Counted from the first letter of the stretch, positions 1 to 64,000 are shown. The stretch: DNA of 64,000 nucleotides from an uncultured Chloroflexia bacterium (GCA_963797095.1 CAWCNY010000002.1:96001-160000); one strand, 5' to 3'. Notes: a model not told the origin generated them from the sequence alone. Program-made: numbers and translations.

Positions 1-874
1 CTGCATAGCGCAGAGGGGATAAGAGCAGCACGACCACACCGGGCAGCAACAAAAAAGTCAGGTAGTGATTGGTCAAAGAGAGGCCAATAGTAAACACCAG
101 CAGATGCGGTACCCGCACAGAGGAAGGCCACTCCCTCGATGGGCGGCGCGAAGCACCCGCCGCACCGCCTGCGATATCGGCAACCAGCGCCCTCCGAGCG
201 CGCAACGCCAGCCACAGGATAGCCATTACAAAAGCAAAGTGAAGCGTGTAGAACTTCCCCTGAGTCGCCCAATTCCAGAAAGTAAGCGATACAGCAAGCA
301 ACCCCGAAGCAGCCAACCCGCCTGCCACAGCTGCCCACTCAATTGCTGATCCATCTTCTTCAATCGCCCTATCCGGCGCCAGCCCAGGCGCGGGTGGTGC
401 GGCGCGCTTCTTGTTGCCTGTGCCGGAGGCTACTCGCGCAGATTTGCCGGATGTGCCTGCTCGTGCCGAGGCAGAAGTACGTGTTCGCGCGCCACGTGCT
501 ACCACAACACGCCGGAAAGCCTCCATTCCCACCAGCGTATCAACCACAAGCACATAGAAAAGGCCCACCGCCACCGCCCCAAAAAGCGCCGACACCAAGT
601 TCAGACGCCATGCCGGGTCGCCGAAAGGCAAATGAACGAACACTATTGCGATCAAAGTGTAGAGCGGATACCCCGGCGGGTGTGCTATCCCGGCGGTCCA
701 GGCAACCGTGGTCAACTCCCCGCTGTCGGTGAAGTTGAGCGTAGGCGAGCAGGTGATCAAGTAGAGAACAAATGCCGCCACTGCTGGCAACAAGGCAATA
801 GCGCTATTAGGCATTGGCCTGGCCGGGCTTGCCGTTGCCTTAGCTGTCTCTATACTTTTCGGCGATTGCTGCAC
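1..874 (-). CDS. DUF2723/TMEM260-like GT-C membrane glycosyltransferase (3' part outside window)
   Basis: Not in the ORF track; manual minus-strand translation gives LYLITCSPTLNFTDSGELTTVAWTAGIAHPPGYPLYTL...AWRLNLVSALFGA, the DUF2723 signature. Start is GTG 874 or ATG 814; in-frame stop upstream at 899-901. Confidence 0.8.
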   Translation of the reverse strand, partial: MQQSPKSIETAKATASPARPMPNSAIALLPAVAAFVLYLITCSPTLNFTDSGELTTVAWTAGIAHPPGYPLYTLIAIVFVHLPFGDPAWRLNLVSALFGAVAVGLFYVLVVDTLVGMEAFRRVVVARGARTRTSASARAGTSGKSARVASGTGNKKRAAPPAPGLAPDRAIEEDGSAIEWAAVAGGLAASGLLAVSLTFWNWATQGKFYTLHFAFVMAILWLALRARRALVADIAGGAAGASRRPSREWPSSVRVPHLLVFTIGLSLTNHYLTFLLLPGVVVLLLSPLRYA

Positions 875-1047
875 CTGCTCGGAACCTTCCTGGCTCTGTT
901 AGCCCAAATCGGCATGCCCAAAGCCACTCTCGTCTATGGCAGAAGTGATAGCGTTTGGCGACCGCTCCACATTATACGTGATGCGCGAGGGTTCTAAACA
1001 TGAAGCATCCCGAATATAAGATTCAGATTTGCAGACGTACAATCTTG

Positions 1048-1098
1048 TTCTAAAATAGCCAAAATCGCGGTTTTGCCGCGATTTTGGCTATTTTAGAA
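1048..1098. terminator. Perfect 23-bp stem-loop downstream of sigma factor gene
   Basis: ttctaaaatagccaaaatcgcgg-ttttg-ccgcgattttggctattttagaa, 25 bp after the sigma gene stop. Confidence 0.75.
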
Positions 1099-1123
1099 TG
1101 CTCTCCCCACCATACGCTCAATA

Positions 1124-2392
1124 TTACAGGTAGTCCTTGAACCGCTCGGTAAGCTGTGGCGACCGCAACTTCCGTAGCGCTTGTGCTTCGATCTGGCGCA
1201 CGCGCTCGCGGGTCAATCCCATGTGCTCACCCACCTTCTCCAACGGATACTGGTGTCCATCGCCCAGCCCGAAACGCATCTGTAGCACCAGCTTCTCCCT
1301 CGGCGTCAACACCTGTTCAAGCGTCGTCTGCAACTCGTCCTTCAACAGCTCAAGCCCGGCTTCCTCGTCTGGTGTGGCCAACTCGTTATCGCTGATGAAA
1401 TCGCTCAACTGGTTCTCGTCACTATCCTCTCCCAACGGCGCGTCAAGCGACATCGGGGCTTCGGCGGCCCGCAGTATCTCCCGTATCCTGTCGCCAGTCA
1501 TCCCCAGCGCCTCCCCGATCTCCTCAGGCTTGGCCTGCCGTCCCATCTTCTGCGAAATCTCCTGGCTGACCTGTGTGATCTTGCCCATCGCCTCCCCAAT
1601 ATGTGCCGGAAGCCGTATCGGGCGCGACTGCTCGGCGATGGCACGCAATATTGCCTGCCTTATCCACCACGTGGCGTAAGTAGAAAACTTAAACCCGCGC
1701 GACGGATCGAACTTGTGAACGGCCCGCAACAAGCCCATATTTCCTTCCTGGATCAAGTCCAGCAACGTAAGCCCCCTCCCCACGTACTTCTTGGCGATGC
1801 TCACTACTAGCCGCAAATTGGCGAGCACAAACTTCTGCGTCGCCTCTACATCTCCATCTGCTATCTTGTGGGCAAGCTCAAGCTCCTGGTCGCTCTTGAG
1901 GAGCGGTGCCTGGCTTATCTCGCGCAGATACAGGCGCACAGGGTCGGTTACGAACCCCGGATCGACGTTCGCTAGCCTGTCTATATCTGTGAGCATATTA
2001 TCGTCGGTGCTGTTTTCAAGATCATGATCTTCCGCCATCAATCGTGCATCCCCGTCCCTTGCCCCGTTCTTCTTTGAAGCGCTGGCATTGACCGCCGCGC
2101 CAAGCCTGGCATCTTCGGGGTCTGGGCTTTCAAGCGCTTCCTGCTCCATCTCCTTCAATTCCTGGTAGAGTTGCTCTCCTTCAGGGCTTTCTTCGCGTGC
2201 GACCTCGGTGGCGCTAGGTTCGTCCATCGGCACATATGTGTACTTTTCGACCAAAGCGATCTCCTCCTGGCTCAGTCGCGATCCGTTGGTGTGCGCGCCG
2301 CCACCCTTCTGTCGGATTCGCGTGCTATTCACAGGATCGCTGTCTGCTGTATCGCTGCTAATTACCTCATCCTTATGTGACTGCCTCGGCAT
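1124..2392 (-). CDS. RpoD/SigA-like sigma-70 factor (probably a non-primary paralog)
   Basis: [10 protein letters not shown] (1.2), [37 protein letters not shown] (2.3-2.4), TRERVRQIE (4.2); acidic low-complexity N-terminus. Confidence 0.9.
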
Positions 2393-2417
2393 CGCTGGCT
2401 CCTTTTATACCAGCCCC

Positions 2418-3485
2418 TCATATGGGAGCAATTATCATGCCTACACCCGGCTCGGCTATGACCTGGCCGTCCTGCACCACCGTTTGGCCCCTCAGCACCA
2501 CAGTGTGCACGCTACCGGTGACAGACATACCGTCGAACGGTGTCCAACCGCACTTCGTTTGAAGGCGGGTATCGTCAATGATCCACTTTTGCGTCGTATC
2601 TACTTCAATATACGTTTCAGGCTGCGGTTTTGTTCGAAAGATACGTGCCGGTGCATTGTACATCATCTCGACCAGCCGGTCTATCGTCAGCCGACCCTCG
2701 CTGACTGCGGTCAGCATCAGCGGCAAGGATGTCTCCAGGCCGGGCACGCCGAAAGGTGGCTTGGCGCTTCTCTTCTCCTCGATCGTGTGGGGGGCATGGT
2801 CTGTCGCGATCATATCTATCACGTCGATGTTGGCCCATAGCGCGTCGCGGTCGCGGACGCGTTTGAGCGGTGGGCGCATGATCCCCATCCCCTCAAGCCG
2901 TGGTACATCTTCTTCCGTCAAATACAGGTGGTGAGGCGCTACCTCGCAGGTGACTGGTAGTCCCCTCTCTTTAGCGTCACGAATAAGCTCGATCTCGATG
3001 GCCTCGCTCACGTGGCAGAAATGGACCCCTCGCCCTGTGGCCGGAACCAGCCCAAGCACCGCCGCCAGCGTGCGATCTTCCGCGTGCACGCACAATGGCC
3101 TGTTGTGCGGCCATGCAACCATAATGTCGCGGATCGTCTCTAGGTCCTCGATCTTCAAATCGCCCGTTGTATGGTCGAGATACAGCTTCAGGCCCACAAC
3201 CTGCGGGGCGACTTGCTCGAAAGTAGTGATGTTATCGGGTGATGCCCCGTAAAACAGGCCAACATCGCACACGATCTTGCCTTCCGCTGCCTCCCGCTTG
3301 CGTTGCAACGCCTCCGGTGACACAACGGGCGCGCCCGGATTATTAGGCATATCGAGGACCAGAGTGATCCCCCCTGCAACGGCCGCACGAGTGCCCGTAA
3401 GGAAATCTTCCTTATCGGTAGCGCCAGGGTCGCGCAAGTGTACGTGGGGGTCGATAAGTCCAGGCAGGCGAATAATCTGCGGCAT
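2418..3485 (-). CDS. pyrC: Dihydroorotase (amidohydrolase family)
   Basis: PGLIDPHVHLRDPG, DMPN, VTCEVAPHHL, ATDHAPHT, PFGVPGLET, CGWTPF; start trimmed to MPQIIR. Confidence 0.88.
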   Translation of the reverse strand: MPQIIRLPGLIDPHVHLRDPGATDKEDFLTGTRAAVAGGITLVLDMPNNPGAPVVSPEALQRKREAAEGKIVCDVGLFYGASPDNITTFEQVAPQVVGLKLYLDHTTGDLKIEDLETIRDIMVAWPHNRPLCVHAEDRTLAAVLGLVPATGRGVHFCHVSEAIEIELIRDAKERGLPVTCEVAPHHLYLTEEDVPRLEGMGIMRPPLKRVRDRDALWANIDVIDMIATDHAPHTIEEKRSAKPPFGVPGLETSLPLMLTAVSEGRLTIDRLVEMMYNAPARIFRTKPQPETYIEVDTTQKWIIDDTRLQTKCGWTPFDGMSVTGSVHTVVLRGQTVVQDGQVIAEPGVGMIIAPI

Positions 3486-3582
3486 ACTAGCATTGTACCG
3501 CCTGTAACACAAAACGCAAAATGGCTCTGTCCTCCATCTTTTCTCTACTTTGGCTACCTGCCATTAAGGTACAATAAATACC
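3486..3582. promoter_or_regulatory. Back-to-back sigma-70 -10 boxes (TACAAT), probable leaderless starts
   Basis: TACAAT at 3492-3497 (-) is 6 nt from the pyrC ATG; TACAAT at 3570-3575 (+) is 7 nt from the esterase ATG; no SD fits in between. Confidence 0.6.
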
Positions 3583-4266
3583 ATGAATGACGACCCAGAC
3601 CTGAACCTCATGCACATAGTCCGCCCCGCATCCGAGCGCCCCACCGATGGCGCGCCTGTACCAGGACTCCTCCTTCTGCATGGCCGTGGAGCCGACGAAG
3701 GCGACCTGCTGGGGTTAGAAGGTGCACTCGATCCGCGCTTCACCATTGTCAGCCCGCGTGCTCCCTACCGCCTCGGCCCAGGCTGGGCCTGGTATGGTAT
3801 GCCGGAGATCGGCAGGCCGGACCCCGAATCGTTTCTCGCCAGCCTTTCTGACCTGCGCGACTTCGTAGCTGATCTGCCTGCCGCTTATGGGATAGATCCC
3901 AACAGGCTCTATATATTAGGGTTCAGCCAGGGCGCGATCATAGGCTCCGTGCTGACCATGATCACGCCAACTACAGTGCGTGGCATAGTCATGCATAGCG
4001 GGTACGTGCCCCAGGCTCTTGGCAACATCGAGCTTGATATCAAACCCGATGGCCTGGCGGGCAAGCCTTTCTTTGTCGCCCACGGCAAGTATGACGACAC
4101 GCTGCCCGTAGCTTTCGCCCGCGACTCCTATGAATACTTACAAGAGGTCGGTGCCGACGTAATCTATCAGGAGTACCCCATAGGCCATTCGATCAGCGAA
4201 GAAAGCCTCTACGACCTCAGCGAGTGGCTCACCCTTCAACTCGACAGCAAAAGGCCGCTGGCTTAA
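3583..4266 (+). CDS. Phospholipase/carboxylesterase, alpha/beta hydrolase
   Basis: LLHGRG, GFSQG nucleophile motif, HGKYDD, GHSI catalytic His. Confidence 0.88.
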   Translation: MNDDPDLNLMHIVRPASERPTDGAPVPGLLLLHGRGADEGDLLGLEGALDPRFTIVSPRAPYRLGPGWAWYGMPEIGRPDPESFLASLSDLRDFVADLPAAYGIDPNRLYILGFSQGAIIGSVLTMITPTTVRGIVMHSGYVPQALGNIELDIKPDGLAGKPFFVAHGKYDDTLPVAFARDSYEYLQEVGADVIYQEYPIGHSISEESLYDLSEWLTLQLDSKRPLA

Positions 4267-4350
4267 ATGCAAAATCGGCGGTTATACCGCCAATTCTTTC
4301 TTGTCTAACGCCCTCCCCGGATAAGTCGTTAGATTGGGCCGCTTTACGCT

Positions 4351-4731
4351 TTAGTAGCGGTTGCGGTTTCTGTTCGCGCCTGCGCCGACCGTGTTATAGC
4401 AGTCGGAGCAATAGACGGGCTTGTCGCCGCGTGGTACGAACGGAACCTGTGTCTCTTGGCCGCAGTTCGCGCATGTGACCGTGGTCATCGTGCGCTCGCG
4501 GTTGTAGCCACCACCACCGCCGCCATAGCCACCGCTGCTGTAGCCGCCGCCCCCGCCGTAGCCGCCATAGTTGTCGCCATAGCCACTATTGCGGTTTGCC
4601 TTCTTGGCCGCTCGGCAAGACGGGCAGCGAGTAGGCTCGCTGAAACCCTTCTGCGCATAGAAAGCCTGCTCACCTTCAGTGAAGGTGAAAGTCGCACCGC
4701 ACTCGCGGCACGTAAGTATCTTATCTGCCAT
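4351..4731 (-). CDS. Zinc-ribbon protein (zf-trcl plus CxxC-x17-CxxC) with Gly/Tyr-rich linker
   Basis: DKILTCRECGATFTFTEGEQAFYAQKGFSEPTRCPSCR; C-terminal CANC...VPFVPRGDKPVYCSDC. Confidence 0.88.
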   Translation of the reverse strand: MADKILTCRECGATFTFTEGEQAFYAQKGFSEPTRCPSCRAAKKANRNSGYGDNYGGYGGGGGYSSGGYGGGGGGYNRERTMTTVTCANCGQETQVPFVPRGDKPVYCSDCYNTVGAGANRNRNRY

Positions 4732-4971
4732 ATTTGCTCTTTCTTCCCCTTTGTGCGTGTAGGAAACCTAAATTTACTCCGGTGTCTGGCACAGAAGTGT
4801 AGAGTAGAGGGTGTTCACGCATATACCGGGGAGGAAAGCGCGAGAAATCCTGCTTACCTATGACCTTTGCCAGTTCCAACCACTACCAATTGTAACACAC
4901 TTATTCTTGAATAGCAATAGCTTGCTTACATGCGAGTCATGCTGAGAATATGAGCACAAACAAGGCGCTGA

Positions 4972-5352
4972 TTATCCTACTTTTAGCACAGAAAGTATGT
5001 TACCCGCCGGGTCCTTGAACCAGGCTATGTCCGGGCCTCGACCTGAGGATAGCCCTCGAAGAATACCCTTCTCATCAGTAATATTCTCGTAGTGCTCGAA
5101 CTCGACCCCCTTGCCGGTCAATTCATCTACCGCTTCATCGATGTCGTCAACGGGGAAATTTAGAATCGTGTAAGTCGCAGGAACATGGTCGTCCTTAGGG
5201 TAAACAAAGATGCCGTTTCCGCCCTCGATCTTAAGCATCAGATTTGCGGCCTCCTCTTCCACATCAAGCCCCAAAGTCTGCCCGTAAAACTCCCTTGCCG
5301 AGCCCAGGTCGTTTACCGAAAAACCGCTGAATGCTTTGGTATCCTTGAACAC
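4972..5352 (-). CDS. VOC/glyoxalase family protein
   Basis: [34 protein letters not shown]; GTG 5352 preceded by AGGAGG. Confidence 0.85.
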
Positions 5353-5411
5353 TTTTCCCCTCCTGTCTTTCCTTAGCTTTGCTATGAATACTCGATACTC
5401 AGGCGCGCCCG

Positions 5412-7943
5412 TTATTGCAGCCCTTGGACCAGCCCCGCATATTTGTCTACCAGCTTGCGCGCCTCCGACTCCGTATCCGCTTCCGCGATCACATGGAACA
5501 GAGGGCGGTCTGCGTCCGGCAGGATCAAAGCCCACTCGCCCTTACCCAGGTCTATCTTGACCCCATCTACCTGCCGGGTAGCGGTATCGTGGTATTGCTC
5601 ATTAAGTATGCGCATCACCCGCCCCTTATTCTCCCAGGGGCAGGGCACACGGGCGCTCCAGGTGGCATAGTGAGGCAGGTTATCTACTGCCTGCGTAAAT
5701 GTTATCCCTTGGGACGAAGTAAGTTCCAGCACCTTCGCGACGGCGAACAGGCCATCGGCTGCCGGGTGGAATTGCGGGAAGATAAACCCCACCAACCCAC
5801 CGCGAGCGTCGCCCGCCACCACCACACCCGCGCGCAACGCCGCCGACATCAGCGCGTACGAATTGAACCGGGCGCGTACGATCTCGGCTCCATACTTGGC
5901 GGCGATCTTCTCGAAGATCGAAGGGGCATACACCGGCACAACCGCCAGGCCCCCCGTACCCGTCTTCTCTTTGTGCTGCGCGAGCGCCATGTCCACCACC
6001 GCGGCCATTGAAGTCATCTCAGGGATGCGCTTACCGCGTGCATCCACAAACACCACGCGCTCTCCTCCTGGGTCTATACGCACGCCGAACCCCGCATCCA
6101 GCGTGCACGTGATCGCCCCCAACCTCGATATAGCCTCGTCGAATTGCTCGTCGGTCTGGTACAACGATGCTTCGTGTACTACGGCATTGAGGGCCACCAC
6201 GTCGGCATTGAGCCTGCCGAGCAAATCAGGCAGCACCAGGCTAGGTGATGAATTGGCATAGTCCACCGCGATGCGATTGTACTTGTCAGGCGCGTTCTTG
6301 ATCGCATCCACGTCCAGTTGCCGCAAATACGCTACTCCGTAGCGATGCTCCACATCATTGGCGTAGTCGATCCGCCCCACATCCTCCAGGTACACGCGTC
6401 GGAAGTCTTCGCGGAAGAAATAACCCTCTATCTTGCGCTCTGCCGCCTTGTCCAGATCCAGGCCGCGCTTGTCGAAGAACTTGATATCCACCACGCGAGC
6501 GTCAAATGGCGACAGGCGTACGTGCACCCCACCCGCCGCATTGATGGCTCGTGTGTAAAAGCGTGCCACCGGGATCGGCACGTTGCGTAAGTCGAGCACA
6601 TTGATCCCTGCTGACGGTAACCCTGATATGATAGCGCGCTTGATCATACGCGGTGTGTAATGGCTGTCGCGGTTGACCGTAACCGTGCTCCCCTTCGGAA
6701 AGATTCCCCCGTAGGCCGCGCCCAGCTTGGCTGCGAACTCAGGCGTAAGGTCGACGTTCACCAGTCCCGTGACCCCGAAGCGCCCAAACAGGTTGCGGCG
6801 GCCCTGCGCACCCCAGATCAGCGACGATGCAATAGTGGCCCCGCTCTCTATCTCTTTGGCGGGCCATATCTTTACGTTGGGGCGCACCACCGCGTTCTCG
6901 CCTATGATCGTCGTATCGCCTATCACCGCCCCCTCGAACACCATTGCATGTGGCTTCACGTTTACCTGCGTCTGGAGGATGGCCCCACGCACCTCTGCCC
7001 TCTCTCCGACATAACAGTTGCGCCAGATAATAGCCCGGTCTATCGTAGCGCGTGACTCAATGATCGTAGAGTCGCGTATGACCGCTGGCCCGCGAATCAC
7101 CGCTCCATCTTTTACCCTCACGCCCGCGCCCAGGTACACAGGGCCTATGACCTGCGCGTCTCGGTCGATCTCTACCTCTTCTTCTACCCAGATACCGGAC
7201 CCCGGCTCAAGCTCCCTCCCTTCGCGTGGCAGATTCAATTGTCCGCTCAAATAATCGGCTGTCGCGATCATATAATCAGGAATAGATCCAATATCGCACC
7301 AGTAGCCCTCGGCCACATAGCCGAACATCGGGCGTCCTTTTTCAAGAAGGAGTGGGAACAATTGATTGCTGAAATCAAACACCTGCCCCTCATCATAGTA
7401 ATCGAACACCTCAGGCTCAAGAACATAAATGCCGGTGTTGACCGTGTCCGAAAAAACCTCGCCCCAACTGGGCTTCTCCTGGAACTGGCGTACCTTACCA
7501 TCATCATCAATAATCACCACCCCGTATTCGAGTGGATTGGGCATACGCTTGAGCACCAGCGTAGCCACTGCCTTCCGCTCTTTGTGATACTCGATAGCTG
7601 CTGACAGGTCGAAATCGGTCAGCGCATCGCCTGAGATCACAATGAAGGTCTCATCCAGCCACTCGCCTGCCTGGCGCACAGAACCGGCAGTGCCCAGGGG
7701 CGACTCCTCCACCGTATAGCTGATCTTCATCCCGAAGGTAGAGCCATCCCCCAGGTTCTCCTGAATTACGGCAGCGAGATATTGCAGCGTAATCACCACC
7801 TCGGTGATCCCGTGCCGCTTCAACAACTCTAAAATGTGGGTGATAACAGGACGATCTACCACGGGGACCATCGGCTTGGGACGCCGGATCGTCAACGGGC
7901 GCAGACGCGAGCCTTCGCCTCCTGCCATGATTACTGCTTTCAC
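5412..7943 (-). CDS. Mannose-1-phosphate guanylyltransferase fused to phosphomannomutase-like domain
   Basis: [16 protein letters not shown] nucleotidyltransferase motif, EKP, hexapeptide LbH region, then phosphohexomutase fold (LFGRFGV, DGVK). Confidence 0.88.
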
Positions 7944-8194
7944 GGGTTTGCCTCCAATACTAGGACGAGGGGCGAAAAGCGATGGATGAAATTAAATTCA
8001 GGGCTACTCGGCCATGATCTTGGCTCATTCTCCCAGGCCCGTCGTCTTTCACCCTCACCGCTGCCTGCGTGCTTGAGGCGGGTGCAGGCGCGCCTTTGCG
8101 CCCGATCTAGTGGATTATACACGATGCACTCAGGAACAAAAAGAGGTATCATAGCGTCTACACTGTGCAGTCTAATTGCTCTCAGGAGGAAAGC

Positions 8195-8683
8195 ATGCTG
8201 ATAAGATTCGCCAGATTAGTAATCGCCGTAGGGTTGCTTGTTGCCCTTGCTGCCTGCGATAGTACCTCGCCCACGGCCACGCCCGTGACGCCCGCCACAC
8301 CCACTACCTCCCTCACTCCCACTACCTTCATCCTCGATACTACCGGCACTATCGCCGGTATCCACCAGACCCTGACCATAGGCGAGTCGCGCACCGCCAC
8401 CTTCAAGGACGGCTCCAACCCGGAGACTAAGATCACCGTCCCCGATCAGCAATATGCCGACCTGGTGACCCAGGTATCCAAAGCCGACTTCTTCAACCTC
8501 CAGGACAGCTACGATTCAGGCACAGTGTCCGACGACATATATTACTCGCTCACAGTAAAGCAAGGCTCACAGTCCAAGACAGTCAAAGTCGCAGGAGTAG
8601 GTGGCAAGGACATCACCCCTCAAGCCCTGAGCGACCTGATTACCATGCTTCTGAACATCCAGAACGGCGGAGCAACATCTTAG
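8195..8683 (+). CDS. Lipoprotein, possibly emfourin (protealysin inhibitor)-like
   Basis: AGGAGG SD, lipobox LAAC, PT-rich linker; GxIAG...FF.L...D..YY.LTV pattern recalls emfourin-like proteins (family call is weak). Confidence 0.65.
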   Translation: MLIRFARLVIAVGLLVALAACDSTSPTATPVTPATPTTSLTPTTFILDTTGTIAGIHQTLTIGESRTATFKDGSNPETKITVPDQQYADLVTQVSKADFFNLQDSYDSGTVSDDIYYSLTVKQGSQSKTVKVAGVGGKDITPQALSDLITMLLNIQNGGATS

Positions 8684-8854
8684 TTAAGAACGAAAGACGC
8701 AATATGCCGAACGAATCAAGCAACCTGGAGCTATTCGTGATAGAATAGAAACGCTTTGGCCTACCCTGCCAGGTGACGCCACTCGTCACCCGCCATTCAT
8801 CGCCCTCCGGTAACCATCCGGCGTCCTTCCTCTTTCGTCCCATAAGGAGCAACC

Positions 8855-9334
8855 ATGTCAGACGAAGTACCGGCGATCCTCACGAACGTCGACATTCAGA
8901 AGATCATCCCGCATCGCTACCCATTTTTGCTGGTGGATAAGATTATCGAGATCGAGTGGGGCAAGCGGGCCATCGGAATCAAGAATGTCACGGTCAACGA
9001 GCCTTTCTTCCAGGGCCACTTCCCCGGCTTCCCGGTTATGCCCGGTGTCCTCATGATCGAAGCTCTCGCCCAGGTGGGGGCTGTGGCAGTGCTTGGGATG
9101 CCTGAGAACAAAGATAAACTGGCCTTCTTCGCCGGTATAGACGAGGTGCGCTTCAAGCGCCAGGTAGTGCCGGGTGACACCCTTCGCCTGGAAGTCACCC
9201 TCACGAGAGTGCGCGGCCCTATCGGGCAGGGCACGGGAGAAGCCACAGTTGACGGGCAATTAGCCTGCCGTGGGTCGTTCATGTTTGCGCTGGCTAATAA
9301 AGACCAGGGTTTGGGTACAGGAGATCAGGGTTGA
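8855..9334 (+). CDS. fabZ: 3-hydroxyacyl-ACP dehydratase
   Basis: [30 protein letters not shown]. Confidence 0.95.
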
Positions 9335-9380
9335 CCTATATGTGACCCATGTTCCCCGATCTCACTCCCGGAGCTATCGG

Positions 9381-10223
9381 ATGGGAGCGGAACAGGCATC
9401 ACATACTAAACCGGCTGTCGAGGCAATTGTTGAGGAAGCCGAGACATTACATGGCGGTACTTGGATACACGTCAAGTCAGCATGTCTGCATAATGCCGAC
9501 CTAAGCGAGCGTGTACTCTGGTGCCTGGGTGTGGACTGGCAGCGCACATGCCAAAATTTGGGCCAGGCTACTAAGATCAGCCTGCTATTCAATGCCGCTT
9601 TCTGTTGGGAGTGGTGGGCCGTTGCCGGTTATCGGCTCTCGTATTGGGTAAATTCACGCCGCATCCCCTACCTGGGACGCCACCACATTTTGCAGTATTT
9701 ATTGGTTATGCAGCAGGGCGTACTTCTGCGCTTTTGTTACATGGTAGGCCGCTTGCTCGAAGCCCTGAGCGGGGCACGCCTCAGCGGCCTTGCCGAGATC
9801 GGCCCCGGCCTGCTGCTCGCTCACACCGGCTCTTGCGGTATCGGGAGTGGAGTCAAGATCGGCCACACATTCACCCTTTTCCAGGATGCCAGTATCGTGG
9901 GCGAAGGTGGCGAAATATCAGCTCCGGTGATAGGTGACTACGTGACCGTTTATAGCGGAGCGCGCGTATACGGCCCTGTACACATTGGAGATGGTGCCCA
10001 AATAGGCGCAAACGCCCTGGTCCTGCGTGATATCCCGCCGGGATGCCTGGCAATCGGCTTACCTGCGCGTCCCATCGCACCAGGCGCGCATGCCCCTCCC
10101 TACCCGGCATCCTTCCAGGTGCGCGACCTTGTCGCTACCCTTGTCGAAAAAGGCGCTCTAAAGGAAACTGCACCGGGCCGCTACATTGACGCGGCCACAG
10201 GCGAGGAGATCACGGTTCAATAA
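9381..10223 (+). CDS. CysE/WcaB-like hexapeptide-repeat O-acetyltransferase
   Basis: AEIGPGLLLAH, PVIGDYVTVYSGARVYGPVHIGDGAQIGANALVLRDIP; start uncertain. Confidence 0.75.
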   Translation: MGAEQASHTKPAVEAIVEEAETLHGGTWIHVKSACLHNADLSERVLWCLGVDWQRTCQNLGQATKISLLFNAAFCWEWWAVAGYRLSYWVNSRRIPYLGRHHILQYLLVMQQGVLLRFCYMVGRLLEALSGARLSGLAEIGPGLLLAHTGSCGIGSGVKIGHTFTLFQDASIVGEGGEISAPVIGDYVTVYSGARVYGPVHIGDGAQIGANALVLRDIPPGCLAIGLPARPIAPGAHAPPYPASFQVRDLVATLVEKGALKETAPGRYIDAATGEEITVQ

Positions 10224-10228
10224 CGCTA

Positions 10229-10606
10229 CTATCCGAAATAGCCCAACTCGTCTTTAGCTTCCTCGCTCATCATCGAAGGGTGCCAGGGTGGCGAGAACAC
10301 CAGGTGCACATCCACTTCTTCCAGGTCGTCAAACCGCGAAAGTGATCGCCGCACGTTAGTGATCAACTCCGGCCCGATCGGGCAGCCTGGGCTGGTTAGC
10401 GTCATTGTAATATCAGCTTTGTTATCCGCCACGGTGACATCATACACAAGACCCAGGTCCACAATATTCAGGCCCAACTCAGGGTCGTACACCTCGTTCC
10501 GAAGGGTCTCGCGCACATCGTCATAACTGGTGCCCGTAGCGCCATTAGTGTGTGCAGGCGCAGATGTAGTTTCTTGTATTGGCGTTGCATCTTGTATGTC
10601 AGCCAT
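10229..10606 (-). CDS. Metal-sulfur cluster assembly factor (DUF59/SufT-like)
   Basis: VYDPELGLNIVDLGLVY, MTLTSPGCP, PPW..MMSEEAK; AGGAGG SD. Confidence 0.9.
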   Translation of the reverse strand: MADIQDATPIQETTSAPAHTNGATGTSYDDVRETLRNEVYDPELGLNIVDLGLVYDVTVADNKADITMTLTSPGCPIGPELITNVRRSLSRFDDLEEVDVHLVFSPPWHPSMMSEEAKDELGYFG

Positions 10607-10787
10607 AATATACCTCCTTTACTTTCGGAGCTTATACCCTATTATAACGCACAATATTTCAGAACCAAATAACACAAACATTGTTGAACGTTAGTAAGGG
10701 TGCAAGCAGGTCAGTTTGCTCAGTATATCGTCAAGTATAATGTGCGACAAAATACCGCGGCGATCAATCAGCCCTGCATCTGCATGT

Positions 10788-11228
10788 TTACCGAGCTACA
10801 TTGTCCGCTGTCAGTTCAAACGTATCGCTCACCCCATTCACTACGACAGTATATACCCCCGCCGGAAGCCCAGCGACATCCAGCGTAACCGGCTGCTCGA
10901 AAGGCGTGATAACCTGTATACAAGCCGCCCCCGCCTCGCGGATTGTCGCGATAGTCACATTGAACGTGTTCCTATCCCGCGACTGGCTGATCGAGTTGAT
11001 CTTGGTACACGGATCGGGCAGATTCCCCTTCACATCAACCTGCACCTGCACAGGCTTAGTTTCCAGTACCTTTATCTCAATACTATCGACAGGTACCTGT
11101 CCCTCAAGCAGCCCCGCCGTAGGCGTGCCCACAGGCTGCGGCGTTGCCGTGGGATCGCCCGCCCCACAACCCACAAGCGCCAGCAGCCCCGCGAACGAAG
11201 CCGCCAAAAAAACCACAGATCTTCTCAT
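10788..11228 (-). CDS. Lipoprotein, uncharacterised
   Basis: Signal peptide with lipobox LVGC, AAGGAGG SD, two Cys in a small beta-rich domain. Confidence 0.75.
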   Translation of the reverse strand: MRRSVVFLAASFAGLLALVGCGAGDPTATPQPVGTPTAGLLEGQVPVDSIEIKVLETKPVQVQVDVKGNLPDPCTKINSISQSRDRNTFNVTIATIREAGAACIQVITPFEQPVTLDVAGLPAGVYTVVVNGVSDTFELTADNVAR

Positions 11229-11252
11229 AACCAAACACCCTCCTTATAGATG

Positions 11253-11280
11253 TAACGCCCAACACCTACCGAATGTTTCC
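11253..11280 (-). promoter_or_regulatory. ECF-sigma-type promoter for the lipoprotein gene
   Basis: GGAAAC-N17-CGTT immediately upstream of the SD; matches the general ECF AAC/CGT consensus. Confidence 0.5.
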
Positions 11281-11337
11281 CAACTCCACAAGCGTTACAA
11301 AGCACCCTCCATCCCCCGCCCTCTCCCTTCCCCACCC

Positions 11338-11426
11338 CATTCCGCACTCCGCACTAAAAACTGTACCAAAGTACACCCCAAAACCTGTCCAGTTTTGTCC
11401 CACCAATGCCATTTAGTATATGAGGG
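11338..11426 (+). repeat. Dispersed conserved intergenic element, copy 1
   Basis: ...aaagtacaccccaaaacctgtccagttttgtcccaccaatgccatttagtatatgaggg; homologous to 18213-18594 (-) and 61358-61429 (-). Confidence 0.85.
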
Positions 11427-11653
11427 ATGATCCACGCACTAATCCAACCACCTCCCCAGAATCCGAAGAAAATCTCACGTCCCTACCCAAATGGCTACAC
11501 AAATAATGCGAACAATGCCCAATCAAAGGAGGAACAAACAAAAAGGTGCGCAAGACCCAACAGTCCCGCACACCTCATCAAACGTCAAACCCAAAAACCT
11601 AAAATCCTTCGCGCCCTTCGCCCAACTTCGCCTCTTCGTGTTCCAAAACCCGA

Positions 11654-12610
11654 CTACTCAGCGATAGTGTACCGCCCCATCTCCCGGAACTTCTCCCGTC
11701 GCGCCTCAAGCAGCGCCCGCGAGCCTTCGGCACTGGAAAGGTCATACCTGGATTGAAGCTCACCCAGATTATGCAAAATCGCCTCTCGCACCGCCTCAAA
11801 CGCGGCGGCAGGGTCAAGGTGTGCCCCACCCTCCGGTTCAGGCACGATCTCGTCAATGATCCCGAACTGCAACAGGTCGGGCGCTGTAATCCGCATCGCC
11901 TCCGCAGCCGAAGACGCCTGTGCGGCATCCCTCCACAAAATAGCGGCGGCGGCCTCAGGGCTGGCGACCGAATAGGTGGCGTTCTCAAGCATCAGGATGC
12001 GGTCTCCCACCCCGATAGCAAGCGCCCCTCCAGAGCCGCCTTCACCTATCACCACCACGATAAGAGGCACCGCGATCTCAAGCATAACCAGTATGTTTTG
12101 CGCTATTGCCTGTCCGATGCCGCGCTCCTCCGCCGCCACCCCAGGGTTAGCGCCGGGCGTATCTATAAACGTAATAATAGGGAACCCGAAGCGTGCGGCG
12201 TGCTTCATCAAACGCTCGGCCTTCCGGTATCCCTCCGGCTGGGGCATGGCGAAGTTGCGAGTGATGTTCTCCTTCGTGTTGCGCCCCTTCTGCTGGCCTA
12301 TCACCATCACCGTCTGCCCCTCGAACGAAGCCAGCCCACCCACGATAGCGGCATCCTCCCCAAAGAGCTTGTCGCCGTGCAACTCCACGAAATCGGTGCA
12401 GAGCCTGCCCACGTAATCGAGCATATGCGGTCGATCCGGGTGGCGGGCGATCTGCACGCGCTGCCAGGGCGGCACCTGAGGCAACTCAGAGGCCACATCA
12501 GCCCCATCCCTGTGGCTAATACCGGCGGGCATATACTCGCGCAGCGAGCCTACAGGGGTGTGATTTCGGTTGTTATTGTTGGGGTGCTCCATCGTACTCA
12601 TCGTACTCAT
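11654..12610 (-). CDS. accA: Acetyl-CoA carboxylase carboxyltransferase alpha subunit
   Basis: [39 protein letters not shown]; start uncertain because of a MSTMSTM 9-nt repeat. Confidence 0.93.
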
Positions 12611-12693
12611 CGTACTCTCGCGCATTGCAAACGGCGGCACGTGCGGAGACTAAGCATAACCGGCAAATCCCGCCCCGCGCTCTACCTTCTACG

Positions 12694-13680
12694 TCAGGCT
12701 TCGCGGGTCGCGTGCTGTCTCTCTCGTTCCCTTGCTTGCCCGCCCTCTCCGCCCGCGTACAGCCTCAATAGGCGGGCTATTATGGAGCGTAGCTCTCGGC
12801 GAGGGGTCACCATATCGACCATGCCGTGCTTCAACAGGAACTCGGCGGTCTGGAAATCGGGGGGCAGCTTTTGCTTGATAGTCTGCTCGATCACGCGCGG
12901 CCCCGCGAACCCAATCAATGCGCCAGGCTCGGCTATAACAATATCTGCGGACGAAGCATACGATGCCGTAACCCCACCCGTACAGGGATCGGCCAGGATC
13001 GAGATGTGGGGCAGACTTGCCTCTGCAAGGTCAGCCATCACAGCCGTAGTCTTTGCCATCTGCATCAGCGAGAAGATCCCCTCTTGCATACGCGCTCCGC
13101 CCGAAGACGACACGCTCACCAGGCCGATTCCGCGCTCCATAGCCAACTCGGCTGCGCGGGCTAGCTTTTCGCCGTACACCGACCCCATGCTCCCGCCGAG
13201 GAACCGGAAATCGACCACCGCCAGCACGCAAGGCGTTTCCTCGATAGTGGCGGTGCCATAGCGCAGGGCGTCGCTCAGGCCGGTCTTTCGCTGCGTATCC
13301 TGTAGCTTGGCCGAGTACTTCTGCCCAAGCAACTCGAACCCGATGGCGTCCTCAGGCATGATGTCGGTGCCATGCTCCTGGAACGAGCCGGTGTCGATCT
13401 GCCCTTCGTCCGCTTTGCCTCCGTCCACCAGGTAAGCGATGCGCTCGTCCGAGGACAGGCGGAAGTGGTGCTCACACTTGGGGCATACCCTAAGGTTGTT
13501 CTCAAGCTGCCTGCTGTAGAGAAGCTCGTTGCACTTGGGGCACTTGATCCAAAGGTCGTCAGGGAAGTCGCGTTCCTTACGACCCTGGCCGCCCGTCGCG
13601 TCCCTCGTGTCCTGGCGTTCGCTTTTCTCTTTGTCTTGTCCGATGGAAAAGTAGCGCGGGCGCCGAAATATGTCCTTCAC
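12694..13680 (-). CDS. accD: Acetyl-CoA carboxylase carboxyltransferase beta subunit
   Basis: LWIKCPKC...CPKC zinc finger, FLGGSMG, SGGARMQEG, GFAGPRVIEQT, FQTAEFLL. Confidence 0.95.
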   Translation of the reverse strand: MKDIFRRPRYFSIGQDKEKSERQDTRDATGGQGRKERDFPDDLWIKCPKCNELLYSRQLENNLRVCPKCEHHFRLSSDERIAYLVDGGKADEGQIDTGSFQEHGTDIMPEDAIGFELLGQKYSAKLQDTQRKTGLSDALRYGTATIEETPCVLAVVDFRFLGGSMGSVYGEKLARAAELAMERGIGLVSVSSSGGARMQEGIFSLMQMAKTTAVMADLAEASLPHISILADPCTGGVTASYASSADIVIAEPGALIGFAGPRVIEQTIKQKLPPDFQTAEFLLKHGMVDMVTPRRELRSIIARLLRLYAGGEGGQARERERQHATREA

Positions 13681-13878
13681 GCCTGGCTCCTGTATGTATT
13701 TTGTTAAAGACTCACGTATTATACCACAGGTGGGAAGGGGAGGATGGTAATCGGTAGTCGTTAGTCAGAACTCAGGAACTATAATCCTCCGACTACCGAT
13801 TACCATCAGACGTGAAATAAACCTCCCATACTGGTACAATGAGAACTGTATTGGCTTAACATCAAATAGGAGGCTGCG

Positions 13879-14871
13879 TTGGCTAAATTCTACTATGGTG
13901 GTCAGGCTGTCATCGAAGGTGTCATGATGCGCGGGCAGCGCAACATGGCCGTGGCCGTGCGCGCTCCCGGCGGCAACATCGTCGTACACCAGGAGCCTCT
14001 AAATGCGGCCATCTACACCAACCCTGTCATGAAGCTCCCATTCTTGCGCGGCCTGGTCGCCCTATGGGATGCCCTCGGCCTGGGCATGAAGTCTCTCATG
14101 TTCTCCGCCAACATAGCCATGGAGGAAGAATCCGGCTCCGCCGAAGAACAACCCAGGCCGGAGGTCGCTAGCCGCCCCAGTTCGAGCGATGCGCAATCGT
14201 TCGGCACAGTCGGGTGGGTGAGCATAGTCATCGCGCTGGCGATGATGGTAGGCATATTCTTCGTGCTGCCTGTGCTGGTGGCGGGCCTCTTTGGTGTCGT
14301 CACGGGCAACAACTCCACCCTTGCGAACAATCTCGTGGAAGGAGTTGTGCGGATCGCCCTCTTCATCGGCTACATCTGGGTGATCGGCTTCATGCCCGAC
14401 ATCAAGCGCGTGTTCGGTTACCACGGGGCCGAGCACAAAACGATCAACGCCTACGAGGCCGGCGTAGACCTCACCCCACAGAATGTGCAAACCTTCACCC
14501 TTCTGAACCCGCGCTGCGGCACCACCTTCCTCCTCATTGTGCTATTGCTGGCGACCGTCCTGTTCGTCCTTATCGGCAAACTACCCTTCGCCTTCACCCT
14601 CCTATCGAGGATCGTGCTCGTGCCAGTAGTGGCCGCCTTCGCTTACGAATTGATCCGCCTGATGGCGAACCTGTACGGCAACCCGGTCGTGCGCGCCATA
14701 CTCGCCCCCGGTCTCGCCCTCCAAAAGATGACCACCCGCCCACCCGATTTGAGCATGATAGAAGTAGGTATCGCCGCGCTGGAAGCAGTGCTGGTGGCGG
14801 ATCAGGTGCACGTAACCGCAACCGAAGCACGGCCCCTCGCGGGTATGCTCGTTGATGGGCAGGGTGACTAA
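13879..14871 (+). CDS. DUF1385 (YqhQ-like) membrane protein
   Basis: GGQAVIEGVMMR, YHGAEHK, PRCGT, TT.PP; AGGAGG SD before TTG. Confidence 0.88.
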   Translation: MAKFYYGGQAVIEGVMMRGQRNMAVAVRAPGGNIVVHQEPLNAAIYTNPVMKLPFLRGLVALWDALGLGMKSLMFSANIAMEEESGSAEEQPRPEVASRPSSSDAQSFGTVGWVSIVIALAMMVGIFFVLPVLVAGLFGVVTGNNSTLANNLVEGVVRIALFIGYIWVIGFMPDIKRVFGYHGAEHKTINAYEAGVDLTPQNVQTFTLLNPRCGTTFLLIVLLLATVLFVLIGKLPFAFTLLSRIVLVPVVAAFAYELIRLMANLYGNPVVRAILAPGLALQKMTTRPPDLSMIEVGIAALEAVLVADQVHVTATEARPLAGMLVDGQGD

Positions 14872-14914
14872 ATCGTAAAGATTCGCCCTGTCGTTCGTTC
14901 TACTTATTGGGACT

Positions 14915-16928
14915 ATGTCTGATCAACCAACTATCAGTGCAAATGAGCCTGCCCAAAGCAAGCGATCGCTGGTGCTTTTAGTCGATTGCCTGAGCACCGG
15001 CGACGGATCTACCTTTGGCGAGGGCACTGAAGGTCAATTCCTGCTGAGGCTGGCTGCTCTGCTGGCGAGCGGCTGGGCCGGGCGTGTGCTTGTGCTCAAA
15101 GTGGTGGCCGTACCCGAAGGCGAGTCGATAAGCGCCTATTCAACTCGCACCCAGGCCCTACGCCAGAAGCTGGAGCGCGAGACGCTTGAAGCCCTGGCAG
15201 GCTCCAAAGAGCAGGCCTTCGGATTTATCTCGCCGGTGGTGCGCGTGGCGCGTGAAAGCAGGATCGGCCAGGAGGTGCGGGCCTTCCTCGAACTCAGAGC
15301 CGGGCGCGCTACTGCTGATGCCGATGTCGCCGCGTGCTACAAGGCGCGGGCTGCACCTGCCTCCCGGCTGCGACTGGATGGGGCGGGCACTGCGAAAGCC
15401 CCTCCCCTGCGATCTTGCCTGGGTGCGCATGCCTCAAGTTGGCTACGAAGGTGATGCACCCACCGCTCCCTTCCAGACCGGGATGCGTGTGCTCCTTCCC
15501 GTGCGTGGTGGTCCACAGGCAGAACTGGCCGTGCACCTATCCGATGCTCTGGCCGAGGCGATGCGGTCTCAGGCGGCTGTGCTTCACATCTTGCAGGGGG
15601 GTATGCCCGAACGAGAGCGTGCCTCCGAAGAAGCGCCGTTCAACGAGCTTCTTGCTCACATGCGCGGTGCGCGTGCCGGTATCGAGGCGGGCGCGCCTGT
15701 GCTGCCGTTGCGCCACATCTACGCGACCAGCGATAACCCTATAGCGACCATCGGGAAGACCGCCTCCAACTATGATCTGGTGATCATGGGCGCGGGTGGT
15801 GGAGAGGGCGCGGATATCGGGCCTTTCACCTACGATGTGGCGGATACCAGCACGCCCGCCCTTGTGCTTGTAAAAACTCGCCTGCCAGTGGGCCCCGCCA
15901 TTCGCGCCGCCCGCAAGCGCGCCAGGCCCCACGCTTTGCACCCCGAAGCGCTTTCTTTGATCGTGGACAAGTGGTTCGCCGAGAATACGTTTCATGCCAA
16001 CGAGTTCTCGGATCTCGGTCGCTTGCTGGAGATCAAGCGCAGGCGTGGGGTGACTATTTCGGTCGGCCTGCCCGCTCTGAACGAGGAGGAGACTATCGGC
16101 GGGGTTATCAGCGTGCTGAAGGAGAGCCTGATGGAGGAGGTGCCGCTGGTGGATGAGATCGTGGTGATCGATTCGAACTCGAGCGACAGGACGAGGGAGA
16201 TCGCGGAGAGGCTTGGGGTGCCCGTGCATATCCACCAGCGGGTGCTACCGGAGGCGGGCGAGCCGCTGGCGGGGAAGGGGGAGGCGCTCTGGAAGTCGCT
16301 GCACGTGCTGAAGGGGGACATCATCGCCTGGGTGGACACGGATGTGACGAATATGCACCCGCAGTTCGTGTATGGGCTGATCGGTCCCCTGTTGCGGGAG
16401 CCTGGGCTTGGCTACGTGAAGGGGTATTACCACAGGCCGATCCGGACGGAGGGTCGGATGGAGGAGGAGGGGGGAGGGCGGGTGACGGAGCTAACGGTGC
16501 GTCCCTTGCTCAACCTCTTTTTCCCGTTGCTGTCGGGGGTGGTGCAGCCCCTCGCGGGTGAGTACGCGGGTCGGCGTGAGGTGTTGGAGCAACTGCCGTT
16601 CTTCTCAGGCTACGGTGTAGAAACGGGGCTGCTGATTGACCTGCTGGAGCGGTATGGGCTGAACTCGATAGGGCAGGTCAACCTGGAAAAGCGCGTGCAT
16701 CGCAACAGGCCGTTGCAAGACCTCTCCCTCACTGCGTTCGCCATCGTGCAGGTGATATTGACCCGCCTGGAAGACCGCGCCCGTATTACCCTCCTGGAAG
16801 AGGTGAACCGCAGCATGAAGCTGATCCGGTTTGAGAAGGACCACCTCTCCCTGGAAGTACGGCGCGTGCGCGACGCCGAGCGGCCACCCATTTTCAGTGT
16901 ACCTGCATATATGCAACGTGACCAATAG
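14915..16928 (+). CDS. gpgS: Glucosyl-3-phosphoglycerate synthase with N-terminal universal-stress-protein domains; frameshifted near 15290
   Basis: C-terminal GT-A domain: LPALNEEETI, GKGEALW, GGRVTEL, QPLAGEYA, GYGVE, HRNR. USP motif LLPVRGGP. The N-terminal ORF 14915-15454 and the downstream ORF join if one base at ~15291 is removed. Confidence 0.82.
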
Positions 16929-16954
16929 CCCTCCTTTGAGAGAGGAGGCGGCGC

Positions 16955-18043
16955 CTACTTGCTCTTGCTGAACGCATAGACGAGCGCGCCCAGGGGGATG
17001 TTGCTCCAGTAGTTGATGGCGCGGTCCACTATCGCTACCGCGCCCGCAAGTGCGGCTGCTACCCCAAACGCCCCGAGGATCGCCACCGACGCCCCCTCTA
17101 CTGCCCCCAGGCCGCCGGGAGTGAACGGTATGGTGCTCAGCAGCGAGCCTGCCAGCGCGGTGAACACTATGACGCCCACCGTCAGGCCCGTCACGTGGAG
17201 GGCTTGCATCACCAACCAGATACGCAGTACCTCGCCCGCCCAGATAAGGCACGTGAGCGCATAGAGGGGCAGTTGCACATCTCGTCTGAACGTGCGGAGC
17301 GTGCCTTCGAGGAACCGGGCGGCTCTATCGCGCCAGCGGGCGGGCACAACTCGCAGTAGACGAGTGGATGCCAGCCTGAGGAGCATCACGCCCGCGCCAA
17401 TCGCGACGATCAGCACCAGGCTTACCGTCAGGATGAATTGCAGGTTGCTGGCCTCTCCCGCCAACTGGCCCACTATCAGGAGACCGCTTGCGAGCAATAA
17501 CACCCCCAGCGCCAGCACATCGGCCATGCGCTCGCCCACTACTGTGCCGAGCGTGCGCTCCAGGTTCGCCCCAGAGTGCTTGTTGAGCAGATACGCGCGA
17601 TAGGCGTCGCCCAACTTGGCGGGCACCAGGCAATTGACGAACCACGTCAAGTAATATATCTCAACCAGCCCGGCCAGTGGAGGCAGTTTGAGATCCTGGC
17701 CCAGGTCGGCGTGGCGCAAGAGGAGCCGCCAGCGCAGACCACGGAACACGAACGCCCCCAGGTAGACGCCAAGCGCAAGCCCCAGGTAGCGCAGGTCGGC
17801 GGCCTGCACGTTGGCCCAGTTAGATCCCAGGTCGAGATGAGTGGTCAGGATGAATAAGAGGATTATTGCCGCGCTTATCCCGAAGCCCAGGAGGGTCTTC
17901 CAGTCGCGCAAGCGCCTCCCGATCTGCACATCGCCTGTGCGTGGGGCTGCGCCTGGAAGCGCAGGGCGAGCGCGAAGCATGTTGTTGCTTGCCGCCATCT
18001 TGACGGTTGTATTAGCTCGTGAGTTGGTCGAAGGGATGATCAT
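16955..18043 (-). CDS. Lysylphosphatidylglycerol-synthase TM domain protein (UPF0104, putative flippase)
   Basis: RGLRW, N.LVPAKLGD..R, ERMAD, PFTPGGLGAVE; multiple TM helices. Confidence 0.88.
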   Translation of the reverse strand: MIIPSTNSRANTTVKMAASNNMLRARPALPGAAPRTGDVQIGRRLRDWKTLLGFGISAAIILLFILTTHLDLGSNWANVQAADLRYLGLALGVYLGAFVFRGLRWRLLLRHADLGQDLKLPPLAGLVEIYYLTWFVNCLVPAKLGDAYRAYLLNKHSGANLERTLGTVVGERMADVLALGVLLLASGLLIVGQLAGEASNLQFILTVSLVLIVAIGAGVMLLRLASTRLLRVVPARWRDRAARFLEGTLRTFRRDVQLPLYALTCLIWAGEVLRIWLVMQALHVTGLTVGVIVFTALAGSLLSTIPFTPGGLGAVEGASVAILGAFGVAAALAGAVAIVDRAINYWSNIPLGALVYAFSKSK

Positions 18044-18092
18044 CTCGAATGTCCTTTAGAGTTCACCGTTAGCCTTGTCTGTAGGGGGCCTG

Positions 18093-18118
18093 GTGGGGCG
18101 GGCTAATCCCCGCCCCAC
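18093..18118. repeat. REP-like GC-rich palindrome (similar one at 18609-18636)
   Basis: gtggggcgggctaatccccgccccac; gtgggggcgagacacccctcgcccccgc. Confidence 0.45.
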
Positions 18119-18228
18119 TGCTGCTTTGTTAGAGGCTCGTGGCTACAGGGTGAAGCTGCGCGCAGCGGTTGATCGGGATTTCGGTATGTTGTTGTGCGGG
18201 TGGTTTTACTGGCCCTCATTAACTAAAT

Positions 18229-18360
18229 GAGGCATGGTCATAATTCATTTTTCACGCGTGGTGACGGATCAAATAGTGAGCCGAACCGCGTATTTTGGCT
18301 CTATTCAGACCACATCGTGAGCGTCAAATTGTGCGTAATTGGTATTTATGACCATGCCTC
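18229..18360. mobile_element. MITE A (132 bp)
   Basis: Terminal IR GAGGCATGGTCATAA; flanked by AACTAAAT direct repeats at 18221-18228 and 18361-18368. Confidence 0.88.
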
Positions 18361-18368
18361 AACTAAAT

Positions 18369-18511
18369 GAGGCATGGTCATAAATACCAATCTGTCTATT
18401 ACCCCACGCTTGGGATGTGGCCTTAATGTCACAAAATGCCGCCAAAATGGGCTGTTTCCAGATGAAGTTGCTCTCCTTCTACGCACGGAAAATGAATTAT
18501 GACCATGCCTC
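18369..18511. mobile_element. MITE B (143 bp)
   Basis: Same terminal IR; AACTAAAT duplicated at 18361-18368 and 18512-18519; nearly identical to 28788-28930. Confidence 0.9.
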
Positions 18512-18519
18512 AACTAAAT

Positions 18520-18594
18520 GGCATTGGTGGGACAAAACTGGACAGGTTTTGGGGTGTACTTTGGTACAGTCTTTTTAGTGCGGAGTGCGGAATG
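18520..18594 (-). repeat. Dispersed conserved intergenic element, copy 2 (split by MITEs; remainder at 18213-18228)
   Basis: Reverse complement nearly identical to 11338-11410; removing the MITEs restores ...ccatttagttaatgaggg. Confidence 0.85.
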
Positions 18595-18648
18595 TGAATG
18601 AATGGCCTGTGGGGGCGAGACACCCCTCGCCCCCGCAGTTGATTTGAG

Positions 18649-20739
18649 TTAGTTGGCCGCGCAGCTATAGAGTTGGGAGGTGCCTGCTTGGCTGGAGTCC
18701 ACGGCGGTGCAGCTGGACTGTACCCAGCTACTTACCGACGATGTGCTGCCGCCCAGCATATCTCCTAACATGATGTACTTCACCTGCTTGTTTGCTATCA
18801 GCGATTGCAACTTCTCGACCGTCATGGCGGGATCGCTTCCTGTGAAGCCGCCCATCGCCAGCACCGGTTCGCCGGTTTCGAGGGCTATAGAGGACGCCTG
18901 GTTGGCGCTTGATACCGCCACGAGATAGAAGTAGCCGTCGTTGTTTTCCTCAAGGTAAGAGATCAGGCTGCTGTTGGCCGATTCGCCGCCCATCCCGGTC
19001 TGCCCCATCTGCGCGCCACCGTTACCGCCGAAGCCGCTGCCCAGGTTGCTTGGGCCTGCGGTCGGCATGGTGCCGTTGCCGGCGGCCTGCGTGGTGGTGG
19101 CTGACCACGCGAAGGGGGTGATAAGCAGGGCGAGCAAGGCCACCGTCACCAGGGCGGGCGAGACCCGCCTCCATATCCGTACCGTGAAGAGCCTGGTCGC
19201 CAGCAGAGGTACTACCACGACTACAGTGGCCGCCACTATCACGGGCACGAGCCATGCGTTCCACTGCTCGTATCCATAGTCGTTCAGCACCTTCACCTGC
19301 CAGACCGCCGTTGCTACCAGGGTCAGCGGGAGGAGCCATGCCGTCCATCTGCCGTTGCGGTATAGCTTCCAGAGGGATGCTATCCCTATGCCTGCGAGGG
19401 CGGCCACAGCAGGGGCGAGCATTATCAAGTAATATGTGTGGAAGATACCCTCGGCTATGCTGAATACCACCCCGTAGGTCGCCAGCCAGCCACCCCACAG
19501 CAAGAGCGCCTGCGCCTTAGGCTCCAGCGTCAATCGCCGCCTCAGTGTGAACAGAGTCGCAAGCCCGCCCAGCAGGGCCACGGGGAAGAGCCAGCTCCAT
19601 TGCGAGGCAAGCTCGCTGCCGAAGAGCCTGAGTGGGCCTGCTACGCCCGCCCCGAACATTCCGCTGCCGCTGTTACCCCCACCGAAGTTGCCGCCGAGGC
19701 CGCCCTGGTTGCCCGAAGAAGGCTGTGTGCCGGAAGGCACCCCGCTGCTATTGCTGCCGTCGCCTGGGAAGGTGAAATCGCCCTGCGCTTGTGTCCCACC
19801 GGTGGGAGGAGTAAAACCGCCCTGTGCGCGTGTGCCGTCGTCGCGAGGCTGGAAGGTACCTTGCCCCTGGGGCGCGCCGCCACCTCCGCCCATGCCGTTG
19901 CCTTCGTCACCTGTGACGCGGCCCAGACCGTTGTAGTTGAGGGCGAGATCAAGCACGCTGTTGGCCTGGCTGCCGCCGATCCAGGGCCTCTGGTCGGCGG
20001 GCGTGAGGTCTACCGCCACCGCCCACGAGAGCGATACGAACAGGAGCACTATGGTTGCCAACCCCAGGTGGATAAGCCGCTTCCACCACCGGGCAGGTGC
20101 GGCAACCATGTAGAGCAGGTAGAATGTGGGAAGCACTATGAAGGCAGCCAGCATCTTGGTGTTGAAGGCCACCCCCACCAGTGCTATGCTGAGCAAGAGC
20201 ATCGGGAGGCGTGCCTTTTCGGTGGCGAGGGTGATAGCCCAGGCTGCCAGCAGCAGGAAGAACATAAGCCATGTATCGGTGTTGTTCCCGCGCTCGACCG
20301 CCACCGCGACGGGTGTGATCGCCATCGCCAGGGCCGCCACGAAGGCGGCAAGGGTGCCGAATATACGCTTCACAAGGAAATAGACCAACCCCACGCACGC
20401 TACTCCTACCAGCGCTTCCGGCAGGAGGATGCTGAGGCTGCTGAAGCCGAATATCTTGGCGCTTATGGCCTGCATCCAGAGGGCCACGGGCGGCTTGTCC
20501 ACCGTAATGAACCCGCCCGCATCATAGGAGCCGAAGAAGAAGTTATGCCAGTTTTGGAGCATGCTCTGTACAGCTACGGAGTAGTAGATGTTGCTGTAGC
20601 CGTTTTGCGAAAGGTTCCAGAAGTTCAGAAGTGCCGAAAGCACAAGCGGGCACGCCAGGCTAAGCCAGGTGCTGACTTTGTGCCACGTCAGCCCGCCGAC
20701 GCGGACCACCGGCCTTATCGATTCTCTGGTTGCTATCAT
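18649..20739 (-). CDS. ArnT/PMT-like GT-C glycosyltransferase (GT39/83; YkcB/YycA-like)
   Basis: NIYYSVAVQSM, ITVDKPP, NTKML, YNGLGR, Gly-rich loop, HTYY, MGGFTGSDP. Confidence 0.88.
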   Translation of the reverse strand: MIATRESIRPVVRVGGLTWHKVSTWLSLACPLVLSALLNFWNLSQNGYSNIYYSVAVQSMLQNWHNFFFGSYDAGGFITVDKPPVALWMQAISAKIFGFSSLSILLPEALVGVACVGLVYFLVKRIFGTLAAFVAALAMAITPVAVAVERGNNTDTWLMFFLLLAAWAITLATEKARLPMLLLSIALVGVAFNTKMLAAFIVLPTFYLLYMVAAPARWWKRLIHLGLATIVLLFVSLSWAVAVDLTPADQRPWIGGSQANSVLDLALNYNGLGRVTGDEGNGMGGGGGAPQGQGTFQPRDDGTRAQGGFTPPTGGTQAQGDFTFPGDGSNSSGVPSGTQPSSGNQGGLGGNFGGGNSGSGMFGAGVAGPLRLFGSELASQWSWLFPVALLGGLATLFTLRRRLTLEPKAQALLLWGGWLATYGVVFSIAEGIFHTYYLIMLAPAVAALAGIGIASLWKLYRNGRWTAWLLPLTLVATAVWQVKVLNDYGYEQWNAWLVPVIVAATVVVVVPLLATRLFTVRIWRRVSPALVTVALLALLITPFAWSATTTQAAGNGTMPTAGPSNLGSGFGGNGGAQMGQTGMGGESANSSLISYLEENNDGYFYLVAVSSANQASSIALETGEPVLAMGGFTGSDPAMTVEKLQSLIANKQVKYIMLGDMLGGSTSSVSSWVQSSCTAVDSSQAGTSQLYSCAAN

Positions 20740-20932
20740 CGTAATGTCTCCCTCGTTTCTGTTTTGTTTCTGTGCTGCGCTTTTGTAACAGAAGCGCCAT
20801 GTCTTTATGAGCCTTCTAATATTGCTTTTTGATTGATCTGTAGGAGTTGCCTCCCACTAACAGTGTAGTGCGCCAGCCTTAAGAAGCGCCTATAGAAAAA
20901 TGAGGAAATGGTGAAGAGAGGGGGACGTGAGG

Positions 20933-21156
20933 TAGTGCGTACTGCGTATTGCGTATTCACTCGCTACCGGTTACCGGTTGCCTGAGTAGGACCGTGCGGC
21001 TATACTAATACGGCCCGGTATGTGCTTTGCTGGGGCAAAGGGGACGGGCAACCATCCCAAATGAAGGGACGTGACGAGTGCCAAGAAAATAAGCAGTACG
21101 CAGTACGCAGTACGCAGTACGCAGTACGCAGTACGCAATACGCAATACGCACTACT
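20933..21156. repeat. Heptamer tandem repeats (CAGTACG)n with an inverted partner
   Basis: ~8 units of gcagtac/gcaatac at 21093-21150; complementary units at 20933-20957. Confidence 0.8.
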
Positions 21157-21196
21157 TCACGTTTCATGTATGAGTTCATTTTGTAGGAGGCTATGT

Positions 21197-22831
21197 ATGG
21201 GCGGTAGCGATTGGTACAAAGATGCGATCATCTACGAGCTGCATATCAAAGCGTTCTTCGACGGAAACAATGACGGGTACGGAGATTTCGTGGGGCTTAC
21301 CCAGAAGCTCGATTATTTGCAAGATCTCGGCGTGGATTGCATCTGGTTGCTACCCTTCTACGAGTTGCCCCTGCGTGACGATGGCTACGACATATCCGAC
21401 TACTACAAAGTCCACCCGAACTACGGCACCGTGGCCGACTTCAAGTCGTTCATGAAGGCTGCCCATAAGAGGGGCATACGCGTGCTGGCCGACCTTGTGC
21501 TCAACCATACCTCCGACAGGCATTCGTGGTTTCAAACGGCCAGGGCTTCTACCGACCCCAAGCTGCGCAACTTCTATGTGTGGAGCGACGACCCCAATAA
21601 GTACAGCGGCACGCGCATCATCTTCACCGACACCGAGCACTCGAACTGGACGTGGGACGACACCGCCAGGCACTATTACTGGCACCGCTTCTTCAGCCAC
21701 CAGCCCGACCTCAATTTCGACAATCCCGCAGTGCGGCGTGAGATGTTACGCGTGATGCGGTTCTGGCTCGATATGGGCCTCGATGGCTTCAGGTGCGATG
21801 CTGTGCCCTATCTCTTTGAGCGCGAAGGCACTAACTGCGAGAACCTGCCGGAGACCCACCAGTACCTGAAGGAGATCAGGCGCGTCGTGGATGAGCGTTA
21901 CGGGGACAAAGTGCTGCTGGCCGAGGCCAACCAGTGGCCCGAAGACCTGCTTCCCTATTTCGGCAACGGCGACGAGTTCCACATGGCCTTCAACTTCCCT
22001 CTGATGCCACGGATCTTTATGGCTATGAGGCGGGAGGATCGCCGCCCGATCATCGACATAATCGACCGCCTGCCCAAAATACCCGAATCGTGCCAGTGGG
22101 GTATTTTCCTGCGCAACCACGATGAATTGACCCTGGAGATGGTGACCGATGAAGAGCGCGACTATATGTACGGCGAATACGCCAAGGATTCGCGCATGAA
22201 GATCAACGTCGGCATCAGGCGTCGCCTCGCTCCCCTTATTGATAATGGGCGCAGGCAGATGGAGCTTTTGAACGCTCTGCTGTTCAGCCTACCCGGCACC
22301 CCCATCCTCTACTATGGCGACGAGATCGGTATGGGCGACAATATTTACCTGGGCGACCGCGATGGCGTGCGCACACCCATGCAGTGGACAAGCGACAGGA
22401 ACGCCGGGTTCTCGCGGGTCGATGCGGCCCGTCTTTACAGCGCCCCCATCACCGACCCGGTGTACGGCTACGGGGCTGTCAACGTGGAGGCGCAGCTTCG
22501 GACGCAGACCAGCCTGCTCAACTGGATGAAGCGCATGATCAGGGTTCGGAAGCAGTATCCCGCCTTCAGCAGGGGCGATATCACCTTCCTCAACCCCACC
22601 AACCCCAAGGTGCTGGCCTACATTCGCTCCTACGATGGCATGAGCATCCTGTGCGTGAACAACCTATCTCGGTTCGTGCAGCCTTGTGAAATGGACCTTT
22701 CTGCGTATAATGGTACTGTGCCGGTGGAGTTGCTGGGGAATACACCTTTCCCAAGGATAGGCGAACTGCCTTATTTCGCGACCCTGGCGCCTCACGGTTT
22801 CTACTGGTTTCGCCTGGAGAGAGGCTGGTAA
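21197..22831 (+). CDS. treS: Trehalose synthase (maltose alpha-D-glucosyltransferase, GH13)
   Basis: [57 protein letters not shown]; AGGAGG SD. Confidence 0.95.
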
Positions 22832-23168
22832 CTTACAGCATTCGTGTGGTGATACGTAGGCCTCTGCCGCGTTTTCCACTGCTTCTCCGCAGAAACTAAT
22901 CCCGCCCTACAACGTTGTCAGATGGGCTGGTGCGGTGCCATACCCCACAGGTTGCGCTGGCATAGAACTTGCCGCTCCTGAAGCGTAATCAGAAGAGGAT
23001 AGGGAGTGAAATGTGATGCGTGCTGCGTGATTGTTGCGTACTACGCACTTCTTATTCACTCGTCACTCGTCACTCGTTACACATCGTCCATCACCCGCTG
23101 TCCATCGCCTTCGCGTCTTGCGTTTCAAACATGGGCGGGTTAGAGGACGGCTAGAATCGAGGCTTATT

Positions 23169-25487
23169 ATGTCTGAGCAGCTCCCCAGAGCGCAGAGAAT
23201 GCTCATTGTATCGAACAGGCTGCCGGTAACGGTTGTAGAGAAGGATGGCGGCCTGGAATTCTTCGCCAGTTCGGGCGGACTTGTGTCAGGGTTGACAGCC
23301 TACCTGGGCCGCGAACCAGGCACTGGAGATGAAGGGCGAAGGGCGAAGGGCGAAGGGCGAAGGGCGGTACACAATAATCACTCGCCACTCGCCACCCGCC
23401 ACCCCGATTCGTATCTGTGGGTCGGATGGCCCGGCTCTACAGTGGCCGAGCGCAATCAAGCGTGGTTGACGGACGACATAGCTCGCCTCAACTGCCACCC
23501 GGTCTTTATCTCCGAGGAGGAGATGGACAAGTTCTATTATGGGTTCTGCAACAGCACAATCTGGCCGCTGTTCCACTATTTCCCGATGTTCACGCACTAT
23601 GAAGAGGCTGAGTGGCAGGTCTACAAGCAGGTCAACGCGCGCTTTGCCGATGCCGTGCTGGAGGTAATACAGCCCGGCGATATCGTGTGGGTACACGATT
23701 ACCACCTCATGCTTCTTCCTGCCTTGATACGCAGCCGCATACCTGATGCCGAGATCGGGTTCTTCCTGCATATACCCTTCCCAGGCTACGAGATCTTCCG
23801 GTTGATGCCCAGGCAGTGGTGCCAGGAGATACTTGAAGGGTTGCTGGGGGCTGACCTGGTCGGTTTCCATACGCATGACTACACGCAATACTTCCTGCGC
23901 TCGGTGCTGCGTATGCTTGGTTACGAGCATACTATGGGCACTATCGTGGTGGGCGACCGCTTTATGAAGGCCGATACGTTCCCTATGGGTATAGATTTCG
24001 AGAAGTTCCACAATGCTCCCAGCACACCTGAGGTGCAGATAGAGATCGCCAGGCTGCGTGAGGTGCTGCCCGACAGCAAGATAATTCTCTCAATCGACCG
24101 CCTGGACTACACGAAAGGGATAATCAACCGCCTGCGCGGTTATGAGCTTTTCCTGAGGCAGAACCCTCAGTGGCACCGCAAAGCAGTGCTGACCCTGGTG
24201 GTGATCCCGTCGCGAGTAGGCGTGGGTGAGTACAGAGAGACCCGTGAAGGGATAGAAGAACTGGTGGGCCACATCAACGGCCAGTATGCCACCCTCGATT
24301 GGGTGCCTGTTCGATACCAGTACACCTCGCTGCCATTCGAGCAACTCGTGGCCCTGTACAACACCAGTCACGTGGGGATGGTGACGCCACTGCGCGACGG
24401 GATGAACCTCATCGCCAAGGAGTATATCGCGGCCAGTGGGAGAAATAACGGCGTGCTCATATTGAGCGAGATGGCCGGGGCCGCCAAAGAGTTGGGCGAG
24501 GCAATACAGATCAATCCCAATAGTAGAGAGGAGATAGCAGCCGCCCTGCTGCAAGCCCTGGAAATGCCACTGGAAGAGCAGAGGCGTCGAAACCTGGCGA
24601 TGCAGAAGCGCCTGCGACGTTACAACGTCGTTTCCTGGGCTGCCGACTTCGTGCGCGAGCTTGAGAATACCTGCGCAGAGCGTGATCTACTTAAATCGAA
24701 ATTGCTGGACGAGCACGAAAGCGCGCAATTGGTCTCCGATTACAGGATGGCAAAGAGGCGTCTGCTGTTGCTTGATTACGACGGCACGTTGATGGCTTTC
24801 TCGCCCGACCCACAGGAGGTACGCCCATCACAGCAGGTGATCGATTTGCTTGTGAGGTTGTGTGCCGACCCGTTGAACGATGTGGTAATCATCAGTGGGC
24901 GCGACCGGTCCACCCTCGACTCGTGGTTGGGGGCCTTGCCGGTCGGCTTGATCGCCGAGCATGGGGTGTGGGTGCGATATATGGACGATGATTGGGCGAT
25001 GACACAGCCTCTCAGCAGCGATTGGAAGATGAATATCCTCCCAGTCCTAGAGCTATCTGCGGATAGGTTGCCCGGCGCGTTCGTGGAGGAGAAAGATTAT
25101 TCGCTCGTTTGGCACTACAGGGCCGCTGACCCGGAACTTGGGTTACTGAGGTCGCAAGAATTGCTGGACCACCTGGTGAATTTCACGGCCAATATAGATG
25201 TGCAAGTGTTGCAGGGCCACAAGGTGATCGAGGTGAAAACGGGCGGGGTGAACAAGGGCACGTCGGGGCTTCTCTGGTTGGCGCGCGACGAGTACGATTT
25301 CGTGCTGGCTGTAGGCGACGACTGGACCGACGAATACCTCTTTGCTGCTCTGCCTAAGAGCGCATATACGGTGAGGGTGGGCCTTGCGGAGTTGCAGGCC
25401 CGCTTCGACCTTCCGGGGCCGGGCGATGTATTGTCTCTACTGGGCCGCCTGGCCGAGGAGTCGCCGTCGGTAGTCGGTAGTCGGTAG
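23169..25487 (+). CDS. Bifunctional trehalose-6-phosphate synthase/phosphatase (OtsA-OtsB fusion)
   Basis: VSNRLP, WVHDYHL, FFLHIPFP, DRLDYTKG, DGMNLIAKEY; HAD domain LDYDGTL, GDDWTDE. Confidence 0.93.
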   Translation: MSEQLPRAQRMLIVSNRLPVTVVEKDGGLEFFASSGGLVSGLTAYLGREPGTGDEGRRAKGEGRRAVHNNHSPLATRHPDSYLWVGWPGSTVAERNQAWLTDDIARLNCHPVFISEEEMDKFYYGFCNSTIWPLFHYFPMFTHYEEAEWQVYKQVNARFADAVLEVIQPGDIVWVHDYHLMLLPALIRSRIPDAEIGFFLHIPFPGYEIFRLMPRQWCQEILEGLLGADLVGFHTHDYTQYFLRSVLRMLGYEHTMGTIVVGDRFMKADTFPMGIDFEKFHNAPSTPEVQIEIARLREVLPDSKIILSIDRLDYTKGIINRLRGYELFLRQNPQWHRKAVLTLVVIPSRVGVGEYRETREGIEELVGHINGQYATLDWVPVRYQYTSLPFEQLVALYNTSHVGMVTPLRDGMNLIAKEYIAASGRNNGVLILSEMAGAAKELGEAIQINPNSREEIAAALLQALEMPLEEQRRRNLAMQKRLRRYNVVSWAADFVRELENTCAERDLLKSKLLDEHESAQLVSDYRMAKRRLLLLDYDGTLMAFSPDPQEVRPSQQVIDLLVRLCADPLNDVVIISGRDRSTLDSWLGALPVGLIAEHGVWVRYMDDDWAMTQPLSSDWKMNILPVLELSADRLPGAFVEEKDYSLVWHYRAADPELGLLRSQELLDHLVNFTANIDVQVLQGHKVIEVKTGGVNKGTSGLLWLARDEYDFVLAVGDDWTDEYLFAALPKSAYTVRVGLAELQARFDLPGPGDVLSLLGRLAEESPSVVGSR

Positions 25488-25517
25488 TCGGTAGTCGGTA
25501 GTCGGTAGTCGGTAGTC
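25468..25517. repeat. Heptamer tandem repeat (GTCGGTA)7
   Basis: Overlaps the otsAB stop; complementary units at 28976-28998. Confidence 0.85.
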
Positions 25518-25628
25518 CAGAAGTTCCTAGTTCCTAGTACTGGTTTGGGGTGCGAAATGACAAGATGAGCCTTGGTGAGTTAGGATTAAGTTGCCCATGA
25601 TCCAAAACTCAACCGGAGGCTCAATAAC

Positions 25629-27265
25629 GTGATAATCGAACGATATGACCCTGTAAACCTCTTTGAACTGGTGCCCAAGTTGCAATTGGAGATGGAACCG
25701 GAGCTAGCTGAGTTGGACCAGTTGCTAAAAGACGATGAGATCTTCGAGCAGGTCAAGGCTGACCTGGCTAAGCGTTATCCTCACACCCTGGTTAGGGGGC
25801 GTCACTCCACCCCAGTTGAGGTGATCCTGCGTATGCTCATCGTTCGCCGCCTGTACGATTGGAGCTACGAACAAACCGAACACTTCGTCTCGGATAGCCT
25901 GGTCTTACGCCAGTTCTGCCGCCTCTATCTCCAGCCCGTCCCCGACGATACCACTCTCATCCGATGGGCCAACCTTGTCGGTCCGGATACTCTTGCCAGG
26001 GTCAACGATCGAGTAGTGGAGTTGGCCACTCAACTCAAGGTGACTAGGGGGCGCAAACTGCGCGTGGACAGCACCGTTGTGCAGACCAATATCCATTATC
26101 CAACAGACAGCGCCATTGTTGGTGATGGAGTTCGTGTGCTCAGTCGGCTGTTGCACAAAGCCAAAACCGTGCTGGGAGAAAAGCTGGGAGAAGTGGGAGA
26201 AGGGACGACCATAGGGACGACCATCCTGAAGGGCGGCCTGAAAGGGGCATTTCGCAGCCGTACCCGCTCGGTCCGGCGTATCGCTCAACAACTTCATCGG
26301 GTGGCCCGCCGCAAAGGGGAAGAGGCTGCCGAGCAACTCAAGGCAGCCTATGCCAGGCTGCTGGGTATCGCCCAGGCCACTGCCAAGCAGGCGAATCAAG
26401 TGCACGATGCTCTCGCCACCCTCGCCGACACCTTCTCCAGGGCCAAGCTTACCGAGCACTCTGCAACCCGGGCACGGCAGGGGCAGGTAAGGCGCATCAT
26501 CGAGCAGTTGGAGCACTTTCTGCCTCTGGTGGGCAGGCGATAGAGCAGGCTCGACGCCGAGTGCTGCAGGGCGAACCTGTTCGAAGTGGCGAGAAGTTGC
26601 TCTCTCTGTTTGAACTATCATAAGCCGTATCAGGGTTATCCTTAATAGCGGTTCGAAGTGGCGAGAAGTTGCGCTCTCTGTTTGAACCGCACACCCAGGT
26701 CATCCAGCGTCACAAGGCAGGCAAGCCAACCGAATTCGGACGCAAAGTGTGGTTGGGGGAAGTTGAGGGAGGGATCATCAGCGAGTATCGATTGATGGAC
26801 GAGGGCGGGGGCTTGGACCTGATGGAACTGCCGAGAAGCTTAGCCACACATCAAGAGCGTTTCGGGCACCCACCGGACATGCTGGCTGGAGATCGTGGCA
26901 CCTATTCGAGGGCGAACGAGGCGTTGGCACGCCAACTGGGGGTGAAGCGGATTGTGTTGCCACACACTGGGCGAGTGAGCAAGGAGAGACAGGCACTGGA
27001 ACATCAGCGCTGGTTCAGATGCGGGTTCCGGTTCCGAGCGGGGATCGAAGGGCGGATTCGGGTGCTGAAGAGGGATTACGGGCTGGAGACAGGTCGGGAT
27101 CACGAGGAGGAGGGGATGTGGCGAAGGGTAGGGTGGGGTATTGTGACAGCGAACCTGGGGAAGATCGCTGATACACAGATAGCACGGGCAGCACAACGCA
27201 GGGCTGGAGCCAGGGTCGGAGCCAGGACCAGGGCTGGGATAGCGGTGAGGAAGCAAGCGGCGTGA
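25629..27265 (+). pseudogene. IS5/ISNCY-like DDE transposase, disrupted
   Basis: RVDSTVVQTNIHYPTDS, SLFEPHT, GKPTEFG, AGDRG, FRAGIEGRI; frameshift at ~26531 and a 72-bp stop-containing insertion within 26579-26687. Confidence 0.88.
26579..26687. CRISPR. Single CRISPR-like repeat-spacer-repeat unit inside the transposase
   Basis: 37-bp repeats at 26579-26615 and 26651-26687 (1 mismatch) around a unique 35-bp segment. The structure is directly seen; CRISPR origin is inferred, with no cas genes in the window. Confidence 0.5.
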
Positions 27266-27608
27266 ACCAGATTAGGTGGCGATGTGCCAAGTGCCAACCT
27301 ACGACACCCAGAAACACGATGGTGCGAAATATCAGTCTTGATGGCAGTGTCACGTGCTGCTCCGGGCCTTGCGACCGCATTTCGCACCACAAACTAGTAC
27401 TACAGCCGCAGTTAATCAGTTGTAATAGTCTGAACTCGATCTTGCAAAGAGCAATGTCCGATCTTGACTTGCCTGTCCGATAACCCCTGATTACCCTGAC
27501 ATTGTCTGGCTGGTCAAATCCTGGCTGCAGCACTGTTTGCCTTGTTTACCTTCAGTCACTTGGACTCGGTCATTCGCCAGCGATATCACCCTTGAACAAG
27601 GATAACGG

Positions 27609-28625
27609 TCACGAATCCGTCACCCTCAAGACAATCTTGCCTCGCGTGTGTCCTTTTGCTGCTTGCTCATAGGCCTGGCGCGCCTGGGCAAGGGGGAACA
27701 CCGTGTCGATGATGGGCCGGAGGTGTCCCGCATCAATCAATTCGCCAATTTGGATCAGTTCATCGCGGTTGGGTCCGACTATAAAATAGACAAAGCGCAC
27801 GTCGTGTCCCCCACCTCCCTCACGTCCCCCGCCTCCCTTTGCCTTTGACATAGCAGCTTGCGCAGCGGCGGGAGGCGAGGGACTGACGATGGAAACAAGT
27901 ACTCCTCCGGGTTTGATCACCTGCCAGGAGCGCTGCAAGGTGTCGCCGCCAACCGTATCGAAGACCACATCAACACTGTGGACCACCTCCTCGAAGCGCG
28001 TGGTTGTGTAGTCGATGATCTCGTTGGCCCCCACCCCCAGTTCGCGCAGGAAGTCGCGATTGCGGGCCGAGGCGGTCGTGATGACCTGCGCCCCCGCCCA
28101 ATGAGCAAGTTGGACAGCAAAGACGCCAACGCCCCCTGCCCCTCCATGGATCAGGACTGTTTGCCCCGCAGCGAGGTGCGCGTGGTCAAAGAGGGCCTGC
28201 CAGGCTGTCAACGCTGAGAGCGGTACGGCTGCAGCCTGCACGTGGTCGAGCGTGCTTGGCTTGGGAACCAGCTCGTTGGGGAGGGCGACGGTATAGTCGG
28301 CCTGGGCGCCGTCGCGACCATAGTCGAGCATGGCATAGACCTCTGAGCCTTTGATGAGCGTCGTGACCCCGGACATCCCAGGGATTTCGGGCACGCCAGG
28401 ACCGACCTCGGCAACAACTCCTGAGAGATCGCGCCCGGGAATCGGCAGTGTGAGTGGGCTTCCCCCTTTGGTCTGGTAGGTCTCGTCCCATTTTAGCTCG
28501 TTGGCAATGATCCCTGCCGCGTAGACACGCACAAGCACTTCTCCGGGACCTGGACTTGGTTGCGGCGCGTCTTCATAGACCAAGTGATCTGGACCGCCAC
28601 GGCCATGGATATGAATTGCTTTCAT
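27609..28625 (-). CDS. NADP-dependent oxidoreductase (MDR/quinone reductase family)
   Basis: AAAVPLSALTAWQAL, VLIHGGAGGVG, DTVGG, GHTRGKIVL; start trimmed to MKAIHI. Confidence 0.9.
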   Translation of the reverse strand: MKAIHIHGRGGPDHLVYEDAPQPSPGPGEVLVRVYAAGIIANELKWDETYQTKGGSPLTLPIPGRDLSGVVAEVGPGVPEIPGMSGVTTLIKGSEVYAMLDYGRDGAQADYTVALPNELVPKPSTLDHVQAAAVPLSALTAWQALFDHAHLAAGQTVLIHGGAGGVGVFAVQLAHWAGAQVITTASARNRDFLRELGVGANEIIDYTTTRFEEVVHSVDVVFDTVGGDTLQRSWQVIKPGGVLVSIVSPSPPAAAQAAMSKAKGGGGREGGGGHDVRFVYFIVGPNRDELIQIGELIDAGHLRPIIDTVFPLAQARQAYEQAAKGHTRGKIVLRVTDS

Positions 28626-28787
28626 TTGCTTGCTCTCCCTGGCTTGTGCACATTGTGCACACTTCGAGAGGTGGGTCATAATGCTGCAAGGCCCAGTTCC
28701 CTACCTCTCCAACCTCTACTCCTGCAATATCTGTCATAGATCTTCAAATTCCTCCTTCTTTGAAGATCTACTCTAACATATCTAACT

Positions 28788-28930
28788 GAGGCATGGTCAT
28801 AAATCCAAATCTGTCTATTACCCCACGCTTGGGATGTGGCCTTAATGTCACAAAATGCCGCCAAAATGGGCTGTTTCCAGATGAAGTTGCTCTCCTTCTA
28901 CGCACGGAAAATGAATTATGACCATGCCTC
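28788..28930. mobile_element. MITE C (143 bp)
   Basis: Nearly identical to MITE B; ATCTAACT duplicated at 28780-28787 and 28931-28938. Confidence 0.9.
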
Positions 28931-28993
28931 ATCTAACTGCGGCTGTAGTACTGGTTCCTTTTTCTATATTGTCATCCGACTACTGGCTACCGA

Positions 28994-31258
28994 CTACAAC
29001 TCCAGCCAATCATCGTGCTGACCCTGCGTGCTCCCCTGGTTGCGCCACTGCAATTCTATATCCACAGAATCGCCCGCAGGGAGCTTCAGCAGCCATTGCA
29101 GCAGGAGGCAGCTCCCCTGGTATACGCGCTCGAACCCGCCCTCTGAACCTGACACAGTCTCGATAGGGTAACGCCAGAATGTAGCTTCGTGGTTGAGTCG
29201 TAGCCCCATCTCGATCTCCAGCCAGGAGTTGCCCACGGCCAGTTCAGTCACGTTCTTCACCTCCCCTGTGGAGTCCAGCAACGGGTTGTCTAGTTCGACC
29301 CCCTCCACCCGGTAATAGGCGGTGGGGTTATGTCCGCCTCCCAGCAGATTGATATTCCACTCCGACGCGAACACGGCGGTCAATTCGTTGTAGCCTGTGT
29401 TCTGGAGAGTGTAGCAGACGCGGAAGTTGGGCGAGCCTGGCTTGAGGGTAAGGCGCTTGCTCACGCGCACCGGACGCTCGCCGATCTCTGTCTTGATGTG
29501 GCCGTCCCGCACCAGCACCACATTGAACACATTGCCGTTGCTCTCCATCTCTGCCATGTATGGCTCGTTAATAAAATCTCCCTCTTCGTTGTAGGCCATA
29601 TCGCGGAAGTTTTCGAGCGTGGTGCCGGGGCCGAGGAAGTGCTCTATCATGCAGCTTCGCCTGTAGGTATCGTAGTGCAGCAGCAGGTCGAGGTTTTCCT
29701 CTTTGACCGTGACCGCATCGAGAGGCGCGTCGATCCCGCCCGATTTCGCGTCTTTGGTCTTCGATCTTCGTTTGCCCTTCTGGGCTTTTGCCGCCTGGCG
29801 CTTGCGCTCCTCCGAATCGCGCAGCCTGGTGTGATATGCCTCAGGGCGGCGGCTGACGGTCGACGCCAGGTTGTAATTGTGCGGGCGAAGGTCCCACTCG
29901 AATATTGAGCCGCCTTCCGCCAGATCTATATAGAGATTGAGAGCGTTCCCTTCGATCAACAACTCATGCATCGAGTCGCGGTCGAAGTCGGTGATGTCGG
30001 GCTTGAGCCAGTTCTCATCGCCATACAGGGCGCGCTCCGCTAGAGCCTGGGCGCGCAGCAAATGCCCCTGCACCCGTACCCGTAAATCGTTGAGATATAC
30101 GCCACCAAATAGCCCATGCCAATATGTATCGTTGCTCTGCCCGCGCCACAGGTCCTCGCGAGCACCGGCCAAATCATCTTTGCCTTCGTCATCCTCTGCC
30201 TGTGTTTGCCCTATCAGATCGTGCACTCGCAGCATCTTCTTATGCTGTGTGTTTGCCTCAGGATACTTCGCCAGGAAATTGCGCCAGAACCCAGCGTGCA
30301 TGAATTTGTAGGCCGGGTTGCCTTCCGACTCGAGCTTGTGTAGCAGAAGGGAGTAGTTGTGCGACTCTTCGGCAGGAAGCGCCCATTCCATCATCTCGGA
30401 ATATGAAGCGGTGGGCAGGTATACGCGCCCCACTGCGGGATATTGTTTGACGTGGTCCGTCAGTTTGATAGTGTGCAGCCAGCTTTTGTTGACTTCTAGG
30501 GCTTCAAAGAAATCATCCACCCAGCCGCTTTTGCCATCCGAACCCCAGCAATAATCGTAAGTGCCGGGCCATGCACCGAACTTCTCGCCATCGTCCCCTA
30601 CCGCCAGTATCTTACCGGGTTGGGTGGACACTTGCTCTTTGAGGTACTCGATTGCTTCTTCTACCGGTCGCCACGGGATTATGTAGCGCATCTGCTGTGA
30701 CGTGGCGAAGATGTTGGTGATGTGCCCATTGTCCTCCGTCACGAAATAACCTGTAAGGTCGGAATCGTCCATACCGATCATCTTGAAGTGGTTGTCGTCC
30801 ACGATGGTCCAGGCGATACCAGCACCCGCAAGGTGCGTTGGCAAAGTTGGCTCCCACACGCGCTCTGCAAGCCACATCCCGGCTGGGTCATGGTCGAATT
30901 CACGACGCACGATCTCAGACAGCTTCAGTATTTGGGCGCGCTTATCGTCGTCCGGTATGCTTGGCAGGATCGGTTCGTAATACCCACCTGAAAGGATCTC
31001 GACCTGCCCTCGCTGCACCAGGGCGCGGATGCGGCGAATATAGTCGGGCTTGTTCGCCATCAACCAGTCGAGCAGGGAGCCTGTATGGTGGAGACCGCAA
31101 CTGACGCCTGGGTGTCGCTCCAGCGCTGCCAGCAGGAGATCGTAGCAGCGTGCATGAATCTCCTCGAATACCTGATGCGACTGGCCGACGGGTTGATGAT
31201 TGTGAAATACCATGCCGAGTGAGATATGGCTGCTTGCGGTCATTGTATGTAACTCCAT
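28994..31258 (-). CDS. GH57 alpha-amylase/4-alpha-glucanotransferase
   Basis: HNHQPVG, GGYYEPIL, WLAERVWEP, DDGEKFG.WP, YWHGLFGGVY, SEGGFERVYQG. Confidence 0.9.
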   Translation of the reverse strand: MELHTMTASSHISLGMVFHNHQPVGQSHQVFEEIHARCYDLLLAALERHPGVSCGLHHTGSLLDWLMANKPDYIRRIRALVQRGQVEILSGGYYEPILPSIPDDDKRAQILKLSEIVRREFDHDPAGMWLAERVWEPTLPTHLAGAGIAWTIVDDNHFKMIGMDDSDLTGYFVTEDNGHITNIFATSQQMRYIIPWRPVEEAIEYLKEQVSTQPGKILAVGDDGEKFGAWPGTYDYCWGSDGKSGWVDDFFEALEVNKSWLHTIKLTDHVKQYPAVGRVYLPTASYSEMMEWALPAEESHNYSLLLHKLESEGNPAYKFMHAGFWRNFLAKYPEANTQHKKMLRVHDLIGQTQAEDDEGKDDLAGAREDLWRGQSNDTYWHGLFGGVYLNDLRVRVQGHLLRAQALAERALYGDENWLKPDITDFDRDSMHELLIEGNALNLYIDLAEGGSIFEWDLRPHNYNLASTVSRRPEAYHTRLRDSEERKRQAAKAQKGKRRSKTKDAKSGGIDAPLDAVTVKEENLDLLLHYDTYRRSCMIEHFLGPGTTLENFRDMAYNEEGDFINEPYMAEMESNGNVFNVVLVRDGHIKTEIGERPVRVSKRLTLKPGSPNFRVCYTLQNTGYNELTAVFASEWNINLLGGGHNPTAYYRVEGVELDNPLLDSTGEVKNVTELAVGNSWLEIEMGLRLNHEATFWRYPIETVSGSEGGFERVYQGSCLLLQWLLKLPAGDSVDIELQWRNQGSTQGQHDDWLEL

Positions 31259-31492
31259 CTAATTTGCTTGCCCATAGAAACAGGTAATTGAGAGAAATGC
31301 AGACGCTACTATAACAGAAAGCGTTGCGGTCGTTAAGAACACGCCCCACTATTGGGTTGCGTAGAGTTGCCTCTTATATCTCCCCAAGCTGGCAGCAAAA
31401 CAGAATCCGCGCCAAGCGGCGCGGATTCATTGTTGATTCCGTTTTCTATATGCGTGAATATTATCCTATTAGCACCGTGTCTCCAAACAAGT

Positions 31493-31750
31493 TTAGCTAC
31501 CTATGCGGTCGTGCTCTACCAGCCATTTGACGAACAAAAGCTTCTTGAACTCCGGTGTCAGATCGGAATACTCTCCTCTGGCTACCGCCTTCTTGACGCG
31601 GGCGAGCGCAGAAGTCTCTGTAGGCGTGAAACCCTCAAGCAGAGTTCCGACACTTTCGACCTCTGTGCGGCGCTCGGAGCTTGTCTTATTCTTGGAGCTG
31701 GTGTCCTGCGCTTTGTATTTGCTGTTCTTGTTTTTTGTGGTCTCGGCCAT
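31493..31750 (-). CDS. Small hypothetical protein
   Basis: AGGAAAGGA SD, upstream TGGTATAAT, ordered C-terminus FTPTE...RGEYSDLT..KKLLFVKWLVEH. Confidence 0.65.
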   Translation of the reverse strand: MAETTKNKNSKYKAQDTSSKNKTSSERRTEVESVGTLLEGFTPTETSALARVKKAVARGEYSDLTPEFKKLLFVKWLVEHDRIGS

Positions 31751-32156
31751 TGTGTTATCCTTTCCTGTTCCTTTGGGAAGGCGAGACATTGTGATTATGG
31801 TTTCCGGATCGATGGCGGGGGCGCTGTCTATTCTTATAATAATTATACCAAAGTGGGGTAAGTCGTGAATTGCACATTGGTCCGGTATGTATCTGGTACG
31901 TTAGTATCGCTCCTGGGGTTCGTGGATCTTCTTATCTTCGCAATAAGCAAACGCCATGCCAGAAACACTGATTTGCTTACACTTGATTAACGTAAGCAAA
32001 CACCTAATAGTTTCGCTGGGCAAGCCCCCTCTTTGGGGTACACAGTTCGGTTTATAGTCAAACTGACATGGCGCGATACAATCTGCGTGCGCGCACATAT
32101 GTGCCTGGTGGATTGCAAGTCCCCTAAACTTGGCTAACCCTGGAACTTCACCCAGC

Positions 32157-33506
32157 TTATGGATATATCCGATCTAACATCCTGGGGAACGGTATCGTCT
32201 CGCGCAAATGCGGCACCCCGCAAATCCAGGCGACCAGGCGCTCTATGCCCATGCCGAAGCCGGAGTGCGGCACCGACCCGTACTTGCGCAGGTCCAGATA
32301 CCATTGAAAGGCTTCCAATGGGAGATTGTGCTCCTCGATCCTCTTGCGCATGAGATCGCCGTCGTGGATGCGCTGTGATCCGCCGCAAATCTCGCCGTAG
32401 CCTTCGGGGGCTATCAGGTCGGCGGCAAGCACTACCTCCGGACGGTTGGGATCGGGCTGCATATAGAACGCCTTGATATGGGCCGGATAGTGGGTGATAA
32501 AGAGCGGCCTGTCATACTGAGAAGCCAGGATAGTCTCCTCGTCGCCACCGAAGTCGTCCCCCCACTGCACGTCGGGGTTGTTCTTCTTCAGGATCTCGAT
32601 GGCCTCATCATAGGTGATGCGTGGGAAAGGGGCCTTGATATTCTCCAGCTTGGAAACGTCGCGCTCCAGGGCGGCCAGTTCTTCGCCGCGCTTCTCGATG
32701 ACGGTTTGTACAATATATGAGATGAATGCTTCCTCAAGCTCCAGCAGGCCAGGAAGCTCCATCCAGGCGGCCTCCGGCTCGATCATCCAGAACTCCATCA
32801 GGTGGCGGCGGGTCTTGCTCTTCTCGGCGCGGAAAGTGGGGCCGAAGCAGTACACTTTGCCGAACGCTGCAATGTCTGCCTCGTTGTACAGCTGTCCGCT
32901 CTGGGCAAGATAGGCGGGAGTGCCGAAATAATCGGTCTCGAAAAGGGTGGATGTCCCTTCGCAGGCCGCAGGGGTGAGGATTGGAGTGTCAACCAGCACA
33001 AAGCCATTGTTGTCGAGGTAGTCACGCGCGGCTTTGATCACCTCAGCGCGGATGCGGAGGATGGCGCGTTGGCGGTTGGAGCGAAGCCACAGGTGGCGGT
33101 GCTCCATTAAGAAGCCTACACCATGCTCCTTAGGCTGCACCGGGAAATCGGCGTCGGCGGCCTGGAACACCTTAATATCATTGATCGAAAGCTCGTAGCC
33201 GCCCGGCGCGCGGTCGTCCTTCCGCACTGTGCCGGTCACTATCATCGACAACTCTTGCGTAAGCCCGGAGAAGACCTCCCACGCCGCAGATGAGAGGTCG
33301 CCTTTGAACGCCACGGCCTGCACCGTGCCCGTTCCATCGCGCAGGTTGAGGAATTGGAGCTTCTTTTGGTCGCGATGGTGCATGAGCCAACCCTTGACCG
33401 TCACACGCTCACCTTCATGCTTGCCAAGGTCGCTGATATAGACGGTAAGCACCTCTGCTGTCCCCTCATCTGCGGTGGATGCCTGTGTTTCCTCGCTTGT
33501 TTGCAT
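32157..33506 (-). CDS. asnS: Asparagine--tRNA ligase
   Basis: LRDGTG OB fold, [54 protein letters not shown]. Confidence 0.95.
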
Positions 33507-33908
33507 TATGATATTTCCCCTTTTTCAAAATGGGCTTTTTGTTTCTATTACATATTTAATACTCATACATATTTAATACTCAATAGATGGGCAATCCTGC
33601 AAACCTGCCCCAGAAAAGGCCCTTCTCATATCCATCTTCAGGTTGAACCGGCAGGTGTGCAAGGGGGTATTGTACACAAGAGCATGGATGAATATAATAA
33701 CTTCAACCAGTATATTACGCCGCCCGTACCTTTGCACCCATGTCCAGAGTCTTAAGGTGCGGTCGTGCGTATCTAGCCCGCTCTCTGAACATCGAATGCG
33801 CGCGGTTCTCTGTACGGCCCTCCCATACCGTACCCAACTTCATGAGAGCATACAGGGGGCCTTTCTTGACTGGAAGTAGGCTCTTGACCTGAAAGGAAGG
33901 AGAAAAGG

Positions 33909-36506
33909 ATGCAAAGAAGGCGCTTATTTCTTATGGTTGCATTACTGCTGGGCGGCTTGATAACCTACGGCCTGCTGGTGGGCGGAGGACAAACTTCCCA
34001 CGCCAGTGCTCCCATATCAGTCACATCTCAGCAAGCCAACACCGGCAGCGCGAGCATGGACAACTCGAGGGTGCTGCATGTGGAGAAGGTAACCACCGAC
34101 TACCACCACGATATCTCCCCTCCCGTCCGCTCCCTCCCCATCGTCAAAGACGGCCAATATCCTGATACTCAGATTAGCGTCATACCTGAAGGTGGTCCCC
34201 TGGGCGGCATCACAGGCAAACCCAACGGCTTCACAGGCGACCCCGCTGCCCAGACCCTGCTTGGACCTCTGGTGATCCCCACCCCACTTATCACCTTCGA
34301 CGGCCTGACTGTGGCCCAGGGTTGTGGTGCCTGTTCACCCCCAGACCCCGACGGCGATGTTGGTCCCAATAACTACGTCCACATAGTCAACTCTTCCTTC
34401 GCCGTCTACGATAAGAGCGGCACCCTCATCGATGGCCCTCACCCCACCAACAGCCTGTGGGCCGGCTTCGGTGGTCCTTGCCAGACCCAGAACTCAGGCG
34501 ACGGTATTGTGCTGCACGACCAGTTGGCTGACCGCTGGTTGATTACTCAATTCACCTCCTCAGGACCAACCTACTACCAGTGTGCCGCCGTCTCCCAGAC
34601 ATCTGACCCCACAGGCTCCTACTACCGCTACGGCTTCAACATGGGCAACCAGTTCGGTGACTATCCCAAGTACGCCGTCTGGCCCACCGCCTACTACCTC
34701 AGCGAGCGTGACTTCACCAACGGTGCTACCCAGAACGGGCAGGGTGTGCACGCCCTTGAGCGAGCCCAGATGCTGGTAGGAGGCACTGCCCAGGATATCC
34801 TCATCAGAGTGCCTTTCACCACACCTTACCTCCCAGGAGATGGCCTGCTGGTTGCCGACATCGATGGCACTACCCTCCCACCAGGGGCTAATCCCGATGC
34901 CTACGTGCTGGGATTACAGGACAATGGTGGGGGGTATGGAGCGCCATCGGACGCCATCAACATGTGGAAGTTCCATGTAGACTTCGCAGTGCCAGCCAAC
35001 TCCACCCTCACAGGACCAACCGTAATCCCTGTGGACCCATTCAACTCGATATTCGACCCATGTGGAGGAGGGAGGGCATGCATACCACAGCCAGGGACAG
35101 CGAACAAGATAGACATCTTGTCGTACAGGCAGCGGCTAACACAGCGACTGTCATACCGCAACATGGGAGCATACGAGATGCTGCTAGGAGGCTCCTCGGT
35201 TGAAGGAGCACCCAACATAGCTGGCATGAGGTGGTACGAGATCCGCAACCTGAGCAGCACTCCCACAATCTACCAGCAAGGGACATATGTGCCAGGGACA
35301 GTAGACGGGATCCACAGGTGGATGGGCAGTCTGGCGATGGACGGGAGTGGGAACATCGCATTGGGATACAGCGTATCAGATGGCAGTTCAACCTTCCCAG
35401 GGAGTGCATACACAGGGAGGCTGGCAGGAGACCCGTTAGGGCAGATGACGCAAGGGGAGGCGTACATCAAAGTAGGGACAGGGTCACAGACGGGGAGCCA
35501 GAGGTGGGGAGACTACACAGCGATGCACATCGACCCATCGGACGACTGCACATTCTGGTATGTGAACGAATACATCCCAACGACCAGTTCAGTAGGGTGG
35601 AGAGGCACGATTGGTGCCTTCAAGTTCCCCGGTTGCGGGGCAGCCACACCTACCCCCACGGCTACAGATACTCCTGTGCCTACCGACACCCCCGTGCCGA
35701 CTGACACGCCTACCTCCACAGATACTCCTCTTCCCACGTTCACGGATACTCCTGTGCCTACAGATACAAATACTCCACCACCTGGAGCGACCAACACCTC
35801 AACCCCGGTAGCCACTGACACTCCTCCTCCTGGTGGTGCTACTGCTACCCCCACTGCCTGCCTCATCTCCTTCACTGACGTGCCCCCAGGCTCTACCTTC
35901 TACGACTACATCAGGTGCATGGCATGTAGGGGCATCATCAACGGCTACACCTCAGGGTGCGAGAGCGGCAACCCATGCTTCCGCCCCAACAACAACGTCA
36001 CAAGGGGCCAGCTATCCAAGATAGTGTCCAACTCAGCAGGCTACAATGATGACCCAGGTCCCCAGCGCTTTGAGGATGTGCCACTCGGTTCAACCTTCTA
36101 CGACTTCATAGGGAGGCTGGCCAGTAGAAACATCATCGCAGGGTACCCATGCGGAGGACCTGGTGAACCGTGCGTGGGCCCAGGGAACCTGCCGTACTTC
36201 AGACCCAATGCCAACATCACAAGGGGACAGATCTCCAAGATAGTGTCAGAGGCAGCGGGGTACTCGGACCCGGTAGGAGACCAGCAGTTCCAGGACGTAC
36301 TGCCAGGGTCAACCTTCTACGACTGGATATGGAGGCTGACAGACCGGGGCATCATGAATGGCTACCCATGCGGAGGTCCTGGTGAACCGTGTGTAGGCCC
36401 TGCCAACCTGCCATACTTCAGACCTGGAGCCAACGCGACGAGAGGGCAAGCCTCCAAGATAGTGGCTAACACCTTCTTGCCTGCCTGCTATACTCCTGTG
36501 CGCTAA
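33909..36506 (+). CDS. Secreted SLH-domain protein, paralog 1 (uncharacterised PPD..RWGDY domain)
   Basis: Signal peptide; PPDPDGDVGPN, DQLADRW, DYPK, RWYE, RWGDY, DDCTFW; PT linker; three Cys-containing SLH repeats (FxDV...RGQ.SKIV). Confidence 0.85.
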   Translation: MQRRRLFLMVALLLGGLITYGLLVGGGQTSHASAPISVTSQQANTGSASMDNSRVLHVEKVTTDYHHDISPPVRSLPIVKDGQYPDTQISVIPEGGPLGGITGKPNGFTGDPAAQTLLGPLVIPTPLITFDGLTVAQGCGACSPPDPDGDVGPNNYVHIVNSSFAVYDKSGTLIDGPHPTNSLWAGFGGPCQTQNSGDGIVLHDQLADRWLITQFTSSGPTYYQCAAVSQTSDPTGSYYRYGFNMGNQFGDYPKYAVWPTAYYLSERDFTNGATQNGQGVHALERAQMLVGGTAQDILIRVPFTTPYLPGDGLLVADIDGTTLPPGANPDAYVLGLQDNGGGYGAPSDAINMWKFHVDFAVPANSTLTGPTVIPVDPFNSIFDPCGGGRACIPQPGTANKIDILSYRQRLTQRLSYRNMGAYEMLLGGSSVEGAPNIAGMRWYEIRNLSSTPTIYQQGTYVPGTVDGIHRWMGSLAMDGSGNIALGYSVSDGSSTFPGSAYTGRLAGDPLGQMTQGEAYIKVGTGSQTGSQRWGDYTAMHIDPSDDCTFWYVNEYIPTTSSVGWRGTIGAFKFPGCGAATPTPTATDTPVPTDTPVPTDTPTSTDTPLPTFTDTPVPTDTNTPPPGATNTSTPVATDTPPPGGATATPTACLISFTDVPPGSTFYDYIRCMACRGIINGYTSGCESGNPCFRPNNNVTRGQLSKIVSNSAGYNDDPGPQRFEDVPLGSTFYDFIGRLASRNIIAGYPCGGPGEPCVGPGNLPYFRPNANITRGQISKIVSEAAGYSDPVGDQQFQDVLPGSTFYDWIWRLTDRGIMNGYPCGGPGEPCVGPANLPYFRPGANATRGQASKIVANTFLPACYTPVR

Positions 36507-36533
36507 CCTATCACGCCCGTAATCTGAGACAAA

Positions 36534-36570
36534 GAAGAAGAATGAGCCGCACTCAGGCTCATTCTTCTTT
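36534..36570 (+). terminator. Rho-independent terminator
   Basis: aagaagaatgagcc-gcactca-ggctcattcttctt just after the stop codon. Confidence 0.75.
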
Positions 36571-36641
36571 GTATTCATAGCAGGAAATACGTACAATACC
36601 AGTAGCCCCTGGCGAAATACTTGGAAGCAGGTGTCCAGTAA

Positions 36642-36887
36642 ATGAAAGTTAAAGTGTTACTCTTTGCGACCTTGCGCGAAGCCGTAGGTGTGTCCCAGAG
36701 CGCCCTTGAGGTCGAGCCTGGAGCGCGTGTGGGTGATGTATGGGCTGGCATGGCCGACCTGTATCCAGGCCTCCTCCCCCACACAGGCACGGCTGCCTTC
36801 GCTATCAATGGCACTTATGCAAAACCCAATGAACAGGTGAGCGAGGGCGATGAAATAGCCTTCCTCCCCCCCGTAAGTGGCGGTTGA
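36642..36887 (+). CDS. moaD: Molybdopterin synthase sulfur carrier subunit
   Basis: FATLRE; C-terminal FLPPVSGG. Confidence 0.92.
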   Translation: MKVKVLLFATLREAVGVSQSALEVEPGARVGDVWAGMADLYPGLLPHTGTAAFAINGTYAKPNEQVSEGDEIAFLPPVSGG

Positions 36888-37342
36888 CCACAATGAAGTC
36901 CCAAACCGAGATTGATCTTTCGTGCTCCTTATTCGAAATCACTTCCGACCCACTGTCCGTGGACGAACTGGCGGCGGTCGTGCTGACGGGCGGCGATGGC
37001 GCGGTCGTGACGTTCGCAGGCACAGTACGCGACAATCACCTGGGTAAGCACGTGCTGGCCCTTGAATATGAGGCGTACCCTGCTATGGCCGAATCGGAGA
37101 TGCGCCAAATCGGACTCCAGATGATAGCCAAGTATGGCCTGCATGGCATAGCTATGCGCCACCGTACAGGTAAGCTGTCGATTGGCGAGATCAGCGTGAT
37201 AATCGCTGTGTCGGCCCCTCATCGGGGCGAAGCATTCGCCGCCTGTAGTGAAGCTCTTGATCTACTAAAAGCCACCGTACCGGTCTGGAAGAAAGAACAC
37301 TTCGAAGACGGCGAGGTCTGGGTAGGACAGGGCGCGGGATAA
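36884..37342 (+). CDS. moaE: Molybdopterin synthase catalytic subunit
   Basis: GAVVTFAGTVR, LEYEAY, HRTG, APHR, PVWKKE; start may be ATG 36893. Confidence 0.93.
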   Translation: MTTMKSQTEIDLSCSLFEITSDPLSVDELAAVVLTGGDGAVVTFAGTVRDNHLGKHVLALEYEAYPAMAESEMRQIGLQMIAKYGLHGIAMRHRTGKLSIGEISVIIAVSAPHRGEAFAACSEALDLLKATVPVWKKEHFEDGEVWVGQGAG

Positions 37343-37413
37343 GGTGCTGGTTGCTGATTGCTCCAGGTATTGAAACTAGGAACCAGGAACTTGGAATTAG
37401 TACTTCCTAATGT

Positions 37414-37842
37414 TCATTCGCTGCTCCCAGGAATAATCGCTAACCCCGGATGGCTAAAGGTGGGGTCGAACGTAAAGACCTCCGAGATACCTAGATACTG
37501 TATCACCGAGTAGTTCACGCAATCGGTGAAAGTCCATTGAGGGTGATCGTCCTCGACGAACACGCGCCATGCGCGCTCAAAAATCACAGTATCGGTCATA
37601 AAGAAGCGTACAAGCTGCGAATTGCGTATCAGCTCCTGCACCGCCTGCGCCGCCTGCAATGACCCGAATACTTTCAGCGCGCTATACACCTGGTCGAGCA
37701 CGTAATCTGTAATAACAAATCGCACGGGCTGGTTGCGCAGATGCTCCCACAATTGCACCGCCGCAGTGTGGTTCGGGTCCCTAGTGTTGTAGAGGGCCAG
37801 CCAGCCGCTTGAGTTGACGAAGATGGTGCGCTTCTGCATCAT
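37414..37842 (-). CDS. PIN-domain (VapC-like) protein with degenerate active site
   Basis: IFVNSS, DPNH, TDYVLDQ, FTDC, FTFD..F. Confidence 0.8.
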   Translation of the reverse strand: MMQKRTIFVNSSGWLALYNTRDPNHTAAVQLWEHLRNQPVRFVITDYVLDQVYSALKVFGSLQAAQAVQELIRNSQLVRFFMTDTVIFERAWRVFVEDDHPQWTFTDCVNYSVIQYLGISEVFTFDPTFSHPGLAIIPGSSE

Positions 37843-38141
37843 CCTACTCCCCCTTCGCCACTCTCACTCTCCCTTTTTGCTCGCTCGCTTCCTTCGGGCA
37901 CAGCAGGTACACTCAGATCGCCATAGCTGGCGCTAAGGGCCGGAAGAGACCATATAGGATCATCGGGGATGGGTACGATCGGGTTGCGTTCGGGAGGGGC
38001 CGGCACCGTCGCGAAGTACATAGCCACCGCATCGCGTACCACCGCGCTCAAGGGCACTCCCAATTCCTGCGCTCTCTCCACAAGGCGCTCGTACATGCCA
38101 CGTTCCATATTGAGGTGAACGTCTATGTTCAAATTCATCAT
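37839..38141 (-). CDS. Putative RHH/CopG-like antitoxin
   Basis: VHLNM...YERLVERAQELGVPLSAVVRDAV; overlaps the PIN start by 4 nt; AGGAG SD. Confidence 0.65.
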   Translation of the reverse strand: MMNLNIDVHLNMERGMYERLVERAQELGVPLSAVVRDAVAMYFATVPAPPERNPIVPIPDDPIWSLPALSASYGDLSVPAVPEGSERAKRESESGEGGVG

Positions 38142-38426
38142 GTGTAAAACCGCTCCTATCAATTGGGGTTATAGACCCCCGCGCCAGTTTACACTTCCGA
38201 AGCAGAATCGTCAACATACAACCGGCCCACAGGCTCACTCGATGCAGCAACTCCACTATCTCCCCGGTAGAGACAAGCAGCTTATGCATAGACTGCATCC
38301 AGCCCACGCCTACTTCGTCTGCGGCCCATTATTGTGGGGATGGAGGAAAGTAAATAGTGAGGAAAGAGTTGGAAGACACCCCAACCCCGGATGTTATAAT
38401 AGCTAACTAAAACGAGGAGGGCCACT

Positions 38427-39377
38427 ATGCCCAGCGACAACGGCACGTCCAAGAAAGGAAGAAGCAAGCAGCGAGATGATAAGAGCAAGCACAAGAAAGC
38501 CAAAGGTCGCGAATCCACAGCCTCAATCTCCGAGCCTGAGAAGCTTGTTGGCGACGGCACTCCTAACCCTAACTATCCACGCTACCGAGTCAACCCTGGC
38601 GAGCACATCCGGCTGAAGGATGTAGACCCCAACGAGACCGAGCACTACGACGACAAAGAGGATGCAGAAGGTCCATTGCGCAAGCAGCTTGCCAGGATTG
38701 AAAGCCTACAGGAGCGTCTTTATGCGGAAGGAAAGCAGAGCCTTCTCATAGTGCTACAGGCTATGGATACAGGCGGCAAGGACGGCACGATCCGTGGTGT
38801 CTTCGAGGGCGTGAATCCGCAAGGTTGCCAGGTTGTCAGCTTCAAAGTGCCCACTCCCGAGGAACTTGCCCATGATTTCCTATGGCGCGTCCACCGAAAG
38901 ACCCCTGGGCGCGGCTATATCACTATATTCAACCGCTCTCACTATGAAGACGTGCTCATCGTTCGCGTGCACAGCCTGGTACCCGAGGAGGTCTGGTCAA
39001 AACGTTACGATAGGATCAACCAATGGGAAGAGCTTCTCTATGAAGACAGGACCACCATCCTTAAGTTCTATCTGCACATCTCCAAGGACGAGCAGAAGGA
39101 ACGTCTCGAAGCCCGGCGCGATACTCCTGATAAGGCCTGGAAATTCAGTACAGGTGACCTGGCTGAGCGTGCCCTCTGGGATACGTATATGGCGGCTTAT
39201 GAAGACGCGATCAATAAATGCTCAACAGAGCACGCGCCCTGGTATGTCATTCCCGCTAACCATAAGTGGTACCGCAACCTGGTGATCGCCCGTACCATAG
39301 CCGACACGCTGGAAGCGATGGACCCTCAATACCCGCCGCCTGAGGAAGGTATAGAGAATATAGTCATCCCCGACTAA
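38427..39377 (+). CDS. ppk2: Polyphosphate kinase 2 family protein
   Basis: QAMDTGGKDG, FKVPT.EE..HDFLWR, FNRSHYEDV, PW.VIPANHKWYR. Confidence 0.92.
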   Translation: MPSDNGTSKKGRSKQRDDKSKHKKAKGRESTASISEPEKLVGDGTPNPNYPRYRVNPGEHIRLKDVDPNETEHYDDKEDAEGPLRKQLARIESLQERLYAEGKQSLLIVLQAMDTGGKDGTIRGVFEGVNPQGCQVVSFKVPTPEELAHDFLWRVHRKTPGRGYITIFNRSHYEDVLIVRVHSLVPEEVWSKRYDRINQWEELLYEDRTTILKFYLHISKDEQKERLEARRDTPDKAWKFSTGDLAERALWDTYMAAYEDAINKCSTEHAPWYVIPANHKWYRNLVIARTIADTLEAMDPQYPPPEEGIENIVIPD

Positions 39378-39428
39378 TCACGCGACAACCGACAACCCAC
39401 GTCACAAAGGCAACCGAATCAACCCACG

Positions 39429-41855
39429 TCACAAAGGCAACCGAATAATAAAGGTTGAACCCACTCCACGCTGGCTGGTCACGGTAATATCACCACCATG
39501 TTGGGTGATTATGTACTTCGCGCTCGCGAGGCCGATCCCCGCGCCGCTGATCCTGCCCGACACGTTCTTGGCGCGCCGGTACCACTCAAAAATATGGGGT
39601 AGTTCGGTGTCGGCTATTCCTATTCCCTGGTCCTCGATTGCCAGCATAGCCCAATCACCATGACTATGCGGAATATTTGCGTCCCCTCCATCCTCGTAGC
39701 CAGCCTTACTGCCGGCTTCCCGCCATACGCGTAATGTGACCACACCGCCATCCGGGCTGTACTTGATGGCATTGGATAAGAGGTTGGCAACCACCTGCTC
39801 CAGCCGAGTGGCATCCCAACGCCCGATCACAGGTTCGGTTTCCGCTTCCACCACGATACGATGGTCGGTGGTGGTGCGCCGGAACTCGACCGCTGCTGTG
39901 CGCGCCAGGTCCACCAGATTGAGGGGCCTTCGTTGCAGAGTAAGAGGCTGGCCTGCCTGCAACCTCCCGAAATCGAGAAGGTCGTTCAGGAGCTGGTTCA
40001 TCTTATTTGACGACTCGTCGATCCGCCCGATCACCTGTTCCAGCCGATCCCAATTGCGGGCATCCAGCAGTGACAGCCTTCGCCGCAATAACTGCGAGTA
40101 CCCCTTGATTGCCGTCAAGGGATTCTTCAAGTCATGCGATACTATAGCCAATAGCTCATCGCGAGCGTGCACTGCACCCTCGGCATCTCGCCTCGCCTCC
40201 TGTTCGCTTGCCAGCAATTGCTCGCGCTCCTGTGTAGCCTTTCTACGCTCGTGTATGTCCGTTACCGCCCCTATCCACTCCCGGACGCTGCCATCTGAAC
40301 TGAGCAAAGGCACAGCGCGCACAGTAAAGTACCTGTATTCATCGGTGGCGGCGTTCCAGAGTCTCCCCACACCTCTGTAGATCATCTTGTGCGCAACCGC
40401 CTTACCCCACACCTCCAACAGGTGCGCCCGATCTTCAGGATGGACCATTTTGATCCAACCTTCTCCCTTGTGTTCATCCCAGGGCTGTCCCGTGTATGCT
40501 TCCCACGATAATTGCGGTTCCACGAAGTCGCCATTGCCTACGCTTGTCCATACGACATCCGAGGTGGCTTCTACCAGGCTGCGATAGCGCTCTTCGCTCC
40601 GGGCCAGGTCTTCTTCGGCTCTTCTACGGCCTGTTATATCTTCCATGATGCCAATCAGCGACTCTACCGTTCCGTCGCTCGCCATTTCCGGCACTATACG
40701 CGTGCGGAACCACCTGCCCTGGTAGCTGAACTCCAGTGCTGTCTCTTGCCCCGTCTTTATTGCCTCCTTACACGCTTTCCCCAACGGCTTTCTGATGTTC
40801 GAGGGCAAGCCGAGATCTTTCCAAGTCTTACCCAGGTACTCCTCCGGCGCAATCCCTGACACCTCCTGCACCGCACTGTTGATGTAGGTATGCCGCAGGT
40901 CGGTGTCCAGCCTGAATATTATGTCGGGCGCGTTCTCTACCAAAGTGCCGAATTCGCGCTCCCGCATTCGCAGGCGCTCTTCCAACTTCTTGCGCTCGCT
41001 TATGTTCACAATGTAAGCCACCGCGATATTAATCGAGCCTTCCAGACGTGCCGCCCCTATCAACACCGGCACGCGCGTGCCGTCTTTGTGTATATACACT
41101 CTCTCATGGGGCTTATAGACCGCGGTTTCCTGTAGCTCCTTGAGCGCAGCATTGTCCAGGTGCAGCATTTCGCTGGGGGTCAGGTCTGCCCAACTCATCT
41201 TGCCTGTTTTTACATCCTCTCGCGAATAACCAAGCATATCGAGCAGCGCGTCATTGGCGTACAAAATATGCCCTGTGAAATCGCCCACCAGGATGCCAAT
41301 AATGTTCGACTCGACCAGGCGTTGCAATTGGGCTTGTGTAATACGCAGGGCTTCCTCGGCGCGCTGCCTCTCTGCTATCTCAGCGCGTAGCTCTCGGTTC
41401 GTGTCCTCTAACTGCTGCGTGCGCTCCAGCACTCTCCCCTCAAGCTGGATGTTCAGGCGTCTTATCTCCTCCTCCGCAAGTTTGCGCTGCGTGATGTCTC
41501 GTACAATCACCTGTATCAGCCCGTCACTGAGCATCCTCGCGCTCAATTCCACCGGCAGGCGTGAACCGTCTTTGCATAACAGCAACCGCTCGTCAATTAA
41601 GGGCGCGCCGCTCTTAAGTATTTCATAACGAAGAGGTTGGCGCTCCAGGTCTTCGGGTGCTACCACTTCGGATACCGTGAGACTCAGTAGCTCATCGCGA
41701 GTATAGCCGAGCATCTCGCAGGCACGCGTGTTCACATCGTGAAAGCGCCCCTGGATATCGTAGATAGCGATGCCATCGGGCGACTGCTCGACCAGCATGC
41801 GGTACCTGTCTTCTGTCGCGCTCCGGCTCTCTTTTGATATGTCTTCGATTGCCAT
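39429..41855 (-). CDS. Cytoplasmic multi-PAS sensor histidine kinase
   Basis: Four PAS/PAC-like segments, SHDLKNPL H-box, NLLSNAIKY, DQGIG, GAGIGL; no adjacent response regulator. Confidence 0.92.
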   Translation of the reverse strand: MAIEDISKESRSATEDRYRMLVEQSPDGIAIYDIQGRFHDVNTRACEMLGYTRDELLSLTVSEVVAPEDLERQPLRYEILKSGAPLIDERLLLCKDGSRLPVELSARMLSDGLIQVIVRDITQRKLAEEEIRRLNIQLEGRVLERTQQLEDTNRELRAEIAERQRAEEALRITQAQLQRLVESNIIGILVGDFTGHILYANDALLDMLGYSREDVKTGKMSWADLTPSEMLHLDNAALKELQETAVYKPHERVYIHKDGTRVPVLIGAARLEGSINIAVAYIVNISERKKLEERLRMREREFGTLVENAPDIIFRLDTDLRHTYINSAVQEVSGIAPEEYLGKTWKDLGLPSNIRKPLGKACKEAIKTGQETALEFSYQGRWFRTRIVPEMASDGTVESLIGIMEDITGRRRAEEDLARSEERYRSLVEATSDVVWTSVGNGDFVEPQLSWEAYTGQPWDEHKGEGWIKMVHPEDRAHLLEVWGKAVAHKMIYRGVGRLWNAATDEYRYFTVRAVPLLSSDGSVREWIGAVTDIHERRKATQEREQLLASEQEARRDAEGAVHARDELLAIVSHDLKNPLTAIKGYSQLLRRRLSLLDARNWDRLEQVIGRIDESSNKMNQLLNDLLDFGRLQAGQPLTLQRRPLNLVDLARTAAVEFRRTTTDHRIVVEAETEPVIGRWDATRLEQVVANLLSNAIKYSPDGGVVTLRVWREAGSKAGYEDGGDANIPHSHGDWAMLAIEDQGIGIADTELPHIFEWYRRAKNVSGRISGAGIGLASAKYIITQHGGDITVTSQRGVGSTFIIRLPL

Positions 41856-41992
41856 GACCTGCTTTTCCAGGGTTCAGAGGAGTGTGTGTTTATATTGTAT
41901 TACAAACCCCGAACCGCGCGCCTTCATAAGTCCGGTGATGGTATTCGTGCCAGGCACACAGGGTAATAAATATATACGAAACTGAGGCTGAA

Positions 41993-42754
41993 TCAGCCCT
42001 CAGTCTTCTGAAATATCAGGATATACTGGTGTAATTGATTTGCTACGAACCTGTATGGGTAACCGAATGGGTATAGGCGCGGCGTTCGATCATACCATAT
42101 TTTACACCCGCGATATGCCAGGCCAGGTACCCTGGACATGACCACCACCAGGTCGGCATGGAGCATGTTGTGATGCTGCGCGGTAGGTTGGAGATCCTTA
42201 GCAAATACCACCATGTATCCTGCCGGTTTTAGCAAGCCTAATGCCAGGGTCAGGATACTGCGTAACTCGATCAGGAAGAGATCGTAGGGCAGATTGCCCA
42301 GGTCTCGTTTACTCATGGTAAATGGCGTAGCCTCGGCTGAGCCTGTACGCTTCTTCTTCTCTCCGCTTTGAGGGCGTCGCATCATATCGCCATAGGGAGG
42401 GTCGGTCAACACCAGATCGAATCGCCTGTTTGCTACCTCGGGGCTTCGCAACATATCGCGTGCGTCACCCACTAACGATATTTGTTGCGGCAGCTCCTCA
42501 AGTAAGGCCACCTGCTTGTAAATATCAACGTATTCTGCTGCCAGATCTATGCCAACTGCGTTCCGTTCGGCAAGTGAGCACCCGAGTAGCGTCCCACCTA
42601 CCCCCATGAACGGATCGAGCACCCACTCCCCACGCCTGGTGAAAAACTCTACGATGCGTGCCATCAACTGTGGAGGCTTCGGCGAGGGGTGTATGCGCCG
42701 CAACCGGTGACCGTAGGACTGCGGTCCCGAAGTCGGATAAGCCGTGGCCTCCAC
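41993..42754 (-). CDS. Amino (N4/N6) DNA methyltransferase
   Basis: HPSPKP, VLDPFMGVGG (motif I), TDPPY (motif IV); the reading frame stays open upstream to 42871. Confidence 0.8.
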   Translation of the reverse strand: MEATAYPTSGPQSYGHRLRRIHPSPKPPQLMARIVEFFTRRGEWVLDPFMGVGGTLLGCSLAERNAVGIDLAAEYVDIYKQVALLEELPQQISLVGDARDMLRSPEVANRRFDLVLTDPPYGDMMRRPQSGEKKKRTGSAEATPFTMSKRDLGNLPYDLFLIELRSILTLALGLLKPAGYMVVFAKDLQPTAQHHNMLHADLVVVMSRVPGLAYRGCKIWYDRTPRLYPFGYPYRFVANQLHQYILIFQKTEG

Positions 42755-42916
42755 CGACGACAGAAAATGGACCCACTCACTTCCCGACAGATCGTTCAGT
42801 CTATTGCGTGGATCAGGTAGATTTCGGATTTCAGATTTCAGATCTCGGATCGAATTTCTCCAGGTGCCAGGTCACTCTTCACTCGTCAAGAATAAGGAGT
42901 ATGCAGAATGCAGTAC

Positions 42917-43987
42917 TCAAATCGTCACCCAGTACAGCATCTCGTGTACCGTCCCGTTTGTCTTATACCGCCGGTTATCTCCGTCCGCGTCAGAGCGGTA
43001 ACGTGGGTACTCACACGCGTACACCTCGACATTGCCACGCTGCGAAAGGATCTCAACGATCCTGTCATGCGGAATCAGCCCCTCGCTGTTATAACTCATC
43101 AGCATCCAGCGAGACTGCGCCGACGTGACCAGTTCCGACAACTGCTCTTCCGCCACACCGCTCTTGCAATAAGCCGAGCGCTGCCCGTTGTCGGCGCGCA
43201 GGCCCGCCACTCCGCGCAGCTCAGGCTCATCGCCCCTCGCCAGGGTCTCAAGCAGGTGATAATTAGTGCTGTATTGGCGAGAGTTGTAAGGAGGATCTAT
43301 ATAAAGCAGGTCGCACTCCTGGCCTAGAACTATTTCGTTCGCATCCCCCAGGTTCACGCTATGCGACTGCGCGCTATGTACGATGCCCGGTATGCGGAGC
43401 ACCAGCGGTTTGTGTGCTCGCCCGTCCCACCCCTTCAAATATGCGGCGTATGTGCCGGCCACGTTTGCCACGCGGGATACCGCCTCGATCAGTGCCGCCA
43501 CAAGCAGATATCGCTCGCTCTCGGTGAGCCAGCCCATATCCCACCACTCGCGTATGGCCCCTCTAATAGCGTCGATGCGCAGAGCATTGGCGGCTGTGAA
43601 ATAGCGTCTCCCCTCGGGGCCATCGGGTGAGTAGTGCCAATAGTAATAGCCTTCCACTCCGCGCAGGTTGTTCAGGTGCGAGATCACTCGTTGTAATGGC
43701 ATAGGCAGCACGATGTTGGGGTCCAGGACCCCCGCTTCCACGACCCCGGCAAACGACGGCGCTTCGTTCAGGCCGATATAGGCGTGCTGGAACGCATAAG
43801 AGTATGTCATCAGGTCTCCGCTGATGACCCGCCAATCCTGCCGCTTGAGATGCCGGGCCACTGACGTAGTGCCCGTAAATGGGTCGCACACACAAAGAGG
43901 CTGGTCGGATGTGCTAACCGCCCGGTGCATATGCAATACATCGTCAATGAAGTTGAGCAGACTCTCTTTGTTGCCTAGATATCGCAT
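42917..43987 (-). CDS. DNA adenine methyltransferase (D12-class-like)
   Basis: MRYLGNK, DPFTGT (motif I), YIDPPYNSRQY..NYH (motif IV), SYNSEG. Confidence 0.88.
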   Translation of the reverse strand: MRYLGNKESLLNFIDDVLHMHRAVSTSDQPLCVCDPFTGTTSVARHLKRQDWRVISGDLMTYSYAFQHAYIGLNEAPSFAGVVEAGVLDPNIVLPMPLQRVISHLNNLRGVEGYYYWHYSPDGPEGRRYFTAANALRIDAIRGAIREWWDMGWLTESERYLLVAALIEAVSRVANVAGTYAAYLKGWDGRAHKPLVLRIPGIVHSAQSHSVNLGDANEIVLGQECDLLYIDPPYNSRQYSTNYHLLETLARGDEPELRGVAGLRADNGQRSAYCKSGVAEEQLSELVTSAQSRWMLMSYNSEGLIPHDRIVEILSQRGNVEVYACEYPRYRSDADGDNRRYKTNGTVHEMLYWVTI

Positions 43988-44036
43988 GATCTCAAGCCTC
44001 GGCCTTACCGGCACACCCTCACATGATTTTCGTATT

Positions 44037-44172
44037 ATGCCGTAAGTTGGATGGACGCGCAAGAGGGTCAGTTGTTAGAAGAGTTCAGGCTTGAGGCAGA
44101 GCAATTGCTAATGTAAGCAAGAAGCATAATGGGCAAGGCATCGGTCATGCGGGTCCATCCAACTTACGGCAT
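44037..44172. repeat. 136-bp element with 25-bp terminal inverted repeats (MITE-like)
   Basis: atgccgtaagttggatggacgcgca ... tgcgggtccatccaacttacggcat (1 mismatch); no clear target duplication. Confidence 0.65.
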
Positions 44173-44592
44173 CTTCAGGAAGGCGGACTGCTTGCCTACC
44201 CGGCTCTCAGAAAATATTCTTCCCACGCAATTGTCAATATTAGTTCATTTTTCGTACACACTTCCCTTGACATATACCTACTAATTTTGATAAGAATAGT
44301 ACTTAGCGGAGTTCTGCCTTCCGCAATGGACTGCGTCCAGGATTTGTCCAGGCACAAGCTCTTCATCACGGAAGGTATTACTCAGGCACCCGACTTCCTC
44401 ACCACATCCAATTGCGGCATATCCTTCCTGCCGCCTCTAAGATATCACCTGCTACCATGAGGGCTGTCTGTAGCTGCGTGTCGGAGCGGTAGGTCTTCGA
44501 AACCTATACTGAAACGGTGAGGTCCTGTCCCGGTTGGCAATCCATCAATCTCCAATTCGCTACTTATAGGACAAGGAAAGGAAAGGAAGCCC

Positions 44593-47500
44593 ATGCAAAC
44601 AGAGACAAAGAATCGGAAGCGCGCCGGTTCCGTCATCCTTATGCTGGCGGCCCTGCTCGTCGTTGCATTGACGGCAGGCCTGCTCAGCTCAGGCGTGTTC
44701 GGAACGACAAGCGCTACGCAGACGGCAAGCAAGGTTGCTCTCCAGCCTGCGGCCCCCGGCAACGTCAGCAATATGAGCGCTGACGTAAATGCTGCCGTCA
44801 AGCCCCAGAGTGACATCCCGGTTACTCAGGCGGGCCAGGTAACGGTTATCAACGCCACCTACGCCGACGTTTCCCCTCCTCTGCGTGACATACCTCCCGC
44901 GAAAGACGTGGTACATGCTGAGGAGAACGAGAACCCTCTGCCTTACAACAAGCCGAGCCAACCCGTTACAGACCCTGTGGTGCAGAACTTCTTCGGCCCC
45001 CTCGCAATGCCCACGCCTATCATTACCTGGGCGGGCATCCCCAATATGTGCGGTTGCTTACCGCCCGACACAAACGCCGACGTTAGCGCTGACTATGTGG
45101 TTGAGACGGTCAACTCGCATTTTGAAGTATGGGATAAGACCGGCACCTCTCTGCTAGGTCCTGTACCCATCAATACCCTCTTCTCGGGTACCGGTACAGC
45201 GTGCCAGACCCACAACGACGGCGACCCGGTGGTGCTTTATGATCAGCTTGCCGACCGCTGGCTGATCACCCAGTTCACATCGTCGTCTCCCTACGGCCAG
45301 TGCCTTGCTCTTTCAACTACGTCCGACCCCACTGGCAATTACTACCGCTACTTCTTCGCCCAGGGCAACCTCCTGAACGACTATCCCAAGTACGGTGTGT
45401 GGCCTGATGGCTATTACTTCACGGCCAACCGCTTCCTGAACGGTGTATCTTTTGACAGCCCAGTCGTTGCCGCCTTTGATCGCGCCAAGATGTTGGTTGG
45501 CGATCCCAGCGCTACTTTGCAAGAGATCAACCCCGGCAACTTCTTCTATGCAATCCTTCCAGCCGATATAGATGGCACTACTCTCCCACCGGCTGGCGCT
45601 CCAGGCATATTCGCCTCGGTGAGCGGTACAGTTGCCACCATGAGAGAGTGGCTCATGCATGTTGACTGGGTTACTCCAGCCAACACCACGCTCACCGGAC
45701 CCATCAATATTTCTATAGCTCCGTTCGATGGCGATATGTGCGGAGGCTCTCGAAACTGTGTCCCTCAGGCAGGTACATCTGCACGCCTCGATGCCATCGC
45801 GGGCCGCATCATGCACCGCCTGTCGTACCGCAACATGGGTGATCATGAAGTGATCCTCTCGTCCGGTACCGTAGACGCCAACGGCTCCGACTTGGGAGGT
45901 ATCCGCTGGTATGAGGTGCGCGACCCTCTCGGCACCCCGTATGTATACCAGCAGGGGACATACGCGCCTGATAGCACAACCCGCTGGATGCCCAGCATCG
46001 CTATGGACCGCGATGGCAACATCGCCGTCGAGTACAGCGCGTCTAGCTCCAGTATCAACCCGGCGATCCGGTATGCCGGTCGTCTCGCGACCGATCCTCT
46101 GGGCGAGTTGACCCAGGGTGAGACTACCCTCTTTGCGGGCACCGGCTCGCAGACAAGCACAAGCGGGCGGTGGGGTGACTATTCATCTCTCATGCTTGAT
46201 CCGTCCGACGACTGCACCTTCTGGGCCGCCAACGAATACTACGTGACTACCAGTGGTGCTGGCTGGGCGACCCGCATCGGCTCCTTCAAGTTCCCCGGTT
46301 GTGGTTCTACCACCCCCACGCCGACCGTTACGGGCACACCTCCAACCGCTACCAACACCCCTACCCAGATCCCCACAGCCACCCCCGTGCCCACTGAGTG
46401 CCGCAACTACGACTATGCTACCGCCACCGACACCATCACGGCAGACATTACCAATGATGTAGGTATACATTGCGATGACTGCGGCATCTATGCGGCGCTG
46501 CCATTCCCGATCCAGTTCTACAACCAGACGTTCGACAACATCGCCTTTAGCTCTAATGGTGCGGTTCAGTTCGGTTCCAGTGACTACTCTTTCGGGAACG
46601 ACTGCTTGCCCGTGCCTGTGGTTGACTACGGTATCTTCCCGTGGTGGGATGATATGGTAACTGATGGAGCGGGCGAAGGCATATTCACCTCGGTTACAGG
46701 CGTAACGCCGAGCCGTGTCTACCACGTAGAGCTTAAGCTGGAATCGCTAAGTGATGGCGGGCTTGTAGATGTAGAAGTGCGTTTGCATGAAGATACAAGC
46801 AACTTCGAGATCGTCTATGGGCCAATCACCACTGACTCGATCTACGCAACCATTGGTTCCCAGGCCACCTATGCTTCCGGCGCCTATACGGAGGTATCGT
46901 GCAACACAACGGGCATTGCTGAGGGCATGAGGCTCAACTTCACCCTTGCAGCCTGCCCTGCCACTTCCACCCCCACTGTTACAGATACCCCCGTGCCTAC
47001 CGATACCCCCGTGCCTACCGACACCTCTGTGCCGACTGACACACCAACCTCGCCACCTGGAGCGACCAATACCTCAACCCCGGTAGCCACTGACACTCCT
47101 CCTCCTGGTGGTGCTACTGCTACCCCCACTGCCTGCCTCATCTCCTTCACTGACGTGCCCCCAGGCTCTACCTTCTACGACTACATCAGGTGCATGGCAT
47201 GTAGGGGCATCATCAACGGCTACACCTCAGGGTGCGAGAGCGGCAACCCATGCTTCCGCCCCAACAACAACGTCACAAGGGGCCAGCTATCCAAGATAGT
47301 GTCCAACTCAGCAGGCTACAATGATGACCCAGGTCCCCAGCGCTTTGAGGATGTGCCTCTTGGCTCAACCTTCTACGACTTCATAGGGAGGCTGGCCAGT
47401 AGAAACATCATCGCAGGGTACCCATGCGGAGGACCTGGTGAACCGTGCGTGGGCCCAGGGAACCTGCCGTACTTCAGACCCAATGCCAACATCACAAGGG

Positions 47501-47781
47501 GACAGATCTCCAAGATAGTGTCAGAGGCAGCGGGGTACTCGGACCCGGTAGGAGACCAGCAGTTCCAGGACGTACTGCCAGGGTCAACCTTCTACGACTG
47601 GATATGGAGGCTGACAGACCGGGGCATCATGAATGGCTACCCATGCGGAGGTCCTGGTGAACCGTGTGTAGGCCCTGCCAACCTGCCATACTTCAGACCT
47701 GGAGCCAACGCGACGAGAGGGCAAGCCTCCAAGATAGTGGCTAACACCTTCTTGCCTGCCTGCTATACCCCTCTCAAGTAA
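44593..47781 (+). CDS. Secreted SLH-domain protein, paralog 2 (with extra internal domain)
   Basis: Same PPD/DYPK/RWGDY domain, an extra ~190-aa domain (CDDC, LPFPIQFY, FPWWDD), PT linkers, SLH module. Confidence 0.85.
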   Translation: MQTETKNRKRAGSVILMLAALLVVALTAGLLSSGVFGTTSATQTASKVALQPAAPGNVSNMSADVNAAVKPQSDIPVTQAGQVTVINATYADVSPPLRDIPPAKDVVHAEENENPLPYNKPSQPVTDPVVQNFFGPLAMPTPIITWAGIPNMCGCLPPDTNADVSADYVVETVNSHFEVWDKTGTSLLGPVPINTLFSGTGTACQTHNDGDPVVLYDQLADRWLITQFTSSSPYGQCLALSTTSDPTGNYYRYFFAQGNLLNDYPKYGVWPDGYYFTANRFLNGVSFDSPVVAAFDRAKMLVGDPSATLQEINPGNFFYAILPADIDGTTLPPAGAPGIFASVSGTVATMREWLMHVDWVTPANTTLTGPINISIAPFDGDMCGGSRNCVPQAGTSARLDAIAGRIMHRLSYRNMGDHEVILSSGTVDANGSDLGGIRWYEVRDPLGTPYVYQQGTYAPDSTTRWMPSIAMDRDGNIAVEYSASSSSINPAIRYAGRLATDPLGELTQGETTLFAGTGSQTSTSGRWGDYSSLMLDPSDDCTFWAANEYYVTTSGAGWATRIGSFKFPGCGSTTPTPTVTGTPPTATNTPTQIPTATPVPTECRNYDYATATDTITADITNDVGIHCDDCGIYAALPFPIQFYNQTFDNIAFSSNGAVQFGSSDYSFGNDCLPVPVVDYGIFPWWDDMVTDGAGEGIFTSVTGVTPSRVYHVELKLESLSDGGLVDVEVRLHEDTSNFEIVYGPITTDSIYATIGSQATYASGAYTEVSCNTTGIAEGMRLNFTLAACPATSTPTVTDTPVPTDTPVPTDTSVPTDTPTSPPGATNTSTPVATDTPPPGGATATPTACLISFTDVPPGSTFYDYIRCMACRGIINGYTSGCESGNPCFRPNNNVTRGQLSKIVSNSAGYNDDPGPQRFEDVPLGSTFYDFIGRLASRNIIAGYPCGGPGEPCVGPGNLPYFRPNANITRGQISKIVSEAAGYSDPVGDQQFQDVLPGSTFYDWIWRLTDRGIMNGYPCGGPGEPCVGPANLPYFRPGANATRGQASKIVANTFLPACYTPLK

Positions 47782-48111
47782 AATCGCGCCGGTTCTGAAC
47801 GTGGAACATGACGGTTAACTGATAGTTCCTAGAGAGAAGAGAGTCTGTGATAGGCATTGTCGCCAGACACTCGCAGACCCTCTTCTCTGCTCCAATAATG
47901 TTCTTTGCCTATAATGGCATTGCAAACATACCTTGTGGATATTTTGCAGGTCGCTTTACTGTGCTGACCTGGTAGGATATCATGCGTAGAGCAACTTATC
48001 CTGTTACAATCGAATATGGGAAATAGAGGTCGTTTAGTCGTTACGTTTCGGTGGTCATAGTTTCGGAGCATTATCTGAGGTAATGGCCTGACAATAAAGG
48101 AAGGAGCAAAC

Positions 48112-50688
48112 ATGTTACGTTTAGAGAAACGCGTTCCAGGCAACTGGCGAAGGGGACTTATCGCCCTTCTTGCCTTATCCGCAATCGTGCTGCTATCGGT
48201 GAGCGTTGCCAGTGCTGGCGTCCCAACGGGCACATCCTCCGCAGCGCAGGGCAAAGAGCGAATGTCGACTGCGGCCAATGTAGGGCCTGTTGTCGAGCGA
48301 GATTTGAAGCACGATGTTTCACCACCCCTGCGCGACATTCCTCCAGTAGCCGCCCAGCCCATGTCCGGCGAGCGGGAGATTAGACGCCATGCACCCCCCA
48401 ACCCTGCCAACGAGTATAGCGATCCCGTAGTGCAGTGGGCCTGGGGGCCGTTGGCTATGCCGACACCTATAATAACCTTCGCCGGTATTAACTCCACGGA
48501 ATCGCCGTGCGGTTGTCTTCCCCCTGATACCAACGGAGAGGCGGGACCCAATCATTATGTGCAGATTGTGAACACAGCCTTCCGGGTGTACAGCAAGTCT
48601 ACAGGGGCACCTCTTGGCCCCGTCACGGCAATCAATACGCTGTGGTCGGGCTTCGGAGGGCCCTGCCAGACGCGCAACGACGGCGACCCCGTCCTCAAGT
48701 ATGACGAGCTTGCCGACCGCTGGGTGGTCAGCCAGTTTACCACTGCCCCACCATTTAACGAGTGTATCGCCGTTTCGACCTCAGGCGATCCGCTCGGCAG
48801 TTACAACCGCTACGCATTTGCTCTTCATGAGAGCGCTTCCCGCTTCGGTGACTACCCCAAGATAGGGGTGTGGCCGGATGCTTACTATATGTCGGACAAC
48901 GAGTTCAACACTTCCGGCACACAGTGGCTGGGCGCAGGCAACTATGCTTTCGACCGCACGCAAATGCTCCTGGGCAGCACTGCTACCTATGTCTACTTCG
49001 GCCTGCCACCGGAAGATTGGGGCGGACAACAACCCTCCGACTGGGATGGATCCACACCGCCGCCTGCGGGCGCTCCCAACATGTTCATGGAAGTAGACGA
49101 CTCGGCCTGGGACCCGCCCAACATCCCAACCGACCAGATACAGATGTGGCGCTTCCACGTGGACTTCGCCACCCCTGCGAATTCAACTTTCACACCTTTG
49201 GCCCCGATCGTGCCGCCCGATCTCGCCCCCTTTGATGGACTTCTGTGCGACTTCGCCTCGTGCGTGCCGCAACCGGGCACCTCACAACTGCTCGATACCC
49301 TGTCCGACCGCCTGATGTACAGGGTCGCGTACCGCAACTTCGGAGATCACGAGTTGATCGTGTTCAACCATACAGTAGATGTTGCCACCAACAAATCGGC
49401 CATCCGCTGGTACGAAATACGCGGCATCAGCGGCACACCGAGCATATTCCAGCAAGGGACATACGACCCAACCACCGACCAACACTGGATGGGAAGCATG
49501 GCTATGGACCAATCGGGCGATATAGCCCTGGGTTATAGTGTCTCCAGCACCTCGACCTTCCCATCCATACGGTATACAGGTCGTATGCCAGGTGACCCAC
49601 TGGGCACTTTGCCGCAAGGCGAGGCCACCATCATAAACGGTACCGGATCGCAAACTCATTCGGCGGGCCGGTGGGGCGACTATAGCGCGCTTGTGCTGGA
49701 CCCGGTAGATGATTGTACCTTCTGGTACACCACCGAGTATCTGATTACAACTTCCAGCGCCAACTGGCAGACGCGCATTGGCTCGTTCAAGTTCCCCGGT
49801 TGCGGGGCAGCCACACCTACCCCCACGGCTACAGATACTCCTGTCGCGCCTACCAGTACACCCACCTCTACTCCCACTAATACACCGCTTGTCACCACAA
49901 CCTCCATGCCCACAGACACGAATACTCCAATCCCTGGGGTGACAGATACACCGACCACACCGCCGGAAGTGACCAACACCTCAACCCCGGTAGCCACTGA
50001 CACTCCTCCTCCTGGTGGTGCTACTGCTACCCCCACTGCCTGCCTCATCTCCTTCACTGACGTGCCCCCAGGCTCTACCTTCTACGACTACATCAGGTGC
50101 ATGGCATGTAGGGGCATCATCAACGGCTACACCTCAGGGTGCGAGAGCGGCAACCCTTGCTTCAAGCCCAATAACAACGTCACACGGGGCCAGCTATCCA
50201 AGATAGTGTCCAACTCAGCTGGCTTTGACGATGACCCAGGTCCCCAGCGCTTCGAGGATGTGCCACTCGGTTCAACCTTCTACGACTTCATAGGGAGGCT
50301 GGCCAGCCGCGACATCATCGCAGGGTACCCATGTGGAGGACCAGGAGAGCCATGTGTAGGCCCAGGGAACCTGCCGTACTTCAGACCGAATGCCAACGTG
50401 ACGAGAGGACAGATCTCCAAGATAGTGTCAGAGGCAGCGGGGTACTCGGACCCGGTAGGAGACCAGCAGTTCCAGGACGTACTGCCAGGGTCAACCTTCT
50501 ACGACTGGATATGGAGGCTGACAGACCGGGGCATCATGAACGGGTACGCATGTGGAGGAGTGGGAGAGCCATGTGTAGGCCCTGCCAACCTGCCATACTT
50601 CAGGCCAGGAGCCAATGCGACGAGAGGGCAAGCCTCCAAGATAGTGGCTAACACCTTCTTGCCTGGCTGCTATACCCCTCTCAAATAA
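48112..50688 (+). CDS. Secreted SLH-domain protein, paralog 3
   Basis: Signal peptide; PPDTNGEAGPNHYVQ, DYPK, RWGDY; PT linker; SLH module. Confidence 0.85.
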   Translation: MLRLEKRVPGNWRRGLIALLALSAIVLLSVSVASAGVPTGTSSAAQGKERMSTAANVGPVVERDLKHDVSPPLRDIPPVAAQPMSGEREIRRHAPPNPANEYSDPVVQWAWGPLAMPTPIITFAGINSTESPCGCLPPDTNGEAGPNHYVQIVNTAFRVYSKSTGAPLGPVTAINTLWSGFGGPCQTRNDGDPVLKYDELADRWVVSQFTTAPPFNECIAVSTSGDPLGSYNRYAFALHESASRFGDYPKIGVWPDAYYMSDNEFNTSGTQWLGAGNYAFDRTQMLLGSTATYVYFGLPPEDWGGQQPSDWDGSTPPPAGAPNMFMEVDDSAWDPPNIPTDQIQMWRFHVDFATPANSTFTPLAPIVPPDLAPFDGLLCDFASCVPQPGTSQLLDTLSDRLMYRVAYRNFGDHELIVFNHTVDVATNKSAIRWYEIRGISGTPSIFQQGTYDPTTDQHWMGSMAMDQSGDIALGYSVSSTSTFPSIRYTGRMPGDPLGTLPQGEATIINGTGSQTHSAGRWGDYSALVLDPVDDCTFWYTTEYLITTSSANWQTRIGSFKFPGCGAATPTPTATDTPVAPTSTPTSTPTNTPLVTTTSMPTDTNTPIPGVTDTPTTPPEVTNTSTPVATDTPPPGGATATPTACLISFTDVPPGSTFYDYIRCMACRGIINGYTSGCESGNPCFKPNNNVTRGQLSKIVSNSAGFDDDPGPQRFEDVPLGSTFYDFIGRLASRDIIAGYPCGGPGEPCVGPGNLPYFRPNANVTRGQISKIVSEAAGYSDPVGDQQFQDVLPGSTFYDWIWRLTDRGIMNGYACGGVGEPCVGPANLPYFRPGANATRGQASKIVANTFLPGCYTPLK

Positions 50689-50730
50689 CACCGGAATCAA
50701 CTGGACCAGCCCCCAGACGGTACTGGATAC

Positions 50731-50762
50731 GAGAAGCCTCCCCATGCTCGGGGAGGCTTCTC
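50731..50762 (+). terminator. Stem-loop after SLH paralog 3
   Basis: gagaagcctcccc-atgctc-ggggaggcttctc. Confidence 0.7.
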
Positions 50763-50998
50763 CCTTATGAGAACGTTACGCTATATATCTGAGAATGGGC
50801 TATGATCCGAGGCTCTTCGCCTGTTCTGCAGAACCTTTCAGGATCCCTCCATCGAATTGCTCTTGTCATAAAACACGCGATCGAGTATATAAGTGATCAT
50901 TATCTACTGCCACCGGCCCAGGGTTGGGCGTTTCCATATGGCTGGCTGGTGGGTCTTTATTGTCTTCTAAAGAAATCTGGAGAGGGAGGTATCATATC

Positions 50999-53890
50999 TT
51001 GATTATACTGCTTAAGAATAGACGGGCAGCATTCTGGCGGTTTTTCGTGCCTGCGCTACTGGCTTTGCTCCCACTGCTGGCGCTGGGTACGGGCAGTTCT
51101 GCGGTAGCATCACCGCCGCTACCTGGAAAGAGCCTCGGCGCAGCTAGCCCTGCGGCAACGGATCAAACGGTGGTGATAAGGGTTTATTTCACTTCTCCTC
51201 AGCAGAGAGATGCCCTGGCTGCCGAGCTTTCTGCCGATGAGATCTCCACCCTCAATGGTTACCTCACAGTCTACCTGGATCGTGACTCCTACGCGACCAC
51301 CACCTCATCCCTTACCACAAGAGGGATCCACTGGGAGGTTGACCAGGACGAAACCTATTTTGCTAATCATGTGGATGCCTTCTTCCCGGGTAACTGGGAT
51401 GGCAATCCCGATACCTTCTTCGGTGGTTATAGGACCGTCGAAGAGAACTATGCCTATATGGACACGTTGGTGGCCGAATACCCCAACCTGGCCGAGACGG
51501 TAGATATCGGCAATTCGTGGTGCAAGACCCACCTGGGCCAGTGTACTCAACCCAACTCGTGGAATGGGTACGATATGTACGCCATCCACATCACCAACCA
51601 AGCCATACCGGGGCCAAAGCCTGTATTCTGGCTCGAGTCAGGCATTCACTCACGCGAGATAGCAGTACCGGAGATGACAACCCGCTTCATGAGCCTGCTG
51701 CTCGACCAGTACAACACCAATCCAGACTCTCATTGGCTGGTGGACTGGCATGACATCTGGATCGTGCCCAACGTCAACCCCGACGGCCATCACATGGTAG
51801 AGAACGGAGCTTCTCAGCCGCGCACCCAGCGCAAGAACGCCGACAGAGACGATGGCTGCACAGCTTATCCTCCATCGGATAGTAGCCAGTTGGGCACCGA
51901 TGACAACCGCAACTTCCCCTTCCTGTGGGGGTGCTGTGGTGGGTCGAGCGGCTCGCCCTGCAACCTCACTTATCGTGGACCGTCGATGGGGTCTGAAGAT
52001 GAGACGCAGGCGATAACGAACAAGATCAGCGAGTTGATCCCCGATCAGCGTGGTCCCAATAACGGTGATCCAGCCCCGATCACGGCCACAGGTGTGTACC
52101 AGAGTATGCACTCCAATGCTGCGCTGAACATATTCCCCTGGGGTTGGACTACGACTAATGCCCCTAACGATACGGATCTCAGGAATATGGGGCTGCATAT
52201 GAATTCGTCAAACGCCTCTCCAACCGGCAACGGTTACGTTACCGGCGAGGCTCCCGATATCCTTTACGCCGTAGATGGAGATTCGCTGGACTGGGGATAT
52301 GGCGAGCGCGGTATCGCGTCCTTCACCACCGAGGTAGGCGGTAGCGGCTTCTTCCCATCCTATAGCACGATTGACGGCATGTGGAATCTGAACAAGGGTG
52401 CCCTGCTTTACCAGGCCAAGCTAGCGCGCACTCCTTACCTGACCACGAGAGGGCCCGATGCCGATACGCTGGTCGCCACGCCTATGACCGCCACCCAGGG
52501 CACCCCAATCCAGGTCACCGGGCGTATGAATTACAACTGGTCCGGCGTAGATGATGTCAGTTATCCAAGTACGCGCCCCAATCTCTACCTGCAGAACATA
52601 GCAGCAGCCGAGTACTACATCGACACCCCTCCCTGGGCCGGCGGCACTGCTATACCGCTCTCGCCCAGTGATGGCAATTTCGATTCACCCACTGAGAACG
52701 TGATGGGCGCGGTCGATACCACGTCGCTGACACCTGGACGGCACCTGTTGTTCATAAGGGGACGTGGTGTGAACGATTACGAAGGCTTCCAGAGCTGGGG
52801 CGCGGTCACAGGCCTGTTTATCGATATTCTGCCGGGTGGGCCTACGCCCACTCCTGGCACTCCCACCGTCACGCCTATACCCACGAACACAGTGCCACCT
52901 ACCAATACACCTACCAGTGTTCCCACGAATACTGCAACTTCTACCAATACTGCAACTTCTACCAGTACCGCCACTTCTACCAATACTGCTACTACGGCAC
53001 CGACTCAAACGCCGGGTGGGTCCACCGCTACGCCTGTGCCTACCGATACCAGCACCGATACACCAGTCGCCCCTACTGATACTCCCGTGATTGGTCCTAC
53101 CGACACTCCTGGTGCTTCTTCCACGCCTGAGGCTACGGATACTCCTGTAGAAGAGACCTCAACTCCTCCCGCTTCGACAGCCACTGCTACTACCCCTCCT
53201 GAGATCACAGCTACCGCTACACCCACAACATGCGTAATAGAGTTTACGGATGTGTCTCCCGACAGCACCTTCTACGCGTACATCGAGTGCCTGGCCTGCC
53301 GTGGGATCATCAACGGCTATGACACCGGGTGTGAGACAGGCAATCCATGCTTCAGGCCCGGTAACCTGGTCACACGTGGTCAGTTGGCTAAGATAGTGTC
53401 TAACTCAGCAGGGTTCAACGAGGACCCCGGTGTACAGCAGTTTGAAGATGTGCCTTTGGGTTCTACCTTCTTCGACTTCATACAAAGGCTGGCAAACCGA
53501 GGTATAGTTTCCGGATATCCATGCGGTGGTCCTGGCGAGCCTTGCGTGGGGCCGGACAATCTGCCGTACTTCAGGCCCAACTCCAATGTCACAAGAGGAC
53601 AGATGTCTAAGATTGTGGCAGAGGCGGCAGCTTATAGTGAGACAGCGGGACCACAGCAGTTCCAGGATGTAGTGCCAGGCTCAACATTCTATGATTACAT
53701 CTGGCGGCTGACGGACCGTGGCATCATGTCAGGATACCCATGTGGAGGGGTTGGAGAGCCTTGTGTGGACCCTGGCGACCTGCCTTACTTCAGGCCCGGA
53801 GCCAATGCGACGAGAGGCCAGGCCAGCAAGATAGTGTCGAACACTTTCTTTCCTGAGTGCCAGCCTACGGAAGATAGGCCCAGCCGCTAG
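50999..53890 (+). CDS. M14 zinc carboxypeptidase with SLH module
   Basis: GIHSRE, PNVNPDG, RKN, DDNRNF, SMHS, FTTE; PT linker; SLH repeats; TTG 50999 after GGAGG. Confidence 0.85.
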   Translation: MIILLKNRRAAFWRFFVPALLALLPLLALGTGSSAVASPPLPGKSLGAASPAATDQTVVIRVYFTSPQQRDALAAELSADEISTLNGYLTVYLDRDSYATTTSSLTTRGIHWEVDQDETYFANHVDAFFPGNWDGNPDTFFGGYRTVEENYAYMDTLVAEYPNLAETVDIGNSWCKTHLGQCTQPNSWNGYDMYAIHITNQAIPGPKPVFWLESGIHSREIAVPEMTTRFMSLLLDQYNTNPDSHWLVDWHDIWIVPNVNPDGHHMVENGASQPRTQRKNADRDDGCTAYPPSDSSQLGTDDNRNFPFLWGCCGGSSGSPCNLTYRGPSMGSEDETQAITNKISELIPDQRGPNNGDPAPITATGVYQSMHSNAALNIFPWGWTTTNAPNDTDLRNMGLHMNSSNASPTGNGYVTGEAPDILYAVDGDSLDWGYGERGIASFTTEVGGSGFFPSYSTIDGMWNLNKGALLYQAKLARTPYLTTRGPDADTLVATPMTATQGTPIQVTGRMNYNWSGVDDVSYPSTRPNLYLQNIAAAEYYIDTPPWAGGTAIPLSPSDGNFDSPTENVMGAVDTTSLTPGRHLLFIRGRGVNDYEGFQSWGAVTGLFIDILPGGPTPTPGTPTVTPIPTNTVPPTNTPTSVPTNTATSTNTATSTSTATSTNTATTAPTQTPGGSTATPVPTDTSTDTPVAPTDTPVIGPTDTPGASSTPEATDTPVEETSTPPASTATATTPPEITATATPTTCVIEFTDVSPDSTFYAYIECLACRGIINGYDTGCETGNPCFRPGNLVTRGQLAKIVSNSAGFNEDPGVQQFEDVPLGSTFFDFIQRLANRGIVSGYPCGGPGEPCVGPDNLPYFRPNSNVTRGQMSKIVAEAAAYSETAGPQQFQDVVPGSTFYDYIWRLTDRGIMSGYPCGGVGEPCVDPGDLPYFRPGANATRGQASKIVSNTFFPECQPTEDRPSR

Positions 53891-53941
53891 CGTTACCGTT
53901 GATTGAGGTGATCTGAGGACGAGGGCCTATCGCCTTCGTCC

Positions 53942-54994
53942 TCAATCTTTTACCCTGCGACTGTTGACTATAAAGATGCCGGTGAGTACAAGCAGACCGC
54001 CGCCGATCTGATTGAGCGCCAGGTCTTCTCCCAGCAGAGGCACGGCAAACAGAGCGGTGATAACGGGCTGAGAGAGGAGAGAAACAGAGGTGAGAGGCGC
54101 GGGCAGGTGGCCCAACGAATAGTTGATTGATATCCACCCTAGTGCGTGGGATACCAGGCCGAGGGCAACGAGCGCCCACCACTGCCTCGCCTCGAAGCCC
54201 CAGATCTGCTCGCGCATCACCAGGACGTAAGCCAGAAGCAGCACGGTGGCGGCAGCCGAGTTGATCCACATGAAATGCATGGTGCCCAGACTGCGGCGCA
54301 CCCGGTTGGTGGAGAGGATGTAGGCAGCGTAGAAGGTGCTGGAGAGGATAGCGAGCAGGTCGCCCCAGGACGGTTGGAGATGTTCGAGCGCATCACGTCC
54401 GACCACGACAGCCACGCCTGCGAGAGCGATCACCATGCCAAACCAGAATCGGCGCTTGAGGCTTTCGTGGAAGATGAGGAGCGCGCCCAGGCTCACCCAG
54501 AGGGTTGAGAGGTTGCCCAGGAGAGTGGAGTTGGCGGCGGATGTAAAGAGCAGAGAAGTGTTCCAGAAGCCGAGGTCGAGTGCGAAAAAGAGGCCCGCCA
54601 GGAGAGTGCCCCAGAGAAGTTTTGAGCGCGGAGAGCGGAGAGCGGATTGTGGGCTGGTGGTGTTCGGGTTCGATATCGGTTGGGTGACTGAGGCATTCTT
54701 ATTTCGAGTTCCGAGCTCCCTACCACGCACTTTCCGCAGACGTGCGAGGTAAAAGCCATAGGGTAGGGAGAGTGCGATGGTGGCGATGGCGACGCGGTAG
54801 AAGGCCGTGACCGCGCCCGATATGTGTGGCGCGCCAACGGGGTTGGCCCACTTGGTGAAGATGGCCGAGAAGCCGATACAGATAACGCCGAGGGCGAGGG
54901 CGGCATAGGCGCGCAAGCCGGCGCTCTGTGTGCTGCGGCGCAAGCGGGTGAAGGGGCGCGGGGCGGTGTTGGTGGTCAGCTCAGTTGCTGGCAT
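53942..54994 (-). CDS. DMT/EamA family transporter
   Basis: ~10 TM helices; AFYR, GDLLAILSS.FYA.Y, SLLSQPV, LLGE. Confidence 0.88.
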   Translation of the reverse strand: MPATELTTNTAPRPFTRLRRSTQSAGLRAYAALALGVICIGFSAIFTKWANPVGAPHISGAVTAFYRVAIATIALSLPYGFYLARLRKVRGRELGTRNKNASVTQPISNPNTTSPQSALRSPRSKLLWGTLLAGLFFALDLGFWNTSLLFTSAANSTLLGNLSTLWVSLGALLIFHESLKRRFWFGMVIALAGVAVVVGRDALEHLQPSWGDLLAILSSTFYAAYILSTNRVRRSLGTMHFMWINSAAATVLLLAYVLVMREQIWGFEARQWWALVALGLVSHALGWISINYSLGHLPAPLTSVSLLSQPVITALFAVPLLGEDLALNQIGGGLLVLTGIFIVNSRRVKD

Positions 54995-55005
54995 TTTTGA
55001 CTACG

Positions 55006-56835
55006 CTACGCGCTCTTTTCCAACACCACATCTTCATCCGAGGTCTGGGCAGCTTCTTGCTCCTGGTACTGAAGCTGGTAGAGGCGGTAATAGTAGCCGT
55101 TGCGGGCGAGGAGCTCTTCGTGCGTGCCTTCTTCTACTATGCTGCCCTTGTGGAGAACGATGATACGGTCTACGTGCTTGATGGTGGAGAGGCGGTGGGC
55201 GATGATAATGCTGGTCCTGCCGCGCATCAGCTTATAGAGGGCATCCTGGATAAGGGCTTCTGTCTCGGTGTCTACGCTGGAAGTGGCCTCGTCCATTACG
55301 AGGAGCACTGCCGGATTGAAAGCGATAGCGCGGGCGAATGTCAGGAGTTGCCGCTGGCCTACCGACAGGTTGGCCCCTCGCTCCTTCACCTCGTGCTGGT
55401 AGCCGTCCTCGAAGCGGTCTATAAAGTGGGAGGCATTGACGTATTCAGCAGCGCGGCGCACCTCCTCGTCGGTGATCTCTTTGTCCAGCAGGCGGATATT
55501 GCGCTCGATTGTGCCTGAGAAGAGGACCGGATCCTGTAGCACCACACCTATATGCCGCCTCAATTGCGCCTGGCGCACATCACGTACATCCACTCCATCG
55601 ATCAGGATCGCTCCCTTCTGCACATCGTAGAAGCGGCTAAGGATGCTGATCATGCTGGTCTTGCCAGCGCCGGTCGCACCCACTATCGCCACGCTTGTGC
55701 CCGCCGGTATCTTGAAACTGACGCCCTTGAGCACTGGCTCGTCGGGGTTGTAGGCGAAATGAACATCGCGGAACTCGATGTCACCCACCACTTTGCCAAG
55801 TAGCTTGGGATGCTCTGGGTCAACCACAATGGGCTGCTCGTCGAGGAGCATGAAGACGCGCTCGGCGGCGGCCATCGCTCCCTGCATGATGTTGTACTTC
55901 TCGGCCAGGTCGCGGATCGGCATGAAGGCGCGGTCGGTGTACTGGAAGAAGAGCACCAGCGTGCCGAAGGTCAACGTACCCGCCAATACTTCGCCTGAGC
56001 CATACCAGAGGAGGAGCGCCATAGCCAGAGTGGAGAGGAAACTGACCACCGGGAAGAAATAGGCGAATACGCGCAAGGCATCCAGGTTTGCCACCAGGTA
56101 GTGTTTGTTGAGTCCGTCGAACTCTTTGTGCTTACGCTTCTCGCGGTTGAATAGCTGGACCACCAGCATACCTGACAGATTTTCCTGGAGGAAGGCGTTG
56201 AGACGGGCCAGCCTAACGCGTTGCTGGCGGTAGGTGGTGCGCATCCAGCCCTGGAAAAGCCAGCTTGCCAGCGCGATAAAAGGGAGGACGGCGAGGCTAA
56301 CGAGCGCCAGCCGCCAATCAACCACAAACATGGTGCCGACCACACCCGCCAGAATCACCACATCCCCCGCTATGGTCACCACGCCGGAGCCTATGAACTC
56401 GTTGAGCGCGTCTACATCGTTAGTGAGGCGGCTGATCAGCCGGCCCACGGGGTTGCGGTCGAAGTAGTGGAGAGATTGGTGCTGGAGATGGGAGAATATG
56501 CCGTTTCGCAGGTCGTACATAACGTTCTGGCCGATGATCTGCATCAGGTAGTTCTGGGCATAACGGAACACGAAGGAGATAGCCAGGGCAGCTATATATG
56601 CCAGCCCTATTGTCCATAGAAGCTCAGGCTTGCCCGGCACGATAGCATTGTCGATCGCGACCTTGCTCAGGTATGGGGTAACCAACTCGGCAAGGGTGGT
56701 GGCGAATATCAGAACGAACGCAATAGCGACCTGCTTCTTGTAAGGACGGAGGTAAGTAAGCAGCCGGCGCATGAGGTGCGCATCGTAAGCTTTGCCCAAT
56801 ATCTCGTCTTCTTGAACCAAATTCGCTCCAGCCAT
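55006..56835 (-). CDS. ABC exporter, fused TMD-NBD (consensus Walker B subunit)
   Basis: GATGAGKT, LSVGQRQ, MDEATSSVD, IAHRLST. Confidence 0.93.
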   Translation of the reverse strand: MAGANLVQEDEILGKAYDAHLMRRLLTYLRPYKKQVAIAFVLIFATTLAELVTPYLSKVAIDNAIVPGKPELLWTIGLAYIAALAISFVFRYAQNYLMQIIGQNVMYDLRNGIFSHLQHQSLHYFDRNPVGRLISRLTNDVDALNEFIGSGVVTIAGDVVILAGVVGTMFVVDWRLALVSLAVLPFIALASWLFQGWMRTTYRQQRVRLARLNAFLQENLSGMLVVQLFNREKRKHKEFDGLNKHYLVANLDALRVFAYFFPVVSFLSTLAMALLLWYGSGEVLAGTLTFGTLVLFFQYTDRAFMPIRDLAEKYNIMQGAMAAAERVFMLLDEQPIVVDPEHPKLLGKVVGDIEFRDVHFAYNPDEPVLKGVSFKIPAGTSVAIVGATGAGKTSMISILSRFYDVQKGAILIDGVDVRDVRQAQLRRHIGVVLQDPVLFSGTIERNIRLLDKEITDEEVRRAAEYVNASHFIDRFEDGYQHEVKERGANLSVGQRQLLTFARAIAFNPAVLLVMDEATSSVDTETEALIQDALYKLMRGRTSIIIAHRLSTIKHVDRIIVLHKGSIVEEGTHEELLARNGYYYRLYQLQYQEQEAAQTSDEDVVLEKSA

Positions 56836-56982
56836 GTATCTCCTTTATGTGAGGGTGTCGGGTTGGAGTCCGGTAGTGATTGGGTGCCACGCCTGACGGT
56901 CCAACCCGGTACCCTGCGCTTTAATTATATAGGACGAAGCACGAAAGACGAAGGACGAATGAAAGACCTTCGTTTTCCGTCG

Positions 56983-58725
56983 TTAATCAATGCCCAACTC
57001 GTGTGAAAGCAACTCGCGGCGGTACATACTGGCGTAGCTGCCGCGCTGTGCTACCAACTCGGAATGGGTACCGCGCTCGATGATCTTGCCATCATCGATC
57101 ACTATGATCTGGTCGGCTTCTTTGACGGTGGAAATGCGCTGGCTGATGATAATACTTGTGCGATCTTTGAGGACGGTGCGCAGGCCAGCCAGGATCTCTG
57201 ATTGGGTCTGAGTATCAATGCTGGAAAGCGAGTCGTCCAGCACCAGGATCGCGGGGTCGCGCATGACCGCCCGTGAGAGGGCTGTGCGCTGCTTCTGGCC
57301 GCCCGAGAGGGTTACACCGCGCTCGCCTATGACCGTCTTGATCCCTTCTGGAAACTGGTCGAGGTCGTTGCTGAGGCGCGCTACCGTCACCGCTTGCTCC
57401 ACGCGCTCAGGATCCAGCTCGTCCACGCCGAACGCCACATTCTCTTCGAGGGAAGTCGAGAAGAGGAACGTGTCCTGGGGCACGTAACCAATGTTGCGCC
57501 GCAGGACTGCCAGAGGTATTCGCCGCACGTCTACATCATCAACCAGCACTTTGCCCGATTGCGCTTCGTACACCCGTGCAATCAGGTTCACGATGGATGT
57601 CTTGCCAGCGCCGGTGGCTCCCACGATAGCCAGGGTGGTGCCCTTCGGTGCGTGGAAGGAAATATCGTCCAGAACCTTGTGCTTGCCGCCATCGTAGCTC
57701 AGCGAAACATGGTCGAACCTGATATCGCCCTGGATACTTTCGATGGGGAGCGTTTCTTTGCTGTCGGCGATTTTGGTGCGCTGGCCCATCATCTCGCGGA
57801 TGCGCCCCATGGAAGCCGCGCCCTGCTGGTAGAGGCTGACCACCCAACCGAGGGCGATCATCGGCCAGGCAAGCAGCAACAAATAGCCGTTGAACTGCAC
57901 AAACTGGCCCAGCGTCAGGTTGCCGCTAATTACTTCATTGCCGCCAACGAACAGGATGGCGACCCCCGCCAGCCCCAACACAAAAGCCATCATCGGCCAC
58001 ATTAGCTGATTGAAAATCTGGTATTTGAGGCTGCGACGCCGATAATCGCTGCTCTCTTCCGCGAAGTGCTCGATCTCATACTCTTCCTGAGCGTAGGCCT
58101 TCACCACGCGGATGCCCGCGAAATTCTCTTGCGAGTAGGTGGATAGATTGCTGAACTGTGCCTGCACACTTTCGAAGTGGGTGTGCATACGCCTCCCAAT
58201 TATTACGAAGGCCACGCTCACGAGGGGCATGAAGAAGATGAGGACCAGCGCCAGCTTGAGATTGATCGAGATCATCAGAACGGCGGCAAACACGAACATC
58301 ATGACCGTGCGCACTCCGTTGGAGAGGCCGGGACCGAGGGCCATACGGACGGCTGACATATCGTTGGTGGCACGCGCCATGATGTCACCGGTGTGCATGG
58401 TCTGGAACCAGCCCTGGTGCATCTTCTGGAGGTGGGTGAAGAAATCGTTGCGTAGTTCGTATTCCACCTTTCGCGACACGGCGTTGAGCGTGTAGCGCGA
58501 AAAGAACTCGCCTATGCTGCCCAGCAAAGCCAGCCCCGCAATCCAGATCGCCAGTTGCACTACTTCGTCCTGGGGTGCCTTGTTGGTCAGTTCGTCGATG
58601 GCTTGTCCTAGCAGGTACGGCTGGGCCAGCGCCAGCAAAGCTGTGGCGATCACCATGACTGCGCCCAAAAGGAGGCTGGGCCAGTGGCGTCTCATGTAGG
58701 GGAGCAGGGTTTTCAGGTCGCGCAA
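56983..58725 (-). CDS. ABC exporter, fused TMD-NBD (degenerate subunit of a heterodimer)
   Basis: GATGAGKT, LSGGQKQ, degenerate LDDSLS and SQR; YheI/YheH- or TmrAB-type pair. Confidence 0.93.
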   Translation of the reverse strand: MRDLKTLLPYMRRHWPSLLLGAVMVIATALLALAQPYLLGQAIDELTNKAPQDEVVQLAIWIAGLALLGSIGEFFSRYTLNAVSRKVEYELRNDFFTHLQKMHQGWFQTMHTGDIMARATNDMSAVRMALGPGLSNGVRTVMMFVFAAVLMISINLKLALVLIFFMPLVSVAFVIIGRRMHTHFESVQAQFSNLSTYSQENFAGIRVVKAYAQEEYEIEHFAEESSDYRRRSLKYQIFNQLMWPMMAFVLGLAGVAILFVGGNEVISGNLTLGQFVQFNGYLLLLAWPMIALGWVVSLYQQGAASMGRIREMMGQRTKIADSKETLPIESIQGDIRFDHVSLSYDGGKHKVLDDISFHAPKGTTLAIVGATGAGKTSIVNLIARVYEAQSGKVLVDDVDVRRIPLAVLRRNIGYVPQDTFLFSTSLEENVAFGVDELDPERVEQAVTVARLSNDLDQFPEGIKTVIGERGVTLSGGQKQRTALSRAVMRDPAILVLDDSLSSIDTQTQSEILAGLRTVLKDRTSIIISQRISTVKEADQIIVIDDGKIIERGTHSELVAQRGSYASMYRRELLSHELGID

Positions 58726-59010
58726 AGCTTCTTCTCCTAATAGTGTTCAGGGGGAAATAATAGCATAGCAGAAAGTGCTATTCTGTAAATCGGTCTGAAG
58801 ACGGATATTCTATATATTATAAATGTCTAAGTGAGGAATTGGCAAAACAAAAAGGACCTCTTCGGCCAGGGGCAATATCGCGAGCCATTTAGCCGTACAA
58901 TACATGCAGATTAGCTCACGTCATATAGCACAGAAATTGATGGATGTAAGGAGAAGGGCAGGACAGATGGGTGGGTAGGAGACGCCTTCAATTTTGTTTT
59001 GAAGGCGAAT

Positions 59011-61086
59011 TTACCACTCGAGTACGGCCTGGTCGATCATAATGAAGATCGGATAGTTTATCTTGTCGCTGGGGTCCAGGTTGGTAATAGTGAGGCTATT
59101 TTCGCCCTCTTGAAGCACCTTGTTGGCGACCCGCCATTCGGCCCACCCCCAATTGCCTTCGCCATCTGGACCGCTTTTATGGTCGTTGGGCAAGGGGTCA
59201 GGGCCTTCATATAGCACCGAATTGTTGATGGTAATGCGCATGGGTGTCTTGTGCGTGTCCTCTGAGTTGAGGCCGAGCAATCTCAGCCTGCCGGGGCCTT
59301 TAGGCTGCTTCTCGATGACGAAGCGGGCAGTCATGGTACTGTATTGAGTCCCCTGCCCATAGACCCATTGGGCTGAGTGGCCGTGATAGCCGTCCTCGCG
59401 CGTGTACCCTCCCGTAAAACTATTATCGTCCAATACAACGCCATTTCCTTGCGTGTCAATGGGTGTGGGTGTAAAGAGGCCCGGCAGGATTTGCTCCGGG
59501 GTTGCAGTTGGAATTGCAATAGTAGGCATAACTATCGGGGTGTCAGTCGGAACAGACCCTGTGGGATTGCCTTGCTCCGGCGTGTTGGTGGGTGCTACTT
59601 GCTCCGGTGTATCTGTCGGTATAGCTTCAGGTGTGTCGGTTGGAGCCTCGGTGGGTATTTCTGTAGGTACTTCGGTGGCAGTTTCGGTTGGGGGTTCGGT
59701 TGGCGCTTCAGTGGGCGTTTCCGTGAACGGTAGGGGCGTGCTGGTTGGCGGCCTCAATGTTGCCGTAGGCACTATGGGCGGTGATGTGGGGGATGGGGTA
59801 GGTGATGGGAGCACGCTTGGGGTTGTGGGCGTGGGTGTGGCGCTGGCAAATATGCCGAGGAAAGCGTTGTTCCCCCAGATACCGAGGGCGCATAGCCCCA
59901 GGCCGAACACCACCAGCCCGCCCAGAAATCCCCACACCATAGCTCTACGCCCGCCCGTGCCCTGCACAGTTACGGTGGTTTGCGCACGAGGCGTGTATAC
60001 TCCAGGTTGGGCTTGCGTGACCCGCTTCGTTACCTGCGGCACGCTCACAGGCGTTGGACCTGCGCTGTTGGTGGTCTGCGCGCGTACGAGGGGCACCACT
60101 CCAGGAGCGGTTTGGGCTGCCATAGGGATCTGCTGGCTTATCTCGGCCTGCGTGCGGCGCGGCGGCCTGCTCGCTCCCTGCGGGTTAGCGGGTACGGGGG
60201 GTGCCACAGGCACCGCCATCGTCGGCTGGTTGAAAGACGAGCCTATACCCAGCAGATCGGCAGCCAGTGCATCGGTATTAGGATAGCGTGCACGTGGGTC
60301 CTTCAGAAGGCAGCGCATCACCACATTTTCCAGTGATGGGGGCACTTCGGGTGCCAGGGCGTGCAGGGGGCGCGGCTGCTCCCACACCTGTTTGTAGGCC
60401 ACCACCGCCGGATTGTCTCCCGTGAAGGGCGGGGTGCCTGCAAGCATCTCGTACATGACGCAGCCAAGGGCGTACACGTCGGAGGGTGGGCCGACAGGCT
60501 CGCCCGTGGCCTGTTCGGGGGACAGGTAGGCGGCTGTACCGAAGGTCATCCCGGTCTGGGTTAGCTCAGGGCCTGAAAGCGCCTTGACGATTCCAAAATC
60601 GCCGAGGCGGGCGTGACCCTTGCGGTCGACGAGGATGTTCTGAGGTTTGACATCGCGGTGGATGAGACCGCGTGCGTGTGCGGCTGAGAGGGCGGCGCAT
60701 ACCTGCGTGGCTATCGAGACCGTTTCGGCGGCGGTCATTCGGCCTCGCCGCATGAGGATGTCTTTCAGGTTTTGCCCCTCGACGAACTGCATCGCGATGA
60801 ACATGGAGCCATCGGGAGCCTCACCGAAATCGTAAACGTCCACGATGTTGGGGTGGGCAAGCCCTGCGGCAGCACGCGCCTCGTTGAGGAAACGGGCGCG
60901 GGATGCCTGGTCGTGTACGAACTGTCGGCGCAGTATCTTAATTGCGACTATGCGGTCGAGGCGCTGGTCGCGGGCGCGGAACACCTCGGCGGCTCCGCCT
61001 TCGCCTACCTTGTCAAGTAAACGGTAGCGACCCGCGAGTAAGTTTTCATCAATACGCTGTGTCGCGCCGTCTGGCGGTTGATTCAT
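59011..61086 (-). CDS. Hanks-type Ser/Thr protein kinase with TM helix, PT linker and extracellular domain
   Basis: GEGGAAEV, VAIK, HRDVKPQN, DFG, YLSPEQ; no PASTA repeats recognised. Confidence 0.92.
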   Translation of the reverse strand: MNQPPDGATQRIDENLLAGRYRLLDKVGEGGAAEVFRARDQRLDRIVAIKILRRQFVHDQASRARFLNEARAAAGLAHPNIVDVYDFGEAPDGSMFIAMQFVEGQNLKDILMRRGRMTAAETVSIATQVCAALSAAHARGLIHRDVKPQNILVDRKGHARLGDFGIVKALSGPELTQTGMTFGTAAYLSPEQATGEPVGPPSDVYALGCVMYEMLAGTPPFTGDNPAVVAYKQVWEQPRPLHALAPEVPPSLENVVMRCLLKDPRARYPNTDALAADLLGIGSSFNQPTMAVPVAPPVPANPQGASRPPRRTQAEISQQIPMAAQTAPGVVPLVRAQTTNSAGPTPVSVPQVTKRVTQAQPGVYTPRAQTTVTVQGTGGRRAMVWGFLGGLVVFGLGLCALGIWGNNAFLGIFASATPTPTTPSVLPSPTPSPTSPPIVPTATLRPPTSTPLPFTETPTEAPTEPPTETATEVPTEIPTEAPTDTPEAIPTDTPEQVAPTNTPEQGNPTGSVPTDTPIVMPTIAIPTATPEQILPGLFTPTPIDTQGNGVVLDDNSFTGGYTREDGYHGHSAQWVYGQGTQYSTMTARFVIEKQPKGPGRLRLLGLNSEDTHKTPMRITINNSVLYEGPDPLPNDHKSGPDGEGNWGWAEWRVANKVLQEGENSLTITNLDPSDKINYPIFIMIDQAVLEW

Positions 61087-61195
61087 AGCTACATTGTACC
61101 ATTTCCGCTGCCCAGCGACCGACCGCAGGGATAGTTTGTTGACAGCCTGGATGGACTTATGCTACTGTGCTCTAAATTGCAAGAAGGAGTCCAGG

Positions 61196-61279
61196 ATGAT
61201 TCGCAGCCTCTTACTGGTGGCGGTCAGTGTCGTGGCGATGCTCGCTTTCGGTGGCGCGGCCCTGATGTTCCGCCGGTAA
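61196..61279 (+). CDS. 27-aa hydrophobic small protein
   Basis: MIRSLLLVAVSVVAMLAFGGAALMFRR; AAGGAG SD; TTGACA-N18-TACTGT with extended TG upstream. Confidence 0.55.
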   Translation: MIRSLLLVAVSVVAMLAFGGAALMFRR

Positions 61280-61357
61280 GTTCGGGATAAGGATGTGTAC
61301 CTTAGTACAGCTAGTGATTCGGATTTTGGGAAGTCGATCGGTAGATGCTTATTCTTG

Positions 61358-61429
61358 CCCTCATGTACTATAAGGCATTGGTGGAGCAAAACGGGACAGG
61401 TTTTGGGGTGTACTTTCGGGCAGTTTTTT
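61358..61429 (-). repeat. Dispersed conserved intergenic element, copy 3
   Basis: Minus strand: aaagtacaccccaaaacctgtcccgttttgctccaccaatgccttatagtacatgaggg. Confidence 0.8.
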
Positions 61430-61544
61430 GTGTGGGGTTAGGGGTGAGGAGCGTGGTATGATGGACAAAGGGGGATAGGCAGGGATCGCCTCTGCATTTG
61501 CTCTTTGAGGGCAATGTCAGGTACGACCGGAGGCATGTGTTGTC

Positions 61545-63575
61545 GTGAAGGTCGTGATACAGGGAGCGTGGCACGCACGCGGCTTGTGGCTAGGCCCGTG
61601 TGCGTGGCTGCTTGCCCTGGCAGGCACCCTCCTGTTGCCTGACGAGGCTGCACGGTGGTGGGGGGTGGCGCTTATCCTGTTGGGGTGTGGGGTGACGCTG
61701 GTGGCGTGGCGGAATGTGCCGGTGCCCTCCCCATTCGATGCCCCTTCGAGCCTTGAGCGCGCGTCTGATCGCTTCCAACTTCGCTTTCGGGGCTATGCGC
61801 CTTCGCTTGTGGGGTTTGGTGTGTCGGCCCTTCTGTCGTTCTTCGCCAGCGCCGCCTTTCTTGCCAATCCGAACGATACATTCGGGCTGGCCGGGTGGCT
61901 GTGGGTTGTGAGCATTGGCGCGCTGCTCATTTCGTGCTTGTTTTGGCCCAGTCCTGTTGTGCCGGACGCCACCGATATACCAGGCCGGTGGCCTGCGTGG
62001 GAGAAGGCCGTATTCGCGGGGTTGGTGGTGCTGGCGGCGATCCTGCGGCTGTGGAACTTGAATCAGTTTCCGTTCCAGATTTACGGCGATGAGATAGAAA
62101 CGGGCCGGTTCGCCACCGAGTCTTATTTACACCAGCCTGCGGGTCAACCAGGGCCTTCGATATTCAGCCTCCTATGGCCGACTATTGACTTGCCTGGACT
62201 GTGGTTTCTCACGGTGGCTCAATCTGTGCGGATTGGCGGCTTCACCCTGTGGTCGCTGCGCTTGCCTGCTGCGCTGTTCGGGACTGCAATCGCGGTGCCT
62301 TTCTACGGGTTTGTTCGTTCGGGTTGGGGGCGTGGGGCCGCGATAGCGGGCACGGCGATGTTTGCTTTCAGCGCGGTCGCGGTCCACTACAGCCGTGTTA
62401 CGCTCAATAACATTGTGACCCCCTTCTTCTGGACGGTATGCTTTCTGTTTCTCATACGCGGATTGCGGTCCCGCCGCCCGATTGATTGGGCGCTGGCAGG
62501 GCTTGCCGGGGGTTTGAGCGAATATGGCTATTACGGCACCCGATTGCTGCCTTTCATACTGCTCATCTTCTTCGCGTATCTGCTGATCGTCCACAGAAGG
62601 GTCGCGCTTGCATACCTGGGGCATTTCGGGTTGGTCGCGCTGGGCTATCTGGTGGCATTTGGGCCTCTCGCTGCCCGCTATGTGCTCAATCCGGGGCTGT
62701 ATACAGGCAGGTCGCAGGGCATGATGATCTGGGATCACTTTCCTACAAGCTGGGCAGACTTCCAGAATATGCTTGACGCTATCTGGCCGGTACTGGCGGA
62801 GAACCTGCTGGGTGTAAGCACACATCCTTCGCAGGAAGTGATATATTACGCGCCTTTTCTCTTTCCTGCCGAGGCGGCTCTACTTGCGCTGGGCGTGGTA
62901 TTGTTGTCGTGTCGATGGAAGCACCCGGCTTCGTTCCTGGCGTTGCTTGCTCTTGTGGGGGTCTTTTTCGTGGGTGGGACGCTGGTCGTGTACGGGCTGC
63001 CGCCCATCTTCGCTCACTGGATTCCAGCGCTGCCACTTTTCTACGTCGCGACCTCGGCCCCTATCGGTGCCTGGCTCACCGATCTGGCGAGTTTGCCTTC
63101 TCGCATTGCCGGTAGGGTGAAGGTGGCTGCGTTTGCCGCTGTTGGCGTGGGCCTCGTTGCGCTGGGGCTTTGGAACATCAACTTCTATTTCCGCGACTAC
63201 TATGCGGACTCCGGTATCGTGAAGCAGGACGTGTACAGGAACGCGGCGATGCTCCTGGAAACGCGAAGCGCGCAGGCTCGCTACCAGGGTGAGCTTGGTG
63301 GGAATTATGTTGTACGGTTTCTGGGAGACGGGATTTATCTTCAGAATCCCGACGTGCCATATTTTGCGCAAGGGCAGGATTACGGGTCTATAGCCGACCC
63401 TCAGTCTCAGTTGCCGATGACGCGCATTCCGGGCAAAGGGCTTGCATTCCTGCTTTTGCCTGGGAGCGAGCAATATCGCGATCTTGTACGGCGGTTATAT
63501 CCGGGGGGAGAGGATGGAGAAGTGCGGAGCAGAACCGGGCGGCATTTATTCTATATATATGTGCTCGCGCCTTAG
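61545..63575 (+). CDS. ArnT/PMT-like GT-C glycosyltransferase
   Basis: LRLWNL..FP...YGDE, SLRLPAALFG, HYSR, Y.YYGTR; many TM helices; start uncertain. Confidence 0.82.
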   Translation: MKVVIQGAWHARGLWLGPCAWLLALAGTLLLPDEAARWWGVALILLGCGVTLVAWRNVPVPSPFDAPSSLERASDRFQLRFRGYAPSLVGFGVSALLSFFASAAFLANPNDTFGLAGWLWVVSIGALLISCLFWPSPVVPDATDIPGRWPAWEKAVFAGLVVLAAILRLWNLNQFPFQIYGDEIETGRFATESYLHQPAGQPGPSIFSLLWPTIDLPGLWFLTVAQSVRIGGFTLWSLRLPAALFGTAIAVPFYGFVRSGWGRGAAIAGTAMFAFSAVAVHYSRVTLNNIVTPFFWTVCFLFLIRGLRSRRPIDWALAGLAGGLSEYGYYGTRLLPFILLIFFAYLLIVHRRVALAYLGHFGLVALGYLVAFGPLAARYVLNPGLYTGRSQGMMIWDHFPTSWADFQNMLDAIWPVLAENLLGVSTHPSQEVIYYAPFLFPAEAALLALGVVLLSCRWKHPASFLALLALVGVFFVGGTLVVYGLPPIFAHWIPALPLFYVATSAPIGAWLTDLASLPSRIAGRVKVAAFAAVGVGLVALGLWNINFYFRDYYADSGIVKQDVYRNAAMLLETRSAQARYQGELGGNYVVRFLGDGIYLQNPDVPYFAQGQDYGSIADPQSQLPMTRIPGKGLAFLLLPGSEQYRDLVRRLYPGGEDGEVRSRTGRHLFYIYVLAP

Positions 63576-63907
63576 GGTATTTCGCCTTTGTGGATAGGGT
63601 AATACCGCATTGGCATGAGATGGCGGCTCCGCAACTCATAGAGTTAACCAGTTCATAGTCACACTGGTTAACCAGCCCATCTGGATAGTATTCCCTATTT
63701 CTGGTGATGTGTATCCATGCGCCCGCGGGCATAATAGCGCCAGGGTTGCAATGTGCCAATGGTGAGAAGCTGCTGATTTTATTCTTTTGCAGCGGGTTGC
63801 TGTTGGCCGCCTCACGTCAGGTTGATGCACCGGTCTTATCTTATTTGTATGTCCGTGATCGCGCTCCAGTCGGACCCGGATTCCCAAGAACACAAAGGAG
63901 AGACGTG

Positions 63908-64000
63908 ATGAGAACCAGAAGCACTAATCATATTCTCAGACGTGATTTATTGTGGGCGATGCTGCTGGCGCTGCTCTGCGCAGGTGTGGCTGTTGGCGCT
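63908..64000 (+). CDS. Start of a secreted protein (truncated by window end)
   Basis: AAGGAG SD; MRTRSTNHILRRDLLWAMLLALLCAGVAVGA resembles a signal peptide. Confidence 0.5.
   Translation, partial: MRTRSTNHILRRDLLWAMLLALLCAGVAVGA

Follow-up and report, generated by a model that had tools for sequence, protein, structure and literature searches.

The insertion sequence and its broken transposase gene

We analysed a stretch of DNA of 64,000 nucleotides (G000:C2:96001-160000), referred to here as the window, from the genome of a soil Chloroflexota bacterium (6.02 Mb, 58% GC, 8 contigs). It contains an insertion sequence (IS) of the ISNCY family whose transposase gene is broken and carries 72 bp that are extra relative to its relatives. 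The features of the element are as follows.

25535..27402, plus strand: ISNCY-family IS, 1868 bp (transposase profile, terminal inverted repeats, two copies)
25629..26543, plus strand: N-terminal transposase ORF fragment, 304 aa (ORF list, DUF772 match, three-frame translation)
26531..26532, plus strand: 1-nt deletion (frameshift) relative to intact relatives (gap against G022:C183; contig X4 with extra A)
26579..26615, no strand assigned: repeat copy 1 ('neo-repeat'), native transposase sequence encoding VRSGEKLLSLFE, with the ancestral T at 26601
26616..26650, no strand assigned: 35-nt insert, presumed spacer, GC 14/35, with an in-frame TAA at 26621-26623
26651..26687, no strand assigned: repeat copy 2 of the 37-nt target, with G at 26673 (T>G change)
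26651..27265, plus strand: C-terminal transposase portion, 204 aa between the start of repeat copy 2 and the stop codon (translation, tblastn to relatives)

The features of an ISNCY member found here are a transposase matching the NCBIfam profile NF033593 (ISNCY family transposase), broken in both copies of the element, terminal inverted repeats of 25 nt (25535-25559 and 27378-27402, 92% complementary) and the presence of two copies. The N-terminal part of the transposase scored 237.7 bits with this profile and the C-terminal part, which covers profile positions 274-443 of 444, scored 182.2 bits; an intact relative of 479 aa reached 493.9 bits, the cut-off being 325. The N-terminal fragment also gave a match to Pfam DUF772 (E = 3.5e-13). 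A (GTCGGTA)n array (window 25466-25517) adjoins the left end of the IS, and the trehalose-6-phosphate synthase/phosphatase ORF at 23031-25487 extends into it. Heptanucleotide tandem arrays of this kind are very frequent in the genome (e.g. C1:408196, C2:749187, C4:363589 and C5:526588) and draw many unrelated metagenome contigs, as seen in the high depth bin at 25472-25543.

The gene carries two independent lesions, namely the 72-bp insertion with its TAA and, about 50 nt upstream of it, a 1-nt deletion. The deletion was noticed as a 1-nt gap near 26531 in the alignment to the relative G022:C183; the soil contig X4 has an extra A after 26531, giving ...FLPLVRQAIEQARRRVLQGEPV..., the arrangement found in intact homologues, and in intact relatives ...FLPLVGQAIEQARRRVLQGE... 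reads in a single frame. The resulting frameshift produces the premature TAG at which the N-terminal fragment ends, and it is common to both copies of the IS. The initial alignment, the 479-aa intact ORF and the reference for tblastn used below all come from G022, an unpublished genome. The initial annotation had stated that removing the 72 bp restores the reading frame. This is right in so far as 72 is a multiple of 3 and the TAA goes with it, but the separate 1-nt deletion after 26531 still breaks the gene, so that deleting the 72 bp would drop a stop codon and leave the gene unrestored.

The 72 extra bp consist of a second copy of a 37-nt stretch and an insert of 35 nt, which is flanked by two direct repeats identical at 36 of 37 positions. 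Repeat copy 1 reads GTTCGAAGTGGCGAGAAGTTGCTCTCTCTGTTTGAAC, and the sole mismatch between the copies falls at repeat position 23 (26601 has T, 26673 has G). Immediately outside the repeats the bases differ on both sides, which fixes the unit at exactly 37 nt. The direct duplication around a 35-nt insert described by the initial annotation was therefore confirmed, at 26579-26615, 26616-26650 and 26651-26687.

A second copy of the element carries the same scar

A second copy of the IS lies on the minus strand at G000:C6:1002841-1004708. It is identical to the copy in the window at 1865 of 1868 positions (99.8%), has entirely different flanks, and contains identical repeats, insert, mismatch and frameshift. 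The three differences between the two copies are at 25540, 25542 and 27059, two of which (C/T and G/A) fall within the inverted repeat at the left end. Since the same scar stands in other flanks, the insertion is older than the last copying of the element, and judged from these two sequences the scar was copied after it had formed. As both copies are pseudogenes, the transposase would have acted in trans, and the scarred element was presumably mobilised in this way. The initial annotation had counted the same structure in intact copies of the IS as an argument against its reading. Formally the second copy does hold this structure, but it is an equally broken, 99.8% identical descendant and not an intact ancestor. 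Three further sequences related to the element were noted: a remnant in the same genome (C3:1136688-1136743, a 56-nt right-end fragment, 88% identical), a right-end fragment in a genome of the same genus (G025:C28:452991-453159, 89% identical) and, at C5:480835-481200 of G000, an ISNCY relative (68% identical) with an uninterrupted frame over the insertion site.

The structure sits in a repeated element, a setting which would favour an artefact of assembly or sequencing. We nevertheless give next to no credence to such an origin, because two copies in different flanks share the structure, and contig X1, an independent short-read assembly, agrees with 26370-26648 at every position and thereby includes repeat copy 1 and 33 nt of the insert. 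This contig rules out an assembly artefact, and the check for a sequencing chimera that the initial annotation had proposed thus upheld the structure over repeat copy 1 and these 33 nt. X1 may come from the source sample and hence provides no evidence for a second population; in runs X2 and X3 no contig extended across the junctions.

Related elements have an empty site

If the 72 bp were inserted into the transposase gene, relatives of the IS should contain a single 37-mer and no insert, as the initial annotation had predicted. Using the intact relative as tblastn query against related loci from genomes and metagenomes, we obtained matches in 115 loci, and 6 gave no match. The alignment crossed the insertion site in 103 of the matching loci and did not span it in the other 12. 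Among the 103, an insertion of 24 codons was found in L001 and L009 alone, which are the genome's own two copies. After removal of these two and of 3 overlapping re-fetches, 98 independent loci remained, and in 98 of 98 the 37-mer is single and the insert absent. Similar results were obtained with proteins: the EKxxS motif occurs once in 106 of the 120 best full-length homologues and twice in none, the pattern being unmatched in 14, and P0002 and P0003, the nearest homologues with 86-87% identity to the C-terminal part, have a single VRSGEKLLSLFEP.

The closest empty-site DNA is contig X4 from soil (180 nt, ~94% identical), a single record with a depth of 2.5, in which 26601 is joined straight to 26674 and exactly 72 nt are skipped. 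It has T at repeat position 23, which indicates that T is ancestral and the G of copy 2 a later change. The prediction was thus borne out by the 98 independent loci and by X4, and on this comparison of sequences the insertion is the derived state.

CRISPR-Cas systems in the genome and in its order

The profiles for Cas1 (PF01867) and Cas2 (PF09827) gave no match in the genome, which is 93% complete and lies in 8 contigs, and type I-B and I-D Cas proteins of its relatives, used as tblastn queries, found nothing in it but one weak helicase-like match to Cas3. A k-mer finder detected no CRISPR array in the genome, and there were no copies or remnants in it of the CRISPR repeats of the order. The proposal of the initial annotation that the host's own adaptation machinery was the agent therefore fails for the present genome, which is without cas1, cas2, other cas genes and arrays.

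In the genus, cas1 is present in 1 of 26 genomes, and in the order in 10 of 40, a tally which takes in the unpublished genome G033. A search for arrays in 13 cas1-bearing stretches from 8 genomes of the order brought up 7, spread over 6 genomes; no array was seen in 7 of the stretches, many of which are short contigs. The repeats are 37 nt long in all 7 arrays, and the spacers (n=113) measure 33-40 nt, 14 of the 113 being of 35 nt. A 26-nt unit present three times with a 72-nt period in L144 (3808-3977; G034:C375), near a cas1 match at 4119-5105, was left out of this count. The same-genus genome G010 has a type I-B locus with Cas8b, Cas7, Cas5, Cas3, Cas6, Cas1, Cas2 and Cas4, and G029 has a type I-D locus with Cas3d, Cas5d, Cas7d, Cas10d, Cas4 and Cas1. 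Five of the six repeat types of the order start with GTT (that of G010 starts with CTT) and all six end with AAC. The repeats of about 37 nt and spacers of about 35 nt that had been expected from the duplication and its insert are thus what the arrays of the order contain.

The target and the insert compared with CRISPR units

The duplicated unit begins with GTT and ends with AAC, as the repeats of the order do. Ends of this type (GTT-N31-AAC) occur in 1009 of the 6,018,642 37-mers of the genome (1.7e-4), a frequency obtained in a test that was devised after the sequence had been seen. Compared with the six repeat types, the target attains an identity of at most 17/37 (46%), which is modest and is reached by 2.0% of genome 37-mers per strand. 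No leader-like element was evident at the target when leaders were compared by eye.

The GC content of the insert is 14/35 (40%) vs 58% for the genome, and 3.5% of genome 35-mers are equally low. The initial annotation had found no source for the insert elsewhere in the window, and this held throughout the 6.02-Mb genome save for the second IS copy, the best other matches being of 12-13 nt. The exact 35-mer had 0 matches in viral_contigs and 0 in metagenome_contigs; two 22-mers taken from it had 0 matches in viral_contigs, and a degenerate coding pattern likewise returned nothing there. In blastn searches the best match among phages had E = 0.4, which is chance level, and plasmids gave no match; at up to 3 mismatches there were 0 matches in 400 other Chloroflexota genomes. 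The search for a phage, plasmid or host source with an adjoining PAM, which the initial annotation had advised, therefore yielded no protospacer or PAM in any collection searched, and since no source was found, PAM and orientation could not be assessed. We also considered the insert as a piece of a related ISNCY gene, as suggested by an 11-nt match, an 'IISR...' reading and a resemblance to the 'GGIISRY' region of related transposases, and rejected this as chance, because 52% of 300 shuffles reach the nucleotide score and 79% the peptide score.

In its form the structure is a target-site duplication around an insert, and a small mobile element or integrase, of a kind not known, that makes target-site duplications of ~37 bp could account for it. 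We regard this as very unlikely. Ordinary transposon target duplications measure up to ~12-15 bp and enclose an element with its own ends, and here 37 bp are duplicated. According to the accessible portion of one report, the duplications left by transposition and retroviral integration do not exceed ~9-12 bp, and CRISPR repeats average 32 bp (PMC4872114). A search for inverted repeats over 25000-28500 (minimum length 14) listed none in the insert, and the 35-mer was met nowhere else in the genome, barring the second IS copy, in the 400 Chloroflexota genomes or in the viral and metagenome scans.

The repeat-spacer-repeat geometry is of the right size for a genuine mini-CRISPR array captured by the IS, possibly still functional, and the IS did carry the unit to a second locus. 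Such a capture is most improbable, since the 'repeat' is conserved transposase coding sequence, single in the 98 independent relatives, and so is not derived from an array. Furthermore, in an Rfam search over 26480-26790 no family attained its gathering score; with matches admitted up to E = 10, there were three to unrelated families, attributable to chance, and none to a family of CRISPR repeats. The genome also lacks cas genes by which the unit could be processed or used. A genuine CRISPR array has repeats of a known family, a leader, as a rule at least three units, and cas genes close by or elsewhere in the genome; here there are two units only, a repeat made of transposase coding sequence, no repeat family and no cas genes.

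Other candidate scars in the genome

The genome was scanned in two ways, once for repeats of 30 nt or longer at a spacing of 55-95 nt, no more than 1 mismatch being allowed, and once for 37-nt windows matching at 30 or more of 37 positions, spaced 67-78 nt apart, with unmatched flanks. Together they yielded the two IS copies, numerous heptanucleotide tandem arrays, and repeats lying in repetitive genes or inside another multi-copy element; no further scar of the size class covered (repeat length from about 30 nt, spacing 55-95 nt) was present in the genome. A possible second scar at C4:317639, with a 41-nt repeat and a 25-nt spacer, was rejected, as it proved to be a diverged coding tandem repeat of 66 bp with a repeated peptide on the minus strand. 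At C2:650508, outside the window, a 37-nt repeat in two copies (34/37) surrounds a unique stretch of 32 nt, and its ends are not GTT...AAC. The other multi-copy element has internal imperfect repeats of ~37 nt (33/37) at a spacing of 67-68 nt, made of AAAAGGGAGCCATTTGATAA-like units, and was seen at C1:60028, C1:572878, C3:47138, C3:563479 and C5:167317; these are probably subterminal repeats of another mobile element.

Origin of the insertion

We argue that the 72 bp are probably the fossil of an off-target integration by Cas1-Cas2, that is, a 'neo-CRISPR' unit, which arose before the loss of cas genes or in an earlier host of the IS. The argument rests on three independent measures, the length of the duplication, the length of the insert and the terminal bases, all of which match the CRISPR systems of the order. 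In the steps that we propose, a type I-B or I-D adaptation complex that works with 37-nt repeats would have bound the GTT...AAC stretch of the ISNCY transposase gene. Two staggered strand transfers 37 bp apart would have placed a 35-nt prespacer between them, and the 37-mer would have been duplicated when the gaps were repaired; cuts staggered by a repeat length, the ligation of a fragment and the filling of the gaps are how Cas1-Cas2 acts at a repeat. The insert would have brought in the in-frame TAA, and the element would also have gained the 1-nt frameshift and the T>G change in repeat copy 2. The scarred element would then have been copied to the second locus, presumably mobilised in trans. 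As the present genome is without cas genes, the event would have to precede the loss of CRISPR-Cas from the lineage or have taken place in an earlier host of the IS, and the patchy occurrence of cas1 in the order would make such a loss plausible.

Several observations count against integration by Cas1-Cas2: the genome has no cas genes or arrays, cas1 is sparse, neither a protospacer nor a PAM was found in the collections searched, the identity of the target to known repeats is 17/37, and no leader is seen. The interpretation of the initial annotation is supported in part: Cas1-Cas2 integration at a non-CRISPR site stands as the best fit to the 37 bp, the 35 nt and the GTT...AAC ends, but the machinery is absent from the host. 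What the data show directly is the anatomy of the structure, its derived state, its presence in two copies of the IS and the agreement with CRISPR dimensions in the relatives; that Cas1-Cas2 was the enzyme, and when it acted, we infer.

Error-prone repair is known to yield duplications that contain filler DNA, and the main rival is accordingly a template switch or break repair independent of Cas proteins, which would have duplicated 37 bp and left 35 nt of filler, the CRISPR dimensions being coincidental. A genome without cas genes and the failure to find a protospacer speak for such an accident, which we consider unlikely. The filler has no template in the genome, where the best other matches are of 12-13 nt, and it resembles related IS copies no more than expected by chance (52% of shuffles reach its nucleotide score, 79% its peptide score). 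Moreover, three coincidences would be needed, namely a duplication of exactly 37 bp, an insert of 35 bp that falls within 33-40, and GTT...AAC ends at 1.7e-4, and no other scar of this size class was found in the genome.

With off-target integration by Cas1-Cas2 as the preferred origin, one may go a step further and suppose that the IS picked up a newborn CRISPR unit with one spacer and copied this unit to a second chromosomal site. We put this forward tentatively and regard it as unlikely. If it were true, transposons would be vehicles that multiply neo-CRISPR seeds and carry them from locus to locus, and potentially into other hosts, among them hosts lacking Cas, and there would be a natural route for the birth and dispersal of arrays; the scar would then record that an adaptation module for 37-nt repeats was once active in a lineage that is now without Cas, or in a donor.

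Comparison with known systems

The case is best read as a natural example of a known process, off-target integration, and not as a new kind of system. To judge from the available portions of the literature, off-target integration is well shown with over-expressed or purified Cas1-Cas2, and natural cases with a clean polarity are scarce. The present case joins the three features by which such an event can be called, an empty-site allele in close relatives, CRISPR dimensions matching the systems of the lineage and matching terminal bases. No earlier report of a neo-CRISPR unit inside an IS was found in a narrow search of the openly available literature. If our reading is true, scars of this kind can persist after the Cas genes responsible for them have gone, and can be multiplied by a transposon, which is relevant to the origin of orphan and mini arrays and to the use of scars as records of lost immunity. 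The target also offers a natural substrate on which the rules of site choice by type I-B and I-D adaptation complexes could be worked out.

In Pyrococcus furiosus, the accessible text of an in vitro study describes off-target integration by Cas1-Cas2 in pairs one repeat length apart, at G/C, at sites which have G1, T2, T3 and 3'-proximal A's in common with the repeat; one site with 43% identity to it was used efficiently and with high specificity (PMC6698737). The target described here, identical to a repeat at 17 of 37 positions (46%) and bordered by GTT...AAC, resembles that site as far as it is described there. However, the P. furiosus work concerned a system with a 30-bp repeat, plasmid targets and purified proteins, in so far as the part available tells, and ours is a case read from sequence alone (PMC6698737). 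For type I-B of Haloarcula hispanica, the available portion of the report states that integration duplicates the whole repeat and that the adaptation complex sets its size (PMC4872114). The duplication in the IS is similar, in that it is far longer than any transposon target duplication given in that portion, and no motifs equivalent to the H. hispanica ruler, as described there, were identified in the 37-mer.

The host element is like other IS of the ISNCY family in its transposase, its terminal inverted repeats and its two copies. Unlike a working member, it has pseudogenes in both copies, owing to the frameshift and the 72-bp insertion with its stop.

The closest parallel is in Escherichia coli, where Nivala, Shipman and Church (2018, Nat Microbiol) reportedly showed that off-target integration by the type I-E Cas1-Cas2 seeds neo-CRISPR arrays. 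Nivala 2018 is cited for neo-CRISPR off-target integration in E. coli in the excerpts available (10.1101/148544, PMC7054753), and for circumstantial evidence of natural neo-CRISPR in two other species, again as cited in part (10.1101/148544). Similar to the E. coli units, the structure in the IS is an insert of spacer length at a non-CRISPR site, flanked by a target duplication of repeat length. On the other hand, in contrast to the type I-E units of E. coli, it occurs naturally and its dimensions of 37 and 35 nt are typical of type I-B and I-D, and it lies inside a transposase gene, was copied by the IS to a second locus and stands in a genome without cas genes.
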